Shown: positions 1 through 64,000 of the stretch, one piece after another | Layout: each line of letters begins with the position of its first letter | How positions within the stretch are numbered: the first letter of the stretch is position 1 | NCBI GenBank assembly: GCA_963662465.1 | Contig: OY759599.1 | Location: 3,232,001-3,296,000 of the forward strand | Source of the DNA: Desulfatiglandales bacterium | GTDB lineage: Bacteria; Desulfobacterota; DSM-4660; Desulfatiglandales; Desulfatiglandaceae | DNA: 64,000 bases | Direction of reading: 5' to 3' | Translations under genes and position numbers: made by a program | Notes under the pieces: generated by a model | The model's input: the letters and a program-made list of their open reading frames with translations, nothing else | Told to the model about the DNA's origin: nothing | The model's database searches: none

Positions 1-1
1 G

Positions 2-187
2 GAATCGGGAGACTATTTGAGCAATCTGGTGACGCTTTACCATCAGACGCCCGTACCCATCATCAAAACAATTCTTTCGGACATGGGCATCATCGAAACG
101 ACTGAAATCCTGCAGTCCGCGGCATTTGAACAAGAGGCCGTCACAACCCTGAAAAGACTGATGCGTGATTTTGGAGATTACACCTGA
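2..187 (+). CDS. 3' end of a CDS truncated by the window start (function not assignable)
   Basis: Open frame ESGDYLSNLVTLYHQTPVPIIKTILSDMGII...DFGDYT ending at TGA 185-187. Confidence 0.5.
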   Translation, partial: ESGDYLSNLVTLYHQTPVPIIKTILSDMGIIETTEILQSAAFEQEAVTTLKRLMRDFGDYT

Positions 188-226
188 AGCGGCGAACCGC
201 GGTTTTGAGTTTTTAAGTTCGGCCTC

Positions 227-1147
227 TCACTTTTCGATCTGGTTCAGCCGGTATTGGTAATAAGCGTCCCGCATGGCCACATAGGGATCCAAAGCGGCGT
301 CCTTCAGAGCCTCATACTCGCCGATACGAAGGGATGTCTTATTCACCATGTCGAAGGCCCGACCTCCCATATTGGGCCAGAAGTCCTCCACAATATAGTC
401 CCATGGATTAAGATAGAGCCCTCCCACCCAACCCGCGGTATCGCGCAGGCTGCTAGCCCCCAGAAAGGGCAGATTCAGGTAAAACCCCGGTCCGATGCCG
501 TAAAAAGCAAACACCTGCCCCAGATCCTCATCCTGCACCGGATAATCCAGTGCCACTTTAGCCACATCCTGGAATCCCAGAAATCCCGCGGACGAATTGA
601 CCATAAACCGCACCAGGGTGATTCCCACGCCTTTGATCTTCCCTTGCAACAGGCAGCTGACGAGGCGAATGGGCATGCTTAGATTCATGAAAAAATTCCG
701 CACGGAAAGCCGTAAGACTTCCGGCATCACAGTGCTGTATCCTTCGGCAACGGGTTTAAAAAACCAAAAATAGACCTTGTCGTTAAATTCAAAAAAGGCG
801 CGATTCATCGGTTCAAGGGGGTCGGGGAACAGCGACTCTTCCGGCGCTTCATCCGCTGGCCAGTCTTCCGCTCCTTCCGGCGCTTCGGAAGATTTTCCCT
901 CTGTTGACACTCCCCCCTCTGAGATGTTCGCCTTGGCGCGGTCCTGATCCAAACGGGTCATTCGAATCAACTCATGATTTTCCACACCGGCATCAAAGAA
1001 CAGGTTATTTTCCTGAAAAGGTGCGGCCGCGGCCCAGGTTGCGTCGCTCCAGCAAAGTATTCCAGTAAAAACCATTCCAAAAACCAAAATAAATGTCAAT
1101 CGATTGCGAAATCCCATGAATCGGTTCCTCTCATCAGAGCCCACCAT
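227..1147 (-). CDS. mlaA: MlaA/VacJ family lipoprotein
   Basis: DPLEPMNRAFFEFND, EDLGQ, GPGFYLNLPFLG, DPYVAMRDAY motifs; last gene of the mla operon. Confidence 0.9.
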   Translation of the reverse strand: MVGSDERNRFMGFRNRLTFILVFGMVFTGILCWSDATWAAAAPFQENNLFFDAGVENHELIRMTRLDQDRAKANISEGGVSTEGKSSEAPEGAEDWPADEAPEESLFPDPLEPMNRAFFEFNDKVYFWFFKPVAEGYSTVMPEVLRLSVRNFFMNLSMPIRLVSCLLQGKIKGVGITLVRFMVNSSAGFLGFQDVAKVALDYPVQDEDLGQVFAFYGIGPGFYLNLPFLGASSLRDTAGWVGGLYLNPWDYIVEDFWPNMGGRAFDMVNKTSLRIGEYEALKDAALDPYVAMRDAYYQYRLNQIEK

Positions 1148-1148
1148 T

Positions 1149-1769
1149 CTAATCCTTCTCCGCCACTTTTTCCCTTAGCTTTTTAACCAAACCATTATAA
1201 GAAGAACTCAATATGATACTATTAAACTGCTTTCGATAGTTGTTGACCAGGCTGACACCCTCGATAGAAATATCATACACCAGCCAACCCTTGTTTTCAT
1301 TTTTCACCCGGTACAGAACCAGCACATCCGTGTTGGAATGGGTGAGAATCTTTGCGGTAACGGTTCCATATTTTCCATCAATTGTCTCATCTACGTAAGA
1401 CACTTTTTCACCGGAATAACTGCCCACCTTGTTCAGGTAGGTACGCTCCAGCAATTTCCCGAAAAGTTCGATAAATTCCTTTCTTTCCCCTGTGGTCCTC
1501 TCTTTCCAATACCTGGCAAGGGATCTCTGGGTCATGGCCTCCCAGTCAAACCGCTCATCCACTGCCTGTCTGATTAATTGCCCCCGCTTTTTCTCATTTT
1601 CAGGACCCTTTAAGCCCGGATCAGTAACAATGGCGAGGATACGATCGGTTGTCTCTTTGATCCCATCGGTGGGGGCTCCGGCAAAACAGGGCACGGAAAG
1701 CACCATACTCAACAAAACACTCCGAAAAAAGAGAAGAAAGAAATATCGCATTCGGTGTTTTTCCATCAT
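1149..1769 (-). CDS. mlaC: MlaC/Ttg2D phospholipid-binding periplasmic protein
   Basis: Signal peptide; WLVYDISIEGVSLVNNYRKQF motif. Confidence 0.9.
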   Translation of the reverse strand: MMEKHRMRYFFLLFFRSVLLSMVLSVPCFAGAPTDGIKETTDRILAIVTDPGLKGPENEKKRGQLIRQAVDERFDWEAMTQRSLARYWKERTTGERKEFIELFGKLLERTYLNKVGSYSGEKVSYVDETIDGKYGTVTAKILTHSNTDVLVLYRVKNENKGWLVYDISIEGVSLVNNYRKQFNSIILSSSYNGLVKKLREKVAEKD

Positions 1770-1795
1770 AAAAGTCTCCCACTTTCGATCTATTG

Positions 1796-2236
1796 TTAAA
1801 GCTTGCCAAAAACATAATTGGAGATCAACTGCTCCAGATCAACGGCGGACTGGGTATCTCTGATTTTTCCGCCCGGGCCGATCATCTCTTCAGCGCCGCC
1901 CGGCGTGATCTCAATATATTTGTCGCCGATCAACCCCCGGGTTTTGATGGAAGCGATGGCATCCTCTTGAATCTTCACATTAAGGGGAAAATTCATTACC
2001 ACCCGGGCCTGATAATCATCCAGACCGACCTGTCTGACCCGGCCGATTTCCACCCCGGCAATCACCACGGATGAACCGGATTTGATACCGCCCCCGTTTG
2101 AAAAGACGGCCTCGACCTCATACCCCTGACTACCCAGGATCTCCAGTTTCCCCAACTTGATGGAAAGATACCCCAGGCAAACAATCCCCAAAATCATAAA
2201 GAGGCCCACGCTCAACTCAAGATCAAATTTCTTCAT
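1796..2236 (-). CDS. mlaD: MlaD MCE-domain protein
   Basis: N-terminal TM segment; GSSVVIAGVEIGRV and GLIGDKYIEITPG; ATG at 2236. Confidence 0.92.
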   Translation of the reverse strand: MKKFDLELSVGLFMILGIVCLGYLSIKLGKLEILGSQGYEVEAVFSNGGGIKSGSSVVIAGVEIGRVRQVGLDDYQARVVMNFPLNVKIQEDAIASIKTRGLIGDKYIEITPGGAEEMIGPGGKIRDTQSAVDLEQLISNYVFGKL

Positions 2237-2306
2237 CTGTTTTCTTTCCCCTGTCAAAAAGCAATTCGCGTTTAGCCATTGGCTTTGCCCTCACTGAGCC
2301 TGAAGC

Positions 2307-3026
2307 CTAAACGCTCAGGAATGCGCGAATCAACGGATCCCGGCTCTCGATAAAGTCCGACGGCGTGCCCTCTGCCCGGACCACCCCCTCATGCAGCATG
2401 ACCACTCGATCCACAATGGCAAAAACCTTCGGAATTTCATGGGTAACAATAATGCCTGTAAACGAGAGTCGCCGGTGGCAGGCGTCGATGAGTTTTAAAA
2501 TCGACTGGCCGGTCACAGGATCCAGCCCGGTTGTGGGTTCATCAAAAAGCATGATTTCAGGATCCCCCACCAGTGCCCTGGCCAGTGCCGCCCGCTTCAC
2601 CATGCCCCCGCTGATTTGAGAGGGATAGCGATTTTCCGATCCGGAAAGCCCGACGTTTTCCAGCTCCTTTAAAACCCTTTCCCGAATGACGCCGCGGCTT
2701 AGTTTGCTTTTTTCTTTCAAAGGGAACGCGACATTTTCAAAAACATTCATGGAATCAAACAGTGCCCCTCCCTGGAAAAGAAAGCCTAATCGCTCCCTGA
2801 AAACACCCAGGGTTTTCCGTTTGGACCCGCTTATTTCCTTGCCATCCACCATCACGCGTCCACGATCCGGATTCATCAAGCCGGCCACATGTTTTAACAA
2901 CACGCTCTTACCGCCGCCGCTTCCCCCCACCAGAGCGAATACCTGTCCCTTGCGCACTTCAAAGGAGATGCCTTTGAGTACGTCATGCCCATCAAACGAT
3001 TTCCGTAAATCTTCAATTTTGATCAT
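2307..3026 (-). CDS. mlaF: MlaF ABC transporter ATPase
   Basis: Walker A GGSGGGKS, FQGGALFDS, ISGGMVKR, DEPTTGLDP. Confidence 0.92.
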   Translation of the reverse strand: MIKIEDLRKSFDGHDVLKGISFEVRKGQVFALVGGSGGGKSVLLKHVAGLMNPDRGRVMVDGKEISGSKRKTLGVFRERLGFLFQGGALFDSMNVFENVAFPLKEKSKLSRGVIRERVLKELENVGLSGSENRYPSQISGGMVKRAALARALVGDPEIMLFDEPTTGLDPVTGQSILKLIDACHRRLSFTGIIVTHEIPKVFAIVDRVVMLHEGVVRAEGTPSDFIESRDPLIRAFLSV

Positions 3027-3082
3027 CAGGCGTTTACCTACCCTCTACCCGCCACGGGCAGGATCTATTATAAAACAAGGTG

Positions 3083-3853
3083 TCAAAACAGTATGGACGT
3101 CATAAAATAATCCCAGACCAGAATCAACACGGATGACTGCACCACGGCCTGGGTGGTGGCCTTGCTCACCCCTTCCGAGCCGAATCCCGTATATATCCCC
3201 GTATAATAACCTTTAAAACAACAGACCCAGGCAATGATCACACCGAAACTCAGGGATTTGTAAACGCCTTCCAGAACGTCCTGGATTTCCACATAATGGG
3301 CCATTTCTCCGAAGTAGGTGCCGGCGCCGACCCCCAGCAACTCACCCCCGATCAGGTATCCGCCAAAAATCCCCATCACATCAAAAATCGCGGTTAACAG
3401 CGGGACGGAAATGATGGCGGCAAACAGATTGGGGACCACCAAATAACGATAAGGATTCAGTCCCATCAGTTCCAGGGCGTCGATCTGCTCGCTGATGCGC
3501 ATAATTCCGATTTCAGCGGCAACAGCGGACCCCGCCCTTCCGGTCACCATGAGAGCGGCAATAACAGGCCCCAGTTCCTTGATCAGGGCCAGCCCCACCA
3601 TGGGGCCTAGGAAAGCATCGGAACCAAAACGACTTAAGCTGTAGAACCCCTGAAACCCTAACACCATGCCTGAAAATCCTCCGGTCAGCAGGATCAGCAG
3701 GATCGATTGAAATCCAATGAACCGGATCTGCTTGAGACATCTGGAAATTTTAAGGGGTGGAATAAGAGCGTACAAAAGGGTCTTTTGCAAAAAAATACCC
3801 ATGGCGCCCATTCTTCGAACATGTTCCAGTGTGAAAAAACCGATTTTCCGCAT
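3083..3853 (-). CDS. mlaE: MlaE ABC transporter permease
   Basis: KELGPV, GRAGSAVAAEIGIMRISEQIDALELMG, ATTQAVV. Confidence 0.93.
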   Translation of the reverse strand: MRKIGFFTLEHVRRMGAMGIFLQKTLLYALIPPLKISRCLKQIRFIGFQSILLILLTGGFSGMVLGFQGFYSLSRFGSDAFLGPMVGLALIKELGPVIAALMVTGRAGSAVAAEIGIMRISEQIDALELMGLNPYRYLVVPNLFAAIISVPLLTAIFDVMGIFGGYLIGGELLGVGAGTYFGEMAHYVEIQDVLEGVYKSLSFGVIIAWVCCFKGYYTGIYTGFGSEGVSKATTQAVVQSSVLILVWDYFMTSILF

Positions 3854-3940
3854 AACCCTGGGAACAAATGGGATAAAACCCGCGTTATGTGTTAAAACTT
3901 TTCCGATGTTGAAATTCCCTTCGTTTTGTAATAGAAAAGA

Positions 3941-3964
3941 AGCTATTAGCTATTAGCTGTTAGC
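3941..3964. repeat. Heptamer tandem repeat (AGCTATT/AGCTGTT) x3.5
   Basis: agctatt agctatt agctgtt agc between mlaE and rlmH. Confidence 0.7.
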
Positions 3965-4036
3965 CTGGTTCCCATGCGCCTTGGGTAGAACGGGAAAGCC
4001 TGGGACCGTCAACCGAAGTTTCATACGGAAGTCTTC

Positions 4037-4507
4037 ATGCCGAAAATCAAAATTATTGTGGTCGGCAACACCAAATCGTCCTTCCTCAAAGAGGGGGAAT
4101 TATTTTATCTCAAACGCCTCAGGCAATACATTCCCATCGAGTGGATCGTAGTCAAACCCGAGAAAATTTCAAAGGGAGCCCGAAAGGAAGGATTGCTGGC
4201 CTTGGAAGGTCGCTCCATCCTGAAGAAACTCCATTCCAGGGATCATATCATCACCCTCGACATCGCAGGGAAAGAATACTCTTCTGAAGCGCTTTCCCGC
4301 CGAATTGATCGGTTATCATGGAAGGGAGATCCCCTGTGTTTTATTATCGGAGGCCCTTTAGGGATTTCAAAAGAAATCCTGCGCGGCGCCCATGAAACGC
4401 TATCGCTTTCAAGACTGACCCTCACCCATGAAATGAGCCGCACGCTTCTCCTGGAGCAGCTCTATAGAGCGTTTACCATCATGAGAGGTGAAAAATACCA
4501 CAAGTAA
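4037..4507 (+). CDS. rlmH: 23S rRNA pseudouridine-1915 N3-methyltransferase
   Basis: FIIGGPLG, SLSRLTLTHEM, EQLYRAFTI..GEKYHK. Confidence 0.95.
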   Translation: MPKIKIIVVGNTKSSFLKEGELFYLKRLRQYIPIEWIVVKPEKISKGARKEGLLALEGRSILKKLHSRDHIITLDIAGKEYSSEALSRRIDRLSWKGDPLCFIIGGPLGISKEILRGAHETLSLSRLTLTHEMSRTLLLEQLYRAFTIMRGEKYHK

Positions 4508-4541
4508 AACCCCGGCGCCCTGCCGCCGATCGATTCAGGGC

Positions 4542-4904
4542 CTATTCCTTGGAAGCTTCAAGGGCCATGGCGATCTTGTTCTTCAGCTCCGACAGATCAA
4601 ACGATTTGATGACATAGAAATCTGCGGCGATGGATTTCATGTTCTCCTTGAAAGTATCGTAGGCAGTACATAACACCACCGGCAAATCATAAAATTTATT
4701 TCGGATATCCTGCAAAAGATCGAGGCCGTTATAATCCACCATTTTGATGTCAAGAACCACCAGATCAGGTTTCTCTTTCTCGATCTTTTCCAATAACATA
4801 TAACCATTCTCCGCCGTAATGACCTCGTAGCCGGCATCACTCAATTCCTCGGAGTACAGATATCGAATATGTTCTTCATCGTCTACAATCAGGATTTTGG
4901 CCAT
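4542..4904 (-). CDS. Single-domain response regulator
   Basis: KILIVDDE, LDIKM, CTAY, K; ATG at 4904. Confidence 0.9.
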   Translation of the reverse strand: MAKILIVDDEEHIRYLYSEELSDAGYEVITAENGYMLLEKIEKEKPDLVVLDIKMVDYNGLDLLQDIRNKFYDLPVVLCTAYDTFKENMKSIAADFYVIKSFDLSELKNKIAMALEASKE

Positions 4905-5046
4905 AATTTTTCTCCACAAATTTTAAAAATTACACCGAACACGCGCTATTATTTTCCGTCCGGCGGATGAACCCGATTATTTAACAGTATATTATATCAA
5001 AAGCAAATGGCGTTTGCAAATCAACCCTAAAACTTTTTTGAGTTTC

Positions 5047-5091
5047 TCTCAAAAAAAAGCCCCCAATCATCCGGGGGTCTTTTTTTTGAGA
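5047..5091. terminator. Bidirectional intrinsic terminator
   Basis: A8-gccccc...gggggtc-T8 flanked by tctc/gaga. Confidence 0.75.
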
Positions 5092-5271
5092 GCATTTCAT
5101 ATTGGATGGCAAAACCGGCTACCACTCCTGATCCAAATCAACCTCGTCCCTTTCGTACTGAGCGTTTCTCAACGCATTGGCCTTTTTGATCTCTTTATGA
5201 TCAGCGGTTCCATCAAATTAACCTCCTCCATTCACCTTCCAGCCTATTATCCGCATTATATTAGTCACATA

Positions 5272-5300
5272 TTTCTAGGACCTTCCGGGATAAATGTCAA
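5272..5300 (-). promoter_or_regulatory. Sigma-70-type promoter pointing left into the intergenic region
   Basis: Minus strand TTGACA-17 nt-TAGAAA. Confidence 0.5.
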
Positions 5301-5580
5301 TCAGGAAATAAAAAAACCGCGGGGATGCTCGAAACAGGTTCGGGAAATCACTCAAAAAATCACTTTGGCCATAGCTATATTGTGAATAAACCTGTTGCCA
5401 ATTTTATTTTCATACGGTAAGAGATACACACTTCAAGGTGGTTGGCTGGAAGTTGGCAGGAAACCTTCGTGGCGTCAAGAAATTATTGAATATTTAAGAC
5501 ATATCATATTCATATAGGCTGCTGCTTTCTGCAATCAATTTAACATTAATACAGTTTATTTAGGAAAAGGAGATTATTTT

Positions 5581-6747
5581 ATGGATTTTGGGTTAAGCGA
5601 AGAATTGCAGATGCTCCGCGATATGGCACGTGATTTTGCCGCTGAAAAAATCGCTCCATTTGCGGACGAATGGGATGAAAAGCATTATTTCCCCTATGAA
5701 GAAGTTGTCAAGCCCATGGGAGAACTGGGTTTTTTCGGCACCGTCATCCCCGAGGAATACGGCGGAAATGAAATGGGCTGGCTGGCGGCCATCATTTTAA
5801 CCGAAGAAATTGCCAGGGCGTCCAGTTCCCTTCGGGTTCAAATCAACATGTTGACCCTCGGCTGCGCATTTACCATCTACCGTTACAGCACCAGTGATGA
5901 AGTCAAGAAAAAATACATTCCGAAACTGGTCAGCGCCGAATACATGGGCGGCTTCGGCATTACCGAACCGAATGCCGGTTCAGACGTGATGGCCATGAAA
6001 TCCACGGCACAGGACAAAGGGGACCACTGGCTGTTGAATGGCTCAAAAACCTGGATATCGAATACCAGAGTGGCTGACGCCCTCATATTTTATGCCTATA
6101 CGGACAGGGAAGCCAGGGGCAGAGGCCTGTCCGCATTCGTGATTGAGCCCAAAAATTTCAACGGCATTTCCACCACGGATCTGGACAAAATGGGATCCAG
6201 ATCATCGCCAACCGGTGAAATCATTCTCGAGGACACCAAGGTTCCCAAAGAAAATCTGCTGGGAAAACCGGGCGACGGCGCCAAAATCGTCTTCGGCTCC
6301 CTGAACCAGACCCGACTTTCCGCCGCTGCCGGCGGCATCGGCCTGGCACAGGCCTGTCTGGACGCGGCCACAGCCTATTGTCAGGAAAGAGAGCAGTTCG
6401 GAAAACCCATCGGCCAGTTCCAAATGAACCAGGATCTGATAGCACAAATTACCACGGAGATCGAAGCAGCCCGACTGATCGTTTACAAGGCGGCCTGGCA
6501 GAAAGACCAGGGCAATTTGGGGAACACCCTTGAGGTGGCTCAGGCCAAATATCTGGCAGGAGAAATTGCGGTCAAAGCAAGTCATGTAGCCCTGAAAATT
6601 CTCGGCGCCTACGGCTACTCAACGGAATACCCGGTAGCGCGGTATTACCGGGACGCCCCCACTTATCAAATGGTGGAAGGCTCCAGCAATATCTGTAAGT
6701 GGATCATTGCCCTGGATCAGTTGGGCATTCGAAAAGCGAACCGATAA
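5581..6747 (+). CDS. acd: Glutaryl-CoA dehydrogenase, non-decarboxylating (glutaconyl-CoA forming)
   Basis: ACAD fold; YRDAPTYQMVEGS and LDQLGIRKANR C-terminus as I recall for the Desulfococcus-type enzyme; adjacent to gcdA. Confidence 0.88.
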   Translation: MDFGLSEELQMLRDMARDFAAEKIAPFADEWDEKHYFPYEEVVKPMGELGFFGTVIPEEYGGNEMGWLAAIILTEEIARASSSLRVQINMLTLGCAFTIYRYSTSDEVKKKYIPKLVSAEYMGGFGITEPNAGSDVMAMKSTAQDKGDHWLLNGSKTWISNTRVADALIFYAYTDREARGRGLSAFVIEPKNFNGISTTDLDKMGSRSSPTGEIILEDTKVPKENLLGKPGDGAKIVFGSLNQTRLSAAAGGIGLAQACLDAATAYCQEREQFGKPIGQFQMNQDLIAQITTEIEAARLIVYKAAWQKDQGNLGNTLEVAQAKYLAGEIAVKASHVALKILGAYGYSTEYPVARYYRDAPTYQMVEGSSNICKWIIALDQLGIRKANR

Positions 6748-6769
6748 AGGATGTTAAACGGAGGAAGCA

Positions 6770-8503
6770 ATGAAACCATATTTTGAAAAAATGACCCCTT
6801 TCGGCAAACCGCTCACTGATAAACAAATTGAAGCGGCCAAAGAAAACGTAGCGGATATCAAAGGGGTTGAAAAGCAAGTGGCAGAGGCGGTCGAAACCGT
6901 CAAAAATGCGGGTCTCCCTGAAAAGATTCTCAAAAAACGCGGACAACTGAATGTCTGGGAACGCATCGACTACCTCATTGATCCAGGCACCTGGTGTCCC
7001 CTTCACACCCTTTATGATCCCCAGTTCAATGAAGAAGGCACCACCGGGGTCATCGACGGACTGGCCAAAATCAACGGCAAATGGGCCGTTGTGATCGGTT
7101 TCAACAATAAAGTCATGGCTGGCGCATGGATTTCCGGACAGGCGGACAACCAGCTTCGGGTCACGGATATGGCCAAACGACTGCACGTCCCCCTGGTGTG
7201 GATCGTGAACTGCAGCGGCGTAAAACTGCCGGAGCAACAGGAAGTCTATGCCAACCGACGCGGCAACGGCACCACCTTCTACCGCCATGCGGAACTGGAA
7301 AAACTGGGCGTGCCCATCCTGGCCGGCATCTACGGCACCAACCCCGCGGGCGGCGGATACCAGGGGATCAGTCCCACCATCCTGTTGGCCCACAAAGACG
7401 CCAATATCGCGGTAGGAGGCGGCGGCATTGTCAGCGGCATGAGCCCCAAGGGTTCTTTTGACGAAGACGGCGCCGAGCAACTGATCGAATCCACGCGTCA
7501 CTTTAAAGAAGTTCCTCCGGGCAGCGTCCCCATCCATTTCAATGAAACGGGCTTCTTCAAAGAGGTTTATGAAACCGAAGAAGGCGTCCTGGACGCCCTC
7601 AAGAAGTATGTGGACATGTGCCCGGCCTATGATCCTAACTTTTTCAGGGTTGCCGAACCCAAAGAACCCAAGTTTTCAGGGGAAGACATTAACAGCATCA
7701 TCGCCTTCAACCAGAAACGAAGCTACAGCCTGGACGAAATGATGGCCCGCATCTTCGACAACAGCGAGCATATGGAATTCAGACCCGGCTACGGCCCCGA
7801 GGTCTACACGGGATTGGCCAAAATCGACGGATTGCTGATGGCCTTTATCGGAAATCGGCAGGGGTTCCTCGGCGCTAAATATCCTGAATATGCACCTTAC
7901 CCGGGGATCGGCGGAAAGTTGTACCGTCAGGGCCTGATCAAAATGAATGAATTTGTCACCCTTTGCGGTCGCGACCGGGTGCCCATCGTATGGTTCCAGG
8001 ACACCAGCGGCATCGATGTGGGAGATATTGCGGAAAAAGCGGAACTCCTGGGGCTGGGTCAGTCGCTCATTTATTCCATTGAGCAAACGGACGTCCCCCA
8101 GATCTGTATCGTTCTTCGGAAGGGAACCGCGGCGGCCCATTACATCATGGGAGGCCCCACCAGCAACAACCACAATGCCTTTACCCTGGGGACCCCCACC
8201 ACGGAAATTTACGTGATGCATGGTGAAACAGCAGCTGCCGCTTCCTTTGCGCGACGGCTGGTCAAGGAAAAGGATGCCGGTCGCCCATTAGGGCCCGTCA
8301 TTGAGAAAATGAATGATTTGGCCCAGCAGTATCATGATAATTCCAGACCCATATACTGCGCCAACAGGGGCTATGTGGACGAAATCGTCTCATATCCCAT
8401 GCTGAGAAAATACATTGCCGCCTTTGCCGGTTGTGCGTACCAGAATCCCACCTCCATCTGCCCGCACCACCACATGATGCTTCCCAGAATTATCAAGGGA
8501 TAA
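6770..8503 (+). CDS. gcdA: Glutaconyl-CoA decarboxylase alpha (carboxyltransferase) subunit
   Basis: NCSGVKLPEQ, GTNPAGGGY, KGTAAAHYIMGGP, MHGETAA. Confidence 0.9.
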   Translation: MKPYFEKMTPFGKPLTDKQIEAAKENVADIKGVEKQVAEAVETVKNAGLPEKILKKRGQLNVWERIDYLIDPGTWCPLHTLYDPQFNEEGTTGVIDGLAKINGKWAVVIGFNNKVMAGAWISGQADNQLRVTDMAKRLHVPLVWIVNCSGVKLPEQQEVYANRRGNGTTFYRHAELEKLGVPILAGIYGTNPAGGGYQGISPTILLAHKDANIAVGGGGIVSGMSPKGSFDEDGAEQLIESTRHFKEVPPGSVPIHFNETGFFKEVYETEEGVLDALKKYVDMCPAYDPNFFRVAEPKEPKFSGEDINSIIAFNQKRSYSLDEMMARIFDNSEHMEFRPGYGPEVYTGLAKIDGLLMAFIGNRQGFLGAKYPEYAPYPGIGGKLYRQGLIKMNEFVTLCGRDRVPIVWFQDTSGIDVGDIAEKAELLGLGQSLIYSIEQTDVPQICIVLRKGTAAAHYIMGGPTSNNHNAFTLGTPTTEIYVMHGETAAAASFARRLVKEKDAGRPLGPVIEKMNDLAQQYHDNSRPIYCANRGYVDEIVSYPMLRKYIAAFAGCAYQNPTSICPHHHMMLPRIIKG

Positions 8504-8515
8504 CACGCCTCAAAC

Positions 8516-8554
8516 AAAAAAGAGCGGGTTCCGTTGAAGGAACCCGCTCTTTTT
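8516..8554. terminator. Bidirectional intrinsic terminator after gcdA
   Basis: aaaaa-AGAGCGGGTTCC-gttgaa-GGAACCCGCTCT-tttt, perfect 12-bp stem. Confidence 0.9.
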
Positions 8555-8662
8555 AATAGACTTCCAGGCCGGAAACCATTTGCCACGATATTTAAACCCC
8601 ATGATGGACATGGCTCGCGCTGTCCACAATTACCGGGAAACAACAGTCGTCATCCAAATACC

Positions 8663-10585
8663 CTAGAATTTTGATAATTCATCATCCTCAAGGGGAAAGA
8701 CTTGTTCAGGTCTCAATTCGCCGCTCTCCCTTAACATCGGTTTTTTTGCGTTCCTTTTCTTACGATCATGACCCATGGGATTTTCAACTAATCCATGGCT
8801 TGTATCGGGTGTGGTTTTTACCCTACGGGTTCCGTCATTGGCGCCGCCGATAACATAGACGAGATCGCCCACGATACTGCGCATCTGTTCCGCCTGGGCG
8901 TTCATCTCCTCCGAGGCAGCGGCCGATTCCTCAGCATTGGCCGCATTCTGCTGGGTAACCTTGTCCATTTCCATGATGGCCTGGTTGATCTGTTCAACCC
9001 CTTTAGCCTGCTCGGATGAGGCGGCAGCAATTTCATTCACCAATTCCCCGACTTTTCTAACCCTGGTAACGGTTTCACCAAAAGCCTCGCTGGTTCCGGT
9101 CACCACCTGCGAACCAGCGTTAATTTTTTTCACAGTATCATCTATAAGCCCCGCCGTGTTTTTGGCGGCATCCGCGGCCCTCAAGGCCAGGTTTCTCACT
9201 TCATCGGCGACCACGGCAAATCCTGCCCCCGCCTCCCCTGCCCTTGCCGCCTCAACGGCCGCATTGAGGGCCAGAAGATTGGTCTGGAAAGCAATCTCAT
9301 CAATGGTTTTGATGATTTTCTGCGTCTCTTCGCTGGCTCTGGAAATATCTTCCATGGATTGGGTCAGATGGGTCATGGATTCATCCGCGCGGGTAACGAC
9401 CTGGTTGGTTTCCTTCATCAGGCTATCCGCCTCATTGGCATTGTTCGCGTTCTGCCGGGTCATGGAAGACATCTCTTCCAGAGAAGAAGATGTCTCTTCC
9501 AAAGCGGCGGCCGATTCAGCAGCGCCTTCGGCCAGGGATTGGCTGGAAGCAGATACTTGAGTCGATGCGGCCGCCACCTGCTCAGACCCGTCATTGAGCC
9601 CGTGTGCCGCGCGCATGATGGGCCGGGTGATACTGCGTGCAAACAGAAAGACCGCCAGGATCGTCAAGACCAGGAAAATCCCCCCCACAAGCAGGATGAC
9701 ATTTCTGATGGCATGGGCGGCGACCATGAATTCATCCGTTGGCTGTGTAACGCCGATGCTCCACCCCGTAAAAGCCACCGGCGCATATCCCGCGATTTTA
9801 TCGATCCCTTCAAAGATATAGGAATCAACCCCGCGCTTGTGGGCCAACATGTTCCCCATAATGGATTCCATCCCCTTGACCTTTGCCAGGTTTGTTTCAA
9901 GAATATGTTTTTTGTTGGGGTGTGCAACGGTCAGACCGGTCTTGTCCACCATAAACGGATAACCGGTTTCTCCCACCTTCACGGAAATGATATTATCCGT
10001 CAAAAATTCAATTTTCAGAACCGTTGCGACAGTCCCCAGAAATTTTCCGTCACTGGAAAACACCGGCGCACATACCGGGACAACAGGGAGACCTGACATT
10101 TTGGATTTTACCACCGTGCCCACATTGGCTTTGCCGCTTTTGGCCACATGAAAATAGTCGCGGTCCGCTAAAGATATCCCCTTTAACGTTCCCCCGTTGC
10201 CATCGGCGATGACAGTTCCGGATGCATCGCTCACAACAATTGTTTCATAGTCGTCCCCCACCTTTTTCATGGTATTGGCCAACCTGCTATTAAGATGATC
10301 AATCTCTGAAGCGGCATCTTTCATACCGGCTTCGGCAACGGTTTTGACGGTACTTCTCAATTGACGTCCCACCGCCAATTCTTCAACGAGCTTGACCTCC
10401 TCCATAAGCACAAACTGCGTCATGGCAGCCAGGTTGCCGGCAATATTCATGGCCTGTTCTTTTGCAAGCGCCTCAAGTGATTTCGATGCTTTGTTGACCG
10501 AAAAAAAACCCACCACCACCAGTGGGATTAATACCGCGGCAATACCGCCTGTAACGAGTTTAAAACCGAGTGATCTTCTTTTCAT
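8663..10585 (-). CDS. Methyl-accepting chemotaxis protein with dCache sensor
   Basis: Two TM segments, Cache-like periplasmic domain, [34 protein letters not shown]. Confidence 0.95.
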
Positions 10586-10639
10586 TTCTTTGCCCCTTAT
10601 GTTATGATTATTGGATTCGGCATGGCCCCTTCAATTTTT

Positions 10640-11038
10640 TCACATTTTTTGCGGGGACGCTCCCCAGTCTTTTGATGCTCCCCTCTTTCTTGAAATGTGG
10701 TACAGAATGTCTTTTAGAATTTCCACATCAAATGGCTTGATCATATAATAGACAATCCCCTCTTTTCGAACCTTTGCTTCCAATTCCAGAGAGTTATGCC
10801 CCGTCATCGTCACAATTCCCACTTCAGGCTGCAGAACCTTAAAGCGGGGAATCAGTTCACAGCCTTGAATGTCGGGGAGAGAAATATCCAAAAGGATCAG
10901 GTCAAAGCGAATCCGCCGCACTTTTGCAAGAGCGTCGCGGCCCGTAATCGCCCACTGGATGTGATGTCCCAATGCCTCCATGATCTCAGACAGAGTCCGC
11001 CCCGTGGGCTCACTATCCTCTACCAGTAAGATGTTCAT
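10640..11038 (-). CDS. Response regulator receiver protein
   Basis: MNILLVED, LDISLPD, MTG, KP; AGGAGG RBS before ATG 11038 (the longer ORF start is unlikely). Confidence 0.88.
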   Translation of the reverse strand: MNILLVEDSEPTGRTLSEIMEALGHHIQWAITGRDALAKVRRIRFDLILLDISLPDIQGCELIPRFKVLQPEVGIVTMTGHNSLELEAKVRKEGIVYYMIKPFDVEILKDILYHISRKRGASKDWGASPQKM

Positions 11039-11086
11039 GAAACCTCCTGTTTGATTTTGATCCCCCAGCGAATCAAAGGATCTTAT

Positions 11087-11103
11087 AGCAAGGGAAATGC
11101 CAA
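11087..11103 (-). promoter_or_regulatory. Sigma-54 (-24/-12) promoter for the RR-MCP operon
   Basis: Minus strand TTGGCATTTCCCTTGCT, GG-N10-GC spacing. Confidence 0.75.
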
Positions 11104-11295
11104 GGAAGCGATGCAGATATTTAACTATATGAAATAATAAAGATAATATGATTCTGAAACAAATTTTGACAAGGAAAGAACCCAAGGCCTACCGGGACAA
11201 CCATGGCACCCCTAAACGACTTAATATTGGATAATTACTTGAAATTAAAAGGCAATGCAGAGATGCGACAGATATGGCCCAAAATGGGACTAGGA

Positions 11296-13080
11296 TCAGA
11301 CCAAATTTTTGATCTTTCGAAAAAGAGTCCTTCTGGAAATGCCAAGATGCGCCGCCGCCTTTGCCTTGTGCCACTGATGCTGTTGAAGGGCACTGACCAC
11401 CATATTTTTTTCAAAGCGCTCAACCGCTGCCGCCAGACTCATCCCGTTCCATTCAAAGGCTTTTATGGGGGCGTTCTCCCACTCATTGGCTGGATCGAAA
11501 CCGATTCCCGGAAAATCGAGATGACCGATAGCCAGATATCGGCGCAACATATTCTCAAGCTCTCGGACATTTCCGGGCCAATCATAACTGAAAAGCGCCT
11601 CCAGAATTTTTTCCGGCAAGATAATTTTTTTTTCACCCTTATCATATGTTTTGAGAAAATGGTCCACCAACAAGGGAAGATCCTCCTTTCGATCTCTTAA
11701 AGGCGGAATTTGAACCGGAATTACGTGCATTCTATAAAAAAAATCTTCACGCATCAGGCCGCTGTGGACCAACTCTTTGAGATCCTTATTGGTAGCGGCC
11801 ACAATCCGAAAGTCCGACATTTCGGTCCGATTGCTTCCAACCGGCGTATAACCTCGACCTTCGACAACGCGAAGCAATTTTACCTGCATATTCAAGGGAA
11901 GATCCCCAATCTCGTCTAAGAAAAGAACCCCCCCATGAGCAAGCGCCAGATACCCATGGGTATCCACGACGGCGCCTGTGAAAGCGCCTCTTTTGTGCCC
12001 AAAGAACTCGCTTTCAATAAGCGACCCAGGAATAGCACCGCAGTTCACCGGCACAAATGCATCCTTTTTCCGATCGCTCATCTCGTGTATCGCTCTGGCC
12101 ACAAGCTCTTTCCCCGTCCCGGACTCTCCGTAGACAATAACATTCTCATCTGTCGCGGCTGCCTTCAGAATAACGTCATAAACCTCCTGCATCACACGGC
12201 TTTTACCCACAATATTCCCAAACCGGTAGCGATCTCTGGCCGCATATTTCAGCAGTTTGTTTTCTTTTCGAAGCAACGCCGCTTCAGCTTGTACGGCTAT
12301 CTCATGAATTCTGCTTTCGGTGATGTCCCGAAGAGTGGACAGAATAGCCAGCTTTCCCTCCCATTCTATACATTCATTGTGCGCTTCCAACCAGATTTCC
12401 CGACCATCGGCCTTGAGACACTTCATTTTAACAACTTTTTCACGGAACTCCCCGGCATAAAAACCCTGACTCATGATCCTATGAGCCTCTCTGGAATCCT
12501 CGGCAATGAAATTCACGGTCTTTTGCCCAATCAGTTCATCAGGGCCATCGTATCCAAGCATTTCGGCGGATACGCTGTTTGCAAACATCAGACGCCTGTC
12601 CTGAATAAGTATAATCCCATCCGCCACTTTTTCAGTCAGCATTCGATACCGTTGTTCGCTGACCTTCAAAGCCCTTTCAGCTTTAACCCAATGGGTAATA
12701 TCCTGAAGGGTTTCCACGGCGCCAACAATCTTGCCGTCGAGATCAACAGCGGGCGCTGCCACGGAAAAGATATGCCGAGGCTCACCGCCAAGATTCTCAA
12801 AATAATCGGTAGCCTGCCAGGCGAACGGAATGACATCTGATTTCGACACCCCTTTCCCTTGATAAAATTCTTCAAATTTTCCAAGCTCACCGACCACGAT
12901 AAGATCCGCCAAAACCGGACGTTTATAGGGATAAAAAGGGACCCATTGGCGGTCCGTTCCGATCATTTCGGATGATGAATATCCTGTCAACAGTTCACAT
13001 GTTCGATTCCAATGTGTCACTTTATGATCCAAGCCGATGGCAAATTGAGCAATCGGCGTACATTCTAAAACATTCAGCAT
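11296..13080 (-). CDS. PAS-PAS sigma-54-dependent transcriptional activator (Fis HTH)
   Basis: GESGTGKE, GAFTGA, FLDEIG, WPGNVREL, C-terminal HTH. Confidence 0.95.
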   Translation of the reverse strand: MLNVLECTPIAQFAIGLDHKVTHWNRTCELLTGYSSSEMIGTDRQWVPFYPYKRPVLADLIVVGELGKFEEFYQGKGVSKSDVIPFAWQATDYFENLGGEPRHIFSVAAPAVDLDGKIVGAVETLQDITHWVKAERALKVSEQRYRMLTEKVADGIILIQDRRLMFANSVSAEMLGYDGPDELIGQKTVNFIAEDSREAHRIMSQGFYAGEFREKVVKMKCLKADGREIWLEAHNECIEWEGKLAILSTLRDITESRIHEIAVQAEAALLRKENKLLKYAARDRYRFGNIVGKSRVMQEVYDVILKAAATDENVIVYGESGTGKELVARAIHEMSDRKKDAFVPVNCGAIPGSLIESEFFGHKRGAFTGAVVDTHGYLALAHGGVLFLDEIGDLPLNMQVKLLRVVEGRGYTPVGSNRTEMSDFRIVAATNKDLKELVHSGLMREDFFYRMHVIPVQIPPLRDRKEDLPLLVDHFLKTYDKGEKKIILPEKILEALFSYDWPGNVRELENMLRRYLAIGHLDFPGIGFDPANEWENAPIKAFEWNGMSLAAAVERFEKNMVVSALQQHQWHKAKAAAHLGISRRTLFRKIKNLV

Positions 13081-13430
13081 GCCTATCTCACCTGTTCCAA
13101 CCCCTTGCAGTAATCATTTTCCCTATAGAAGTAGCGTTTCGATGCAACCAAACAGAGACTAATTGATAATTGAATTTTATGCATATTACAATTATAATCT
13201 ATATTCCGCTGACCGTAAAATAGAATTTCGCCTGTCTGTCAAGCCATTTTCAGTGCCTATTGGCGGATGACTGAAAACTCCTTGCCGCAACTTTGTGAAA
13301 AGTTTATAAGATGAATGGTTAACGAACAGAGCGCATGGCGCTTGATAATTGGAGGGTTGTTTCCATAAAAAAACAATCGCCTCAAAGAAACGCCATCAAA
13401 CCCTGGAAACCCCATTTGACGGAATAAGCC

Positions 13431-14789
13431 ATGAAAGTTATTAAAAAGATTGAAGATGCCGTAAATACTCAGAACATCCCCGGCGGCGCTGTTATTTATA
13501 CCGCGGGAAATTCAGCCACGCCCGTCATGCTCCTGCGGCAACTGGCACACGATGATGCCATCAAAGACGTATCGCTACTGAGTGTTTTGTTATTGGGGGA
13601 TATTCAAGATCTTTTTTCAGAAGACGCGTGCGAAAGAATTGAACACCGCGTCATTTTCAACGGACCTCACTCCAGAGACGCCATGAATACGGGGAGAGCC
13701 AGCTATCAAATGCTGCATCTCTCGGACATTCCCCGCCAGGTAAGACAATACATAAAACCCAATATTGTTCTCCTGAGCGTTGCAGGTCCTGATCACGGCG
13801 GCAACTTCAGCTATGGCACGAGTTTGGAGGGGTGTCTGGCCGCCGTTAAATCAGCAAAGGCCCAGGGTGGTCTCGTCATCGCCGAAAGAAACGCACAAAT
13901 GCCATTTGTTTTGGGAACCACCCTGCATGAGAGTGAAATTGATTTTCTGGTGGACACGGACTATCCCATTCCGGCCAGCCCGGTTTCCAAACCGGGTGAA
14001 CGCGCTAAAAAAATTGCCCATATCATCACCGAGCGTTACATCCATGAGGGCTGCACCCTTCAATTCGGCCTCGGAGGCGTGCCGGAGGCCCTCACGGACG
14101 CCATTATTGAAAAAGGGGTGAAGAATCTCGGCATTCACACGGAATTGTTCGCCGATGCCATGCGGACGCTGGTTGAACGGGGGATTGTAACCCGGCATGC
14201 CATGGAATTCACCTTTTCCGTAGCCACCATTTTTCTATCCTCCGAGGCAGCCGGTTACGACTGGCTGAATTTCAACAGTTCCGTTCAGAGCCGTCCCTCG
14301 GATTTCACAAACCACATTCCCATCATCGCCCAAATACCCAAAATGGTCTCCATCAACGGCGCCATCGGCGCGGACCTTCACGGAAACATATGGGCGGATT
14401 CCTTGAACGCCACCCGAATTTACAGCGGCATTGGAGGTCAGGCCGACTTTATTCGAGGCGCCTATCTTTCAGAAGGAGGCGTTCCCATCATTGCCATGAA
14501 ATCAACAACATCCGATGGCCAATCGAAGGTGTTGTTAAGAGGCCCCAAAGGAATTACCGTAACCGCCATCGCCGCCGATCCCGTAGTTATCGTCACAGAA
14601 CACGGCGCCTTTGATCCCCGTGGATTAAACCTCGCCGAACATGTTGTGGCCATCGCTCATCTGGCAGCCCCGGAATATCGAGAAGAGCTTCTAAGGCATA
14701 TTTACGACAGCAAAGAGTACTACAAACCACAAAGGCTCATTGGGGACAGGCCTCCGAAAGGATTCACACCCTATGACGCATTGAAATAA
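13431..14789 (+). CDS. Acetyl-CoA hydrolase/4-hydroxybutyrate CoA-transferase family protein
   Basis: TLQFGLGGVP, LGIHTE, SGIGGQADFIRGA, VTEHG. Confidence 0.85.
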   Translation: MKVIKKIEDAVNTQNIPGGAVIYTAGNSATPVMLLRQLAHDDAIKDVSLLSVLLLGDIQDLFSEDACERIEHRVIFNGPHSRDAMNTGRASYQMLHLSDIPRQVRQYIKPNIVLLSVAGPDHGGNFSYGTSLEGCLAAVKSAKAQGGLVIAERNAQMPFVLGTTLHESEIDFLVDTDYPIPASPVSKPGERAKKIAHIITERYIHEGCTLQFGLGGVPEALTDAIIEKGVKNLGIHTELFADAMRTLVERGIVTRHAMEFTFSVATIFLSSEAAGYDWLNFNSSVQSRPSDFTNHIPIIAQIPKMVSINGAIGADLHGNIWADSLNATRIYSGIGGQADFIRGAYLSEGGVPIIAMKSTTSDGQSKVLLRGPKGITVTAIAADPVVIVTEHGAFDPRGLNLAEHVVAIAHLAAPEYREELLRHIYDSKEYYKPQRLIGDRPPKGFTPYDALK

Positions 14790-14798
14790 GCATAGGCC

Positions 14799-14830
14799 AT
14801 GGGGACACCCATGCATTTATATTCGGATTC
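14799..14830 (+). repeat. REP-like palindrome, copy 1
   Basis: ATGGGGACACCCATgcatttat-attcggattc. Confidence 0.7.
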
Positions 14831-15056
14831 AACACCAACGCCTCGGCAATAACCCGACCCCTTTGGACCGCTCTACTTGTAGCCGACTGACTTAGCCCCA
14901 GCTTCAGACCCACAGCGGTCGCTGACATGTCCAACACATGAACAGCCCAGAATGACAATACGCTACGGGCTGGTACCCGGCGAGGTTGTTTGCCGGGGGT
15001 CATCACATCGGAATGAGACAAATCAAATAGTTCAGCAACCCTCTTGCCAACCGGAA
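14831..15056 (-). pseudogene. C-terminal HTH remnant, probably of a REP-associated/IS200-like transposase
   Basis: RVAELFDL...ARSVLSFWAVHVLDMSATAVGLKLGLSQSATSRAVQRG; no HUH domain; bracketed by REP-like palindromes. Confidence 0.55.
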
Positions 15057-15060
15057 AAGA

Positions 15061-15087
15061 AATGCATAAACGCATGGGCGTCCCCAT
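15061..15087 (-). repeat. REP-like palindrome, copy 2 (inverted)
   Basis: Reverse complement ATGGGGACGCCCATgcgtttatgcatt. Confidence 0.7.
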
Positions 15088-15172
15088 CGCCGTTTAATAC
15101 ACCTGTTGACACAAGACCCCCTGCTTGTTAAACTCAAGATGAACTTTTCAAGTTTTATCCGGAGGTATCGAA

Positions 15173-15430
15173 ATGAAAACGATCATCAATACGAAAGAGC
15201 TTAGGGCCACGCTTCCGAAAATTGTGGAGAGTGTCCGCCGGGGAGAACAGTTCACTGTGCTTTACAGGAGCCGGCCGGCCTTTCGAATCGTACCCATCGA
15301 CGAAGTGGATTACCCGACGACTCAACTGGAGAAAGATCCCTTGTATCATGCCGGGGCACTGGGAGAATCGTCCGACGGACTGAGATCGGAAGACCACGAT
15401 GCCATCCTTTATGGCGATGGTGAACCATGA
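15173..15430 (+). CDS. Phd/YefM-family antitoxin
   Basis: IINTKELRATLPKIVESVRRGEQFTVLYRSRP; ATGA overlap with the toxin; TTGACA upstream at 15106. Confidence 0.85.
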   Translation: MKTIINTKELRATLPKIVESVRRGEQFTVLYRSRPAFRIVPIDEVDYPTTQLEKDPLYHAGALGESSDGLRSEDHDAILYGDGEP

Positions 15431-15840
15431 AACGGTTGTTTGTGGATACGGCCGGTTGGATGGCCATGGCCGATGCCAAGGACCCCATGCACACCTCCTT
15501 TCGGACCGCTCGGGACCAGTGGCTGGAGGCTGGTGGGCTGCTGGTTGTCTCCAATTATGTTGTGGATGAAACCCTGACCCTGATCCGTATGCGCCTCGGT
15601 CTGAATGCCGCCGAACGGTGGTGGGAGCAAGTGTCGGAAAGCCGGCGGTGCCGAACGGAATGGGTGACACCTGACAGGGCGGGACGCGCCGTGCATTGGT
15701 TTTTCAGGTGGAAAGACCAATCCTTTTCTTTTACCGACTGCACGAGCTTTGTCCTCATGAAGGAATTGCATATTGAAAAGGCGTTGACCGCAGACCATCA
15801 TTTCCTAACGGCCGGATTTGAAATTTTTCCATCTTCTTAG
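15427..15840 (+). CDS. vapC: PIN-domain VapC-type toxin
   Basis: FVDT, VVDETLT, SFTDCTSF, TADHHF acidic PIN residues. Confidence 0.9.
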   Translation: MKRLFVDTAGWMAMADAKDPMHTSFRTARDQWLEAGGLLVVSNYVVDETLTLIRMRLGLNAAERWWEQVSESRRCRTEWVTPDRAGRAVHWFFRWKDQSFSFTDCTSFVLMKELHIEKALTADHHFLTAGFEIFPSS

Positions 15841-15852
15841 AAAACGTAGAAA

Positions 15853-15898
15853 ATGGGAACGCCCATGCATCTATGCGTTTCTAATCATATTCGGATTC
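15853..15898 (+). repeat. REP-like palindrome, copy 3
   Basis: ATGGGAACGCCCATgcatctatgcg...attcggattc, a direct repeat of copy 1. Confidence 0.7.
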
Positions 15899-15909
15899 AG
15901 CTGTTTTTT

Positions 15910-16006
15910 GAATATCGAATGTCGAACAAGGAATGTTGAATAATGAAATTAAAACAGAGCATTATGCTTCGACATGCGATATTCCTTGTTCAACATTCTG
16001 CGGTTC
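15910..16006. repeat. Inverted pair of heptamer tandem arrays
   Basis: gaatatc gaatgtc gaacaag gaatgtt gaataat ... gacatgc gatattc cttgttc aacattc. Confidence 0.7.
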
Positions 16007-16170
16007 TCTTTTAACAGTGGGCGAAGTTAGGACCAAACCCCCAATTCCCATTAGCCTTTCCCGACTTATTTAGATCCTGTTTTGTGGGCCAGCGTTTTAG
16101 TCACCAGAAACATTACATCAGTTTAGAACAATTCTTACGATAATATGAAGACCTGCCTAGCGTGCATTGA

Positions 16171-18894
16171 TTACCCCAGGACCTTTTTCAAAACACTCTC
16201 AAGATCGGCCTTTTGATAAGGCTTGGCCATGGCGCCTCGAAAACCATGTTCCTCATAATTGGCCAACACCGGGTCATTGAAATAGCCGCTGCATACGATG
16301 GCCTTTACATCCGGATCGATCTTGATCAGTTCCTTGATGGCCTGATCACCGCCCATGCCGCCCTTGATGGTCAGATCAAGAATAACCGCGTCAAAGGGCT
16401 CTCCTGAGTTCATATGTTTTTTGTAAGTTTCGATGGCTTCCACGCCGTCCTTTACAGTCTCAACTTTATACCCCAACCGCTCCAACATCTTTTGACCTAG
16501 ATCTCTCAGCATTTCCTCATCGTCCATGACCAAAATACTTTGGATTGTTGATTGTTGATTGCCGATTGTTGATTGTTCTGATTCCCGTTCCGCCTGGACG
16601 GGACCGCGCTCCGCATTCCGCATTCCGCGTTCCGCAATCCCCATGGCCGGCAGGTAGATGGTTACGGTGGTTCCCACGGCGGTTGTAGAGTTGACCATGA
16701 TATGACCGTCATGTTTTTCAACAACCGCATAGGCAGTGGTCAGGCCCAGTCCCATTCCCTTTTGGACCCCTCTTTCCTTTGTAGAAAAATAGGGATCGAA
16801 GATTCTGGTCATGTCTTCCTCCGGAATGCCTCTCCCCTCATCTTTAATGGAAATCCTCACATACTTCCCTTCGTTGAGAGGCAATGTGGCGTCTTTGTCT
16901 TTGTTCTCGATGACTTGGTTTTCCGCCTGAATGGTAATGGCTCCCCCCTGGGGCGTAGCCTCCACGGCGTTTTTAAGCACATTGCTTATGGCGAAATGCA
17001 TTTGCTTTGAATCATATCCCACGGACCAGAGATCATCTTGAATGGCAAAGGTCGTCGATGCCTCATGCGCCTGGAACTGTCCCCTGATCTCCTCAAGCAG
17101 ATTCTTTATAGACCCCAGTTCTTTTCTAGGATACCCTCCCTTGGAAAGGGTGAGAAATTGATAGGTTAGGTCCCTTGCCTTGCAGGATGCCTGTTCAATT
17201 TCATGGAGGAATCCCGCCATGGCTGAATAAGGCTCAGTTTCCTCCTGGGCTATTGAGACGTTCCCCATGATAACGGCGAGGAGATTGTTGTAGTCATGGG
17301 CAATGCCGCCTGCAAGGGTGGCAATGCTCTCGGCTTTTTGGGACTTCATGAGTTGGGCTTGAAGACGCCTTTTTTCAGTGATGTCTTGAAAGAAACCATA
17401 GACCCTGTGGTGTTTTAGATCCGTTTTTCCTATGGCATGAACAGACCGAAGATTGCCTTTGGCGGTGATGATTTCCAGCTCCAAGTCAAATGGCTCGCCA
17501 TGATTGATGGCCCGCTGCACTGCCTGTTCAATAATTGGCCTGGAAGCGGGGGTGTAGAAATCGATTCCTTTTCTCATTGTCGGCTCGTAGGTGAGATCCA
17601 ATTCGTGGATTCTATAGACCTCTTCCGTCCATGTTTGTTTTTCGGTATCGATGTTGAATTCCCAGCCGCCAACCTTTCCGATCTTTTCCGTTTCCGTGAG
17701 TAAACGCTGGGCCTTTTTAAGGGCCTCCTCGGCGTGCTTGCGCTCGGAAATATCCCGGAAAACGTTTACAATTCCCAAAGGTGTCCCCTGCGAATCCTTC
17801 ATGAGAGTCACAGTGTGCTCGGTGGGGAAAACTTCCCCGCTTTTCCTTTTGAGCATGAACTCCGCATGTAACGATTGGCCTCTGTTGAAAGCCTCGTTTA
17901 TTCGATTCACGAAGTCGACGAAATGCTCGTGGTCCACGTGAAAAAGCTCGGGAGAAAGTCCGGCAACTTCCTCCTGCGAGTACCCGAGAATCTTTGTGGT
18001 GCTATGGTTGATCTTGAGGATTATTTTGTCCGGAGAAACCACCAAAACGGCTTCTTCCAGAGCATTGAAGATGTTCTGGAGCCAAATTTCAGATCCCCGT
18101 AAGGCATCTTCTGCTTTTTTTCGTTCCGTGATGTCCGTGGCAATGTGAATGATCTTTTCGATGCGGCCGCTCTCGTCCAGCATGGGGGTACAGGAAACCA
18201 GGAATGCCCCTTCAAGAGCTTGAATCTCCATCTCAACGGTTTCCAGGTGCCCGGAGGCCATCACTTTTTCAAAGGGGCATCCTTCGGGGGGCTGATCGGT
18301 CCTGTGGAAGATTTCATGGCATTTTTTTCCTATGAGGTCTTTTTCGGGAATCCCGGTAGCCTTCTCGGTAGCCTCATTGGCATGAAGCACCCGGTGTTCC
18401 TTATCAATAATAAGCGTGGCGTGTCCCACGGCCTGAAAAATATTCTCCCATTCCCTCCGTGCTTTTCGAATGTCTTCTTCCGCACGCTTGCGATCGGTGA
18501 TATCACTTATCGCGGCCCTGATCTCCATGAGGTCGCCGTTGCTTTCTCGAAAAACCGCACATTCCATTTGAGCGTAGAATTCATGGCCTTCCTCTTTCAA
18601 CATCCTCAAGCTGAAGGATATGGATTCCCCTGTGGTTTTATTGAGACGCTGTTGATATGAATACCAACGATCTTGATCGTCTCCGTGAATGAAACGAGGG
18701 AAATGCTTGCCAATTAACCGCCCTCTTTCAATCCCCATCATGGCCGCCCCGGTCAGGTTGACCTTCTCGATCATCCCCTTTTCACCAATGGAAAAATAAC
18801 CGACCGGTGAAAAATCGTAGAGATGCGAATACATATCCCTTGACGATTGAAGTTCGGATTGAATGGTGCGAAGCTTCTCATTCTGCATTTCCAA
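16171..18894 (-). CDS. Multi-PAS hybrid histidine kinase/receiver (N-terminus appears truncated)
   Basis: Four PAS domains, LAGGIAHDYNN H-box, GMGLGL G2 box, C-terminal REC; frame stays open upstream to ~18945 (LIAHQIELEMQN). Confidence 0.88.
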   Translation of the reverse strand: MEMQNEKLRTIQSELQSSRDMYSHLYDFSPVGYFSIGEKGMIEKVNLTGAAMMGIERGRLIGKHFPRFIHGDDQDRWYSYQQRLNKTTGESISFSLRMLKEEGHEFYAQMECAVFRESNGDLMEIRAAISDITDRKRAEEDIRKARREWENIFQAVGHATLIIDKEHRVLHANEATEKATGIPEKDLIGKKCHEIFHRTDQPPEGCPFEKVMASGHLETVEMEIQALEGAFLVSCTPMLDESGRIEKIIHIATDITERKKAEDALRGSEIWLQNIFNALEEAVLVVSPDKIILKINHSTTKILGYSQEEVAGLSPELFHVDHEHFVDFVNRINEAFNRGQSLHAEFMLKRKSGEVFPTEHTVTLMKDSQGTPLGIVNVFRDISERKHAEEALKKAQRLLTETEKIGKVGGWEFNIDTEKQTWTEEVYRIHELDLTYEPTMRKGIDFYTPASRPIIEQAVQRAINHGEPFDLELEIITAKGNLRSVHAIGKTDLKHHRVYGFFQDITEKRRLQAQLMKSQKAESIATLAGGIAHDYNNLLAVIMGNVSIAQEETEPYSAMAGFLHEIEQASCKARDLTYQFLTLSKGGYPRKELGSIKNLLEEIRGQFQAHEASTTFAIQDDLWSVGYDSKQMHFAISNVLKNAVEATPQGGAITIQAENQVIENKDKDATLPLNEGKYVRISIKDEGRGIPEEDMTRIFDPYFSTKERGVQKGMGLGLTTAYAVVEKHDGHIMVNSTTAVGTTVTIYLPAMGIAERGMRNAERGPVQAERESEQSTIGNQQSTIQSILVMDDEEMLRDLGQKMLERLGYKVETVKDGVEAIETYKKHMNSGEPFDAVILDLTIKGGMGGDQAIKELIKIDPDVKAIVCSGYFNDPVLANYEEHGFRGAMAKPYQKADLESVLKKVLG

Positions 18895-18935
18895 TTCGAT
18901 TTGATGCGCGATCAGTTCGTCTTTCAGCCTGTTGT

Positions 18936-19685
18936 TCAGCAGAATTGATCAACCCATTTAACCTTGCCCGACTTTGTGATGATCCGGTATGAATAATGGG
19001 TGACCACATCTTCGACCCCTTCCTGCTTTTTTTGAACCTGTTCCATGACGAATGCCAGATCGTCCGGGTGAAATAGCCTGCCAAATCCGTTTATTCCCCA
19101 ATTAAGGGCTTCCTTGATTGAATATTCAGTGAGATCAGAGGCCGCTTGGTTCACATATTTAACAAAACCGCCCTGAACAATAATGACTCCCAATAGATTT
19201 TGCTCGGTAAGCAACCGGAATTTTTCCTCGCTCTCCTTCAGCAACGCCTCCGTCCGTTTACGCTCGGTGATGTCACGACCCAGAAGCGCCAACCCTGTTA
19301 TTTTTCCTTGCTCATCAAAGACAGGGTAGAAAACATTGTCGAACCATGTTCCCTTGCTTTTGTCTTCGAAACGGACGGGTTCCCCCGACTTAATCACCTC
19401 GGCAAAGTATGATTTTCTACTGATTAACATCTCTTGTGGTACTAAATCCCAGCAATTCATGCCTTTTAAATCGTCAACACTCAGTCCGAACCTCTGAGCC
19501 AATGCTTCATTGGCATCAATCATAATGCCTTCTGTATCCACCAACCCAAAAACATCATCAAAGGTATTCATAAGCGCACTCGACGTTGCCTTGTTCTTTT
19601 CCTCAAACCACTTGAATTTAGCGATTTCTTCTTCTAATTTCTGAACCCGTTGTTCCAATTCCTGGTAGGTTGGCTTTTTGGCCAT
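18936..19685 (-). pseudogene. PAS protein / kinase N-terminal fragment with truncated second PAS
   Basis: MAKKPTYQELEQRV N-terminus, GGAGGA RBS; second PAS stops after KVKWVDQ, before the usual DITERK. Confidence 0.6.
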
Positions 19686-19825
19686 CAGAAGATCCTCCAG
19701 ATACCCTCAAAATGGTGGAAAAATTCGGTATCACATCGATATTTCGCAGCTTGAGTTGCTCGCCGATCATCAAAAAGGAATCCGATGTACTCTGAACCTT
19801 TAAAACCGGGAAACGGTGTCCGGGC

Positions 19826-19861
19826 AAAAAAAAGCCCCGGTGCCTTCACGGGCATCGGAGC
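19826..19861 (-). terminator. Intrinsic terminator (minus strand)
   Basis: GCTCCGATGCC-cgtgaa-GGCACCGGGGC-T8. Confidence 0.8.
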
Positions 19862-19903
19862 AATATTAAATGTTCTTATGTGATCGTCTCCTAAAAATGG
19901 AAG

Positions 19904-19965
<62 letters not shown>

Positions 19966-20215
19966 TCGATTTATGGAACATGGTTGACTCCTAATAAAGC
20001 ACCCTTTTGGGTCAGGATACCTATGTTCAATTATGTATTCTCTCCGTAAACTTGTTTTTTTGTCAACAATAAAGCGATTTATCTGCTGGTAAAAAGATTC
20101 AATCTGGATGGACAGGTAAATAAAAAAAACCTTGACATCCCGAGAATATTTCTGTAGGCAGTACTCATCATTGTCAGTTAGAATATAAAAAAACCATCAA
20201 TTTGGGAAGACTTCA

Positions 20216-20293
20216 GTGACACATCATTTTGCAGACGGGTTTCTTTATTATTGGTATTATTTTTATGCCACCTGTCTGCCTATGGTCCGCTGA
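20216..20293 (+). CDS. Aromatic amino-acid leader peptide (25 aa)
   Basis: GTG start, MTHHFADGFLYYWYYFYATCLPMVR*, containing 3 Phe, 5 Tyr and 1 Trp; upstream of DAHP synthase. Confidence 0.85.
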   Translation: MTHHFADGFLYYWYYFYATCLPMVR

Positions 20294-20314
20294 AAGATTT
20301 TAATACAACAAGTC

Positions 20315-20349
20315 AAAAGCCGCCGGCAGACAAGCCTGCGGCTTTTTTT
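20315..20349 (+). terminator. Attenuator terminator of the aro operon
   Basis: aaaaGCCGCcGGC-agacaa-GCCtGCGGC-T7; GGCAGACA can instead pair with TGTCTGCC (20273-20280). Confidence 0.85.
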
Positions 20350-20417
20350 GGTTTTATGGGCCGCGGGAAGCAATGCTTCTCCCGGCCCTTTTGCTTCTAA
20401 AATAAGGAGCGTTTACC

Positions 20418-21530
20418 ATGAAAAAGACTTACGATGTCAACATCGAATCATTCAACCCCTTGATTGCCCCCGATGCCTTGAAGGATGAATTCCCCATCTC
20501 CGAGCGCGCCGGTGAAACGGTCTTGAAGAGCCGGGAAGAAATCCAGCGTATCTTGAAAAAAGAGGACAAACGATTGCTGGTGGTGGCAGGCCCCTGTTCC
20601 ATCCATGATGAAACCGCGGCATTGGACTACGCAAAACGTCTGAACCGGCTGAGGAAAGAGGTTGAAGACACCCTGGTGGTAGTCATGCGGGTCTATTTCG
20701 AAAAACCCCGGACAACAGTCGGTTGGAAGGGCTTGATCAATGATCCCCATCTGGACGACACCTATGATATGTTGACCGGCATCCGGAAGGCCCGCAAGCT
20801 GCTCATCGACATTACGGAAATGGGACTGCCCACGGGAACGGAGATGCTGGATCCCTTTACGCCGCAGTACATTGCCGGATTGGTCTCCTGGGCCGCCATC
20901 GGGGCACGAACCACCGAAAGCCAGATACACCGTGAAATGGCATCGGGCCTCTCCATGCCCGTGGGGTTCAAGAACTGCACGGACGGCGGTCTCGCCAATG
21001 CCGTCAATGCCATCATCGCGGCGGGGTCTTCCCAAAGTTTTGTGGGGATCGATCCCAACGGACGGGCCAGCATCGTCAATACCAAGGGTAATCCCTATAC
21101 CCACATGGTTTTACGGGGAGGCGCCCGACCCAATTACGATTCCGTCAGCATTCGCCAGGCCATCGATCAACTGCATGCCAAGGGCTTGTCCGATGCCATC
21201 GTGGTGGATTGCTCCCACGCCAATTCGTGGAAAAAATATGACAACCAGGCCGTTGTCTGGCAGGATGTCATTAATCAGAAGCTGGACGGCAACGATGCGG
21301 TGGTGGGCATGATGCTCGAAAGCAATATTCATGAAGGAAACCAGAAGAATACCGGCGATTTGAAAACCATGACATACGGGGTGTCCATCACCGATGAGTG
21401 CATTTCGTGGGAAACCACTGAAAACCTGTTGCGAACGGCCCATGAGCAGTTGATGCGAAACGGCCTTTCCCGGTCGGGGGCGCCGCTTCAGAACGGAAAC
21501 GGAAGATACTCCGTTGCCGCCGCGGCTTGA
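20418..21530 (+). CDS. aroF: DAHP synthase, class I-alpha (AroF/G/H type)
   Basis: GPCSIHD, RVYFEKPRTTVGWKGLINDP, IGARTTESQ, DCSHANS, YGVSITDECI. Confidence 0.93.
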   Translation: MKKTYDVNIESFNPLIAPDALKDEFPISERAGETVLKSREEIQRILKKEDKRLLVVAGPCSIHDETAALDYAKRLNRLRKEVEDTLVVVMRVYFEKPRTTVGWKGLINDPHLDDTYDMLTGIRKARKLLIDITEMGLPTGTEMLDPFTPQYIAGLVSWAAIGARTTESQIHREMASGLSMPVGFKNCTDGGLANAVNAIIAAGSSQSFVGIDPNGRASIVNTKGNPYTHMVLRGGARPNYDSVSIRQAIDQLHAKGLSDAIVVDCSHANSWKKYDNQAVVWQDVINQKLDGNDAVVGMMLESNIHEGNQKNTGDLKTMTYGVSITDECISWETTENLLRTAHEQLMRNGLSRSGAPLQNGNGRYSVAAAA

Positions 21531-21571
21531 TTACTTTATCGATCAACAATCATTCAATGGGAGCGATACGG

Positions 21572-22597
21572 ATGAATACCCTTGAAATACACGGCAGCAC
21601 CGGAAAATCAACCCTCCTGGTGGGTGAAAAACTAGGAAATCTCGGCGCCTGTTTACCTCCCTCGCGAACGGTCATCATCACCGACGGAAACGTCCGGCAT
21701 CTTTACGGAGATCAGTTTCCCGAAGCGCAAGTCATCGAGATCGGCATGGGTGAAGAAATCAAAACCCTTGAGACGATCAAGGATATTTTTCAGGAACTGG
21801 TGGACCATGAAGCGGATCGAACCGTTTTCATCGTGGGGATCGGCGGCGGCATTGTCTGCGATATTTCGGGCTTCGTAGCCTCTACCTACATGAGGGGCGT
21901 CCGGTTCGGGTTTGTGGCAACCACGTTGCTGGCCCAGGTGGATGCCGGTGTGGGGGGGAAAAACGGCGTCAATTTTTCCGGGTACAAAAACATGGTGGGC
22001 GTGTTCAATCAGCCCGAGTTTGTCATTTGTGATCCCGAGGTCCTCAAAACACTCTCGGAGCGGGACCGGGGATGCGGCCTGGCGGAGATCGTCAAACATG
22101 CCGCCATCGCGGATGATCGCCTTTTCGCCTATCTGGAGGAAAACGTGGCGGCGGTATCGGCCATGGACCCGGCAGCCGTACGGAGAATGGTATACGACTC
22201 GGCGGTGATTAAATCGGGAATCGTCAACCGGGACGAAAAGGAAACCGGGGAACGCCGCAAACTCAATTTCGGGCATACCGTTGGGCATGCCGTGGAAAAG
22301 GTCCACAAACTACCCCATGGCGAAGCGGTTAGTATCGGTATGATGGCGGCGGCGAAACTCTCCGCTCGAAGGGGCTATCTGACCGAGCCCCAGGTGGCAC
22401 GCCTGGCGAAATTGCTCGAATCCCTCAAGCTTCCCACACGGTTGGCAATTGACAGAGCAAAAATTATTGACGCGCTGCGCCACGATAAGAAACGGGAAAA
22501 CGATACGGTCCATTTTGTACTCCTTCGCCGCATGGGTGAAGCCGTGGTGGAACCCATCCCACTATCGACGCTGGAAGCGGTGATCGGGGAACTGTAA
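21572..22597 (+). CDS. aroB: 3-dehydroquinate synthase
   Basis: GGGIVCD, TTLLAQVDAGVGGKNG, LNFGHT, HGEAVSIG. Confidence 0.95.
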   Translation: MNTLEIHGSTGKSTLLVGEKLGNLGACLPPSRTVIITDGNVRHLYGDQFPEAQVIEIGMGEEIKTLETIKDIFQELVDHEADRTVFIVGIGGGIVCDISGFVASTYMRGVRFGFVATTLLAQVDAGVGGKNGVNFSGYKNMVGVFNQPEFVICDPEVLKTLSERDRGCGLAEIVKHAAIADDRLFAYLEENVAAVSAMDPAAVRRMVYDSAVIKSGIVNRDEKETGERRKLNFGHTVGHAVEKVHKLPHGEAVSIGMMAAAKLSARRGYLTEPQVARLAKLLESLKLPTRLAIDRAKIIDALRHDKKRENDTVHFVLLRRMGEAVVEPIPLSTLEAVIGEL

Positions 22598-22613
22598 TGG
22601 AGATAAAAATCCT

Positions 22614-23771
22614 ATGAAACAGCTATCGGAGCGTATACGACAGGTATCCACATCCAGAACCGTTCATTTGAGCGGTGTGATTGACACCCTTCGGCGGCAA
22701 GGGCGCCATATCATCAATCTCGGTATCGGTGAGCCGGACGCCCCCCCCTCACCCCATGTTCTTTCCGGAACAAGTGCCGCCATCACAGGAGGAAAAACCC
22801 GCTATGGCCCCGTATCGGGCATTCCGGAACTGCGCGAAGCGGTGGCCGGGCGGTTCGAGGGGTATGACCATGAAAACATCATCATTACCAACGGGAGCAA
22901 GCAAGCCCTGTACATGGCGCTGCAAGTGCTTTGTAACCCGGGCGACGAGGTAATCATCCCCCGCCCCTGCTGGGTCAGCTTCCGCGAACAAATCAAATTG
23001 GCCGGCGCGAGACCCGTGCTGGTGGATACGACAAGCCATCAGCTTGATTGCAATGCCATTGAAGGGGCCGTCAATGCCCACACCAAGGCCGTCATCATCA
23101 ACAGCCCCAATAACCCGACGGGTGCGGTCTACCCTAAGGAAGACCTCAGGAAAGTCGCCGATCTGGCCCGGGCCCATGATCTTTATCTCATATCCGATGA
23201 GGCCTATGAGGCCTTTGTCTATGACGGATGGCCGAAAGCCCGGCTCTTTGATTTTCCTTACGTCCGGGACCGCCTGATTGTCGCCGGAAGCTTCTCGAAA
23301 ACCTATTGCATGACCGGGTTCAGAATCGGGTATGCCGCGGCCCCCAAAGACATCATCACGGCCATGGCGCGCTTACAGAGTCATTTAACGGGCAATGTGT
23401 GTACCTTTGCGCAACATGGGGCCCTTGGCGCTACCCGAATCGATCCATCCGGTTTTGACCGCTGGCTGAACACGTTGCAAAAAAGGCGGGACATGACCCT
23501 GGAAATACTGAGAGATTTACCGTGCCACATCCCCCGGGGCGCGTTTTATGTGTTTCCCGACATCACTCGTTGCTTGAAAAACGGTGAAGGCGCTGAGGAC
23601 CTGGCAACGGAGATATTGCAACACGCAAACGTGGCCGTGACGCCGGGCGAGGCATTCGGCGGAGAGGGGCATATTCGCATCTGTTACGCCATCGCGGAAA
23701 AACCGCTGACGGAAGGGCTTAAGAGATTGGCGCAGGTACTCAATAAAAGGATGGGAGCAACCACAACATGA
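22614..23771 (+). CDS. PLP-dependent class I/II aminotransferase (AspC-like; possibly prephenate aminotransferase)
   Basis: NSPNNPTG, SDEAY, SFSKTYCMTGFRIGY. Confidence 0.88.
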   Translation: MKQLSERIRQVSTSRTVHLSGVIDTLRRQGRHIINLGIGEPDAPPSPHVLSGTSAAITGGKTRYGPVSGIPELREAVAGRFEGYDHENIIITNGSKQALYMALQVLCNPGDEVIIPRPCWVSFREQIKLAGARPVLVDTTSHQLDCNAIEGAVNAHTKAVIINSPNNPTGAVYPKEDLRKVADLARAHDLYLISDEAYEAFVYDGWPKARLFDFPYVRDRLIVAGSFSKTYCMTGFRIGYAAAPKDIITAMARLQSHLTGNVCTFAQHGALGATRIDPSGFDRWLNTLQKRRDMTLEILRDLPCHIPRGAFYVFPDITRCLKNGEGAEDLATEILQHANVAVTPGEAFGGEGHIRICYAIAEKPLTEGLKRLAQVLNKRMGATTT

Positions 23772-24487
23772 TCGGAATTATCGGTTTCGGCAGATTCGGC
23801 CGGCTAATGGCCGGATATCTGGCCAAGGATTTCACGGTTAAGGTCTTCAACCGGAGCGACAAATCAACGGAAATCGCCGAAGCGGGCGCCATGCCGGCGA
23901 CCCTGGCGGAGGCATGCGGGCAAAAGATCGTTATCTTGAGCGTCCCCATTTCCACCATGCGGGAGATGCTCGAACAGATGGCGCCGCTGGTGGGCCCGGA
24001 AACACTGGTAGTCGATGTCTGCTCCGTGAAGGTTTATCCGGTAGCGTGGATGACGGCGGCCCTTCCACCTTCGGTTTCGTTGTTGGCCACGCACCCCATG
24101 TTCGGCCCCGACAGCGCGGCCGAGTCCCTCCATGACCGGAAAATCGTTCTCTGCAACGTGCGGATCGACAACGACCGGTATCAAAAGGTGAAAAGCTACC
24201 TGACCGGAAAAGGGCTCAACGTGATCGAGGCAACCCCCGAAGAACATGACCGCCAGATCGCCATCAGCCTCTCCCTGACCCATTTCATCGGCAGGGCCCT
24301 GGACGAATTCGGCGCACGGGAACTCATGATTGATACGGAGGGGTATAAACGGCTGCTTCATATCCTGGGGGTGGTAACCCATGATACCTGGCAGCTTTTC
24401 ACGGACATGCATCGATACAATCCCTATGCACGGGAAAACCGGCGCGCATTCATGGCAGCCATCGCGCAACTGGAGGAAAAACTGTAA
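23768..24487 (+). CDS. tyrA: Monofunctional prephenate/arogenate dehydrogenase
   Basis: GIIGFGRFG, DVCSVK, THPMFGP, EEHDR. Confidence 0.88.
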   Translation: MIGIIGFGRFGRLMAGYLAKDFTVKVFNRSDKSTEIAEAGAMPATLAEACGQKIVILSVPISTMREMLEQMAPLVGPETLVVDVCSVKVYPVAWMTAALPPSVSLLATHPMFGPDSAAESLHDRKIVLCNVRIDNDRYQKVKSYLTGKGLNVIEATPEEHDRQIAISLSLTHFIGRALDEFGARELMIDTEGYKRLLHILGVVTHDTWQLFTDMHRYNPYARENRRAFMAAIAQLEEKL

Positions 24488-24612
24488 AATCGTCCTCTCC
24501 CTTACCCTGACCTCTGTATGCTCTAAAATTTATTGACCCTCAACATGATTTCCACTATACAGTTTCTAGAAAGGAACTGTTTTTTGTCAGCCCATCTTTG
24601 AAAGGGATTGTC

Positions 24613-25650
24613 ATGCCGAGAAAAATTGCCATCTGCAGTCAGAAGGGTGGCGTTGGAAAAACCACCACCGCCGTAAATCTGGCAGCCGCGCTGGCCGGAA
24701 ATGGCAACAGGGTGCTGCTGGTTGACACTGACTCCCAATGCAGCGCCACCATTTCCTGTGGCTATGATAAGAAAAGCGTGGGTCTTTCCGTCTATGACCT
24801 GCTGGTAAATCCCGGTCAAAGTCCGGCCCCTATTGTGCGTAAATGCGATACCGACTTGTTGTGGCTGTTGCCCGGCTCGCCTTCACTGGTTTCCGCTGAA
24901 ATAGAGCTGGTGAAGGAGATGGGAAGAGAATTCATTTTTAAAGAAAAGATGGAAGAAATCGTCGATGATTATGACTTTATCATTGTAGATTGCACACCGG
25001 GCGTCAGTTTGCTGGTATTGAACGCCCTGTTTTTCTGCGATGAAGTGATCCTTCCCGTTCAGAGTCAGTTTCTGGCCCTGGAAGGCATGGATCAAATGCT
25101 CCATGCCCTGTTGGTCATCACTCAGCGGATGCGTCATCCCATCAAACTGGCGGGGGTCCTCTGCACCATGTATGACAGAAGAACGAATTTGAGCATCTAC
25201 ATTTTGGAGCAGTTGGCACAGTTGTTCTCCAAGGGTTTGTTGTCCACGATCATCAAAATCAATACCAAACTGGCGGAAGCACCGGTACAGGGCAAAAACA
25301 TCTTTGAACATGCCCCATCCTGCAATGGCGCCGACGACTACATTCGGCTTGCAAAAGAAGTTATTGACCGCGGTGATCCGTCCTGGCAGGATCGATATAA
25401 ATCTCCGGGAGAAATACGGCAGACCGGAGGCGCCGGCGGCATTACGGTCCCGGAACTGGGTCCTTTCAGCCAAACCATAGAAGAACTGAAATCCGTGGTG
25501 AATCAAATATTGTCCGCGGAGGGTTTGCGGGCGGATCAGGAGAAAACCGCGGCGACAGAAAGCCCTTCGCCCCAACCGGCTGAAGACAAGACCACCGGCG
25601 AATCATCCGTTTCGGTCAGCCTGACGGAAGAAGACGCGCTGTTCGGATAA
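24613..25650 (+). CDS. ParA/Soj-family ATPase with ~90-aa C-terminal extension
   Basis: QKGGVGKTTT, VDTDSQ, VDCTP, TMYDRRT; ATG 24613. Confidence 0.9.
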   Translation: MPRKIAICSQKGGVGKTTTAVNLAAALAGNGNRVLLVDTDSQCSATISCGYDKKSVGLSVYDLLVNPGQSPAPIVRKCDTDLLWLLPGSPSLVSAEIELVKEMGREFIFKEKMEEIVDDYDFIIVDCTPGVSLLVLNALFFCDEVILPVQSQFLALEGMDQMLHALLVITQRMRHPIKLAGVLCTMYDRRTNLSIYILEQLAQLFSKGLLSTIIKINTKLAEAPVQGKNIFEHAPSCNGADDYIRLAKEVIDRGDPSWQDRYKSPGEIRQTGGAGGITVPELGPFSQTIEELKSVVNQILSAEGLRADQEKTAATESPSPQPAEDKTTGESSVSVSLTEEDALFG

Positions 25651-25730
25651 CAGGACAGTCCCAGACATTGCGGGATGCTTTCCTTCGGGATGGCATCAAA
25701 CCAAAAAATGCATAAGGAGAGGGAGATACC

Positions 25731-26510
25731 ATGAACCCTGGAAAAGTCATCGCCATTACATCTCTGAAAGGGGGCGTCGGCAAAACAACCTCCGCCGTCA
25801 ATATCGCCGCATGCTTCGCCGGAATGGGGAAAAACACACTCTTGCTGGATCTGGATCCCCACACGGGCGCCACCCTGCACCTGGGACTCGATTTCAAGGA
25901 TCTGGAACTAACGGCTTATGATCTGTTGATGGAACCGGATATTGTCCTCAGGGATGTGGTGTGCGGCACCCGCTGGGAAAAGTTGTCTATCATCCCTTCT
26001 TCCGGGGACCTGATCCAGTGCGATGCCGGGATGGAGAGCCGCGTGGGCAGGGAAAACCTCTTGTACGAAAAATTTGACGACCACCTCGATCAGTACGATT
26101 TTTTGATTATCGATGTGCCCCCCGTGGTATCGCTGCTGCTGTTCAATGCCCTCAGGGCTGCGGATTTTGTTCTGAGTCCTTTCCGAACAAACTACATGAG
26201 CGTTGTCACCATGGATGAACTGAACCATCTCATCACAAAGGTGTCTTCCAGACTTAACCCGGGAATTGAGATCCTGGGTTATTTTGGAACCATGTATGAC
26301 AGGCGCACAAAGGAATCGGAACAGTCCCTGAGCGACATGCGGGAAAAATATGGCGACAAAGTCTTCAACACCGTGATTCCCGCCAATGTAGCCCTTGCGA
26401 GAGCCGCTCGCGACGGCGTTCCCATAACCGAATATGCCAAAACCTCCGTCGGTGCGACATCATACCAGACACTGTCTGAAGAGATTTTAGCCAAAATCAC
26501 ACACGACTGA
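25731..26510 (+). CDS. ParA/Soj-family ATPase
   Basis: KGGVGKTTS, LDLDP, IDVPP, TMYDRRT. Confidence 0.9.
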   Translation: MNPGKVIAITSLKGGVGKTTSAVNIAACFAGMGKNTLLLDLDPHTGATLHLGLDFKDLELTAYDLLMEPDIVLRDVVCGTRWEKLSIIPSSGDLIQCDAGMESRVGRENLLYEKFDDHLDQYDFLIIDVPPVVSLLLFNALRAADFVLSPFRTNYMSVVTMDELNHLITKVSSRLNPGIEILGYFGTMYDRRTKESEQSLSDMREKYGDKVFNTVIPANVALARAARDGVPITEYAKTSVGATSYQTLSEEILAKITHD

Positions 26511-26592
26511 AAAGACATCTCAAGGCGGCGACGAATTGACCGTTGCCCCATCAATGCCGACATCCAACCATGGGAATTTGGGTTTTCAACCG

Positions 26593-27420
26593 ATGAAGCT
26601 GGATTATCTGAAAGACTTTGTTCCTGATTCGGGAAAACGAAACGGCTTATTCACCATCGGCATCGCCAGCGGCAAAGGCGGAGTCGGGAAGTCCTCCGTG
26701 GCCGTAAATCTTGCACTTGCGCTTGCTCAGTTGAAACAGAAGGTTATCCTGTTCGATGGAGATCTGGGACTGGGAAATATCGCTTTCATGCTGCGCCTGA
26801 AGGGACCTTATTCGACCCTCGAACATGTTGTTTCGGGCGCCAAGACATTGAAAGAAGTCCTGATAGAGGGACCGAAAGGCGTTCTGGTGATTCCCGCCGG
26901 ATCGGGCGTTGAAAAGCTGGCCAATCTGACTTCGGAGGAAATCCGGCATCTCAGGGATCAATTTCAAACCATTGAGCAATACGGCGATTTCATGATCATT
27001 GATCTCAGTGCCGGGATATCGAGACCGACCATCGAGTTTTTACTGACGTCCTCCGCCATAATGATCGTGACAACCCCCAAAGGGAGCGCTCTTCTGGATG
27101 CCTATGCATTGATAAAAGTGCTTGCCGGAAAGTCGCCTGGCTGCGACGTGGGCATCTTAATCAATCAATATGCCGATCTGACCGAAAAGGCCCAGGTAGC
27201 CGCCAGGCTCAAGACGGTCTGTAAAAAATTTCTGGATCTTGACGTCAAAGAAGTGGGAGGAGTTAAAAAAGACTGGCGCGTGGAAAAGGCGCTCAACACA
27301 CAGCTGCCATTTATACTCCAATTCCCCAATGCCCTCATCAGCAAGTCAATTCTGGACCTGGGGCGTTACTACATCAATTCACAAACGGATTGCCGAGGAA
27401 ACCGAAAAAATGGCGGATAA
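26593..27420 (+). CDS. MinD/FlhG-family ATPase
   Basis: SGKGGVGKSS, DGDLGLGN, IPAGSG, DLSAGIS, DAYALIK; start uncertain (26536 or 26593). Confidence 0.88.
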   Translation: MKLDYLKDFVPDSGKRNGLFTIGIASGKGGVGKSSVAVNLALALAQLKQKVILFDGDLGLGNIAFMLRLKGPYSTLEHVVSGAKTLKEVLIEGPKGVLVIPAGSGVEKLANLTSEEIRHLRDQFQTIEQYGDFMIIDLSAGISRPTIEFLLTSSAIMIVTTPKGSALLDAYALIKVLAGKSPGCDVGILINQYADLTEKAQVAARLKTVCKKFLDLDVKEVGGVKKDWRVEKALNTQLPFILQFPNALISKSILDLGRYYINSQTDCRGNRKNGG

Positions 27421-27488
27421 AACACCCATAGCGCTACATCATATTTGAGGAGGACAACATCATCTATTACACGAAAGAACGGTCTGGA

Positions 27489-28016
27489 TTGATCAAACAC
27501 ATCAGTCTCGGACTCATTCATATCTATTACGGGGAGGGGGTCGGCAAAACCACCCGTGCGGTGGGTCTAGCCGTCAGGGCCGCCGGAGTGGGACTCAAGG
27601 TCAATTTCGTTCAATTTATGAAATCGGGCACCTCGGGAGAAATCCTCATCTTTGCCAATATTCCCAATATTCAATACCAATGCCCGGGGAAACACCCTTT
27701 TATTCTGTCCCGGGGGCCCGAAGCCATTCACTACGAACATGCCGCCGAAGCGTTTCGTTACGCCGTTGAGGCCGTGAAAGACAAAACGCAATTGCTCATC
27801 TGCGATGAAATTCTGAATACCCTCATTTTCGGAACCTTGGAAAAAAAGCAGATCCTTAATTTGATGAGCATGTGCCGGGGCAAAACCGAACTGGTTATGA
27901 CCGGTGTCAGCGCGCCGGAAAATCTCATTGAACAAGCAGATTACGTCACCGAACTCAGGCAGATCAAACACCCCTACTATTCTGGCGCCAAGGCGCGACG
28001 GGGCATTGAATTTTAG
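27489..28016 (+). CDS. ATP:cob(I)alamin adenosyltransferase (CobO/BtuR type)
   Basis: YYGEGVGKTT, VQFMK, ICDEI, ELVMTG, ADYVTE, KHPY, ARRGIEF. Confidence 0.9.
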   Translation: MIKHISLGLIHIYYGEGVGKTTRAVGLAVRAAGVGLKVNFVQFMKSGTSGEILIFANIPNIQYQCPGKHPFILSRGPEAIHYEHAAEAFRYAVEAVKDKTQLLICDEILNTLIFGTLEKKQILNLMSMCRGKTELVMTGVSAPENLIEQADYVTELRQIKHPYYSGAKARRGIEF

Positions 28017-28026
28017 GTTGCACAAA

Positions 28027-28066
28027 GATCTGTCGGATCGGTCTAATCAGACCGATCCGACAGATC
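28027..28066. repeat. Perfect 18-bp inverted repeat built from 9-mer units
   Basis: GATCTGTCGGATCGGTCT-aatc-AGACCGATCCGACAGATC. Confidence 0.85.
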
Positions 28067-28653
28067 CGACCGAGTCCCCCTACACCCCGGATAGCCGCTA
28101 CAACCCCAAAACCGAGACCCCGCATTTTTTCCCCGCTGTGCGGTTCGCTGGATCATGGGCTTGCCACACCGCGAACAAGACAGGGTTTTGATCTGATCGG
28201 GAGATCTTCCACTCCTTCGCGCCCGCTCGGCGAGACGGGCCGCCGTAAGCAGGCTTCGGGAGTATCCTTAGTCCACTGAGGACGCTTCCCCTGGCGGAGA
28301 TAGTCCTTAAAGTCCAAAAGCAGTTCATCCAGGCTGGCGCGCGCCACATTGGTCAAGAAAGTTTCCGACTTGCTGCTCGTCGCACCTGCTCGACTACCCT
28401 CCGCGATGTTCTGACGCCCACTCCGTGCCGCCTGTACCATCTGGTCATGGGTGCGGGAGCGAGGGTTGACAAATCGCCCGCAGAACAAAACCGTGCCGTC
28501 ATAAATGATTGTGGTCGTCTGGAAACTCCGCAGCTGCCGGTATCCACCGCTCGGCCTCAGACGCCGTTTTGTCGAATCCGTCCGATCCGTCTGAGCTACC
28601 CGATCAGACTTCCACCGCTCATCCGGCGGCTCTCGAAACGCCCCCTTCTTCAT
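28043..28653 (-). pseudogene. Four-helix-bundle (23S IVP-like) + suffix + topoisomerase C4 zinc-finger gene with internal deletion/frameshift
   Basis: First frame GGYRQLRSFQ...DQMVQAARSGRQNIAEGS...ARASLDELLLDF; a second frame from ~28250 reads AARLAERAR...CSRCGKPMIQRTAQRGKNAGSRFWGCSGYPGCRGT, stop at 28043. Confidence 0.8.
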
Positions 28654-28694
28654 ATCAGATGTATCCTTTCAGCACCCTTTTAAAACTGAAAATC

Positions 28695-31499
28695 CTATTC
28701 CTCATCCAAAATATCTCTCAATTTTTCGGATAATTGCTTAATCTTGAAGGGCTTCTGAATAAAACCATCGCAGCCTCGACCCAATATCTCGGTCGCTTGA
28801 CCCCTAACACTATATCCACTTGAAAGAAGGACCTTCACTCCGGGGTTCATCTCTTTCATTCTATCATAAGCATCCCCCCCATTCATATCCGGCATGATCA
28901 TATCTAGAACCACGATGTCAATCCTCTCCCTGTTCTCCCGGTATATCTCAATGGCTTCTTTTCCGCTTCTGGCTGTCAAGACCGTATAACCCAGTTGCTC
29001 CAGAATTTCCTCGGCAACCTCAATGATCATCTCCTCATCGTCTACGAAAAGGATGGTTTCAGATCCGCTTAATGCGTCCCCCTTTGGCTTCGGTTTCTCA
29101 TCGACCGCTTCTTTATGAGAAACAGGCAGATACACACTGAAGGTTGCACCATTTCCCTTTTCACTGTAAACATTGATGAATCCACCGTGATTTTTGATAA
29201 TCCCATATACCGAAGCCAAACCCAAGCCGGTTCCTCTACCCATCTCCTTGGTGGTGAAGAAAGGGTCAAAGATCCTTTCCCGGGTTGCCTTATCCATTCC
29301 GACGCCCGTGTCGGTAATGGATATTTTCACATAAGGTCCGGGTTCAACGAAAAAAGTTTTGACATAGCTCTCGTCAAGGGTCACATTCTCAGTTTTCACA
29401 TAGAGCGTACCACCCCCCGGCATGGCCTGCCAAGCATTGACATAAAGATTCAACAGTACCTGCTCAATTTGGCCCCGATCGACTTCCACGGGCCAAATAT
29501 CCGTCTGGTATCTGTCTTTAAGAATGATCTCTTTCCTGGTTCGACCAAACATTCGATTTTGTTTTTGGATAAGTTCATTCAAATCCGTTGGCTTGACCTC
29601 ATATTTTCCACCTCTGGCAAAGCTTAAGAGTTGCCCCGTCAGTTCGGCGGCGCTTTCAACATGCCCCACAATACCACGCAAATGTTCAAAATCCCTATGG
29701 GAAGACTCTTTATTCATCAGCATAATAGAGGCACGTCCCTGGATTGCCATGAGCAGGTTGTTGAAGTCATGGGCGATACCGCCGGCCAGGGTTCCAATGG
29801 CCTCCATCTTTTGGGCCTGCTGAAGTTGAGTTTCAAGCATTTTTTGAGCCGTAATGTCCCTCAGAAAATTGAGAGTGGCCGGCTGACCCTCCCAGCTTAT
29901 GAGAACGGCATTAAGTTCGACCGATAGGACTTCTCCGGACCTGTTGAAGATCCTGAAAAAATAAATACCGGGAAAGTCCTCCCCTTTCAGTCTGTTGAGG
30001 TGTCTTTCAAGGGCTATATCCCTGTCTTCAGGATGAATCATGTCAATAAAAGGGATACGGGCCAACTCTTTTGCTGAATACCCCGTCACCGCTTCGGTTT
30101 TGGGATTGACAAATTTGATTACCGCATCCTGGGCAATAAAGATAGCATCCGTGGCGTTTTCTATCAAAAGACGATATTTTTTCTCACTCTCTCGTAATTC
30201 CTCCCGCGCATGCTTCGCCGCGGAAATATCTCGAATAATGCCATGGTATTCCAAGATGCCGCCATCTTCGTCCCGACGACACGCCACATCCAGAATGCAG
30301 TCCATTTCACGGTCCTTTTTCCCGCGCATCTTGATTTCAAAATCCTGTACGGAGTCCTTTTCTTTCATCTCTTTCTGAAATTCATGGTTATTATTGGGAT
30401 CAACGCATAAGTTCCGGAAATTCATTTTTAATATTTCATTTTTAGTGTAACCAAAGAGTTCCGACGCTGCGGAATTGGCATCAGTGAATTCGCCGCGCTG
30501 CGTGGCAATCATAATGGGAACTCTGGACTTCTCAAAAAGGGAACGATATCTCGCCTCGGAGGCTTTTAGTATTCGCTCTGCCCGGATGCGTTTATAGATT
30601 TCTTCTTGCAGTTTTTGATTGGTCTCCGCAAGCGCAATGGTACGCTCCGTTACCCGCCGCTCCAGCTCTTCCTGTTCCCTTCTGAGAATTTCCTCCGCAT
30701 GAACAGCTTCGGTAACATCTCTCAAAACCAGCATGACCGAGGAACTTGCAGCGTCCTTGACCGGCAAAATACTGGGGGAGATATGCCTTCGGTTTATGAG
30801 TATGGGGTTTCCAAAATCCACCTTCCGGGAACCTTCGTCTATTCTGATGAGGAACGCCTTAAGTCTTTCACGATGACGCTCATCGATCTCATTGATCCGT
30901 TCTATAAAATTAGCACCTAATAACGCTTCCTCGGCGAAACCCATAATGGAAACAGCCGCGGGATTGGCAAAGATGATCCTTCCGTCAAGCGAAAGTTCCA
31001 AAATGGCATCGGAGATATTGTTCAAAATTGTTTCAAGATGCCCTTTGGCGGATATGAGTTCCCTGGTAATCTCCCGCTTAAAAACGCCTTTAAACCCCAT
31101 TATTTCTTCAGGAGCACCCTGTGAAATATCGTGGTCCGATTGCTCAATGGCGGCAAGGACATGGGTTTTCATCTTGTTAAACGGTCCCTTCACAATAAAG
31201 GCATCGGCGCCCAATTCAGCAAAATCTCTCGATTCCTCGACAATTGTCGCCGATAGAACCACTGCATAGGTATCCTTTAAAGCAGGTATCTTCCGGATAA
31301 TCCGGCATAATTGTTCCCCGTTGATATTGGGCATTACCAGATCGATGAACATCACATCAGGGATATAGGTCATTAAAATTTTAAGCGCGGAAAGACCGTC
31401 TTCCGCTGTCTTTACCTGATGCCCTTCTTTTCCAAGCAAGTTGCTCATGAACTTCAAAATGACCGGATGATTATCAACGACCAGGATCTTTTTTTTCAT
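28695..31499 (-). CDS. REC-PAS3-HisKA-HATPase-REC hybrid sensor kinase
   Basis: LAGGIAHDFNN, GRGTGLGL, N- and C-terminal receiver domains. Confidence 0.95.
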   Translation of the reverse strand: MKKKILVVDNHPVILKFMSNLLGKEGHQVKTAEDGLSALKILMTYIPDVMFIDLVMPNINGEQLCRIIRKIPALKDTYAVVLSATIVEESRDFAELGADAFIVKGPFNKMKTHVLAAIEQSDHDISQGAPEEIMGFKGVFKREITRELISAKGHLETILNNISDAILELSLDGRIIFANPAAVSIMGFAEEALLGANFIERINEIDERHRERLKAFLIRIDEGSRKVDFGNPILINRRHISPSILPVKDAASSSVMLVLRDVTEAVHAEEILRREQEELERRVTERTIALAETNQKLQEEIYKRIRAERILKASEARYRSLFEKSRVPIMIATQRGEFTDANSAASELFGYTKNEILKMNFRNLCVDPNNNHEFQKEMKEKDSVQDFEIKMRGKKDREMDCILDVACRRDEDGGILEYHGIIRDISAAKHAREELRESEKKYRLLIENATDAIFIAQDAVIKFVNPKTEAVTGYSAKELARIPFIDMIHPEDRDIALERHLNRLKGEDFPGIYFFRIFNRSGEVLSVELNAVLISWEGQPATLNFLRDITAQKMLETQLQQAQKMEAIGTLAGGIAHDFNNLLMAIQGRASIMLMNKESSHRDFEHLRGIVGHVESAAELTGQLLSFARGGKYEVKPTDLNELIQKQNRMFGRTRKEIILKDRYQTDIWPVEVDRGQIEQVLLNLYVNAWQAMPGGGTLYVKTENVTLDESYVKTFFVEPGPYVKISITDTGVGMDKATRERIFDPFFTTKEMGRGTGLGLASVYGIIKNHGGFINVYSEKGNGATFSVYLPVSHKEAVDEKPKPKGDALSGSETILFVDDEEMIIEVAEEILEQLGYTVLTARSGKEAIEIYRENRERIDIVVLDMIMPDMNGGDAYDRMKEMNPGVKVLLSSGYSVRGQATEILGRGCDGFIQKPFKIKQLSEKLRDILDEE

Positions 31500-31586
31500 A
31501 TCGGCACCTTAGCTAGAATGGAAAATTTTCACGGTTCAATCCACGAAAGGCCTATACGGCTATGTTGATTGGGCCTGTTGGGTGGG

Positions 31587-32963
31587 TTACACTCTGTTCA
31601 CAGGCAAATTCACAGTCGAAATATATTCCTTCAAAAGCTTTCGGAAAGCAATGGGATAACCATTAATACCCTTGACCAGGGTCGGCAACAGGTGTTTCAG
31701 GACCAACCGGCTTACATCCAATTGATCCCAACCCAGAAGCCTCATATATTCCACCACAAACACATCCGGTAACCCCCTATCGGATTTTTCCTCGAAAAAC
31801 TTCAGGCAAAGATGCGCCAAATAGAGAATCGCAACATTATTTCGAATTTCCAAGGGGATCGTATCCGGAGGCAAAAACGCCGGATAGGACTGAAATTCGA
31901 GACTGCGAACCAGGATATCCGGCATCCCCCATTCCTTCAGTAAAAGAGCACCCAACCGGGCGTGATCCAGGGAATCAATGAGGATGGTTAAAGAAGGATT
32001 CTGATTTTTCAACAACAACATCAGAACACGGCCCAGATCGTGCAGCAGTCCGATAGTCGCTACTTCCGAAGGATTCGCGGCTCGCGATGCCAGTGAGAGG
32101 CCATAAGCGATGTGAGAAATCGCCACGGAGTGGGATTGAATCGCATTGAATTTCGGTGTATTCGGCATGGAGCGCCTTAGCCCTTCGGCGATAATCAATT
32201 GGTATATTCTGCTGAAACCGATTAGGACTAAGGCGTGGTTAACATCGGAAACCTTTTGCCTAAGACCGTAATACGCTGAATTAACGGTCTTAAGCACAAC
32301 CGCCACTGAAGAAGGATCCTGTTTGATCAGATCAGATGCTTCGCGCAATGACGTATTTTTTTGTGACAACCGAATCAGCAAGGTACTCGCAAAGGATGGC
32401 AGCCTGGGGACTTTTTTGATAATCCCCTTGATTATTTCAGATTCTCCGTAATTGACTTCTCCCTGAGATCGCTCGGAATGGATACGATCGATCAGCCGTC
32501 GATTCAGAACTTTCAGTTCCCTTTCACTTGATAACATTTGACGGATACGTTCATTGGCCAGATCGTTCAATTTCTTCAGCAGGAATAACTGGGTTTGAGC
32601 ATTTAGCGCATTAAAGGCGGCCTCATTTATTGCCATAACCCTGGACGGAACACAGGCGATAACGGACGCCGTCCTAGGAACCTTCTTGGTAAATGCGATT
32701 TCTCCAACCCAATCCCCGCTATGGAAGCAGGCAATTTCCCTCGGCTGCCCATTCGTGATTTTGAGGATCTTCAGTTTACCATCCAGCAGCAGGTACACTG
32801 TTTGACCCGCGTCTCCCTCTTTCATCAGGTATTCACCGGTCGCCAATTTCCTGATTTCCGAACAGGTATACAGCGTTTTCAGATCTTTTTGGCTAAGTTG
32901 GGAAAAGATAGATTGCAGGTTCTTTTTGGATGACCTCTCCAAACTTCTGACGTCATTTGACAT
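31587..32963 (-). CDS. cNMP-binding + HDOD domain protein
   Basis: GDWVGEIAF..PRTASV; VNSAYYG, HSVAI, GLLHDLG, DHARLGALLLKEW. Confidence 0.88.
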   Translation of the reverse strand: MSNDVRSLERSSKKNLQSIFSQLSQKDLKTLYTCSEIRKLATGEYLMKEGDAGQTVYLLLDGKLKILKITNGQPREIACFHSGDWVGEIAFTKKVPRTASVIACVPSRVMAINEAAFNALNAQTQLFLLKKLNDLANERIRQMLSSERELKVLNRRLIDRIHSERSQGEVNYGESEIIKGIIKKVPRLPSFASTLLIRLSQKNTSLREASDLIKQDPSSVAVVLKTVNSAYYGLRQKVSDVNHALVLIGFSRIYQLIIAEGLRRSMPNTPKFNAIQSHSVAISHIAYGLSLASRAANPSEVATIGLLHDLGRVLMLLLKNQNPSLTILIDSLDHARLGALLLKEWGMPDILVRSLEFQSYPAFLPPDTIPLEIRNNVAILYLAHLCLKFFEEKSDRGLPDVFVVEYMRLLGWDQLDVSRLVLKHLLPTLVKGINGYPIAFRKLLKEYISTVNLPVNRV

Positions 32964-33178
32964 TAGATTCTGCCTCGAGGTTAAGCAGTTTACAGTCGTT
33001 TAAAAAAAACCTAAATTATTTGTCCAAACGCGGGTTATTAGCAGCCACCACCTTTTTACCTATTTTATAGAATTTCGCAGGTCAAGTAAACGAAAAAAAC
33101 AATAGTGAATTTTCTTTTTAAAGGCTGGTTTTTAAATTCTTATACAGGGGCCAAAGCGAGAAAAGGGACACCAAATTC

Positions 33179-34333
33179 CTAAGGTGAAGGAATACGCCTC
33201 CCCACGGGCAAACGGATCTTCTGCACCGCCATGAGGCTAATCAAACTCAAGCCCGCGCCCGCCACAAAGGGAATACGGTAATCCACCATCCATAAAATCC
33301 CTCCCAGGGCAGGCAGGAACACGGCGGCGATATGATTGATGGTGAAGCCCACTGCCATGCTGGGCGCGATGTCCTTGGGGTCGCCTATCTTTTGAAAATA
33401 AGTCCGAATGGCAATGGCAAAATTGAAAAAGATATGGTCCAGAATATAGAGGCAGGAAACCAGCATCTTGGAATCAACAGCCGCGTAAGCCATAAAAATA
33501 AAGATCAGGCTGAAATACTCCAGGGACAGGACTTTCCGCTCACCGAAACGGATAATGCATCTTCCCACCATGGGACTTAAAAAGTAATTGATGAGATTGT
33601 TGATGATAAACAACACTGTTACTTCCTGCACCGTAAACCCAAATTTCCGAACCAGCAACAGCACGGCAAAGGCCATAAAAATCTGCCGCCTGGCGCCAGC
33701 CATGAACGTCAGAAAATAATAGAGCCAGTACTTTTTCCGAAAGATCATTTTTTTGTGCTGTAAAACAATGTTTTTGTCCGTGGGATTTTGGGTAAAAGCC
33801 CACATGCCGGCAGCCATAACCAACCCCCCGATCGTCAGGTAAATATCCTTAAAATCCAGAAAACTTGAAATCAGAAAGATGAGAACGCCGACGCCGATAT
33901 TGGACGCGGCGGCAATGCTGCGCAGTTTGCCAAACACCATGGGGCTGGTATGCTCGTCAAAATACTGAAGCGTTAGGGACTGGTTGGTGGTTTCATAATA
34001 ATGAAACCCGAAGCTCATCACCACGGTGGTGACCATCAACCCGGCATAGGAAGGGAAAAACCCCGTAAACGTAAGTCCTATCCCCAAAAACAGGATGGAG
34101 ATAGCGGACAGGCGATGCTCCTTAATGATCATCATGACGAAAACCGCCAGGAGGGTCAAAAACCCGGGAATCTCCCGCACGGACTGGATCATGCCCACCT
34201 GTTCGCCCGTGAGGTTCACCTGTTCCACGGCAAAATTGTTGAACAGCATCATCCAGGCCTGCAATCCGACGGTGGAACTGATGGTCAGCACCAGCAGAAA
34301 CCGGTACATGGAGTTTTGTTTCAGCGGAATCAT
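33179..34333 (-). CDS. MFS transporter
   Basis: Multiple TM segments, QSVREIPGFL, NHIAAV; probable ATG 34333. Confidence 0.85.
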   Translation of the reverse strand: MIPLKQNSMYRFLLVLTISSTVGLQAWMMLFNNFAVEQVNLTGEQVGMIQSVREIPGFLTLLAVFVMMIIKEHRLSAISILFLGIGLTFTGFFPSYAGLMVTTVVMSFGFHYYETTNQSLTLQYFDEHTSPMVFGKLRSIAAASNIGVGVLIFLISSFLDFKDIYLTIGGLVMAAGMWAFTQNPTDKNIVLQHKKMIFRKKYWLYYFLTFMAGARRQIFMAFAVLLLVRKFGFTVQEVTVLFIINNLINYFLSPMVGRCIIRFGERKVLSLEYFSLIFIFMAYAAVDSKMLVSCLYILDHIFFNFAIAIRTYFQKIGDPKDIAPSMAVGFTINHIAAVFLPALGGILWMVDYRIPFVAGAGLSLISLMAVQKIRLPVGRRIPSP

Positions 34334-34358
34334 ATGTTCGGGGATACCCAAAACCGTC

Positions 34359-35147
34359 TCAAAGGCAACTTCTCGCCCCTTTGTACCGAGGGGCATAATA
34401 GGAATTGGAAAGGGAATCCATGCGAATGGTCTTGCCTCTTCCCGGTGCATGAACAAATTTTCCGTCCCCCATGTAGATGCCCACGTGGGAAATCCGATTT
34501 CGGCCTGTTATATCAAAAAAAACCAGATCCCCTTCAACCAGATCGGGCTGAGGGAGCGGTTTTCCAACCTGGTACTGTTCTTTTGAGGTACGGGGCAGCG
34601 TAACACCGTTCAAGTGATAAACCGCCATGACCAGTCCGCTGCAGTCAAACCCGTTCTCTGCCGAACTTCCACCCCATCGATAGGGAAGCCCAATAAACCC
34701 ATGGGCCGTAGCCACAATCTCTTTTCTGAGGCCATGGCTTTCGAATTTTTCTTCTTTCCGGACGACCGCATGGTCACTGGGAGGAACCACATAATAATCA
34801 TCGATGATGCCCACACGCACCAGACTTCCGGCATTTCGGCGGGCCTCCATCCAGGAAGAAAAATCACCGAACCGGACCTTGTAAAGGCCCCGTTTCGTAC
34901 GAAAATAGTAGGCGTCTATCCCCCGTTTTTCAAGAGACCGGGTGAGTCTTACTGCATTGTCCAGGGTTCTGAAGGCGCCTACCTGAATGCTGTAACCAGT
35001 CAGCGAGGCTGCTGCCATCGCCCTTGGCGCGGCGGGCGATTGAGACGGTTCCCTGGACGCCTGGGCGCATCCCTCGCTCAAGGCAAGGACACCGAGCAAC
35101 AGCACCCAGGGTTTCAAACACAATAGGATCTTTAGAAAAGTCTTCAA
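34359..35147 (-). CDS. SPOR + NlpC/P60 peptidoglycan endopeptidase
   Basis: YSIQVGAF SPOR motif; GLPYRWGG, FDCSGL, HVGIY, FVHA. Confidence 0.92.
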   Translation of the reverse strand: MKTFLKILLCLKPWVLLLGVLALSEGCAQASREPSQSPAAPRAMAAASLTGYSIQVGAFRTLDNAVRLTRSLEKRGIDAYYFRTKRGLYKVRFGDFSSWMEARRNAGSLVRVGIIDDYYVVPPSDHAVVRKEEKFESHGLRKEIVATAHGFIGLPYRWGGSSAENGFDCSGLVMAVYHLNGVTLPRTSKEQYQVGKPLPQPDLVEGDLVFFDITGRNRISHVGIYMGDGKFVHAPGRGKTIRMDSLSNSYYAPRYKGARSCL

Positions 35148-35159
35148 GCTTCAACGCCC

Positions 35160-35390
35160 TTACTGCCAGGGACTTTCGCCCCCATTCATATCCGGTCTAC
35201 CATAATCGTTTTCCCATGAAGGCGGTGCATCGGGGACCACCTGGTAACGCCATTGGGACGGATCAAACTCCTCCCGAAGATCGGCGCAGGATGACAGGGG
35301 CACGGTAACGCCCAAAATGCCAAAGGCAATGACAGCCGCCTTTGCATTGTTCCTTAACACCTGCATAATGGTTTTTTTATGCCCGCTCAT
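35160..35390 (-). CDS. Small putative lipoprotein
   Basis: AGGAGGT RBS, hydrophobic stretch, LSSC lipobox. Confidence 0.55.
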   Translation of the reverse strand: MSGHKKTIMQVLRNNAKAAVIAFGILGVTVPLSSCADLREEFDPSQWRYQVVPDAPPSWENDYGRPDMNGGESPWQ

Positions 35391-35679
35391 ATACGAATGG
35401 ACCTCCTGTTCGTTCTTGACTTGAAAATTCAGATTGGATACCCTCATTCATTACAAAAAGGGGATGTTATCCACATCATCAGAGAAAAAAATATTTGTTT
35501 TATACCATCCCGAAACCGAAAATACCAGCGCCAAAAGGTTTTTTTCAAGTATCGGCGTCAGGGGTTTATGAAACGACTTTGCAATTCCATGAAGAGGCAC
35601 TAACTTTAGAAGATAAAGTAACCTTTTCGAAACATCCGGCTCTATAACCCGGAAGACTAATCTTTCAGGGAGGAAATCC

Positions 35680-35892
35680 ATGCCCATCTATGAATTCAAA
35701 TGTAAGAAATGCGGAACCGTTTATGAGTCCCTCTGCTTCCGTTCCAGCGGGGAGGACAAAGGCCCCTGCCCTACCTGCGGCGGGAATGACTGCGAAAAGC
35801 AACTGTCCACCTTTTCTTCCACCGGTTCGAGCCTCAACCTCGGCGGCGCTTCGGCCTCCGGTTCATGCGCCCCGCGCGGCGGTTTTTCCTGA
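35680..35892 (+). CDS. FmdB-family zinc-ribbon protein (possible Sec read-through to 35901)
   Basis: MPIYEFKCKKCG...CPTCGG; ends at TGA followed by GCC GGA TAA and a SECIS-like hairpin. Confidence 0.9.
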   Translation: MPIYEFKCKKCGTVYESLCFRSSGEDKGPCPTCGGNDCEKQLSTFSSTGSSLNLGGASASGSCAPRGGFS

Positions 35893-35998
35893 GCCGGATA
35901 ATGAAGGCAGCCGTGCGCTGCCCCGAGTACACAATCCCGAAAATAATGGGAGATAAAACCTTTTGGAAACATCTAAACCCCAAAAAAAAGGAAACGAC

Positions 35999-36151
35999 AT
36001 GAGTATCTGGATCATATTACTGGTTATCGTGGGGTGGGTTTTGTTGCAAGCCTACATCCTGCCCAAATTCGGCATTTCCACATGAATGAGAAATAGTTGC
36101 CAGGTCGGCGACAAACAACCCAAACCCATCGATATTCTGGATAAAAAGTAG
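35999..36151 (+). CDS. Small membrane selenoprotein (50 aa, Sec29), absent from the ORF track
   Basis: MSIWIILLVIVGWVLLQAYILPKFGIST-U-MRNSCQVGDKQPKPIDILDKK*; AAGGA RBS; SECIS 36096-36112. Confidence 0.72.
36096..36112 (+). promoter_or_regulatory. Bacterial SECIS hairpin
   Basis: GTTGCC-AGGTC-GGCGAC beginning at the 11th nt after TGA 36083-36085. Confidence 0.72.
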
Positions 36152-36350
36152 CTTCTCTCGGGCCGGGGAGAATTGAAGCTCCGGCCCGCGGAACCGGATG
36201 TAACTTCCGCCGGAAACCCAGTGGAACCGCTATACTGCTTTGCGATGCTTTCCTCGCCTGGGGGATTTTATCAGATTGACGAAATTCCACGTTCCGTGTT
36301 ATTTCCTTATCAAAACATTATCCTCAAAATCAGAAACAGGAGAAAAATCG

Positions 36351-37481
36351 ATGGAAGACAAGAAAGCCGATTTGGCCGGTCCCGGCATCGGTAATTACAC
36401 TGAAATTGAAAGCATCTTACCCGATGACTATGCCTCTTTGCTGAACCCGAAGGAAACCCAGCTTGCCCTTTATGCCGCCAAGGACTACATCGAGGAAAAC
36501 CTGTGCAAGGAACTGAATCTTATCCGGGTCACTGTTCCCCTCATCGTGGACGTGGACAGCGGCATAAACGATTACCTGGACCGGGACGGTTCCAGAACCC
36601 CGATCCAGTTTCACATTTCCAATGACCACGACAAAAATCCCATTGACGCTCAGATTGTTCAAGCCGCTACCAAATGGAAACGGGTCGCCCTCAAACAGTT
36701 CGGTATGAATGTGGGCGAAGGGCTCATCACGGACATGCGGGCCATACGGAAAGATTACTTCCTGGATCACGATCACAGCGCCTATGTGGATCAATGGGAC
36801 TGGGAACTGGCCATCACCGAAGAACAGCGCAACCTGCAACTCTTAAAACAGGTGGTGGAAAAGATATGGAAAGTCCTCAAGGGTGCTGAAACCCACCTGC
36901 AAACGCTTTTCCCCCAGCTCAAAACCGACAAATACCCGGACATGCCGGAAAAACTCACCTTTATCCACGCGGAAGACATCCTGGCCCAATACCCCGACAT
37001 GCCCCGCAAACAGCGGGAGACGGAAATCGTCAAGGAGCACAAAGCGGTCTTCATTTATGGCATCGGCTGGACCCTTGCGGATGGTTATCCCCATGAAATG
37101 CGGGCCGCGGATTATGACGACTGGGCCACGGAAACCACCTCCGAGGACGGTCAGCCCATGCATGGCCTGAACGGCGACATCCTGGTCTGGAACCCCATCA
37201 CGAAACGCCGCCACGAACTGACCTCCATGGGTATTCGCGTCAATGCCCAAACCCTGCGGCAACAGCTTGAAATCACGAACCAGATGGATTTCTTGAAAAT
37301 GCCCTACCACCAGGCCGTGTTGAACAATGACATCCCCCTCAGCATCGGCGGCGGCATCGGACAATCCCGAACCTTCATGCTGCTGCTCAAAAAAGCGCAC
37401 CTGGGAGAAGTGAGCGCCACGGTGTGGCCGAAAGTCCTTAAAACCATGTGTGCGAAGAAAAATATTCATGTGATTGAATGA
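36351..37481 (+). CDS. asnA: Aspartate-ammonia ligase (asparagine synthetase A)
   Basis: KWKR, DMRAIR, HSAYVDQWDWE, RAADYDDW, SMGIRV, SIGGGIGQSR. Confidence 0.93.
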   Translation: MEDKKADLAGPGIGNYTEIESILPDDYASLLNPKETQLALYAAKDYIEENLCKELNLIRVTVPLIVDVDSGINDYLDRDGSRTPIQFHISNDHDKNPIDAQIVQAATKWKRVALKQFGMNVGEGLITDMRAIRKDYFLDHDHSAYVDQWDWELAITEEQRNLQLLKQVVEKIWKVLKGAETHLQTLFPQLKTDKYPDMPEKLTFIHAEDILAQYPDMPRKQRETEIVKEHKAVFIYGIGWTLADGYPHEMRAADYDDWATETTSEDGQPMHGLNGDILVWNPITKRRHELTSMGIRVNAQTLRQQLEITNQMDFLKMPYHQAVLNNDIPLSIGGGIGQSRTFMLLLKKAHLGEVSATVWPKVLKTMCAKKNIHVIE

Positions 37482-37486
37482 TGGGC

Positions 37487-37514
37487 GTTAGCTGTTAGCT
37501 GTTAGCTGTTAGCT
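37487..37514. repeat. (GTTAGCT)4 heptamer tandem repeat
   Basis: Perfect x4 directly after the asnA stop; same unit as 3941-3964. Confidence 0.85.
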
Positions 37515-37589
37515 AGAGCCTCTTAATCATTGCTGTTGTATTGTTAACCCAACAAAAAACCTGAGAAGCATATCACACAAGGAGGTCCT

Positions 37590-38309
37590 ATGGCGGAAGA
37601 GCTGAAAGTAGGATGCGCACGTCCCACCGGAGGGCCGGTGGGAGAACCGGCCCCTGAACCCACCACCCAAGGAGAAACCCCTAAGAAGGAGGAAAAAAGA
37701 ATGATACAGGTTGGCAAAAAAGCCCCCGACTTTACCGCGCCGGGCTACCAAAAAGGAAAATTCGTTAATGTGAAATTATCGGAGTACCTGGGAAAATGGG
37801 TGGTGCTATGTTTTTATCCCGGTGATTTCACCTTTGTCTGAGCCACCGAGATTTCAGCAGTTGCTGAAAAATACCCCGAATTCCAGAAGCTGGGCGTTGA
37901 AGTGCTTTCCATGAGCATCGACAGCATGTTCGTGCATAAAATGTGGAACGATTATGAATTGAGCAAAATGGTAGATGGCGGCGTGCCCTTTGCGATGCTA
38001 TCCGACGCCGGCGGCAGAGTGGGAAAAGTCTATGGGATTTACGACGAGGATGCCGGCGTTGAAACCCGCGGTAGATTCATTATCGACCCCGACGGCATCA
38101 TCCAAGGCTATGAAGTGCTGACCCCGCCGGTGGGAAGAAACGTCAGCGAAAGCCTGCGCCAGATTCAGGCGTTTCAACTGGTCAGGGAATCCAAGGGCGC
38201 CGAAGCCACGCCTTCAGGCTGGAAACCCGGGAAAATGACCCTTAAACCCGGGCCCGACCTGGTGGGCAATGTTTGGAAAGAATGGAAAACCGAAATGGCC
38301 TTTGACTAA
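37590..38309 (+). CDS. prxU: Selenocysteine-containing AhpC/TSA peroxiredoxin (one gene, TGA 37839-37841 = Sec)
   Basis: [13 protein letters not shown] at the peroxidatic Cys position, in frame with ORF 37902..38309; hairpin TTTCAGC-AGTT-GCTGAAA at 37852-37869. Confidence 0.92.
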
Positions 38310-38456
38310 CCCCCGGCAAATCCCTTCAGGGGTGAGGCGACAGCACTGTCGAACCCGCCTCACCCCCCCCCCTGCACTTATAAATATCTCCCATCGGATA
38401 AACGCGAACAGAAGGGCTCTCCCATCTTTTTTGTTATTAAATATTTCAAAAAAAGG

Positions 38457-38502
38457 TTGACAGTTTGCATTTCTTTTTTTACAGTCTAACGACTGTTCGT
38501 TT
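38457..38502 (+). promoter_or_regulatory. Sigma-70 promoter of tetR with adjoining operator
   Basis: TTGACA-17-TACAGT followed immediately by CTAACGACTGTTCGTTT. Confidence 0.7.
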
Positions 38503-38523
38503 CCAACCTTGATAAAAACGGTT

Positions 38524-39105
38524 ATGCATCAAACCAAAACAAACCAAAAATTAAAAGAAATTCATCGAGCAATTGCTCGTCTCTTTGCACAAAAAGGATA
38601 CCATGCCACGTCCATGCGCGCCATTGCACAGGCACTGAACATGCAGCCTTCTTCCCTTTACCATTATTTCACTGGAAAAGAAGAGATGCTTTTCACCCTG
38701 ATGAACAATGCTATGGATGAGGCCCTGGAAACCCTGAAAACCGTCTGCGAAACGGACTCCCCACCCGAACAAAAGCTGCGGGACATGCTTGACTTCTACA
38801 CCCGGTTTTTTGCCGGCGATCAAGATCGTGAAATCTTGCTCGTAAACGAAATTGACTCTCTCACCGAGGATTACCGAAACATCCTCATCGCCAAACAACG
38901 CAGCTACATTCATCTGCTGAGATCCATATTTGAACAATTAAAGGGTCATGACCTGATGAAGGACATCGATCCGACCGTCGCTACTTTTGCGTTCTTCGGC
39001 ATGGTCCATTATACCATCAAATGGTATCAAAATAACGGACCTGTCAGCATATCGGACTTATCCAATACATTTGTGGAAATATTTACCAGGGGCATTTTAA
39101 AGTGA
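38524..39105 (+). CDS. TetR/AcrR-family regulator (KstR2-like C-terminus)
   Basis: LFAQKGYHATSMRAIA...SLYHYFTGKEEML HTH; KWYQ..GP. Confidence 0.92.
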   Translation: MHQTKTNQKLKEIHRAIARLFAQKGYHATSMRAIAQALNMQPSSLYHYFTGKEEMLFTLMNNAMDEALETLKTVCETDSPPEQKLRDMLDFYTRFFAGDQDREILLVNEIDSLTEDYRNILIAKQRSYIHLLRSIFEQLKGHDLMKDIDPTVATFAFFGMVHYTIKWYQNNGPVSISDLSNTFVEIFTRGILK

Positions 39106-39280
39106 CCCCCAGTAGCGTTTAAACGCCAAACGCACGCAAACAAAAATATTTTCACTGAACCATTAGACTATAACGCAGTGTAAAGATATTGGAGTGATAG
39201 TGTAAAGCCTTTACAGTTTTACGGTTTTAATAAGTCTGTAAATGAGTGCGGTATCAGGTAGTTGTTCAACATCTTCATTG

Positions 39281-39297
39281 TTGGCATAGTAATTGCT
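39281..39297 (+). promoter_or_regulatory. Sigma-54 promoter of the transport operon
   Basis: TTGGCATAGTAATTGCT, GG-N10-GC. Confidence 0.75.
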
Positions 39298-39513
39298 TCA
39301 AAATGAATTCACGACAATGATCTTTGACTTCATCAATGGGATGTAAATCTTTTTCAAAATGCAACAGGATTCAAAAACGGGCGGGAACCTCATTTGTGCA
39401 GGTTGTTGCCATGGGTTTCTTTATTCATCGCACATGGATCGAAAACGGTTACAAAAGTTTGGAAGTTCTTCTTTTTGAAGGGTCGTGAGCCAACAGATGA
39501 GACGGAGTTGAGA

Positions 39514-40488
39514 ATGAAACACCTAAAGTACATGATCGTGGTATTGGTGCTGAGTGCATGGGTTAGTGGTTCCGCTGATGCGGCGGAGGGCAGGAAATTC
39601 CTATGGAACAAAGCCTATTTTTACAATTTTTACAGTGTCTCCCCCCTGCCGAGCGGCGACGTATGGGCAGTGGGCAGCAATAGCATGGTCTGCCGGCTAA
39701 ACCCGGAAACATACGAATGGGACATTCAGGAACCCGGACTTCATGGCAACCTGTACAGCGTATCCTTTGTTGACGCCCAAAATGGCTGGATCTGCGGGCA
39801 GGACGGCCAAATTGCCAACACACAAGATGGCGGGAAAACCTGGCAGCTTCAAAAAAGCGGCACCAAGGAACATCTCTTCAGCATTTGTTTCAAAGATACC
39901 GAAAAAGGATGGCTGGTGGGCGCCTACGGCACCATCCTGCATACTCAGGACGGTGGGAAAAACTGGCATGTGCAGGGCGAAAAAGCAGACAAGATTTACA
40001 ACCGCGTCTACTTTCTCGATAGCCAAAATGGCGGGATCGTAGGAGAGTTCGGCACCATCCTCCATACGGAAGACGGCGGTCTCAACTGGACCGAACAAAA
40101 AAGCCCCCTGGGAGAAAAAAACCTGTTCTGCGTATACTTTACCGATTCACAAAATGGGTGGATCGCGGGAATGGACGGCAGCATTCTGAACACCCGGGAC
40201 GGCGGCAACACCTGGGAAGAGATAAAATCGCACATGGTTGAAAATCTTATGAGCATTCAGGTCATGGGAAACAAGGGCTGGACCATCGGACTAAAGGGAA
40301 CATACGGGATGCTCGGAGAAGGCGAGTGGAAGGACGAAACCCACAGGGTTCCCACAAGAGCATGGTTGAAAGATTGTGCTTTTGTTAATGAAAAAACCGG
40401 CTGGCTGGCTGGCAGCGTGGGAACCCTGCTGCATACCCTAGACGGCGGTAAAACCTGGCTTCCCGCTTACAAGTCGGGGAAAAACTAA
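39514..40488 (+). CDS. YCF48-like BNR-repeat beta-propeller protein, secreted
   Basis: Repeated GW-x-VG-x-x-G-x-I-L-H-T-x-D-G-G-x-x-W; signal peptide from ATG 39514. Confidence 0.9.
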   Translation: MKHLKYMIVVLVLSAWVSGSADAAEGRKFLWNKAYFYNFYSVSPLPSGDVWAVGSNSMVCRLNPETYEWDIQEPGLHGNLYSVSFVDAQNGWICGQDGQIANTQDGGKTWQLQKSGTKEHLFSICFKDTEKGWLVGAYGTILHTQDGGKNWHVQGEKADKIYNRVYFLDSQNGGIVGEFGTILHTEDGGLNWTEQKSPLGEKNLFCVYFTDSQNGWIAGMDGSILNTRDGGNTWEEIKSHMVENLMSIQVMGNKGWTIGLKGTYGMLGEGEWKDETHRVPTRAWLKDCAFVNEKTGWLAGSVGTLLHTLDGGKTWLPAYKSGKN

Positions 40489-40543
40489 AAGCGCTGAATG
40501 ATAAGATACCGGGAACGTCCCAAGAAAAGAGAGGTGTTGGCAC

Positions 40544-42868
40544 ATGATAGAGAAGATCGCACAATTCATTGTAAACAGAAGATTATTGATCGCCATACTG
40601 GTATTGGCCACCACGGGCTTCCTTTTATACCATGCCCTGCATATCCCCATTAATACATTTTTCCCGGATCTCCTCCCGCAAAACCATTCCTTCGTACAAC
40701 TCATTAAAAAACATCCTAAATTCGGCGGAACCAACAGCGTCATTATTGGGATGGAAGTCAAGGACGGAGATATCTTTACACAAAAAACCCTCCAAAAAAT
40801 CATTGATTTCAGCAACGCGCTTTATTTTCTTCCCAGTGTTGACCGAACCAAGGTGGTATCCCTAGGCGTTAACAAAGTGAGAAATGCCAAAATCACCTCT
40901 TGGGGCATATCCAGTCCTTCCATCCTCTTTCCGGAAGCCCCCAAAACCAAGGAAGGGATTGATCAGCTCAAAGCGGATGTCTACAGCAACCCGGCCTATT
41001 ATGGAAACCTGGTGAGCCTGGATGCCAAGGTTGCCCTGCTCAAGCTGGGGTTTTTTGAAGACAAACTTCAACCCCGCCTCGTGTACAAGGAGTTACAGGA
41101 CCTGAAAAACCGCTTTGAGGACGACAACACCAAAATTCATATTGTGGGCGAACCCTACCTGTACGGGGTTATTTTTTCTTACCTGCCCCAAACCGCCTTC
41201 TTCTTCCTGGTCACCGTTGTGGCCATGCTGTTGATCGCCTTTATCTACACCAGAAGCTTCCGGCTGATCCTCATCCCCTTAAGTTCCGCCTGCATCTGCG
41301 CCATTTGGGGACTGGGCTTCATGCAGCTGATGCACTTCAACCTCGACCCTCTGATCCTGGTGATTCCGCTACTGATCAGCGCCACGGCCCTCAGCCATTC
41401 CATTCAATTTAACTGGCGAATCAATGAAGCCTATGCCGACAGCGGCAACCTTCGTGAGAGCGCCATAACCAGCATCAAAGGTCTTTTTTTCCCAGGCCTG
41501 ACAGGGATACTTACGGACGGAAGTGGTATTTTTCTCATCTCCCTGATTCCCATCCCCCTGATGAACAAACTGGGACTTTCCATGTTTCTATGGTGTTTGA
41601 CCATGATACCGGTCATCCTCATCTTCAATCCCGTGATCAACCTCTATCTGCCGGCCATGAAAAATGTCAAAAGATGGCGAGAACGCAGACGAAAAGGCTT
41701 TATGGAATCGGTCTTGCTGAAAAAGGTCGGGAACCTCAACTGCCGACCCGGCGCGCCCTGGATCATTGCCTGCGTCTTTTTTGTCCTGGCCCTGGTCGCC
41801 TTTTATCTGAACATGGGCCTTCAGGTGGGCGACATTCAGGAAGGCACACCCATCTTGCAGGACTCATCCGAGTACAACCAAGACGTGGAATTCATGGCGA
41901 AGCGTCTTCCCGGCAGCATGAACCCCATGCTGGTGGTGCTGGAAGGAAAAGAAGAGGGGGCCATCAAAGAACCTGAGCTGCTGAACCTGGTGGATCAATT
42001 CCAGGCTCACATGGCCAAGATTCCCGAAGTAACCTACACCCTTTCCATCGTCGATCTGGTCAAGGGGATCAACATGGCCTTCTGGGAAAACAACCCCAAT
42101 TATTTTATTCTGCCCGACAGCGCCAGAGGGATTTACGCCAACCTTCACCTGCTGACCAGCGGCGGCGCCGAACCCGGCGATTACGACACTTATTATGATT
42201 TTGATTTCAAGGATTTGAACATCACCGTATCCTGCCAGAACCACCTGCCCTCCACCATCGAAAAACTCCTGACGTCAGCCAATGAGTTCATCGCCACCCA
42301 CAAAACCGACAAAGCGGAATTCAAGCTGGCGGGAGGCCGCGTGGGCGTGATCGCGGCATTCAATGAATCCATCGTCGTGCATGAAACCACCACTCTTGTG
42401 GCGGCACTGGTACTCACGGGCATCATCGCATCCATCGTCTTTCGGTCATTTTTAGCGGGGATTTTGCTGGTGATTCCCCTTTCCCTGGCATCCTGGTTCA
42501 CCTTTGCCTACATGGCCGTCCAGGGCATCTCCGTCAACCTTCAAACCTTGCCCATATCCATCATTGCCATCGGCATCGGCGTGGATTACGGGGTTTATTT
42601 ATTGAGCCGAATCCGTGAAGAATACGCCAAAAAGCGCAATTTGGACAGCGCCGTAAAGGAGGCCATCGGCACGGCCGGAAACGCCATTGTGCTGACGGCG
42701 ATTATTATCATCGCCGGCGTGGTGTTCTGGAACTTTTCGGACATTAAATTTCAGGCGGACATGGGCCTGCTGTTATCCATCGTAACCCTGTTCCACCTGC
42801 TGGGAAGCCTGCTGCTTCTACCGGCAATGGTTCAAATCATTAAACCGCGGTTTCTGATGAAAAAATAA
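40544..42868 (+). CDS. RND/MMPL-family transporter
   Basis: Two 6-TM repeats, GIGVDYGVYL. Confidence 0.9.
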   Translation: MIEKIAQFIVNRRLLIAILVLATTGFLLYHALHIPINTFFPDLLPQNHSFVQLIKKHPKFGGTNSVIIGMEVKDGDIFTQKTLQKIIDFSNALYFLPSVDRTKVVSLGVNKVRNAKITSWGISSPSILFPEAPKTKEGIDQLKADVYSNPAYYGNLVSLDAKVALLKLGFFEDKLQPRLVYKELQDLKNRFEDDNTKIHIVGEPYLYGVIFSYLPQTAFFFLVTVVAMLLIAFIYTRSFRLILIPLSSACICAIWGLGFMQLMHFNLDPLILVIPLLISATALSHSIQFNWRINEAYADSGNLRESAITSIKGLFFPGLTGILTDGSGIFLISLIPIPLMNKLGLSMFLWCLTMIPVILIFNPVINLYLPAMKNVKRWRERRRKGFMESVLLKKVGNLNCRPGAPWIIACVFFVLALVAFYLNMGLQVGDIQEGTPILQDSSEYNQDVEFMAKRLPGSMNPMLVVLEGKEEGAIKEPELLNLVDQFQAHMAKIPEVTYTLSIVDLVKGINMAFWENNPNYFILPDSARGIYANLHLLTSGGAEPGDYDTYYDFDFKDLNITVSCQNHLPSTIEKLLTSANEFIATHKTDKAEFKLAGGRVGVIAAFNESIVVHETTTLVAALVLTGIIASIVFRSFLAGILLVIPLSLASWFTFAYMAVQGISVNLQTLPISIIAIGIGVDYGVYLLSRIREEYAKKRNLDSAVKEAIGTAGNAIVLTAIIIIAGVVFWNFSDIKFQADMGLLLSIVTLFHLLGSLLLLPAMVQIIKPRFLMKK

Positions 42869-42976
42869 GTACTTAAAAGCGAATGACCAAAAACCAACGG
42901 AAAGGAGGTGTATATTTAGTTTTTAAATGGGAAGCGCACGTTCAAATTGACCCAAAAGGAGAGGAGAGAGAAAATA

Positions 42977-44488
42977 ATGAAAAAGAGATGTTCCGTATTG
43001 TTTGTATTAATGGGGCTGATGGTCATGCTTTCTTTCGTGGCCATTCCCAACCTCGGCGCCATCACCCTTGATTCCAAAGGCGACTATGAGCTTGGCGGCT
43101 ATCTGAGAAACACCACCGGCGTAAGGATGGAAGATAGCATTAATCCGACCACTTCCGGCCCCCTTGCCTCCGGCAACAAGGCCTGGAGTTTTTCCATGGT
43201 TCGGACCGAACTGTTTCTCGATTTTTCAGCAAAATTCACGGATGAACTTCGGTTCAATGGAACCGCCAGAGGATGGTACGAGGCGGTTTACGGACTGGAT
43301 ACCGGCGTCAACCAGTATCCCCGGGATCTGGACTCAGTACCCGGCCCCCACGCCAACCCCATGGAAATGGGTTTTGATTTCAGGGAATACTATGTCACCT
43401 ATTCACCGGGAAATTTCGTGGTCAAGGCCGGCAGCCAGCAAATCGCCTGGGGTGAAGCCGACGCCCTGCGACTGGCCGACGTAATCAACCCCCTGGATTT
43501 GAGCTGGTACTGGTCCTTTCCGGCCTGGGAAGAAATCCGCATTCCCCTGACCATGCTGGACGTGGTCTACAACGTACCCGAGTCCAGGCATGACCTGCGC
43601 TTTGAGGCCGTGTGGGTACCGGCTGACTTTCGGCCCCACCAGTTTGCGGCGCCCGGCGGCAACTGGTCCCTTTACAGCGGCGGGTTTGGTCTGCCCGACT
43701 TTGTGGGCACCGCAGTCTTTAACCAAATGAATGAGGATCTTCCCACCAACGACCTGCGAAACGGACAGGGCGGCGTTCGGGTCCGCGGGAAATTCGGTGA
43801 ATGGGATACCTCCCTTTTTGGCTACTACCAGCGGGATCAGATCGGTGTCGCCACCCTGGATCCTCAGGCGGCCCTGAATCCCCAACTTTATCCTTTCAAA
43901 TGGGACTTTCCCCACATCATGAATATCGGCGGAACCTTCAATATGTATTCCTCCATGCTGGAAACGGTGTTCAGAGGGGAAGCGGCCTATGTGATTGATC
44001 AACCCTTTGGAACGAATCTGGGATCCAATAATGGAAACGGCTTTGCGCCCGTCTCCCAATACGGAGAAAGTGATACCTTCGCCTTCATGGTGGGCTTTGA
44101 CAAGAATGTCATGATCCCCGCGCTCAACCGGACCAAGTCCTTTTATTTCAGCGGCCAGTGGTTCAATAAATGGGCCTTGAACCTGGACTCGGACAAGTAT
44201 CTAACCTTTATGGGAGAAAACGACGCCAAGACCTATCAGACGGTTGGAAGCCTGATGATCAACACCGAATATTTTGAAGGTAAAATCATCCCACAAGTAC
44301 TCGGCGTTCATTTTTTCACGTCCGGCAGCGGTTTTTTTGACGGCAGCATTACGTTTAAGCCCACCTACACCTTCAGCATTGCTGCGGGAATCCTCAAAAT
44401 CTGGGGAAACGACAACCAGGCGGGACTCTATTTCGGTCCCATCAAACGCGACGATCAGTTGTACCTGACAGCAAAATGGAGTTTCTAA
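42977..44488 (+). CDS. DUF1302-like outer-membrane beta-barrel
   Basis: Signal peptide, QQIAWGEAD, DVINPLD, C-terminal Phe (AKWSF); typical gene neighbourhood. Confidence 0.8.
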   Translation: MKKRCSVLFVLMGLMVMLSFVAIPNLGAITLDSKGDYELGGYLRNTTGVRMEDSINPTTSGPLASGNKAWSFSMVRTELFLDFSAKFTDELRFNGTARGWYEAVYGLDTGVNQYPRDLDSVPGPHANPMEMGFDFREYYVTYSPGNFVVKAGSQQIAWGEADALRLADVINPLDLSWYWSFPAWEEIRIPLTMLDVVYNVPESRHDLRFEAVWVPADFRPHQFAAPGGNWSLYSGGFGLPDFVGTAVFNQMNEDLPTNDLRNGQGGVRVRGKFGEWDTSLFGYYQRDQIGVATLDPQAALNPQLYPFKWDFPHIMNIGGTFNMYSSMLETVFRGEAAYVIDQPFGTNLGSNNGNGFAPVSQYGESDTFAFMVGFDKNVMIPALNRTKSFYFSGQWFNKWALNLDSDKYLTFMGENDAKTYQTVGSLMINTEYFEGKIIPQVLGVHFFTSGSGFFDGSITFKPTYTFSIAAGILKIWGNDNQAGLYFGPIKRDDQLYLTAKWSF

Positions 44489-44560
44489 AAATGTTTCAAA
44501 TGCTCATTTTGAGCATGGCGCTGGTCTTTTACAGTGCAACTTTTTTTGGAGGTAAAAAAG

Positions 44561-45847
44561 ATGAAAAAATGGTTTAAATTTTCGATCTGTTTAATGGCGA
44601 CACTGGGATTTGTATCCCTGGGCAACGCGGAGATGCGGGAACCCATGGACGGGGCCGGATGGCACTATCCCTGGAAAGACACTTACTCGGTATGGAAACC
44701 GGGAAACATGAAGTACGACGAAAAACTGTTCGACCAGGATGTGACGGCGGCCTATGGCTGGGAAGCCGAGGACGTGGACAAAATCAAGAAACTGCTCCCC
44801 CCTGCCCTGTACACCATCATGAAACACCCGGAGGACTGGGGCCCCAGACGGATCAACGTCACTGCCTATATGGAAAATACCGGCTTTCTGTGGAAACGGT
44901 TCCTCAAGGCCACTGAAGAATACAAGGGAACCGCCAAGATTGATAAGGTGGGATGGATTCGCAATTATAAAGCGGGCGTCCCTTTTCCCGACCCCAAAAC
45001 GGGTCTTGAAGCCCTCTGGAACTTCAAGAAACACTTCAGCGAAGACGATCGAATTCTCTCGACGGTCACCATCATCACCAACCGCGGCGGCCAGGTCCGA
45101 TACCAGACTTCCGACGGAAACCTCATGTATTTTGACGGCAGGCTGCAAGTCGACCCCAAACCTTTGTATGAACCCAACCCGAATAACGAAGTGCGGATCG
45201 ACGTGTACGCCAACGCCCATCCCTATGAAATGCGGGGAACCCTGTCGGTCATCACCCAGTACAACAACCCGGACAAGGATGATTCCTTCTGGCTGTACCT
45301 GCCGGCCCTCCGACGCGTACGCCGCCTCTCCGCGGCCCAGAGAACCGACCGACTCCCGGGCGGTCAGGATCTCATGTGGGAAAACTTTGACATCTTCAAC
45401 GGCAACCCCATCAACTACACGGCCAAGCTGCTGGGCCAAAAAGAGATGCTCGCCGTACACAACGGGGATCCCAAAGGAACATGGATTGACGGGAAACACC
45501 TGGCCGGCCCCAACGACTACTACCAGAAGGTGAAAGTTCATATCATCGAAATGACGCCAAAGGATCCGGATTTCCCATTTTCCAAGATGATGCTCTATGT
45601 GGATTCCCAAACCTGGATGCCCTATTACGGGGAATGGTACGACAAAGAAAACAAACTCTATATCTTCTCCATGTTTCAATATGCACCGGGCAAAAACGGT
45701 ATCTTCTGCCCCGTGGTCATGAACCATGTGGACATACAAACCATCCACAGTACCGGATACTGCCCGACCGATCCCAAATACAACACGGGACTGACGCCGG
45801 ACTATTTCAAGGTGGACAACCTGAAAAAGGAATATCCTTCCAGGTAA
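44561..45847 (+). CDS. DUF1329 family (LolA-like) periplasmic protein
   Basis: GVPFPDPKTGLEALWN, WLYLPALRRVRR. Confidence 0.88.
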   Translation: MKKWFKFSICLMATLGFVSLGNAEMREPMDGAGWHYPWKDTYSVWKPGNMKYDEKLFDQDVTAAYGWEAEDVDKIKKLLPPALYTIMKHPEDWGPRRINVTAYMENTGFLWKRFLKATEEYKGTAKIDKVGWIRNYKAGVPFPDPKTGLEALWNFKKHFSEDDRILSTVTIITNRGGQVRYQTSDGNLMYFDGRLQVDPKPLYEPNPNNEVRIDVYANAHPYEMRGTLSVITQYNNPDKDDSFWLYLPALRRVRRLSAAQRTDRLPGGQDLMWENFDIFNGNPINYTAKLLGQKEMLAVHNGDPKGTWIDGKHLAGPNDYYQKVKVHIIEMTPKDPDFPFSKMMLYVDSQTWMPYYGEWYDKENKLYIFSMFQYAPGKNGIFCPVVMNHVDIQTIHSTGYCPTDPKYNTGLTPDYFKVDNLKKEYPSR

Positions 45848-45948
45848 ACGCTCACACTTTAATTCAAGTGCGGGCATTTGGCGCCCTTTCCAGGCGCCCA
45901 AATGCTCGCCCCTGGTTTTTAACCTAGTTTTTTTGGCGCAAACGGAGG

Positions 45949-46854
45949 ATGGTGATGTACAAAAATATCCTGGTTCCCCTGGATCAATCTCCATTGGCGG
46001 AAGAAGGAATCGAATCCGCGATAACCCTTGCAAAGGCATTTGATTCAACGATTCATTTGCTGTACGTCTTTGAGATCATTCCGCTGTTGAAGCGGGACAA
46101 GGAAGCGGAATACCGAACATTAAAAAGTGAAGGGGAGACGTATCTTTCCGAACTGAAAGAACGGATTTCCGAATTCGGCGTTTCCGTCAAGACCGTCGTG
46201 ATTCCGGGAGACCCGGGGCTCGTCATCTGCGACTATGCGGAAAAAGAAGATATGGACATCATCCTCCTTTCCGCCCGGGGCCGCGGCGAAATTGAACGGT
46301 GGGCACTCGGCTCCGTATCGGATAAAGTGGTGAGGCATTCACCGAAACCCGTATTGCTGGTAAAATCAGCGTCCAGGGATCTTCTTCGCGGTCGAACCAT
46401 CCTGGCCGTGGATGACGAAGCGGACGTTCTGGAAGTCATCGAAGAAGTCCTTGACATGTGCATTATCGATAAGGCCCCCGACCATGAAACGGCGGTGAAA
46501 TGCCTTAAAAACAACCGCTACGACCTTGCAATCCTGGATATCATGGGGGTGGACGGATTTGACCTTTTGAAACGGACGGCAGCAAAAGGAATCCCCACCG
46601 TCATGCTGACGGCCCATTCAGTAACGGAAGAATCACTGAGCAAATCCGCGAAGCTTGGCGCCGTTTCTTTTCTTCCCAAAGAAAAAATGGGAGAACTGGA
46701 AAGCTTTTTAATTGACGTCATCCGAAGCAGCGGAAAACCCGTATGGAAGAAGCTCTTTGATAGGATGTCCCCGTACTTCCGCATGAACTTCGGCTGGAGC
46801 GCCAAGGAAGAGGCGAAACTTCGCGAGGAATTTGAAGCAATCGGAAGAGAATAA
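45949..46854 (+). CDS. Universal stress protein fused to a receiver domain
   Basis: ILVPLDQS...LGSVSDKVVRHSPKPVLLV, then ILAVDDE...LDIMG...MLTA. Confidence 0.88.
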   Translation: MVMYKNILVPLDQSPLAEEGIESAITLAKAFDSTIHLLYVFEIIPLLKRDKEAEYRTLKSEGETYLSELKERISEFGVSVKTVVIPGDPGLVICDYAEKEDMDIILLSARGRGEIERWALGSVSDKVVRHSPKPVLLVKSASRDLLRGRTILAVDDEADVLEVIEEVLDMCIIDKAPDHETAVKCLKNNRYDLAILDIMGVDGFDLLKRTAAKGIPTVMLTAHSVTEESLSKSAKLGAVSFLPKEKMGELESFLIDVIRSSGKPVWKKLFDRMSPYFRMNFGWSAKEEAKLREEFEAIGRE

Positions 46855-46886
46855 GATACTCAAAAGAAATTGAAAGGAGATTTTCC

Positions 46887-47300
46887 ATGAATAAAAGATA
46901 CAGCAAGAAACTGTCCGTCTTTCTGGCAGCCCTGTTGGTCTTGGGAAGCATCATTTGCGCGACCCAGGCATTTGCCGAAGCCAAGGTTTCCATGGTCGGC
47001 GCCATCCTGGCCCCCGGAGAGAAGGGTGGCGTAAACGCCTATGTATTGTGGACCCAGGCCAAAAAATGGCATTTCAACATCACCAAAATTGACGCCATCA
47101 ATGCGCTTGGCACTTCCCCAGATGGCTGGTCCATCCTCCATGAGGTCAGTCCCAACCAGATCAACATCGTGGGCAATAAGAAACTCCTTAAGGATTTTGC
47201 CGATGCCGCAACCCCCGGCAAGCAATTCCAGATCGATGGCGTCCTGTATGTGGCCGATGGCGTAATGATGATCGGATCCTTTAACGAAATTAAAAAATAG
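46887..47300 (+). CDS. Secreted hypothetical protein
   Basis: AGGAG RBS, signal peptide with AFA-E cleavage site. Confidence 0.7.
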   Translation: MNKRYSKKLSVFLAALLVLGSIICATQAFAEAKVSMVGAILAPGEKGGVNAYVLWTQAKKWHFNITKIDAINALGTSPDGWSILHEVSPNQINIVGNKKLLKDFADAATPGKQFQIDGVLYVADGVMMIGSFNEIKK

Positions 47301-47383
47301 CACGGGAAAGTGATTGCCCCCCTGCTTAAAATGGGGCGGAAAACGGCCTGAAAGCCGTTTTCCGCTCTGGAAGAACGAACGTC

Positions 47384-48286
47384 ATGAAAACAAATTGTAA
47401 TCTGCATATATACCGTAGCAGTTGTTTTTTCACCCTCCTTTTTTGCCTGATGGCAATGCCGGCCTTCGGCCGGGACAAAACAACCACTGCCGATGAATAC
47501 AAAAAAAAATACGCTGTGATCCAGGAGAAGGCCGTAACCCTCCCTTCGGGGGCGATTTTCAAAATCACCTCCATTGATCAACGTGCACTGAATCAACTAT
47601 TGGGCCGATTGAATCTCTCCATGGATGAGTATAACAGGCTGGTCCATAAGAAATTTGAAAAGATGTCTCCCAAGGAAATCGGTCGGCACATGGACTTCTG
47701 GGAAGCCATGATCGCTCAGTCCGTTGTGGCGCCCGAGATGTGTATTGAGCCGGAAGACGGAAAGCTTGAAGTCCGCCTTCTGACCCCGGAAGACATGGAC
47801 AAACTGCAGGAGGAGATCGGCAAACTCAACACCCGGATACCGGAACTGCCCCTGAAACCCCTGAGTGCAGCGCCAACAAGTCCGGATGCCCCTCAATACA
47901 CCGTCAGCCGATTGCTCATGGACCCTGACAAATACGAGGGAAAGTCGGTGGACGTTTACGGCGAAGTAGACGGTGAATTGAGCGATATCGGCATTTCGCC
48001 CCGGCAGGGCAACAGCGTCAGCCTTCAACGATTTTATCTGACCGACGGCAAAAAAAAGCTTCTGGTAATCAGGTTCTACGTGAAAGACGACCGACTGCAC
48101 ATGAAATCCTTTCTAAGAGATATTTTTCATGGAAAAGACGATTCGGTAAAAGTTCACGTCAAAGACGCTAAATTCACCTCCCAATGGATTAATGAACCGG
48201 TTGTTTTGACCCACGGGAAAAAGATCGACAAAATCAAATCCGCCTGGATGGAAACCGCTCGCCGAAACATTGAAGTCTCAAAATAG
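47384..48286 (+). CDS. Secreted hypothetical protein, possible C-terminal OB-fold
   Basis: Signal peptide; DPDKYEGKSVDVYGEV. Confidence 0.65.
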   Translation: MKTNCNLHIYRSSCFFTLLFCLMAMPAFGRDKTTTADEYKKKYAVIQEKAVTLPSGAIFKITSIDQRALNQLLGRLNLSMDEYNRLVHKKFEKMSPKEIGRHMDFWEAMIAQSVVAPEMCIEPEDGKLEVRLLTPEDMDKLQEEIGKLNTRIPELPLKPLSAAPTSPDAPQYTVSRLLMDPDKYEGKSVDVYGEVDGELSDIGISPRQGNSVSLQRFYLTDGKKKLLVIRFYVKDDRLHMKSFLRDIFHGKDDSVKVHVKDAKFTSQWINEPVVLTHGKKIDKIKSAWMETARRNIEVSK

Positions 48287-48429
48287 TTTCTCTTTCTCTA
48301 TTCTTCTGAAAGAAGCTTTCCCTATCAAATTGAAAGACATTTACAGGCCCTTCTTTTCAGCAGGTCGCGATGATACCCAAAAAACAATTAAAATAAGCAC
48401 TTAGCACCCAGCAAAGACGATACTGCGAT

Positions 48430-48446
48430 TTGGCATGCTTTATGCT
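48430..48446 (+). promoter_or_regulatory. Sigma-54-like promoter upstream of the hydantoinase-like operon
   Basis: TTGGCATGCTTTATGCT, GG-N10-GC. Confidence 0.6.
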
Positions 48447-48478
48447 TTTCGAAAGTAGGCAAAGCCGAAAAAAAACGG

Positions 48479-48525
48479 TTGACAGATTATTGGGTCCAAT
48501 GTAATTATCTAACAATCGTTCGTTT
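48479..48525 (+). promoter_or_regulatory. Sigma-70 promoter with putative TetR operator
   Basis: TTGACA-17-TAATTA then CTAACAATCGTTCGTTT (14/17 identical to the tetR site). Confidence 0.65.
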
Positions 48526-48614
48526 GTTTACGTGCCCATCCAAAAAGCATGTGAAACGGCAGTGGCTTATGCCGCATAAATAATTGTCTAACCCTTGCAG
48601 GAGGTGTAACCCCT

Positions 48615-50699
48615 ATGAAGTACGTAATCGGCGTGGACGTGGGAGGCACATTTACCGACCTGGTGTGCCTGGATGAACAGGGCAATGCGTTATTAACGAA
48701 AACACCGTCAACACCAGCTGACCCTTCAGTGGCCATCATGAATGGTATTTCCAAGGTATCGGGAATGCTGGGGAAAGACGCTGAGACGCTTTTGAAGGAG
48801 ACATCCAGAATTACGCACGGCACCACCGTGAGCACCAACACCGTCCTCACCTGGACCGGGGCAAAAGTTGGATTGCTAACCACAAAGGGATTCCGCGATA
48901 TCCTGGGCATCCGATTCGGCATCCGGGAAACCCCTTATGATTTTACCGTGCCGCAACCCAATACCTTATGCCCCCGCTATCTGCGCATGCCCATCGAGGA
49001 ACGGATTGATTCCACCGGAAAAGAAGTGCTGCCGTTAAACGAAGACGATGTGCGGAAGGCCTGCGCCTATTTGAAAGCCCAGAACGTTGAAGCCGTTGCC
49101 ATCTGTTTTCTATGGTCTTTTAAATATCCCGAGCATGAAAAACGCGCTCTTGAAATCTGCCGGGCCGAACTCCCCGGCGTGTATTTATGCGCCTCCTGTG
49201 AGATCCAGCCTGAAATCCGTGAATACTGGCGCATGAGTACCACGGTCATCAACGCCTATGTGGGCCCCAAACTGTCCAATTATCTCACCCATCTTTCAGC
49301 AAGTCTCAAAGAATCCGGGTTTTATGGTCAGCTATTGATCACCCAGTCCAATGCAGGGGTTATTTTCCCGGAAGTCGCCATCGAGCAGGCCGTCAGGACT
49401 GTCCTTTCAGGTCCTGCCTGCGCACCTGCCGCCGCAGCTTACGCGGGAAAACCACTGGACTTGAAAGACGTCATTACCGTGGATATGGGCGGCACCAGCT
49501 TTGACGTCTGTTTGATCAAGGACGGCAAACCGGTTACGGCCCTTGAAAGCGCGGTAGGCGGGGTCTACCACATGAAACTCCCTCTGGTGGATGTGCGAAC
49601 CATCGGAACGGGGGGGGGCAGCGTCGCATGGCTGGACAAGATGAATGTACTCCATATGGGGCCGCAAAGCGCAGGCGCGGATCCGGGACCGGCCTGTTAC
49701 GGCAAAGGCGGCCAGGAACCCACCAGCACCGATGCCGATGTGATCCTCGGGTATCTGGACCCGGATTATTATCTGGGCGGTGAAATGACGCTTCATCCCG
49801 ATCTGGCTCGAAAGGCCATCAAAGAAAAAATCGCGGACCCCCTGCAAATAGACGTGACCGAAGCGGCCTGGGCCATGAAGCAGGTCATCGACCATCACAT
49901 GATCGACGGGATCTCCATCGTATCCGTCCAGCGGGGAGAAGATCCAAGAAAGTACACCCTGGTGGTGGCCGGCGGCGCGGGCGCCTCTCATGCGGCCAAC
50001 TTGGCTTCCGTGATCGGCATCAAACGCATGCTCATTACCAGAAGCTCTTCGGTTTTCTGCGCTTTAGGGGGTGTTATTGCGGATGTCCGACACGATTTCG
50101 TGCGATCCGTTCCAGGCGTTACCAGCAAAATGGATTTGGGGAAAATGAACTATGCCTTCGAAGAAATGAAATCCGTGGGCGACGAATACCTCAAAAAGGA
50201 AGAGGTCTCCGTAAAAGACCGCTACTATCACCAATCCCTTGACATGCGTTACAAGGGTCAATATCACGAACTGGAAGTGCCCCTCACCCTGGATTTGGAA
50301 AAAGCGTCGTCGAGCGCCGTTGATGCGGGCATCATTGAAGAACTGGTGGAGCAGTTTCACCAGATGCACGAATCGCTCTACTCATACCGGGATACGGCGG
50401 AGATCGAAATTTTAAATCTCAGGCTGGCCGCTTTCGGAAGAGTCCATACGCCTGAAATCAAAGAAGAGCCCTTCGTCAGCCGGGATTCCGAAAATCATCG
50501 GAAGGGTCAACGGGACGCCTATTTTCAAGAGAGCAATGGTTTCATTTCGACGCCTGTCTACGATGGGGAAACCATGGAAGTGGGCAATGTGGTGGAAGGT
50601 CCCGCCATTGTGGAACTTAAAACAACCACCATCGTGATTCCCCCAAAGGCAAACCTCGAAGTAACACCCTTTGGCAGCTTTCTGGTGGAATTGTCCTAA
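48615..50699 (+). CDS. Hydantoinase A/oxoprolinase-family ATP-binding subunit
   Basis: DVGGTFTD, HGTT, SGPA, DMGGTSFD, GPQSAGADPGPACYG. Confidence 0.93.
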   Translation: MKYVIGVDVGGTFTDLVCLDEQGNALLTKTPSTPADPSVAIMNGISKVSGMLGKDAETLLKETSRITHGTTVSTNTVLTWTGAKVGLLTTKGFRDILGIRFGIRETPYDFTVPQPNTLCPRYLRMPIEERIDSTGKEVLPLNEDDVRKACAYLKAQNVEAVAICFLWSFKYPEHEKRALEICRAELPGVYLCASCEIQPEIREYWRMSTTVINAYVGPKLSNYLTHLSASLKESGFYGQLLITQSNAGVIFPEVAIEQAVRTVLSGPACAPAAAAYAGKPLDLKDVITVDMGGTSFDVCLIKDGKPVTALESAVGGVYHMKLPLVDVRTIGTGGGSVAWLDKMNVLHMGPQSAGADPGPACYGKGGQEPTSTDADVILGYLDPDYYLGGEMTLHPDLARKAIKEKIADPLQIDVTEAAWAMKQVIDHHMIDGISIVSVQRGEDPRKYTLVVAGGAGASHAANLASVIGIKRMLITRSSSVFCALGGVIADVRHDFVRSVPGVTSKMDLGKMNYAFEEMKSVGDEYLKKEEVSVKDRYYHQSLDMRYKGQYHELEVPLTLDLEKASSSAVDAGIIEELVEQFHQMHESLYSYRDTAEIEILNLRLAAFGRVHTPEIKEEPFVSRDSENHRKGQRDAYFQESNGFISTPVYDGETMEVGNVVEGPAIVELKTTTIVIPPKANLEVTPFGSFLVELS

Positions 50700-50723
50700 A
50701 ACTCAGTGAAGGAGGGATGAGAT

Positions 50724-52493
50724 ATGACCGATCAAACCAAAATAAGAGTAAATCCGGCTGATTTTTCAGTCTTGACGTCCGCAGTATTCACCATTGCCCG
50801 TGAAATGGGCGTCAACATGGAGCGAACCGCCAGAGCCCCCATCTACTTCTCGGCCCATGACTTCTGTACATCCATTCTGAATACGGATGCGGAACTCATC
50901 GCCCTGGCCGAATATATCCCCGTCCTGGTGGGCGCCACCCCGTTTGCCGTCAGGGCCATCAAAACCTATTTCCAGGACGACATCAATCCCGATGACGTCT
51001 TTCTCGTCAATGATCCCTATACGCTGGATGGCGGGAACCAGATGGCGGACTGGTGCATTGTTTATCCGGTATTTCATGGGGACGAACACATCCTGTGGAT
51101 TGCCAACAAGGCCCATCAACAGGATACCGGAGGGGGCGCACCCGGCGGCTACAATCCCAATGCCATCGATGTGTATGCGGAAGGTCTCCGGATACCGCCG
51201 TTACGAATTCAACGAAAGGGCCGGGAGCGCAAAAGCGTCATCAACCTGGTTATGACCAATGTGCGGATTCCCGACGTGCAGTACAGTGATTTGCTTTCCC
51301 TCATCGGCGCGGCCAGAGTGGCCGGAAAACGCCTGAACACCCTCATTGACACCTACGGCATGAAAACATTCAAGATGTTTCTGGAAGACCTCCTCACTTA
51401 CGGAGAATTCCTCATGCGGGAAGAGATCACCAAAATACCCGATGGCGTCTACCACAGTGAAGTCAACGGCGATGCGGGCGCCCCCCCCATTGTGTGCCAT
51501 CTGACCATCAAGGGAGACAGCGTCATCGTGGATCTCAGCGACAGCGGCCCCATGAGCAAGGAATACATCAACAGCCCCATTGCCAACACCTACAGCGCCG
51601 TATATCAAGCCATGCTTCAGTCCGTGGGTAAAAAGCTTCAAGTTAGATGCGGCGGATGTTACCGGCCCATTGAAATCCGCACCAAGCCGGGAACCGTTAC
51701 CCATGCCACCTTTCCTGCCACTCACGGGAACTGCACCAATTTCGTGGCCAAACAGATCATTGAATCCGTCTGGGCAGCACTGGCCGAGGTAGCGCCCGAG
51801 GAAACCCCCGGGGGCTGGGGATCCATTCCCTACTGGGTATTCAGCGGCATTGACCCCAGGCGGGGGGAAGGTTACGGTTCCCCCGACTTCCTGTCCTGCG
51901 CGTCCGGCGCCGGCGCCATCTGGGGCACCCAGGGATGGTCCACAAACGGCCCGGTGATCTGCAGCGGCACCCTGTACTACCCCGAAATGGAAGTATGCGA
52001 AAGCCTCTATCCCATGTTCTGGCATCGGTGGGAATGGGCCCAAGACTCGGCGGGCGCGGGGAAATGGCGCGGCGGCATGGGAGTTCATAATGAATGGGTG
52101 GCCGATGCTGATCCTCAACCGGTCTTTTTGCACTATGCCGCGGACCCATTCGATTACGAACCGGCGCCTGCCATCGCCGGCGGAAAACTTCCCCCCAGAA
52201 ACCGAAAGGAACTCTATTTTGCCGATGGACGGGAAGTGAACAATGATGAAGTACGGGAGATCAAATCCTTTGTTCTAGCCAACGGAGACAGGGTTGTAGA
52301 TTTTGTGCAGGGCGGCTGCGGCGTGGGCGACCCCATGGATCGGGATGTGGCGGATGTGAGAAATGATGTCAGGGACGAGCTGGTATCATTTGAAAGCGCC
52401 ATAAATGACTACGGCGTGGCCATTGACCCCGAAACCCTGGAAGTGGATATAAAAAAGACGGAAGCATTGCGGAATGCGCACCGACAACCGTAA
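50724..52493 (+). CDS. Hydantoinase B/oxoprolinase-family subunit
   Basis: HDF, NDPY, HQQDTGG, EGLRIPP, DSAGAGKWRGG, GGCGVGDP. Confidence 0.92.
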   Translation: MTDQTKIRVNPADFSVLTSAVFTIAREMGVNMERTARAPIYFSAHDFCTSILNTDAELIALAEYIPVLVGATPFAVRAIKTYFQDDINPDDVFLVNDPYTLDGGNQMADWCIVYPVFHGDEHILWIANKAHQQDTGGGAPGGYNPNAIDVYAEGLRIPPLRIQRKGRERKSVINLVMTNVRIPDVQYSDLLSLIGAARVAGKRLNTLIDTYGMKTFKMFLEDLLTYGEFLMREEITKIPDGVYHSEVNGDAGAPPIVCHLTIKGDSVIVDLSDSGPMSKEYINSPIANTYSAVYQAMLQSVGKKLQVRCGGCYRPIEIRTKPGTVTHATFPATHGNCTNFVAKQIIESVWAALAEVAPEETPGGWGSIPYWVFSGIDPRRGEGYGSPDFLSCASGAGAIWGTQGWSTNGPVICSGTLYYPEMEVCESLYPMFWHRWEWAQDSAGAGKWRGGMGVHNEWVADADPQPVFLHYAADPFDYEPAPAIAGGKLPPRNRKELYFADGREVNNDEVREIKSFVLANGDRVVDFVQGGCGVGDPMDRDVADVRNDVRDELVSFESAINDYGVAIDPETLEVDIKKTEALRNAHRQP

Positions 52494-52520
52494 ATAACGC
52501 TGAGACCAAGGAGGTCGAGT

Positions 52521-54113
52521 ATGTTAATTGGCGACGCTCTCAGAAGATCCGCCGGAAATTATCCGGACAAACTTGCCGTCAGGGACGATTATGGAAAATA
52601 TTTTCCCGTCGGAACAGGCTATACCTATCGAGAATTAAATGAAACCGTGAACCGTTTGGGCAATAACCTGCTGGCATTGGGGCTTCAAAAAGGCGATCGG
52701 GTGGCGGTGCAGACCGGCACGGGACTGGGGCCTATTCTTTCCCTGCTGGCCCTTGCCAAAGTAGGGATGGCCATCGCCCCCATCGACAGAACCTTCATGT
52801 CCGAGGAAATCGCCTACCAGGTGGGAGACAGCGGAGCGCGGGCGTTTATCGCCGATGCGGACCTCTTCACAAAGAAAATAGCGCCCATTCGGGACCGGCT
52901 CAAATCCGTGGACTTTTTTATCGGAATCGGAGATGAAAACCCCTGTGAATACAGTTTTGAGGAAATGATTGCCGAAGGGTCAACGGAAGAACCCCAAGTG
53001 GTTGTTGCCAAAGACGATATGGCCACCCTCATTTACACCAGCGGTACTACGGGGAAACCCAAGGGCGCCCCCATGACCCATGGGAAATGGAGTTTCAGCG
53101 CAACCGTTTGGGCCGCTGAACTGAACATCCATCCCTATACCCGATGGGCACTGCTCTTGCCGCTGCATACATCGGGCGGCACCGGTTTGACCTTAACCGC
53201 CGTCACGCGGGGTTGCACGCTGATCGTCAGCAATCCCGACGCAGCCAAGATTCTGGATATCATCCATAAAGACAAGATCACCTTTACCCAGTTCAGCCCC
53301 ACCCTCCTGGCCAATGTGATCCGCCATCCCAATGCCCGCAAAACCGATTTCTCTCACATTGAGCGCTGGTTCACGTCGGCTGCGCCCATCTCCGAAGAGT
53401 TGCTGAAAGAGGGGGCGTCATACCTGGGAGAAAAGTTCGTTCAGTTGTACGGCACCACGGAAACCGCCCTTCTGGGAACGGTTTTACGACCCGAGGAAGT
53501 CAGCGTCACCGGTCCACTGTCAAAACGGATGACCTCCATCGGAAAGGCCTGCCTGGGCTATCAAACCAAGGTGGTTGATTCGGATAACAACCCGGTTGGA
53601 CCTGGCGGTATCGGTGAACTGGCCATTAAAGGCGAAGCAGTTTGCGATGGCTACTGGAACAAACCGGACGCGGACGACTTCCGCGATGGGTGGTGGCATT
53701 CCGGGGATATGGTCAGCATTGATGAAGAGGGTTTTTATTATGTGGTGGACCGGAAAAAAGACATGATCGTCTCCGGCGGCCTGAACGTTTATCCCCGGGA
53801 GGTTGAGGATGTAATTTCTGCCCATGACGCCGTTCATCTGGTGTGCGTCATCGGCATCCCCGATAAAAAATGGGGGGAATCGGTTAAAGCGGTGGTGGTG
53901 CTCAAGGACAACGCTCAGTGTACAGAGGCAGAACTCATCGAATTCTGCGCGAAGCGCATCGCTTCCTATAAGAAACCAAAATCAGTGGATTTTGTCGGCA
54001 TCTCCGAAATGCCCATGACAGGCGGCGGCTACAAGCTGCTGCGGCGGGAATTGCGAGACCGATATCGCGAGCAAAGCGCCAAAACCGGTGGGAAGGCCTG
54101 GGGAGCGGTTTAG
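52521..54113 (+). CDS. Acyl-CoA synthetase (AMP-forming)
   Basis: YTSGTTGKPKG, YGTTE, SGD, DRKKDMIVSGG. Confidence 0.93.
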   Translation: MLIGDALRRSAGNYPDKLAVRDDYGKYFPVGTGYTYRELNETVNRLGNNLLALGLQKGDRVAVQTGTGLGPILSLLALAKVGMAIAPIDRTFMSEEIAYQVGDSGARAFIADADLFTKKIAPIRDRLKSVDFFIGIGDENPCEYSFEEMIAEGSTEEPQVVVAKDDMATLIYTSGTTGKPKGAPMTHGKWSFSATVWAAELNIHPYTRWALLLPLHTSGGTGLTLTAVTRGCTLIVSNPDAAKILDIIHKDKITFTQFSPTLLANVIRHPNARKTDFSHIERWFTSAAPISEELLKEGASYLGEKFVQLYGTTETALLGTVLRPEEVSVTGPLSKRMTSIGKACLGYQTKVVDSDNNPVGPGGIGELAIKGEAVCDGYWNKPDADDFRDGWWHSGDMVSIDEEGFYYVVDRKKDMIVSGGLNVYPREVEDVISAHDAVHLVCVIGIPDKKWGESVKAVVVLKDNAQCTEAELIEFCAKRIASYKKPKSVDFVGISEMPMTGGGYKLLRRELRDRYREQSAKTGGKAWGAV

Positions 54114-54138
54114 ATGGCATCAAATTGAGGAGAAAAAA

Positions 54139-55287
54139 ATGGATTTCGCATTATCATCGGAACAAAAAGATATTCGTCAGGCAGCCAGGGAGTTTGCACT
54201 GGGAGAATTGAAAGACATCGCGGGGACTTGCGATCAGAATGAAACCTATCCCCCCGAACTCATTAAAAAAGCGGGGGAACTGGGCTTCTTAGGCGTCTTC
54301 ATCGATGAAGCTTACGGCGGCGCGGGACTCGGGTTTCTGGAACATGCCATTATCCTGGAAGAATTCTGGCGGGTGGATCCCGGTTTGGGGCAACAGTTGT
54401 GTTCGGTATCCTTTGGCGCGGAGGAATTCCTGCTTTTCGGCACAGAAGAACAAAAACAGAAATTTCTCCCTCCTGTTGCCGAAGGCAAATCCATCATGGG
54501 ATTTGCCATTACGGAACCGGATGCCGGCAGCGATACCCTTTCCGCCGCCACCACTGCCGTACTCGATGGCGATGAATACCGGATCAACGGCAGCAAGGTC
54601 ATGATCGGAAACGGCTCCGAGGGAGATTTTATCCTGATATTCTGTTTGACGGACCCGGAGGAAAAAAAGAGATCCGGACGGCACAGCATTATCGTGGTTG
54701 AAACGGATCGGCCCGGATATGAAGCGGATCCATTGCACGGAAAGATGGGCCTTCGCGCATCCAATACCGCCAACATCTTCCTTTCCGATGTCCGGGTGCC
54801 AAAAGAAAACCTGGTAGGAAAACGGGGCAACGGCTTTGCCCAGCTCATGGCCTTTTTTGACCGTTCCCGCGCCTATGTGGCGGCCCATGGGGTGGGACTT
54901 GCGCAAGGTGCCCTGGATCAGGCCCTGACTCACATTCGCAGCCGGGAACAGTTCGGCCGGAAAATCGGTTCATTTCAATCCACCCAGTTCAAAATCGCCG
55001 AAATGGCCACCAAGGTAGAACTGGCCAGAACCATCACCCATAAAGCCTGCACCCTTTTGGATCAGGGAAAGGGCAATACGGACACAACCGCCATGGCCAA
55101 GATGTTCTCAGGTCGAACAGCAGTAGAAGTGGTGGATGAAGCCTTGCAGCTTCACGGCGGCTATGGTTACTTCAACGATCAGGACATCGAGCGATTCTAT
55201 CGGGCCGCCAAGGTCCTGGAAATTTACGAAGGGGCCAAGGAAGTGGAAAAAATGATCATCGGCAGGAACGTTATCGGGAAGCTTTAA
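54139..55287 (+). CDS. Acyl-CoA dehydrogenase
   Basis: FAITEPDAGSD, REQFG, HGGYGY, EIYEG; GAGGAG RBS before ATG 54139. Confidence 0.93.
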   Translation: MDFALSSEQKDIRQAAREFALGELKDIAGTCDQNETYPPELIKKAGELGFLGVFIDEAYGGAGLGFLEHAIILEEFWRVDPGLGQQLCSVSFGAEEFLLFGTEEQKQKFLPPVAEGKSIMGFAITEPDAGSDTLSAATTAVLDGDEYRINGSKVMIGNGSEGDFILIFCLTDPEEKKRSGRHSIIVVETDRPGYEADPLHGKMGLRASNTANIFLSDVRVPKENLVGKRGNGFAQLMAFFDRSRAYVAAHGVGLAQGALDQALTHIRSREQFGRKIGSFQSTQFKIAEMATKVELARTITHKACTLLDQGKGNTDTTAMAKMFSGRTAVEVVDEALQLHGGYGYFNDQDIERFYRAAKVLEIYEGAKEVEKMIIGRNVIGKL

Positions 55288-55297
55288 GCTGAATCGG

Positions 55298-55329
55298 CGC
55301 GATCAACCCCAACTCAGGGGTTGATCGCG
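55298..55329. terminator. Strong hairpin ending the catabolic operon
   Basis: CGCGATCAACCCC-aactca-GGGGTTGATCGCG, 13-bp perfect stem. Confidence 0.75.
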
Positions 55330-55689
55330 TTATCACGTTACAAATTCATTGTTTTTCTGATCTCTGCCCCCCCTCAACCTCAGAAATTCCCTATTCCCTA
55401 ATCTATTTTACTTGACTTTGTTTCCATTCCAAGTATCATCCTTAATATGCTGCTGTTCAATCCATGCAAACCCTGAACGATTCGCCGAAGGTTTTCATAT
55501 GGAGCATCCCCTTAAAACCTGTCTGTTCCGCTCCCGGCATGCCTGCCTTTTCCGCCGGGAGCGAAAATCTTTATCAAAGGTTCTGAAAAACGGATAAGCC
55601 GGTAAGGTTAGATGTTTAACTGCCGACTTTGCAGGTCGGTTACGGGATTGATGAGCGAACACATCAGGGCATATCGAATGGAAACAACT

Positions 55690-56685
55690 TCACAAAAGCC
55701 CATCCAAAGGGCTTCGAACTACCGAAATGTCCTTTTCCATTACGTGGGTGTAGATCTCGGTGGTCTTCACATCCGCATGGCCCAACAATTCCTGAACCAC
55801 CCGAATGTTCACCCCGTTTTCAAGCAAATGCGTTGCAAAAGAATGGCGAAAGGTATGACAACCGACGGGTTTTGTAAGCCCCGCCTTTCCAACGGCGGCC
55901 TTCACGGCTTTTTGGAGCCCGGATTCAAGCACATGATGCCGCATTGTTTTACCTGATCGGGGATCCGTGCTGCGTTTTTTTGAGGGAAACACGTATTGCC
56001 AACCCAGGGATTTGGCGGCATTAGGGTATTTGCGAGCAAGGGCGTTCGGAAGATAAACGTCCCCATATCCATCCGCCAGGTCCCGCAGATGAAGATTTTC
56101 AGCCACTTCAACCTGATTTTTCATGAGGGAGTGGAGGGATTCCGGGAAAAGGGTGGTACGGTCCTTACCGCCCTTTGCGGCTCGAACGTAAATCAGCCTG
56201 CGTTCAAAATCAAGATCGCGAATACGCAAGCGGATGCACTCCATTAACCGCAGGCCGCTGCCATACAGGATTTTGGCCATGAGGAGATGTAACCCCTGCA
56301 TGTGTTCCAAAACAATGGAAACCTCCCGTTGGCTCATGACGACCGGGGGGCGGGAGCGTCTTTTGGCGCGGACAGGGTCAAGATCTTCGTCAACCGGAAT
56401 ATCAAGGACTCTTTTGTATAGGAAAATAATCGCATTGAGGGCTTGGCGCTGGGTGGAAGCGGCAACGTGTTGTTGGACCGCCAAATGGGACAGAAAGGTT
56501 TCAATTTCCTTCTTTCCCATATTCCGAGGATGGGTATTGCTCCCATGGTACCTGATATAGCGCATGATCCAATCGCAATAAGTTTGTTCGGTGCGATAGG
56601 CGTAGTGGTGATAGCGTAGAACCTGTCGAACCTGATCCATAAGACGAAGCTTGGGATCCGGTCGGAATTTTTTCGATTTTTCCAT
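55690..56685 (-). CDS. intI: Integron integrase
   Basis: Catalytic R (GLR), K (GGKDR), HTFRH, LGH and Y (EIYTH), plus the IntI-specific insertion [26 protein letters not shown]; start 56685 or 56706. Confidence 0.95.
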
Positions 56686-56758
56686 GCTATTGATGATATT
56701 ATTCAATAGATGGAAAAGTCAATAGGGTTTTTTCTATGTTTTGGGCTTTAATATCACA

Positions 56759-56828
56759 ATAGATGGAATTTTTTCCATGCTATAGAGGTAATAGGTAGAA
56801 AATTTTCCACCTATTGGGACTGTTGGAC
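56759..56828 (+). promoter_or_regulatory. Putative attI region
   Basis: Core G/TTGGAC at 56822-56828 upstream of divergent intI, complementary to R'' GTCCAAC of the first attC; palindromes at 56759-56783 and 56790-56815. Confidence 0.65.
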
Positions 56829-56889
56829 AGACCCGCTGGACAGCGGGGGAACTTAACGTCGAAAATTGGTAGAAATAGGTGAAATCGCA

Positions 56890-58065
56890 GTGGAAACGAC
56901 GATTCAGGGCATCTTTCTTCTTGGCTATGCCCTCTATAATCAGACGCATTGTCTTCCGGAACATATTCGTGAGGCGGCTCATCGTCTGATGTCCTGCCGC
57001 ACGTCCATTCTGGGGGGGCACGTCCAGGCATGTCCGGATGGTCACTTCCAGAGGGTCTGGTATAACTCGTGTAAACACCGTATGTGCCCACTCTGCGCCT
57101 TCACCCAGGTTGAGCGGTGGCTGGCGAAACAAAAGGCCCGACTCCTGAGTGCCGAGCATTTCCACGTTATTTTCACCATCTCCGATGAATTGCATGACTT
57201 ATGGCGGCTGAACCGTAAAGTCATGGCTAATCTGCTGTTCAAAAGCGCGACCGAGACCCTTTCCGAACTCCTTGGAGACCCGAAGCATTTGGGGGCCAAA
57301 GTCGGCATCATTGCCTCGTTGCATACCTGGAGCCGAAAATTGGATTTTCATCCCCATTTGCATTGTTTGGTGACGGCCGGTGGTCTGTCCGCCGGCGAGT
57401 GGATTGCTTCATCAAAAACGTTTCTTCTGCCGTTTGGCATTGTCCGGGCGGTTTTTCGAGGAAAATATCTCCACTATTTGAGAAAAGCCCTTGCCCGTGA
57501 AGAACTGATTCTGCCCGAAGGCATGGGACCGCAGCAGGCGCGAAACCTGTTTAATAAGTTGGGGCGCCGTAAGAAGTGGAACGTTAAACTCAAGGAGACC
57601 TATTCATACGGAGAAGGGGTCTTAATTTACCTGGCCCGGTATCTGAGAGGCGGACCGATCTCAAATAAACGCATCTTCCGCATTGAAAACGGAAACGTCA
57701 CCTTCAATTACGGTCGTGAGCGGGTAAGACTCATTACCTTGCCGATTCAAACCTTTATCGGCCGCTACCTGCAACACGTTCCCCTGGCGAATTCCATGAT
57801 GGTGCGTTCATACGGCCTTTACCATCACAACGCAAAAAAAGAACTGGCACGCTGCCGGGAAATACTGGGACAACCGGCACTTGAAGATACGGAATTTCTG
57901 GACTGGCAGAGTCTGTGGCAGCAGCGAAGCGACGAGCAACCGGATTGTTGCCCAGTTTGCGGGAAACGTCTTATTACGTTGAAAATAGTTGCACCGGTAA
58001 GAAAGTCAAAAAGTCTTCCGAGGTTCAATAAGGACCCGGATACGGTATATGCACAGGCAGCGTAA
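56890..58065 (+). mobile_element. IS91-family (HUH/Y2) transposase with N-terminal zinc-binding domain, in cassette position 1
   Basis: YNSCKHRMCPLC, HFHVIFT, HTW..FHPHLHC, YLARY, VRSYG, C-terminal CPVCG; GTG 56890 with AGGTG RBS. Confidence 0.92.
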
Positions 58066-58306
58066 AACGATAATAAACATGAGCATATTCAAAAAGGCAC
58101 TTGAATGGCGAGGCGTTTGGTAAAGGGATAAATAACGCGATATTTCAGGGTTTTTGACGGATCATGCAATTGAAAGCAGGAATTTTATCATCCTTAACCG
58201 GCCATGACGGGTTAAAAAGAGGTCACGCGACAGCTGAGAAGCTCCCTTAATCTCCATAGCCGATCTCCTGCTTCCGGCAAAGTATGTGCTGATGACCCGC
58301 GGCTCT

Positions 58307-58437
58307 GTCCAACACCCCGTTGAACTGGAAAACTGGTATTGGGAGATAAACCGAAATGCGTTGGTTCCTACGAAGTCACCAGCTGGAATGATAATATATT
58401 TTTTTGAACCCGTTTTCCAGTTAACTAAACGTTATGT
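58307..58437 (+). other. attC site 1
   Basis: R'' GTCCAAC, 5 nt, GTT[G]AACTGGAAAAC pairing with GTTTTCCAGTTAAC (extrahelical G), 5 nt, R' GTTATGT. Confidence 0.85.
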
Positions 58438-58456
58438 TTTAGAAAAGAGGCCTGTT

Positions 58457-59089
58457 TTGAAATTCCGTTTTGATGTAATTCTCATTTTGATCTTCTTTGC
58501 TCCAATAAATAGTGTAACAATTACATCTGATACTGGTATGACAATTTTCAGCTCTGAAAAAATCATTGATGCAGGATTTCATACACGGACCTATGCACGT
58601 TGGGAGTTCGGAGTAAATGATTCAAAATTCATTATATCAGGCTACACATATATTTCACGAACTGACTCTTTTTTTACTAATAAGTTAAGTGAATGGCGAA
58701 CACCTTTGGACATATCAATAATTCATTTATTTAAAAAAGCACTGTTAAAAGGCTTAGAATGGGACACTGTTGCTAAAAGCAACAATGTGGAGAACTATTC
58801 TAAGGAAATAGACAGCCTTGGCTACAACTTCAATATAATTTTTAAGGTCGATAACAACAAAAGCTATATACATGTTATAAGAAATGAATGGCCATATCCC
58901 CTAATCTTGGAGTGTGTAGATAACTATGACTTCATTAAAAATGCTCAACAATTGATATCTGCTATAGATAGTTTCCCAGATAAATACGAAAAATACAGAT
59001 CTCAAAAGGCGTTGGCAGTGCGTGAAAAGCAAAAAGGAATAAACACTATACAAGAAGAAAAAAAAAGTGTTGATGCTCTATTTGAATAG
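58457..59089 (+). CDS. Integron cassette 2 ORF, hypothetical exported protein
   Basis: GAGG RBS + TTG just after attC1; hydrophobic N-terminus; AT-rich; ends just before attC2. Confidence 0.75.
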   Translation: MKFRFDVILILIFFAPINSVTITSDTGMTIFSSEKIIDAGFHTRTYARWEFGVNDSKFIISGYTYISRTDSFFTNKLSEWRTPLDISIIHLFKKALLKGLEWDTVAKSNNVENYSKEIDSLGYNFNIIFKVDNNKSYIHVIRNEWPYPLILECVDNYDFIKNAQQLISAIDSFPDKYEKYRSQKALAVREKQKGINTIQEEKKSVDALFE

Positions 59090-59095
59090 TTGATT

Positions 59096-59220
59096 ACATA
59101 AACTTGCAGTACAGAGGGATAGCAAGGGCGGGCAACTATTGAAAATAGAGGTTTAGCAAAAGACGAATCATTTATGAAGGTCAGTAGAAGCCCTTGCTAC
59201 TCCTGACCGTAGTGTTATGC
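59096..59220 (+). other. attC site 2
   Basis: ACATAAAC ... TAGCAAGGGC pairing with GCCCTTGCTA ... R' GTTATGC; R'' matches the TTATGT cassette start. Confidence 0.7.
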
Positions 59221-59449
59221 CACCCCAACAAGAAGGCAGAAGATGAAGGGAAACCTCTGGAATCGACTGTGTATAAAGAAGTACTCCACGGCGTTTTTGG
59301 TGAACTAACGATCGAGAAGGTGCAACTTTCCAAAAAAGCACTTCAGCGAAGGTCGGAGCAGACTTTTTAAGGGTACTGTTTGTATATAGAAAAGCAAAAG
59401 CAGCACAATGATCATTCGATAATATATCAAAGCAAAAATGGAGCTTACC

Positions 59450-60427
59450 ATGCATTCTGTGATTCTTATTATGGTTGTTTCACTGGTTTTTGTAATTCCA
59501 TCAGAATCTTTTGCGCGGTTCTATAAATGGGTTGATGGAAATGGAAAGGTTCACATTTCAGACAGAGAACCGACCAGACCTGAGAAAGAAATGAATCAAA
59601 GAGAAGCAGAAGATGTAGCGCAAAATTCGAACTTCGATTTCAGAAAAACAAACTGGGGTATATCTAAATACGAAGTTCTTCAAAGTGAGGGTAATAAAGA
59701 CTTTAGAAATAGTGAGTATACTGATTTTGATGAGGAGATCATATGTGAAACCAAAGCTTTCGGAAAAACATGTGTTTTATGTTACGAATTTCTCAAAAAC
59801 AAACTTGTATGCGCAAAATACGCTTTCCTTGGTGATAAGAAAAGAGGAGATATTTCCGTTACCGATTTCGTATATTTTGAGAGACAACTTAGAAAAAAAT
59901 ATGGGGAGCCAAAGGCAGAAAAAACTGATACTTTGCCATACAAAGTGAGTTGGGAAACTGACGCTACAGATATCCAGATTATTTACCGTAAGAATTCAAT
60001 CCCTGGTGTTGATTATCACTGCTGCAATATTGAGTTTAAAAGCAAAAAATTAAAACCTCTTATGGAAAAAAAGTATGCGGAGAATAAAGCGAAACAGCAA
60101 CAAGAATTTGAAAAAATGTTCTCTGAATTTCAGAAAAAAAATAAAGTATCAAATACAGAATACAATGGTGATTTCTCCGATGCAACCAATGTTATAAGAA
60201 ATGACTGTGCAAACAAATGGCAAAATGATTTTAGAATGCAGGAATATTGTATCCAGAAACAGGAAGACGCGCTTATCGCTTTGAAAAAGGGTAAACCAAA
60301 CGATATTCCTTCTGATGTGTTCGCAAAAATAAGATCCGAATGTAAATCTAAATGGGGAAACGATTTTCGAATGAGAGAACATTGTGAAAAGAAACAATGT
60401 TCAGCTTGGCGAAGGCTGAACCATTAG
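59450..60427 (+). CDS. Cassette ORF: secreted DUF4124-like protein with two C-terminal C-x-x-K-W-x-N-D-F-R-M-x-E-x-C repeats
   Basis: Signal peptide, FYKWVDGNGKVHISD, CANKWQNDFRMQEYC and CKSKWGNDFRMREHC. Confidence 0.8.
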   Translation: MHSVILIMVVSLVFVIPSESFARFYKWVDGNGKVHISDREPTRPEKEMNQREAEDVAQNSNFDFRKTNWGISKYEVLQSEGNKDFRNSEYTDFDEEIICETKAFGKTCVLCYEFLKNKLVCAKYAFLGDKKRGDISVTDFVYFERQLRKKYGEPKAEKTDTLPYKVSWETDATDIQIIYRKNSIPGVDYHCCNIEFKSKKLKPLMEKKYAENKAKQQQEFEKMFSEFQKKNKVSNTEYNGDFSDATNVIRNDCANKWQNDFRMQEYCIQKQEDALIALKKGKPNDIPSDVFAKIRSECKSKWGNDFRMREHCEKKQCSAWRRLNH

Positions 60428-60474
60428 ATTGTTGGATAGCAATTACCAAAAATATTTTTTTAGGGGGTTACCTT

Positions 60475-60789
60475 ATGGCTTTCTGGAGTGATTTTCTCTC
60501 TAAACTGAAACTTTTTGATTTCCAAACTTCTCTCAAAACGGATCAGGCTGGAGCTGTAAATGTTAAGGTTCATAACAATACTTATCACTTACACTATCAT
60601 GATATTCAAGCAGTAGAGAAATTTAAAGCAGCAGCAATAACACCAGATTTTGAACAAGCTGTAAAAGAAGAGGTTGATAGGAAACTGCAACCCTTGAATT
60701 ACATCCTTAGCACACTTTCGCAAGCAGTATCGGGCGAGGTTGTTTTGGCATCAACGCTGGAATCAGCAATAGAAAACATCAAAATGTAA
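60475..60789 (+). CDS. Cassette ORF, hypothetical protein
   Basis: AGGGGG RBS, ATG 60475, 104 aa. Confidence 0.6.
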   Translation: MAFWSDFLSKLKLFDFQTSLKTDQAGAVNVKVHNNTYHLHYHDIQAVEKFKAAAITPDFEQAVKEEVDRKLQPLNYILSTLSQAVSGEVVLASTLESAIENIKM

Positions 60790-60904
60790 ACTTGGGATGA
60801 ATGAGAATGTGAGGCAAACAAATAGCCTTGTTTATGTAAGTGAATGCAAAAAATAAGTTTATAAGTGCTTGCTAAAGTTGATAGATAACAAAGGAGGAAT
60901 TAAT

Positions 60905-61342
60905 ATGAAACATGCAAATGTTTTGGTAATGATTTTATTTAGCATTATCTTCTTGAATGCGAACGTTTGTAATGCAGATGACATATCGTCAATTAGCAAA
61001 TTGGAATTATATGAAGAAAATACAGACTCAAAACCAGAGATGGATTCACTGAAAATATATGTCATATTTGGGGACAAACATGCTAAAAGAATTAACCCCC
61101 TTGATGGGATCACTATGGATTATACCTGCAAAATTTACAGTTATGAGGGCGGTAAAAAAGGAAACAAAATAAATGAAGATAGAGGTAAGTTGATTTCTGA
61201 AAGAGGATTTACATCGTTTGTAATAAAAATGCCACGCATAGCAGAAAAAAAGAGAGTGTTAGCAGATGTTACTGTTAAACTGCCAGATGGAAGAACCGTG
61301 CAGGGAAAAAGAAGTGATACCTTCGATCCAGAGAAATATTGA
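60905..61342 (+). CDS. Cassette ORF, secreted hypothetical protein
   Basis: AGGAGG RBS, signal peptide. Confidence 0.75.
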   Translation: MKHANVLVMILFSIIFLNANVCNADDISSISKLELYEENTDSKPEMDSLKIYVIFGDKHAKRINPLDGITMDYTCKIYSYEGGKKGNKINEDRGKLISERGFTSFVIKMPRIAEKKRVLADVTVKLPDGRTVQGKRSDTFDPEKY

Positions 61343-61405
61343 TTTGCTGAAACAGGTATGTTTCAAAATTTCCTAATTGTGACGAGGCTTAATTGGAGTA
61401 TTCAT

Positions 61406-61458
61406 ACATAACCCAGCGCTGCACCAGATGTCTGATAGTGAGGCGGTCCTGGCGGGGC
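61406..61458 (+). other. Half attC (left arm only)
   Basis: ACATAAC-ccagc-GCTGCACCAGAtgtCTGATA..GGCGGTCC.GGCGGGG, close to the left arm of the attC at 63307; no matching L'/R' found. Confidence 0.65.
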
Positions 61459-61641
61459 ACGACCATGGGTGTTTTGGATGCAGATTTGGCATTTTATTGC
61501 CTTTGAGTTATTTAGTTAGAATGAGCAATTTTGAATCAGAGCATTTTCCAGGTTTGGGTTGGTAGTCTTTACTCTTTTTGGCTGGTGTCAGGGTGTGGAG
61601 GGATATTAAAACTGATAATGTTAAAAAAGGGAGGTGTCGTT

Positions 61642-62076
61642 GTGAGAATTAGAAAAATTTTGTTTTGCGGAGCTATTCTTGTATCAGCCATTTTTTCCAT
61701 GTTTTCATTATCGACTGCAGAGAAACGACTAGAATCATTGAACTCTGTGGATTTGATAACGGTTAGTTCATATGTCAAAGATGGCGTCTTGAGCATCAAA
61801 TTTTTTTACAAGAATAGAGATGAGGATAAATATGTTTATTGGAAGGAAGGAACGGTAAGTTGCCAGTGTAAAGTTTATGAAGATGTAGGAAACAAGAAAA
61901 AAAAACAAAAGATTATCGGGATAGATAAGAAATTAAAACGTTACGACCAGAGGTTTTATTTGGATGTCCCTAAGCAGTACCTAAATAAAGGGAAAAAGGC
62001 AATCATTGAATGCTCAGTTAATATTGGATACAAAACATTAAACGTAACCGATGGTGGTGTATCTCTGGATGATTAA
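61642..62076 (+). CDS. Cassette ORF, secreted hypothetical protein
   Basis: GGAGGT RBS, GTG 61642, signal peptide. Confidence 0.72.
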   Translation: MRIRKILFCGAILVSAIFSMFSLSTAEKRLESLNSVDLITVSSYVKDGVLSIKFFYKNRDEDKYVYWKEGTVSCQCKVYEDVGNKKKKQKIIGIDKKLKRYDQRFYLDVPKQYLNKGKKAIIECSVNIGYKTLNVTDGGVSLDD

Positions 62077-62111
62077 GGCATTACACAGGTAGTAATTAGG
62101 AGCCCTATAAG

Positions 62112-63278
62112 ATGTATTTATTGAATGGTTTTTTGATTTTGTGCCTGTTGCTGTTTAGCTCATTGGATGGATTTGCAAAAGTATATAAATGGGTCGATAA
62201 AAATGGACAGACCCACATTGCAGATAAAAAGGTTCTCGAGGGTTGTCTCAGAGGCGACTGCATAAATGGAACGGGGACCTATTTTCTTGCTGATGGTCAA
62301 AGATATACGGGTGAATTCGAGAACGGAAAGTTTCATGGGCAAGGAATTGCGACTTTTCCTGATGGTAGCGAATATATGGGTGGGTTCAAGAACGGAATAC
62401 CCCATGGACAAGGAATTTTGACCGATTCTGATGGTAGAAGATATGTGGGTGAGTTCAAAGACGGAAAGTTTGATGGGCAAGGAGCTTTGATCGATACTGA
62501 TGGTACGATACGTAAAACAGGAAAACCACTCCCAAAAAACCCAATTTCTGTTATTGACCGAACTAAAGCAAAAAATGATTTGAAGGAGAGCCTATTAAGA
62601 AAATATGGAGATAGCTATTCTACTATTAAGCTTCTGTTAGATTCAGGGATGAAAGCTTATGAATACCTATGTGAAATACCAAGTAACTCAATTAACAATG
62701 GTATCCTAGCAAAACTAAACAGAGAGTATTACCCAAATTTTTCAACAATCGAAATGTTGTATAAATCAAACATAAAAGCATACTCAGAACTTAATCTCGA
62801 AGAACAAAAAAAAGAGGGAATAGATTCACAACCTCATGTCACAGAAATCACAACGTCAACAGAATATAAAACCATGAGCAAACAACTGTTTAGCGCAGGG
62901 AAATTCGATGAGGCTGAAGTCTTTATGAGCAATAGCATTGAGCTAAACAAAAATGATTTGGAAGCTTATTTTATCCGCGCTGTAATCTATCAAAAACTTA
63001 AAAAGAATAAATTAGCCATTAAAGACATTGATCGATGTGTCGAATTAGAACCAACCAATGGCAAGTACTACCACGATAGAGCCATTTTGCTCATAACAGA
63101 GAACAAATTCCAACTGGCATTTGATGATATCAAGACCGCTGAAAGATTAGGTTACATTGGAGAATTGACAGGAAAAATTAAGAACATAGAAAATGATTTT
63201 AATATGCTTCAAATACGTGCACGTTCCGGTAATAAGAAAGCACAGAGTCTTTTAACCGAAAAGGGGGTTAGCTGGTAG
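62112..63278 (+). CDS. Cassette ORF: secreted DUF4124-like + MORN-repeat + TPR protein
   Basis: VYKWVDKNGQTH; YTGEFENGKFHGQG-type repeat x3; C-terminal TPR-like helices. Confidence 0.85.
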   Translation: MYLLNGFLILCLLLFSSLDGFAKVYKWVDKNGQTHIADKKVLEGCLRGDCINGTGTYFLADGQRYTGEFENGKFHGQGIATFPDGSEYMGGFKNGIPHGQGILTDSDGRRYVGEFKDGKFDGQGALIDTDGTIRKTGKPLPKNPISVIDRTKAKNDLKESLLRKYGDSYSTIKLLLDSGMKAYEYLCEIPSNSINNGILAKLNREYYPNFSTIEMLYKSNIKAYSELNLEEQKKEGIDSQPHVTEITTSTEYKTMSKQLFSAGKFDEAEVFMSNSIELNKNDLEAYFIRAVIYQKLKKNKLAIKDIDRCVELEPTNGKYYHDRAILLITENKFQLAFDDIKTAERLGYIGELTGKIKNIENDFNMLQIRARSGNKKAQSLLTEKGVSW

Positions 63279-63306
63279 ATACAAAAGCGTTAGAAAACAC
63301 TTCATT

Positions 63307-63392
63307 TCATAACCAAACGCTGCACCAGACGCCTGATACTTCGGCGGTCCCGGCGGGGGCCGGAGGAGGCGCTGGTGAGCTTATCGTTCGCG
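63307..63392 (+). other. attC site (canonical)
   Basis: R'' TCATAAC, GCT[G]CACCAG[A]CGCCT pairing with AGGCGCTGGTGAGC (two extrahelical bases), R' GTTCGCG. Confidence 0.88.
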
Positions 63393-63527
63393 CGCGCCCG
63401 TCACAGTAGCATCTACAAAAGGGAATGAAGAGGTTCAGTCGATAAGCGAAAGTGATGGTAGGAACCTGAACAAACCCTGAACAATGGATTTTGGTTGAAA
63501 TTTTTTTTAATTAATGGAGGAGATGCC

Positions 63528-64000
63528 ATGCTCAGAAAGAAATGCATGGTTTTGATTCTTTTCCTGACCTGTTTTATCGGTTTTCCGATTTTTTCGCACT
63601 CCGCAAATCGGACGGCTCTGGTCATTGGAAATTCCAATTATCGCACGGCACCACTGATTAATCCGGTGAATGACGCACGTGATATCGCGCAAGTACTCAA
63701 ATCTCTGGGCTTTGAAGTGATATGCAAGGTCAACGCGGGGAGGCGGGAAACGGAGGATGCGGTGCAGCAATTTCACCGGAATCTGAACCGCGCACAGGTG
63801 GGCTTTTTTTACTATGCAGGTCATGGGATGCAGATCGACGGGAAGAATTACCTGCTGCCGGTGGATATTCAGGTAAAGTCATCAGCCGACATCAAGTACC
63901 GGGCAACTCAGGTGGATTGGATTCTTTCGAAAATGGAAGATTCTGGGAGCAAGGTCAACATTGTTGTTCTGGATGCATGCCGAAACAATCCTTTTCGCGG
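63528..64000 (+). CDS. Cassette ORF: secreted caspase-family (peptidase C14) protein, truncated by the window end
   Basis: GGAGGA RBS; ALVIGNSNY, NPVNDA, YYAGHG (His), LDACRNNP (Cys); not in the ORF track. Confidence 0.9.
   Translation, partial: MLRKKCMVLILFLTCFIGFPIFSHSANRTALVIGNSNYRTAPLINPVNDARDIAQVLKSLGFEVICKVNAGRRETEDAVQQFHRNLNRAQVGFFYYAGHGMQIDGKNYLLPVDIQVKSSADIKYRATQVDWILSKMEDSGSKVNIVVLDACRNNPFR

Follow-up and report, generated by a model that had tools for sequence, protein, structure and literature searches.

Classical IS91 elements move by rolling circle using their ori and ter ends, and the strand they displace begins at ori and is antisense to the transposase gene. In CTX-phi and IMEX elements, an HUH Rep protein makes single-stranded DNA (ssDNA), a host tyrosine recombinase inserts the folded site, and the copies stack in tandem. 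The gene cassettes of integrons are usually seen as passive cargo of the integrase IntI, and IntI alone can duplicate them. IS1111-attC elements and group IIC-attC introns are also tied to attC, and they interrupt a resident attC.

The tetranucleotides of IS91 are described in the accessible part of PMC5737581. Precedents in print for the cassette reported here are, in the available portions of the papers concerned, brief mentions: ISKpn22 in In722, ISShvi3 and ISCR28. ISShvi3 adjoining an attC makes a new cassette structure (PMC9229058), an attC at or after ISCR28 was read as passive shuffling with data not shown (the sul4 paper, PMC12772301), and In722 occurs with and without ISKpn22, for which the accessible text of PMC12772345 gives no mechanism. 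We found no account of a solo (single-gene) cassette family or of its mechanism in the full-text literature, in which few subscription journals were covered, nor in the accessible parts of PMC7923331, PMC5620268 and PMC13393415. A search from a Thiolapillus relative did not reach ISCR28, which is compared here by description only.

The window is the whole stretch of 64,000 nt analysed here, the forward strand of a Desulfatiglandales bacterium genome (GCA_963662465.1, OY759599.1:3,232,001-3,296,000). Coordinates elsewhere in this genome are given as G000:C1, and the loci of relatives are labelled L plus a number. On sequence grounds, positions 56823-58431 of the window are a real gene cassette, consisting of an IS91-family HUH/Y2 gene and its own attC, in first position behind a real IntI. 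This assignment draws on the bulged attC geometry, a unit bounded by G/TT, an attC that moves with the gene, and the place at the attI of a true IntI. The features, with the evidence for each, are as follows.

55690..56706, minus strand: intI, the integron integrase and host platform (TIGR02249 profile, IntI-specific insertion).
56763..56824, plus strand: attI region with the crossover G/TT at 56822/56823, left boundary approximate (attI comparison).
56822..56836, plus strand: left arm of the terminal inverted repeat, the R' of the circle plus an 8-bp extension (arm comparison).
56823..58431, plus strand: mobile unit, the gene cassette from TT to G, 1,609 bp (tandem period; ends common to the genome copies).
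56825..56847, plus strand: terIS-like end, GGAC, 3 nt and a GC-rich hairpin at 56832-56847 (layout of canonical left ends).
56890..58065, plus strand: IS91-family HUH/Y2 nuclease gene, 391 aa (profile matches, conserved residues, dN/dS).
58249..58259, plus strand: oriIS-like motif AATCTCCATAG (likeness to five canonical elements).
58299..58313, plus strand: right arm of the terminal inverted repeat, ending in R'' (14/15 in the window copy).
58307..58437, plus strand: attC, the cassette's own (box geometry; identical in all near-identical copies).
58307-58313, 58319-58326, 58419-58425 and 58431-58437, plus strand: the attC boxes R'', L'', L' and R' (geometry).

The longest open reading frame of the unit spans 56866-58065, and its likely start is the GTG at 56890. 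The product matches Pfam Y2_Tnp (E 5e-49), Zn_Tnp_IS91 and the NCBIfam IS91 transposase profile NF033538 (357 bits, cut-off 125), and 31/31 aligned homologues retain the HUH histidines (H154/H156), the tyrosines Y247/Y251 and the Zn cysteines. Judged by dN/dS (0.04-0.10 in six pairs), the gene is under purifying selection. A structure model (pLDDT 81) gave no Foldseek match at E <= 0.001, the best fold matches being HUH nucleases. This is the only open reading frame in the 1,609-bp unit; unlike in the two-gene elements described below, the neighbouring integrase is divergent and lies outside the unit. The first-pass annotation had placed an intact Y2/HUH transposase between an attI core and an attC, and all of its coordinates were borne out.

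The divergent integrase upstream of the cassette scores 444 bits against TIGR02249 (cut-off 265) and carries the IntI-specific insertion. To place the attI crossover, 20 loci were examined, and 12 other genomes of the family had an attI in register; the shared sequence ends at the same G in all of them, which fixes the crossover at 56822/56823. This G is followed by TT in eight genomes, AT in one, other bases in two, and the contig end after a single T in one. A transposase cassette stands first at 0/12 of these homologous attI sites; in the host genome it stands first behind 3/4 full-length IntI-like genes. Further IntI-like genes (G000:C1:4982227, 6133962, 6845293/6847921 and 7979569) include one full-length gene and several broken or split ones, and G000:C1:3747480-3747800 is an attI-like site with the transposase cassette first and no adjoining intI. 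Co-mobilisation of intI with the cassette was considered and rejected, because two near-identical integrons have different attI sites and identical cassettes. Within the window attI, 56790-56815 form a strong palindrome. Together with the ter hairpin it lies in the region 56780-56850, whose predicted fold has a z-score of -4.6 to -5.8. A promoter scan returned four matches against 2.5 expected. The array that follows (58431-63308) is AT-rich and encodes mostly uncharacterised proteins predicted to look secreted; DUF4124 occurs in two of its proteins and MORN/TPR repeats in one. It includes a decayed common attC at 61407-61520, 84% identical over 51 nt to the site at 63308 and lacking its right half, and a weak attC candidate at 59099-59221.

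Sites of the attC type were called by a purpose-made geometric heuristic, and 58307-58437 is the best of three in the 64-kb window. Both spacers are 5 nt, L'' has an extra (extrahelical) G, and L' matches at 7/7 positions. Over its full 131 nt the site is no more stably folded than shuffled sequences (z -0.73), since its loop is long and unstructured, and the attC was therefore judged by geometry and comparison. It is unlike the common 86-bp attC of this genome and varies with the transposase subtype among the genome copies, indicating that it belongs to the element.

The ends of the cassette are complementary beyond the R boxes, at 14/15 positions in the window copy exactly as first described, and at 15/15 in the genome's 86%- and 75%-identity subtypes. 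The first 7 bp had been singled out as an exact complement between R'' and the cassette start. This match turned out to be normal for cassettes, as 23 control cassettes average 3.6/4 over the four variable R-box bases. It is the 8-bp extension that is out of the ordinary: the same controls average 3.1/8 (maximum 5), the extension reaches 7.4/8 in 13 loci of at least 59% identity and 5.1/8 in 43 loci of 48-58%, and 15 two-gene loci average 6.3/8. These averages, for which seven mis-anchored or duplicate loci were dropped, come from kin and not from independent loci, and the left ends were chosen by best match and agree with the motif-defined ends. Some members, L114, L142 and L143, match poorly in the extension (2-4 of 8). 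In a modelled circle junction, the repeat is predicted to lengthen the attC stem (centroid structure) and to displace the ter hairpin, with a fold energy of -40.1 vs -26.3 kcal/mol for the integrated end. The longer hairpin proposed earlier for the excised circle is thus reproduced by prediction.

We also found that the element keeps both IS91-type ends, as recognised by sequence likeness. At the 5' end, G/TT-GGAC-3 nt-GC hairpin is the layout of the left ends in IS91, IS1294-like and IS801-like plasmid records; the hairpin is predicted by folding, and the layout is conserved across relatives. At the 3' end, the oriIS-like motif resembles the sequence that precedes the target tetranucleotide in five canonical records, and it is present in 87 loci. 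The terminal repeats have not taken the place of ori and ter, since both ends are retained. Within these ends, the part that hardly varies is a GT(T/C)C / G(A/G)AC tetranucleotide. After the ori motif come a 47-nt linker, the repeat arm and attC, with no GAAC/CAAG target abutting as in canonical elements. The linker between the ori motif and R'' differs greatly among relatives, with about 15-65 nt from the start of the motif to R''; in canonical elements 4-5 nt separate the motif from the target. Since the length of this linker varies so widely, homology does not fix the nick site, and any exact position given for it is a guess.

Compared with the IS91, IS1294, IS801 and ISCR elements, the cassette thus shares the HUH-Y2 and Zn-finger protein, the terIS-like tetranucleotide and hairpin on the 5' side and the oriIS-like motif on the 3' side. 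However, its protein is only 22-29% identical to theirs and falls in a separate clade, and where canonical IS91-type elements have their target after ori, the window cassette has an attC, G/TT insertion at att sites and a terminal inverted repeat. It is an IS91-family derivative that fails the test of IS91 targeting. With ordinary cassettes it shares the canonical attC, the G/TT crossover, the complementarity of R'' and cassette start, and first position at attI. Unlike them, it encodes a replication/transposition nuclease with its sites in cis, carries the extra 8 bp of repeat and is multi-copy.

The genome holds 17 close copies (75-100% protein identity), and 17/17 lie at integron junctions, so the expectation that close homologues would be tied to integron sites, and not scattered at random, was confirmed. 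Their left junctions are an attI with IntI (three), the attI-like site without IntI (one), the attC of the previous copy in tandem (seven), the attC of other cassettes (four, one judged by eye) and a group II intron end (two). In the two intron-preceded copies the intron ends at element base 7, and the introns come after the attC R'. On the right, 15/17 copies end in their full own attC followed by G/TT (14) or G/AT (1), with different neighbours. One of the remaining two is truncated; the other is cut at the GTT of L'' and joined to a 163-bp cassette without an open reading frame, which suggests recombination at the L box. This small cassette has its own 129-bp attC and lies at approximately G000:C1:3355698-3355988 and 3208415-3208699.

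Eight copies stand in tandem at C1:4412355-4425229, head to tail behind a second intI, and only the last junction base differs among these eight units. In two runs of one sample, possibly the source of the genome, contigs had a depth of 346-351 over the cassette vs 34-49 in its flanks (run X1) and of 423-424 vs 42-52 (run X2). This depth of 7-10 times the flanks fits the ten near-identical assembled copies, with no excess, and the contigs listed showed no back-joint of a circle. Among the 46 distinct cassette 3' ends in the genome, 39 occur once. Those that recur belong to transposase cassettes (10 and 3 copies), to four mutually overlapping groups that derive from introns, and to a single further cassette located behind a transposase cassette. 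On the carriage of neighbouring cassettes raised earlier, one array has two copies, 99.7% identical, of a 6,684-bp block made up of a transposase cassette and the intron-bearing cassette after it (G000:C1:6782942-6789625 and 6740378-6747061), a duplication that IntI alone could account for. As an internal control, 12 copies of an IS91-like family of 23% identity are dispersed, with plain ends and without an attC of their own; these copies (G000:C1:381072, 506199, 1051500 and nine more) have a small downstream open reading frame and a terminal hairpin. The arrays of this genome lie at 3.21-3.35, 3.74, 4.41 and 6.73-6.84 Mb, and at 19 of their scored attC sites a group II intron-like 5' end was seen about 6 nt past the crossover G, on the cassette strand.

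To follow the design beyond this genome, we collected relatives by a protein search that gave 3,306 matches, with at least 51% identity among the 120 listed. The loci came from genome contigs (31), metagenomes (the best 80 of 296 loci) and plasmids, and 28/401 genomes of a phylum sample matched. Solo relatives were counted at identities of at least 48% in loci with enough sequence. The ori motif and R'' are present together in 50/57 of them. A hairpin closed by G(T/A)T was found in 39/44 testable relatives (3.6% in shuffles), and the extra-base L'' pattern in 34/44, of which 14 have L'-R' spacers of 5-6 nt and 20 of 7-9 nt. These counts come from a final, anchored attC scanner; two earlier scanners had missed the long-spacer sites, and the anchored one mis-anchored L035, L047 and L048, where the earlier ones found canonical sites. 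The seven relatives without ori and R'' include an intron in R'' (L044), an insertion before an intact site (L039), an ori deletion (L091), a one-base R'' variant (L083), an intron interruption seen by eye (L072) and a degenerate locus (L006); the seventh is L038. The intron of L044 is of group II and lies in reverse orientation within R'', like group IIC-attC introns, and the attC resumes beyond it. A solo cassette can thus itself be struck by such an intron.

The left flanks of 71 solo relatives were scored as a forward attC in 23 (0.4% in shuffles), ambiguous in one, with a divergent integrase match nearby in six and neither in 41, some of which appear by eye to be attI-like sites or missed attCs and many of which do not. 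At most 1/71 flanks represents an inverted insertion into R''. The first-pass annotation had offered an HUH element that targets attC or attI. Targeting of resident attC hairpins in the manner of IS1111 is not supported, since the copies bring their own attC and stand forward at R' or attI, unlike IS1111-attC elements and group IIC-attC introns. In the 54 non-attC flanks, the base at -1 is G in 43, A in seven, C in three and T in one, and an A/T-rich patch lies at -10 to -7. The non-G bases depart from the GWT rule, a consensus given in the accessible part of bioRxiv 2022.09.11.507474. The moving unit runs from TT to the G of attC and inserts forward at attI, at the R' of an attC or at G/WT-like secondary sites. 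Neighbouring transposase cassettes recur in three unrelated loci (L007, L056 and L061). One sub-lineage (L071, L073, L077, L081, L092, L093 and L101) has a hairpin without the position-4 extra base and with a long spacer, and several of its left flanks show a CCGA(T/G)AA motif 5-6 nt before TT and no attC.

A more distant relative (37% identity; WP_032492616.1, L142) occupies the fourth cassette position in a class 1 integron carried by 11 plasmids. We infer from the part of PMC12772345 that describes it that this is ISKpn22 of In722. Like the window element, it is a solo IS91-family gene between the previous attC and its own canonical attC, and it starts at G/TTGAAC. Unlike it, it has no resolved place in the tree, an extension of 3/8 and a single copy in 11/11 plasmids. 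Another solo relative (39%), at L143:2950-4280 on a small plasmid, has an open reading frame that runs through its own attC.

At 32-41% identity, we found two-gene relatives that also encode a tyrosine recombinase, co-oriented and lacking the IntI insertion, within the same ends: G/TT-G(A/G)AC-hairpin on the left, and the ori motif, repeat arm, R''-like box, hairpin and GTT on the right. The ori motif with GT(C/T)CAAC is present in 16/25 of these elements. A closing hairpin was found in 13/15 testable ones (6.7% in shuffles) and the extra L'' base in 0/15, and 22/24 left flanks did not score as attC. They thus differ from solo cassettes in having their own recombinase and hairpins without the extra base, and they form a separate clade. 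The outer triplet changes on both ends together in L019, L122, L124, L127 and L144, and in L130 at two of three bases; L145 fits this pairing poorly, and G(A/G)AC/GT(T/C)C stays constant. The closest published systems of this two-gene kind are those of Smyshlyaev et al. (bioRxiv 542381) and ISShvi3; according to the accessible part of the former, the recombinases of the IS91/IS3 type are the closest homologues of IntI and lack its insertion. In L007 (1280-6950), an IntI is followed by a two-gene recombinase-HUH element and then by two tandem solo cassettes at the hairpin GTT of that element. This contig was binned as archaeal, an assignment open to doubt because the identical protein occurs in L006, which comes from a bacterial bin.

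A quick tree of 105 of the 135 rows recovered the solo group (62 rows, SH-aLRT 95), the two-gene group (33 rows, SH-aLRT 99, three of them without a detected recombinase) and the canonical elements with the dispersed family (6 rows, SH-aLRT 99). L019 and L021 are probably mis-extracted open reading frames that distort the midpoint root, and as the root is unreliable we read no direction of descent from the tree. The cassette design is real, ancient and widespread.

It is very probable that the cassette was inserted by a tyrosine recombinase. On balance we lean towards a fuller model, in which an IS91-type rolling-circle element has given rise to a selfish integron cassette, inserted by IntI and amplified by its HUH enzyme. 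The host IntI would excise and insert it like any other cassette. In the resulting circle, or at a tandem junction, attC would fold out with its stem lengthened by the terminal repeat, bringing the terIS GT(C/T)C beside the ori motif. The HUH protein would nick there and copy the unit by rolling circle. The displaced strand would be the bottom strand of attC, the one IntI recombines, and insertion of the ssDNA circles by IntI, for the most part at attI, would produce the copies in first position and in tandem. Rolling-circle amplification itself is inferred. The HUH protein would act as Rep and IntI as integrase, and CTX-phi follows the same logic with XerC. The likeness to CTX-phi and IMEX elements is functional only: the cassette goes to attI and attC via IntI and not to dif via XerCD, it has no phage genes, and its Rep is of the IS91 family. 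The idea first put forward, a transposase that uses IntI by mimicking a cassette, survives in its first half, with IntI as the best-fitting integrase, and loses the mimicry, because attC travels with the gene.

Under a more conventional reading, the cassette is passive: IntI alone moves and duplicates it, and the HUH gene is kept for something else, such as defence or the nicking of foreign ssDNA, or is captured cargo. Each junction is explicable by IntI, contig depth reveals no excess of circles, the In722 relative is single-copy on all its plasmids, and the sul4 paper, in its accessible part, reads the attC-linked ISCR28 in this way. However, this reading leaves unexplained why relatives of as little as about 33% protein identity still carry ori, ter and the terminal repeat in cis and why transposase cassettes are the main repeated and tandem ones, and we regard it as unlikely. 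If instead the HUH enzyme transferred strands itself, homing to attI and attC cores and carrying attC along, the non-G bases at -1 (11/54 non-attC flanks), the many flanks without a scored att site and the non-canonical spacers of one lineage would be accommodated. The crossover nevertheless falls before TT with the right-hand G supplied by the element, as for IntI; the extra-base pattern goes with reliance on IntI (34/44) and is missing where the element has its own recombinase (0/15); in two-gene relatives, the same ends still enclose a tyrosine recombinase; and the ori motif lacks the tetranucleotide target that comes after it in IS91. Such homing seems to us quite improbable.

Slightly less credence than homing deserves goes to a reservoir in which the HUH enzyme still carries out classical transposition of the part from ori to ter, with attC staying where it was, and movement of the complete cassette falls to IntI. 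The intact terIS-like and oriIS-like ends and their near-invariant GT(T/C)C/G(A/G)AC would be expected, yet no attC-less insertion is present among the 17 genome copies, and four of the 7/57 relatives without ori and R'' have other explanations. An assembly artefact is barely credible as the source of the multiple and tandem copies. The eight tandem units are near-identical and no contig spans the array, but the depth is 7-10 times that of the flanks, copies at other junctions have diverged to 75-88%, adjacent copies recur in three unrelated loci, and the window copy is single and unaffected.

If the model of a self-replicating cassette is true, integrons would have a built-in amplifier and a supply of ssDNA substrate for IntI, and the presence of an IS91-family gene in a clinical class 1 integron would be explained. 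More speculatively, and with a good deal of doubt, such cassettes may be one branch of a wide class whose members generate ssDNA circles with an IS91-type HUH Rep and rely on a tyrosine recombinase for their integration via a folded hairpin. The two-gene members would be autonomous and a living model of a proto-integron, IntI and attC would have come from a rolling-circle transposon, and the solo members would parasitise the host IntI and could amplify co-travelling cassettes. The contrast between solo members with bulged attC and IntI, and two-gene members with a bulge-less hairpin and an insertion-less recombinase, makes the origin of attC and IntI testable, and it suggests a role for the recombinase of many IS91-like elements.
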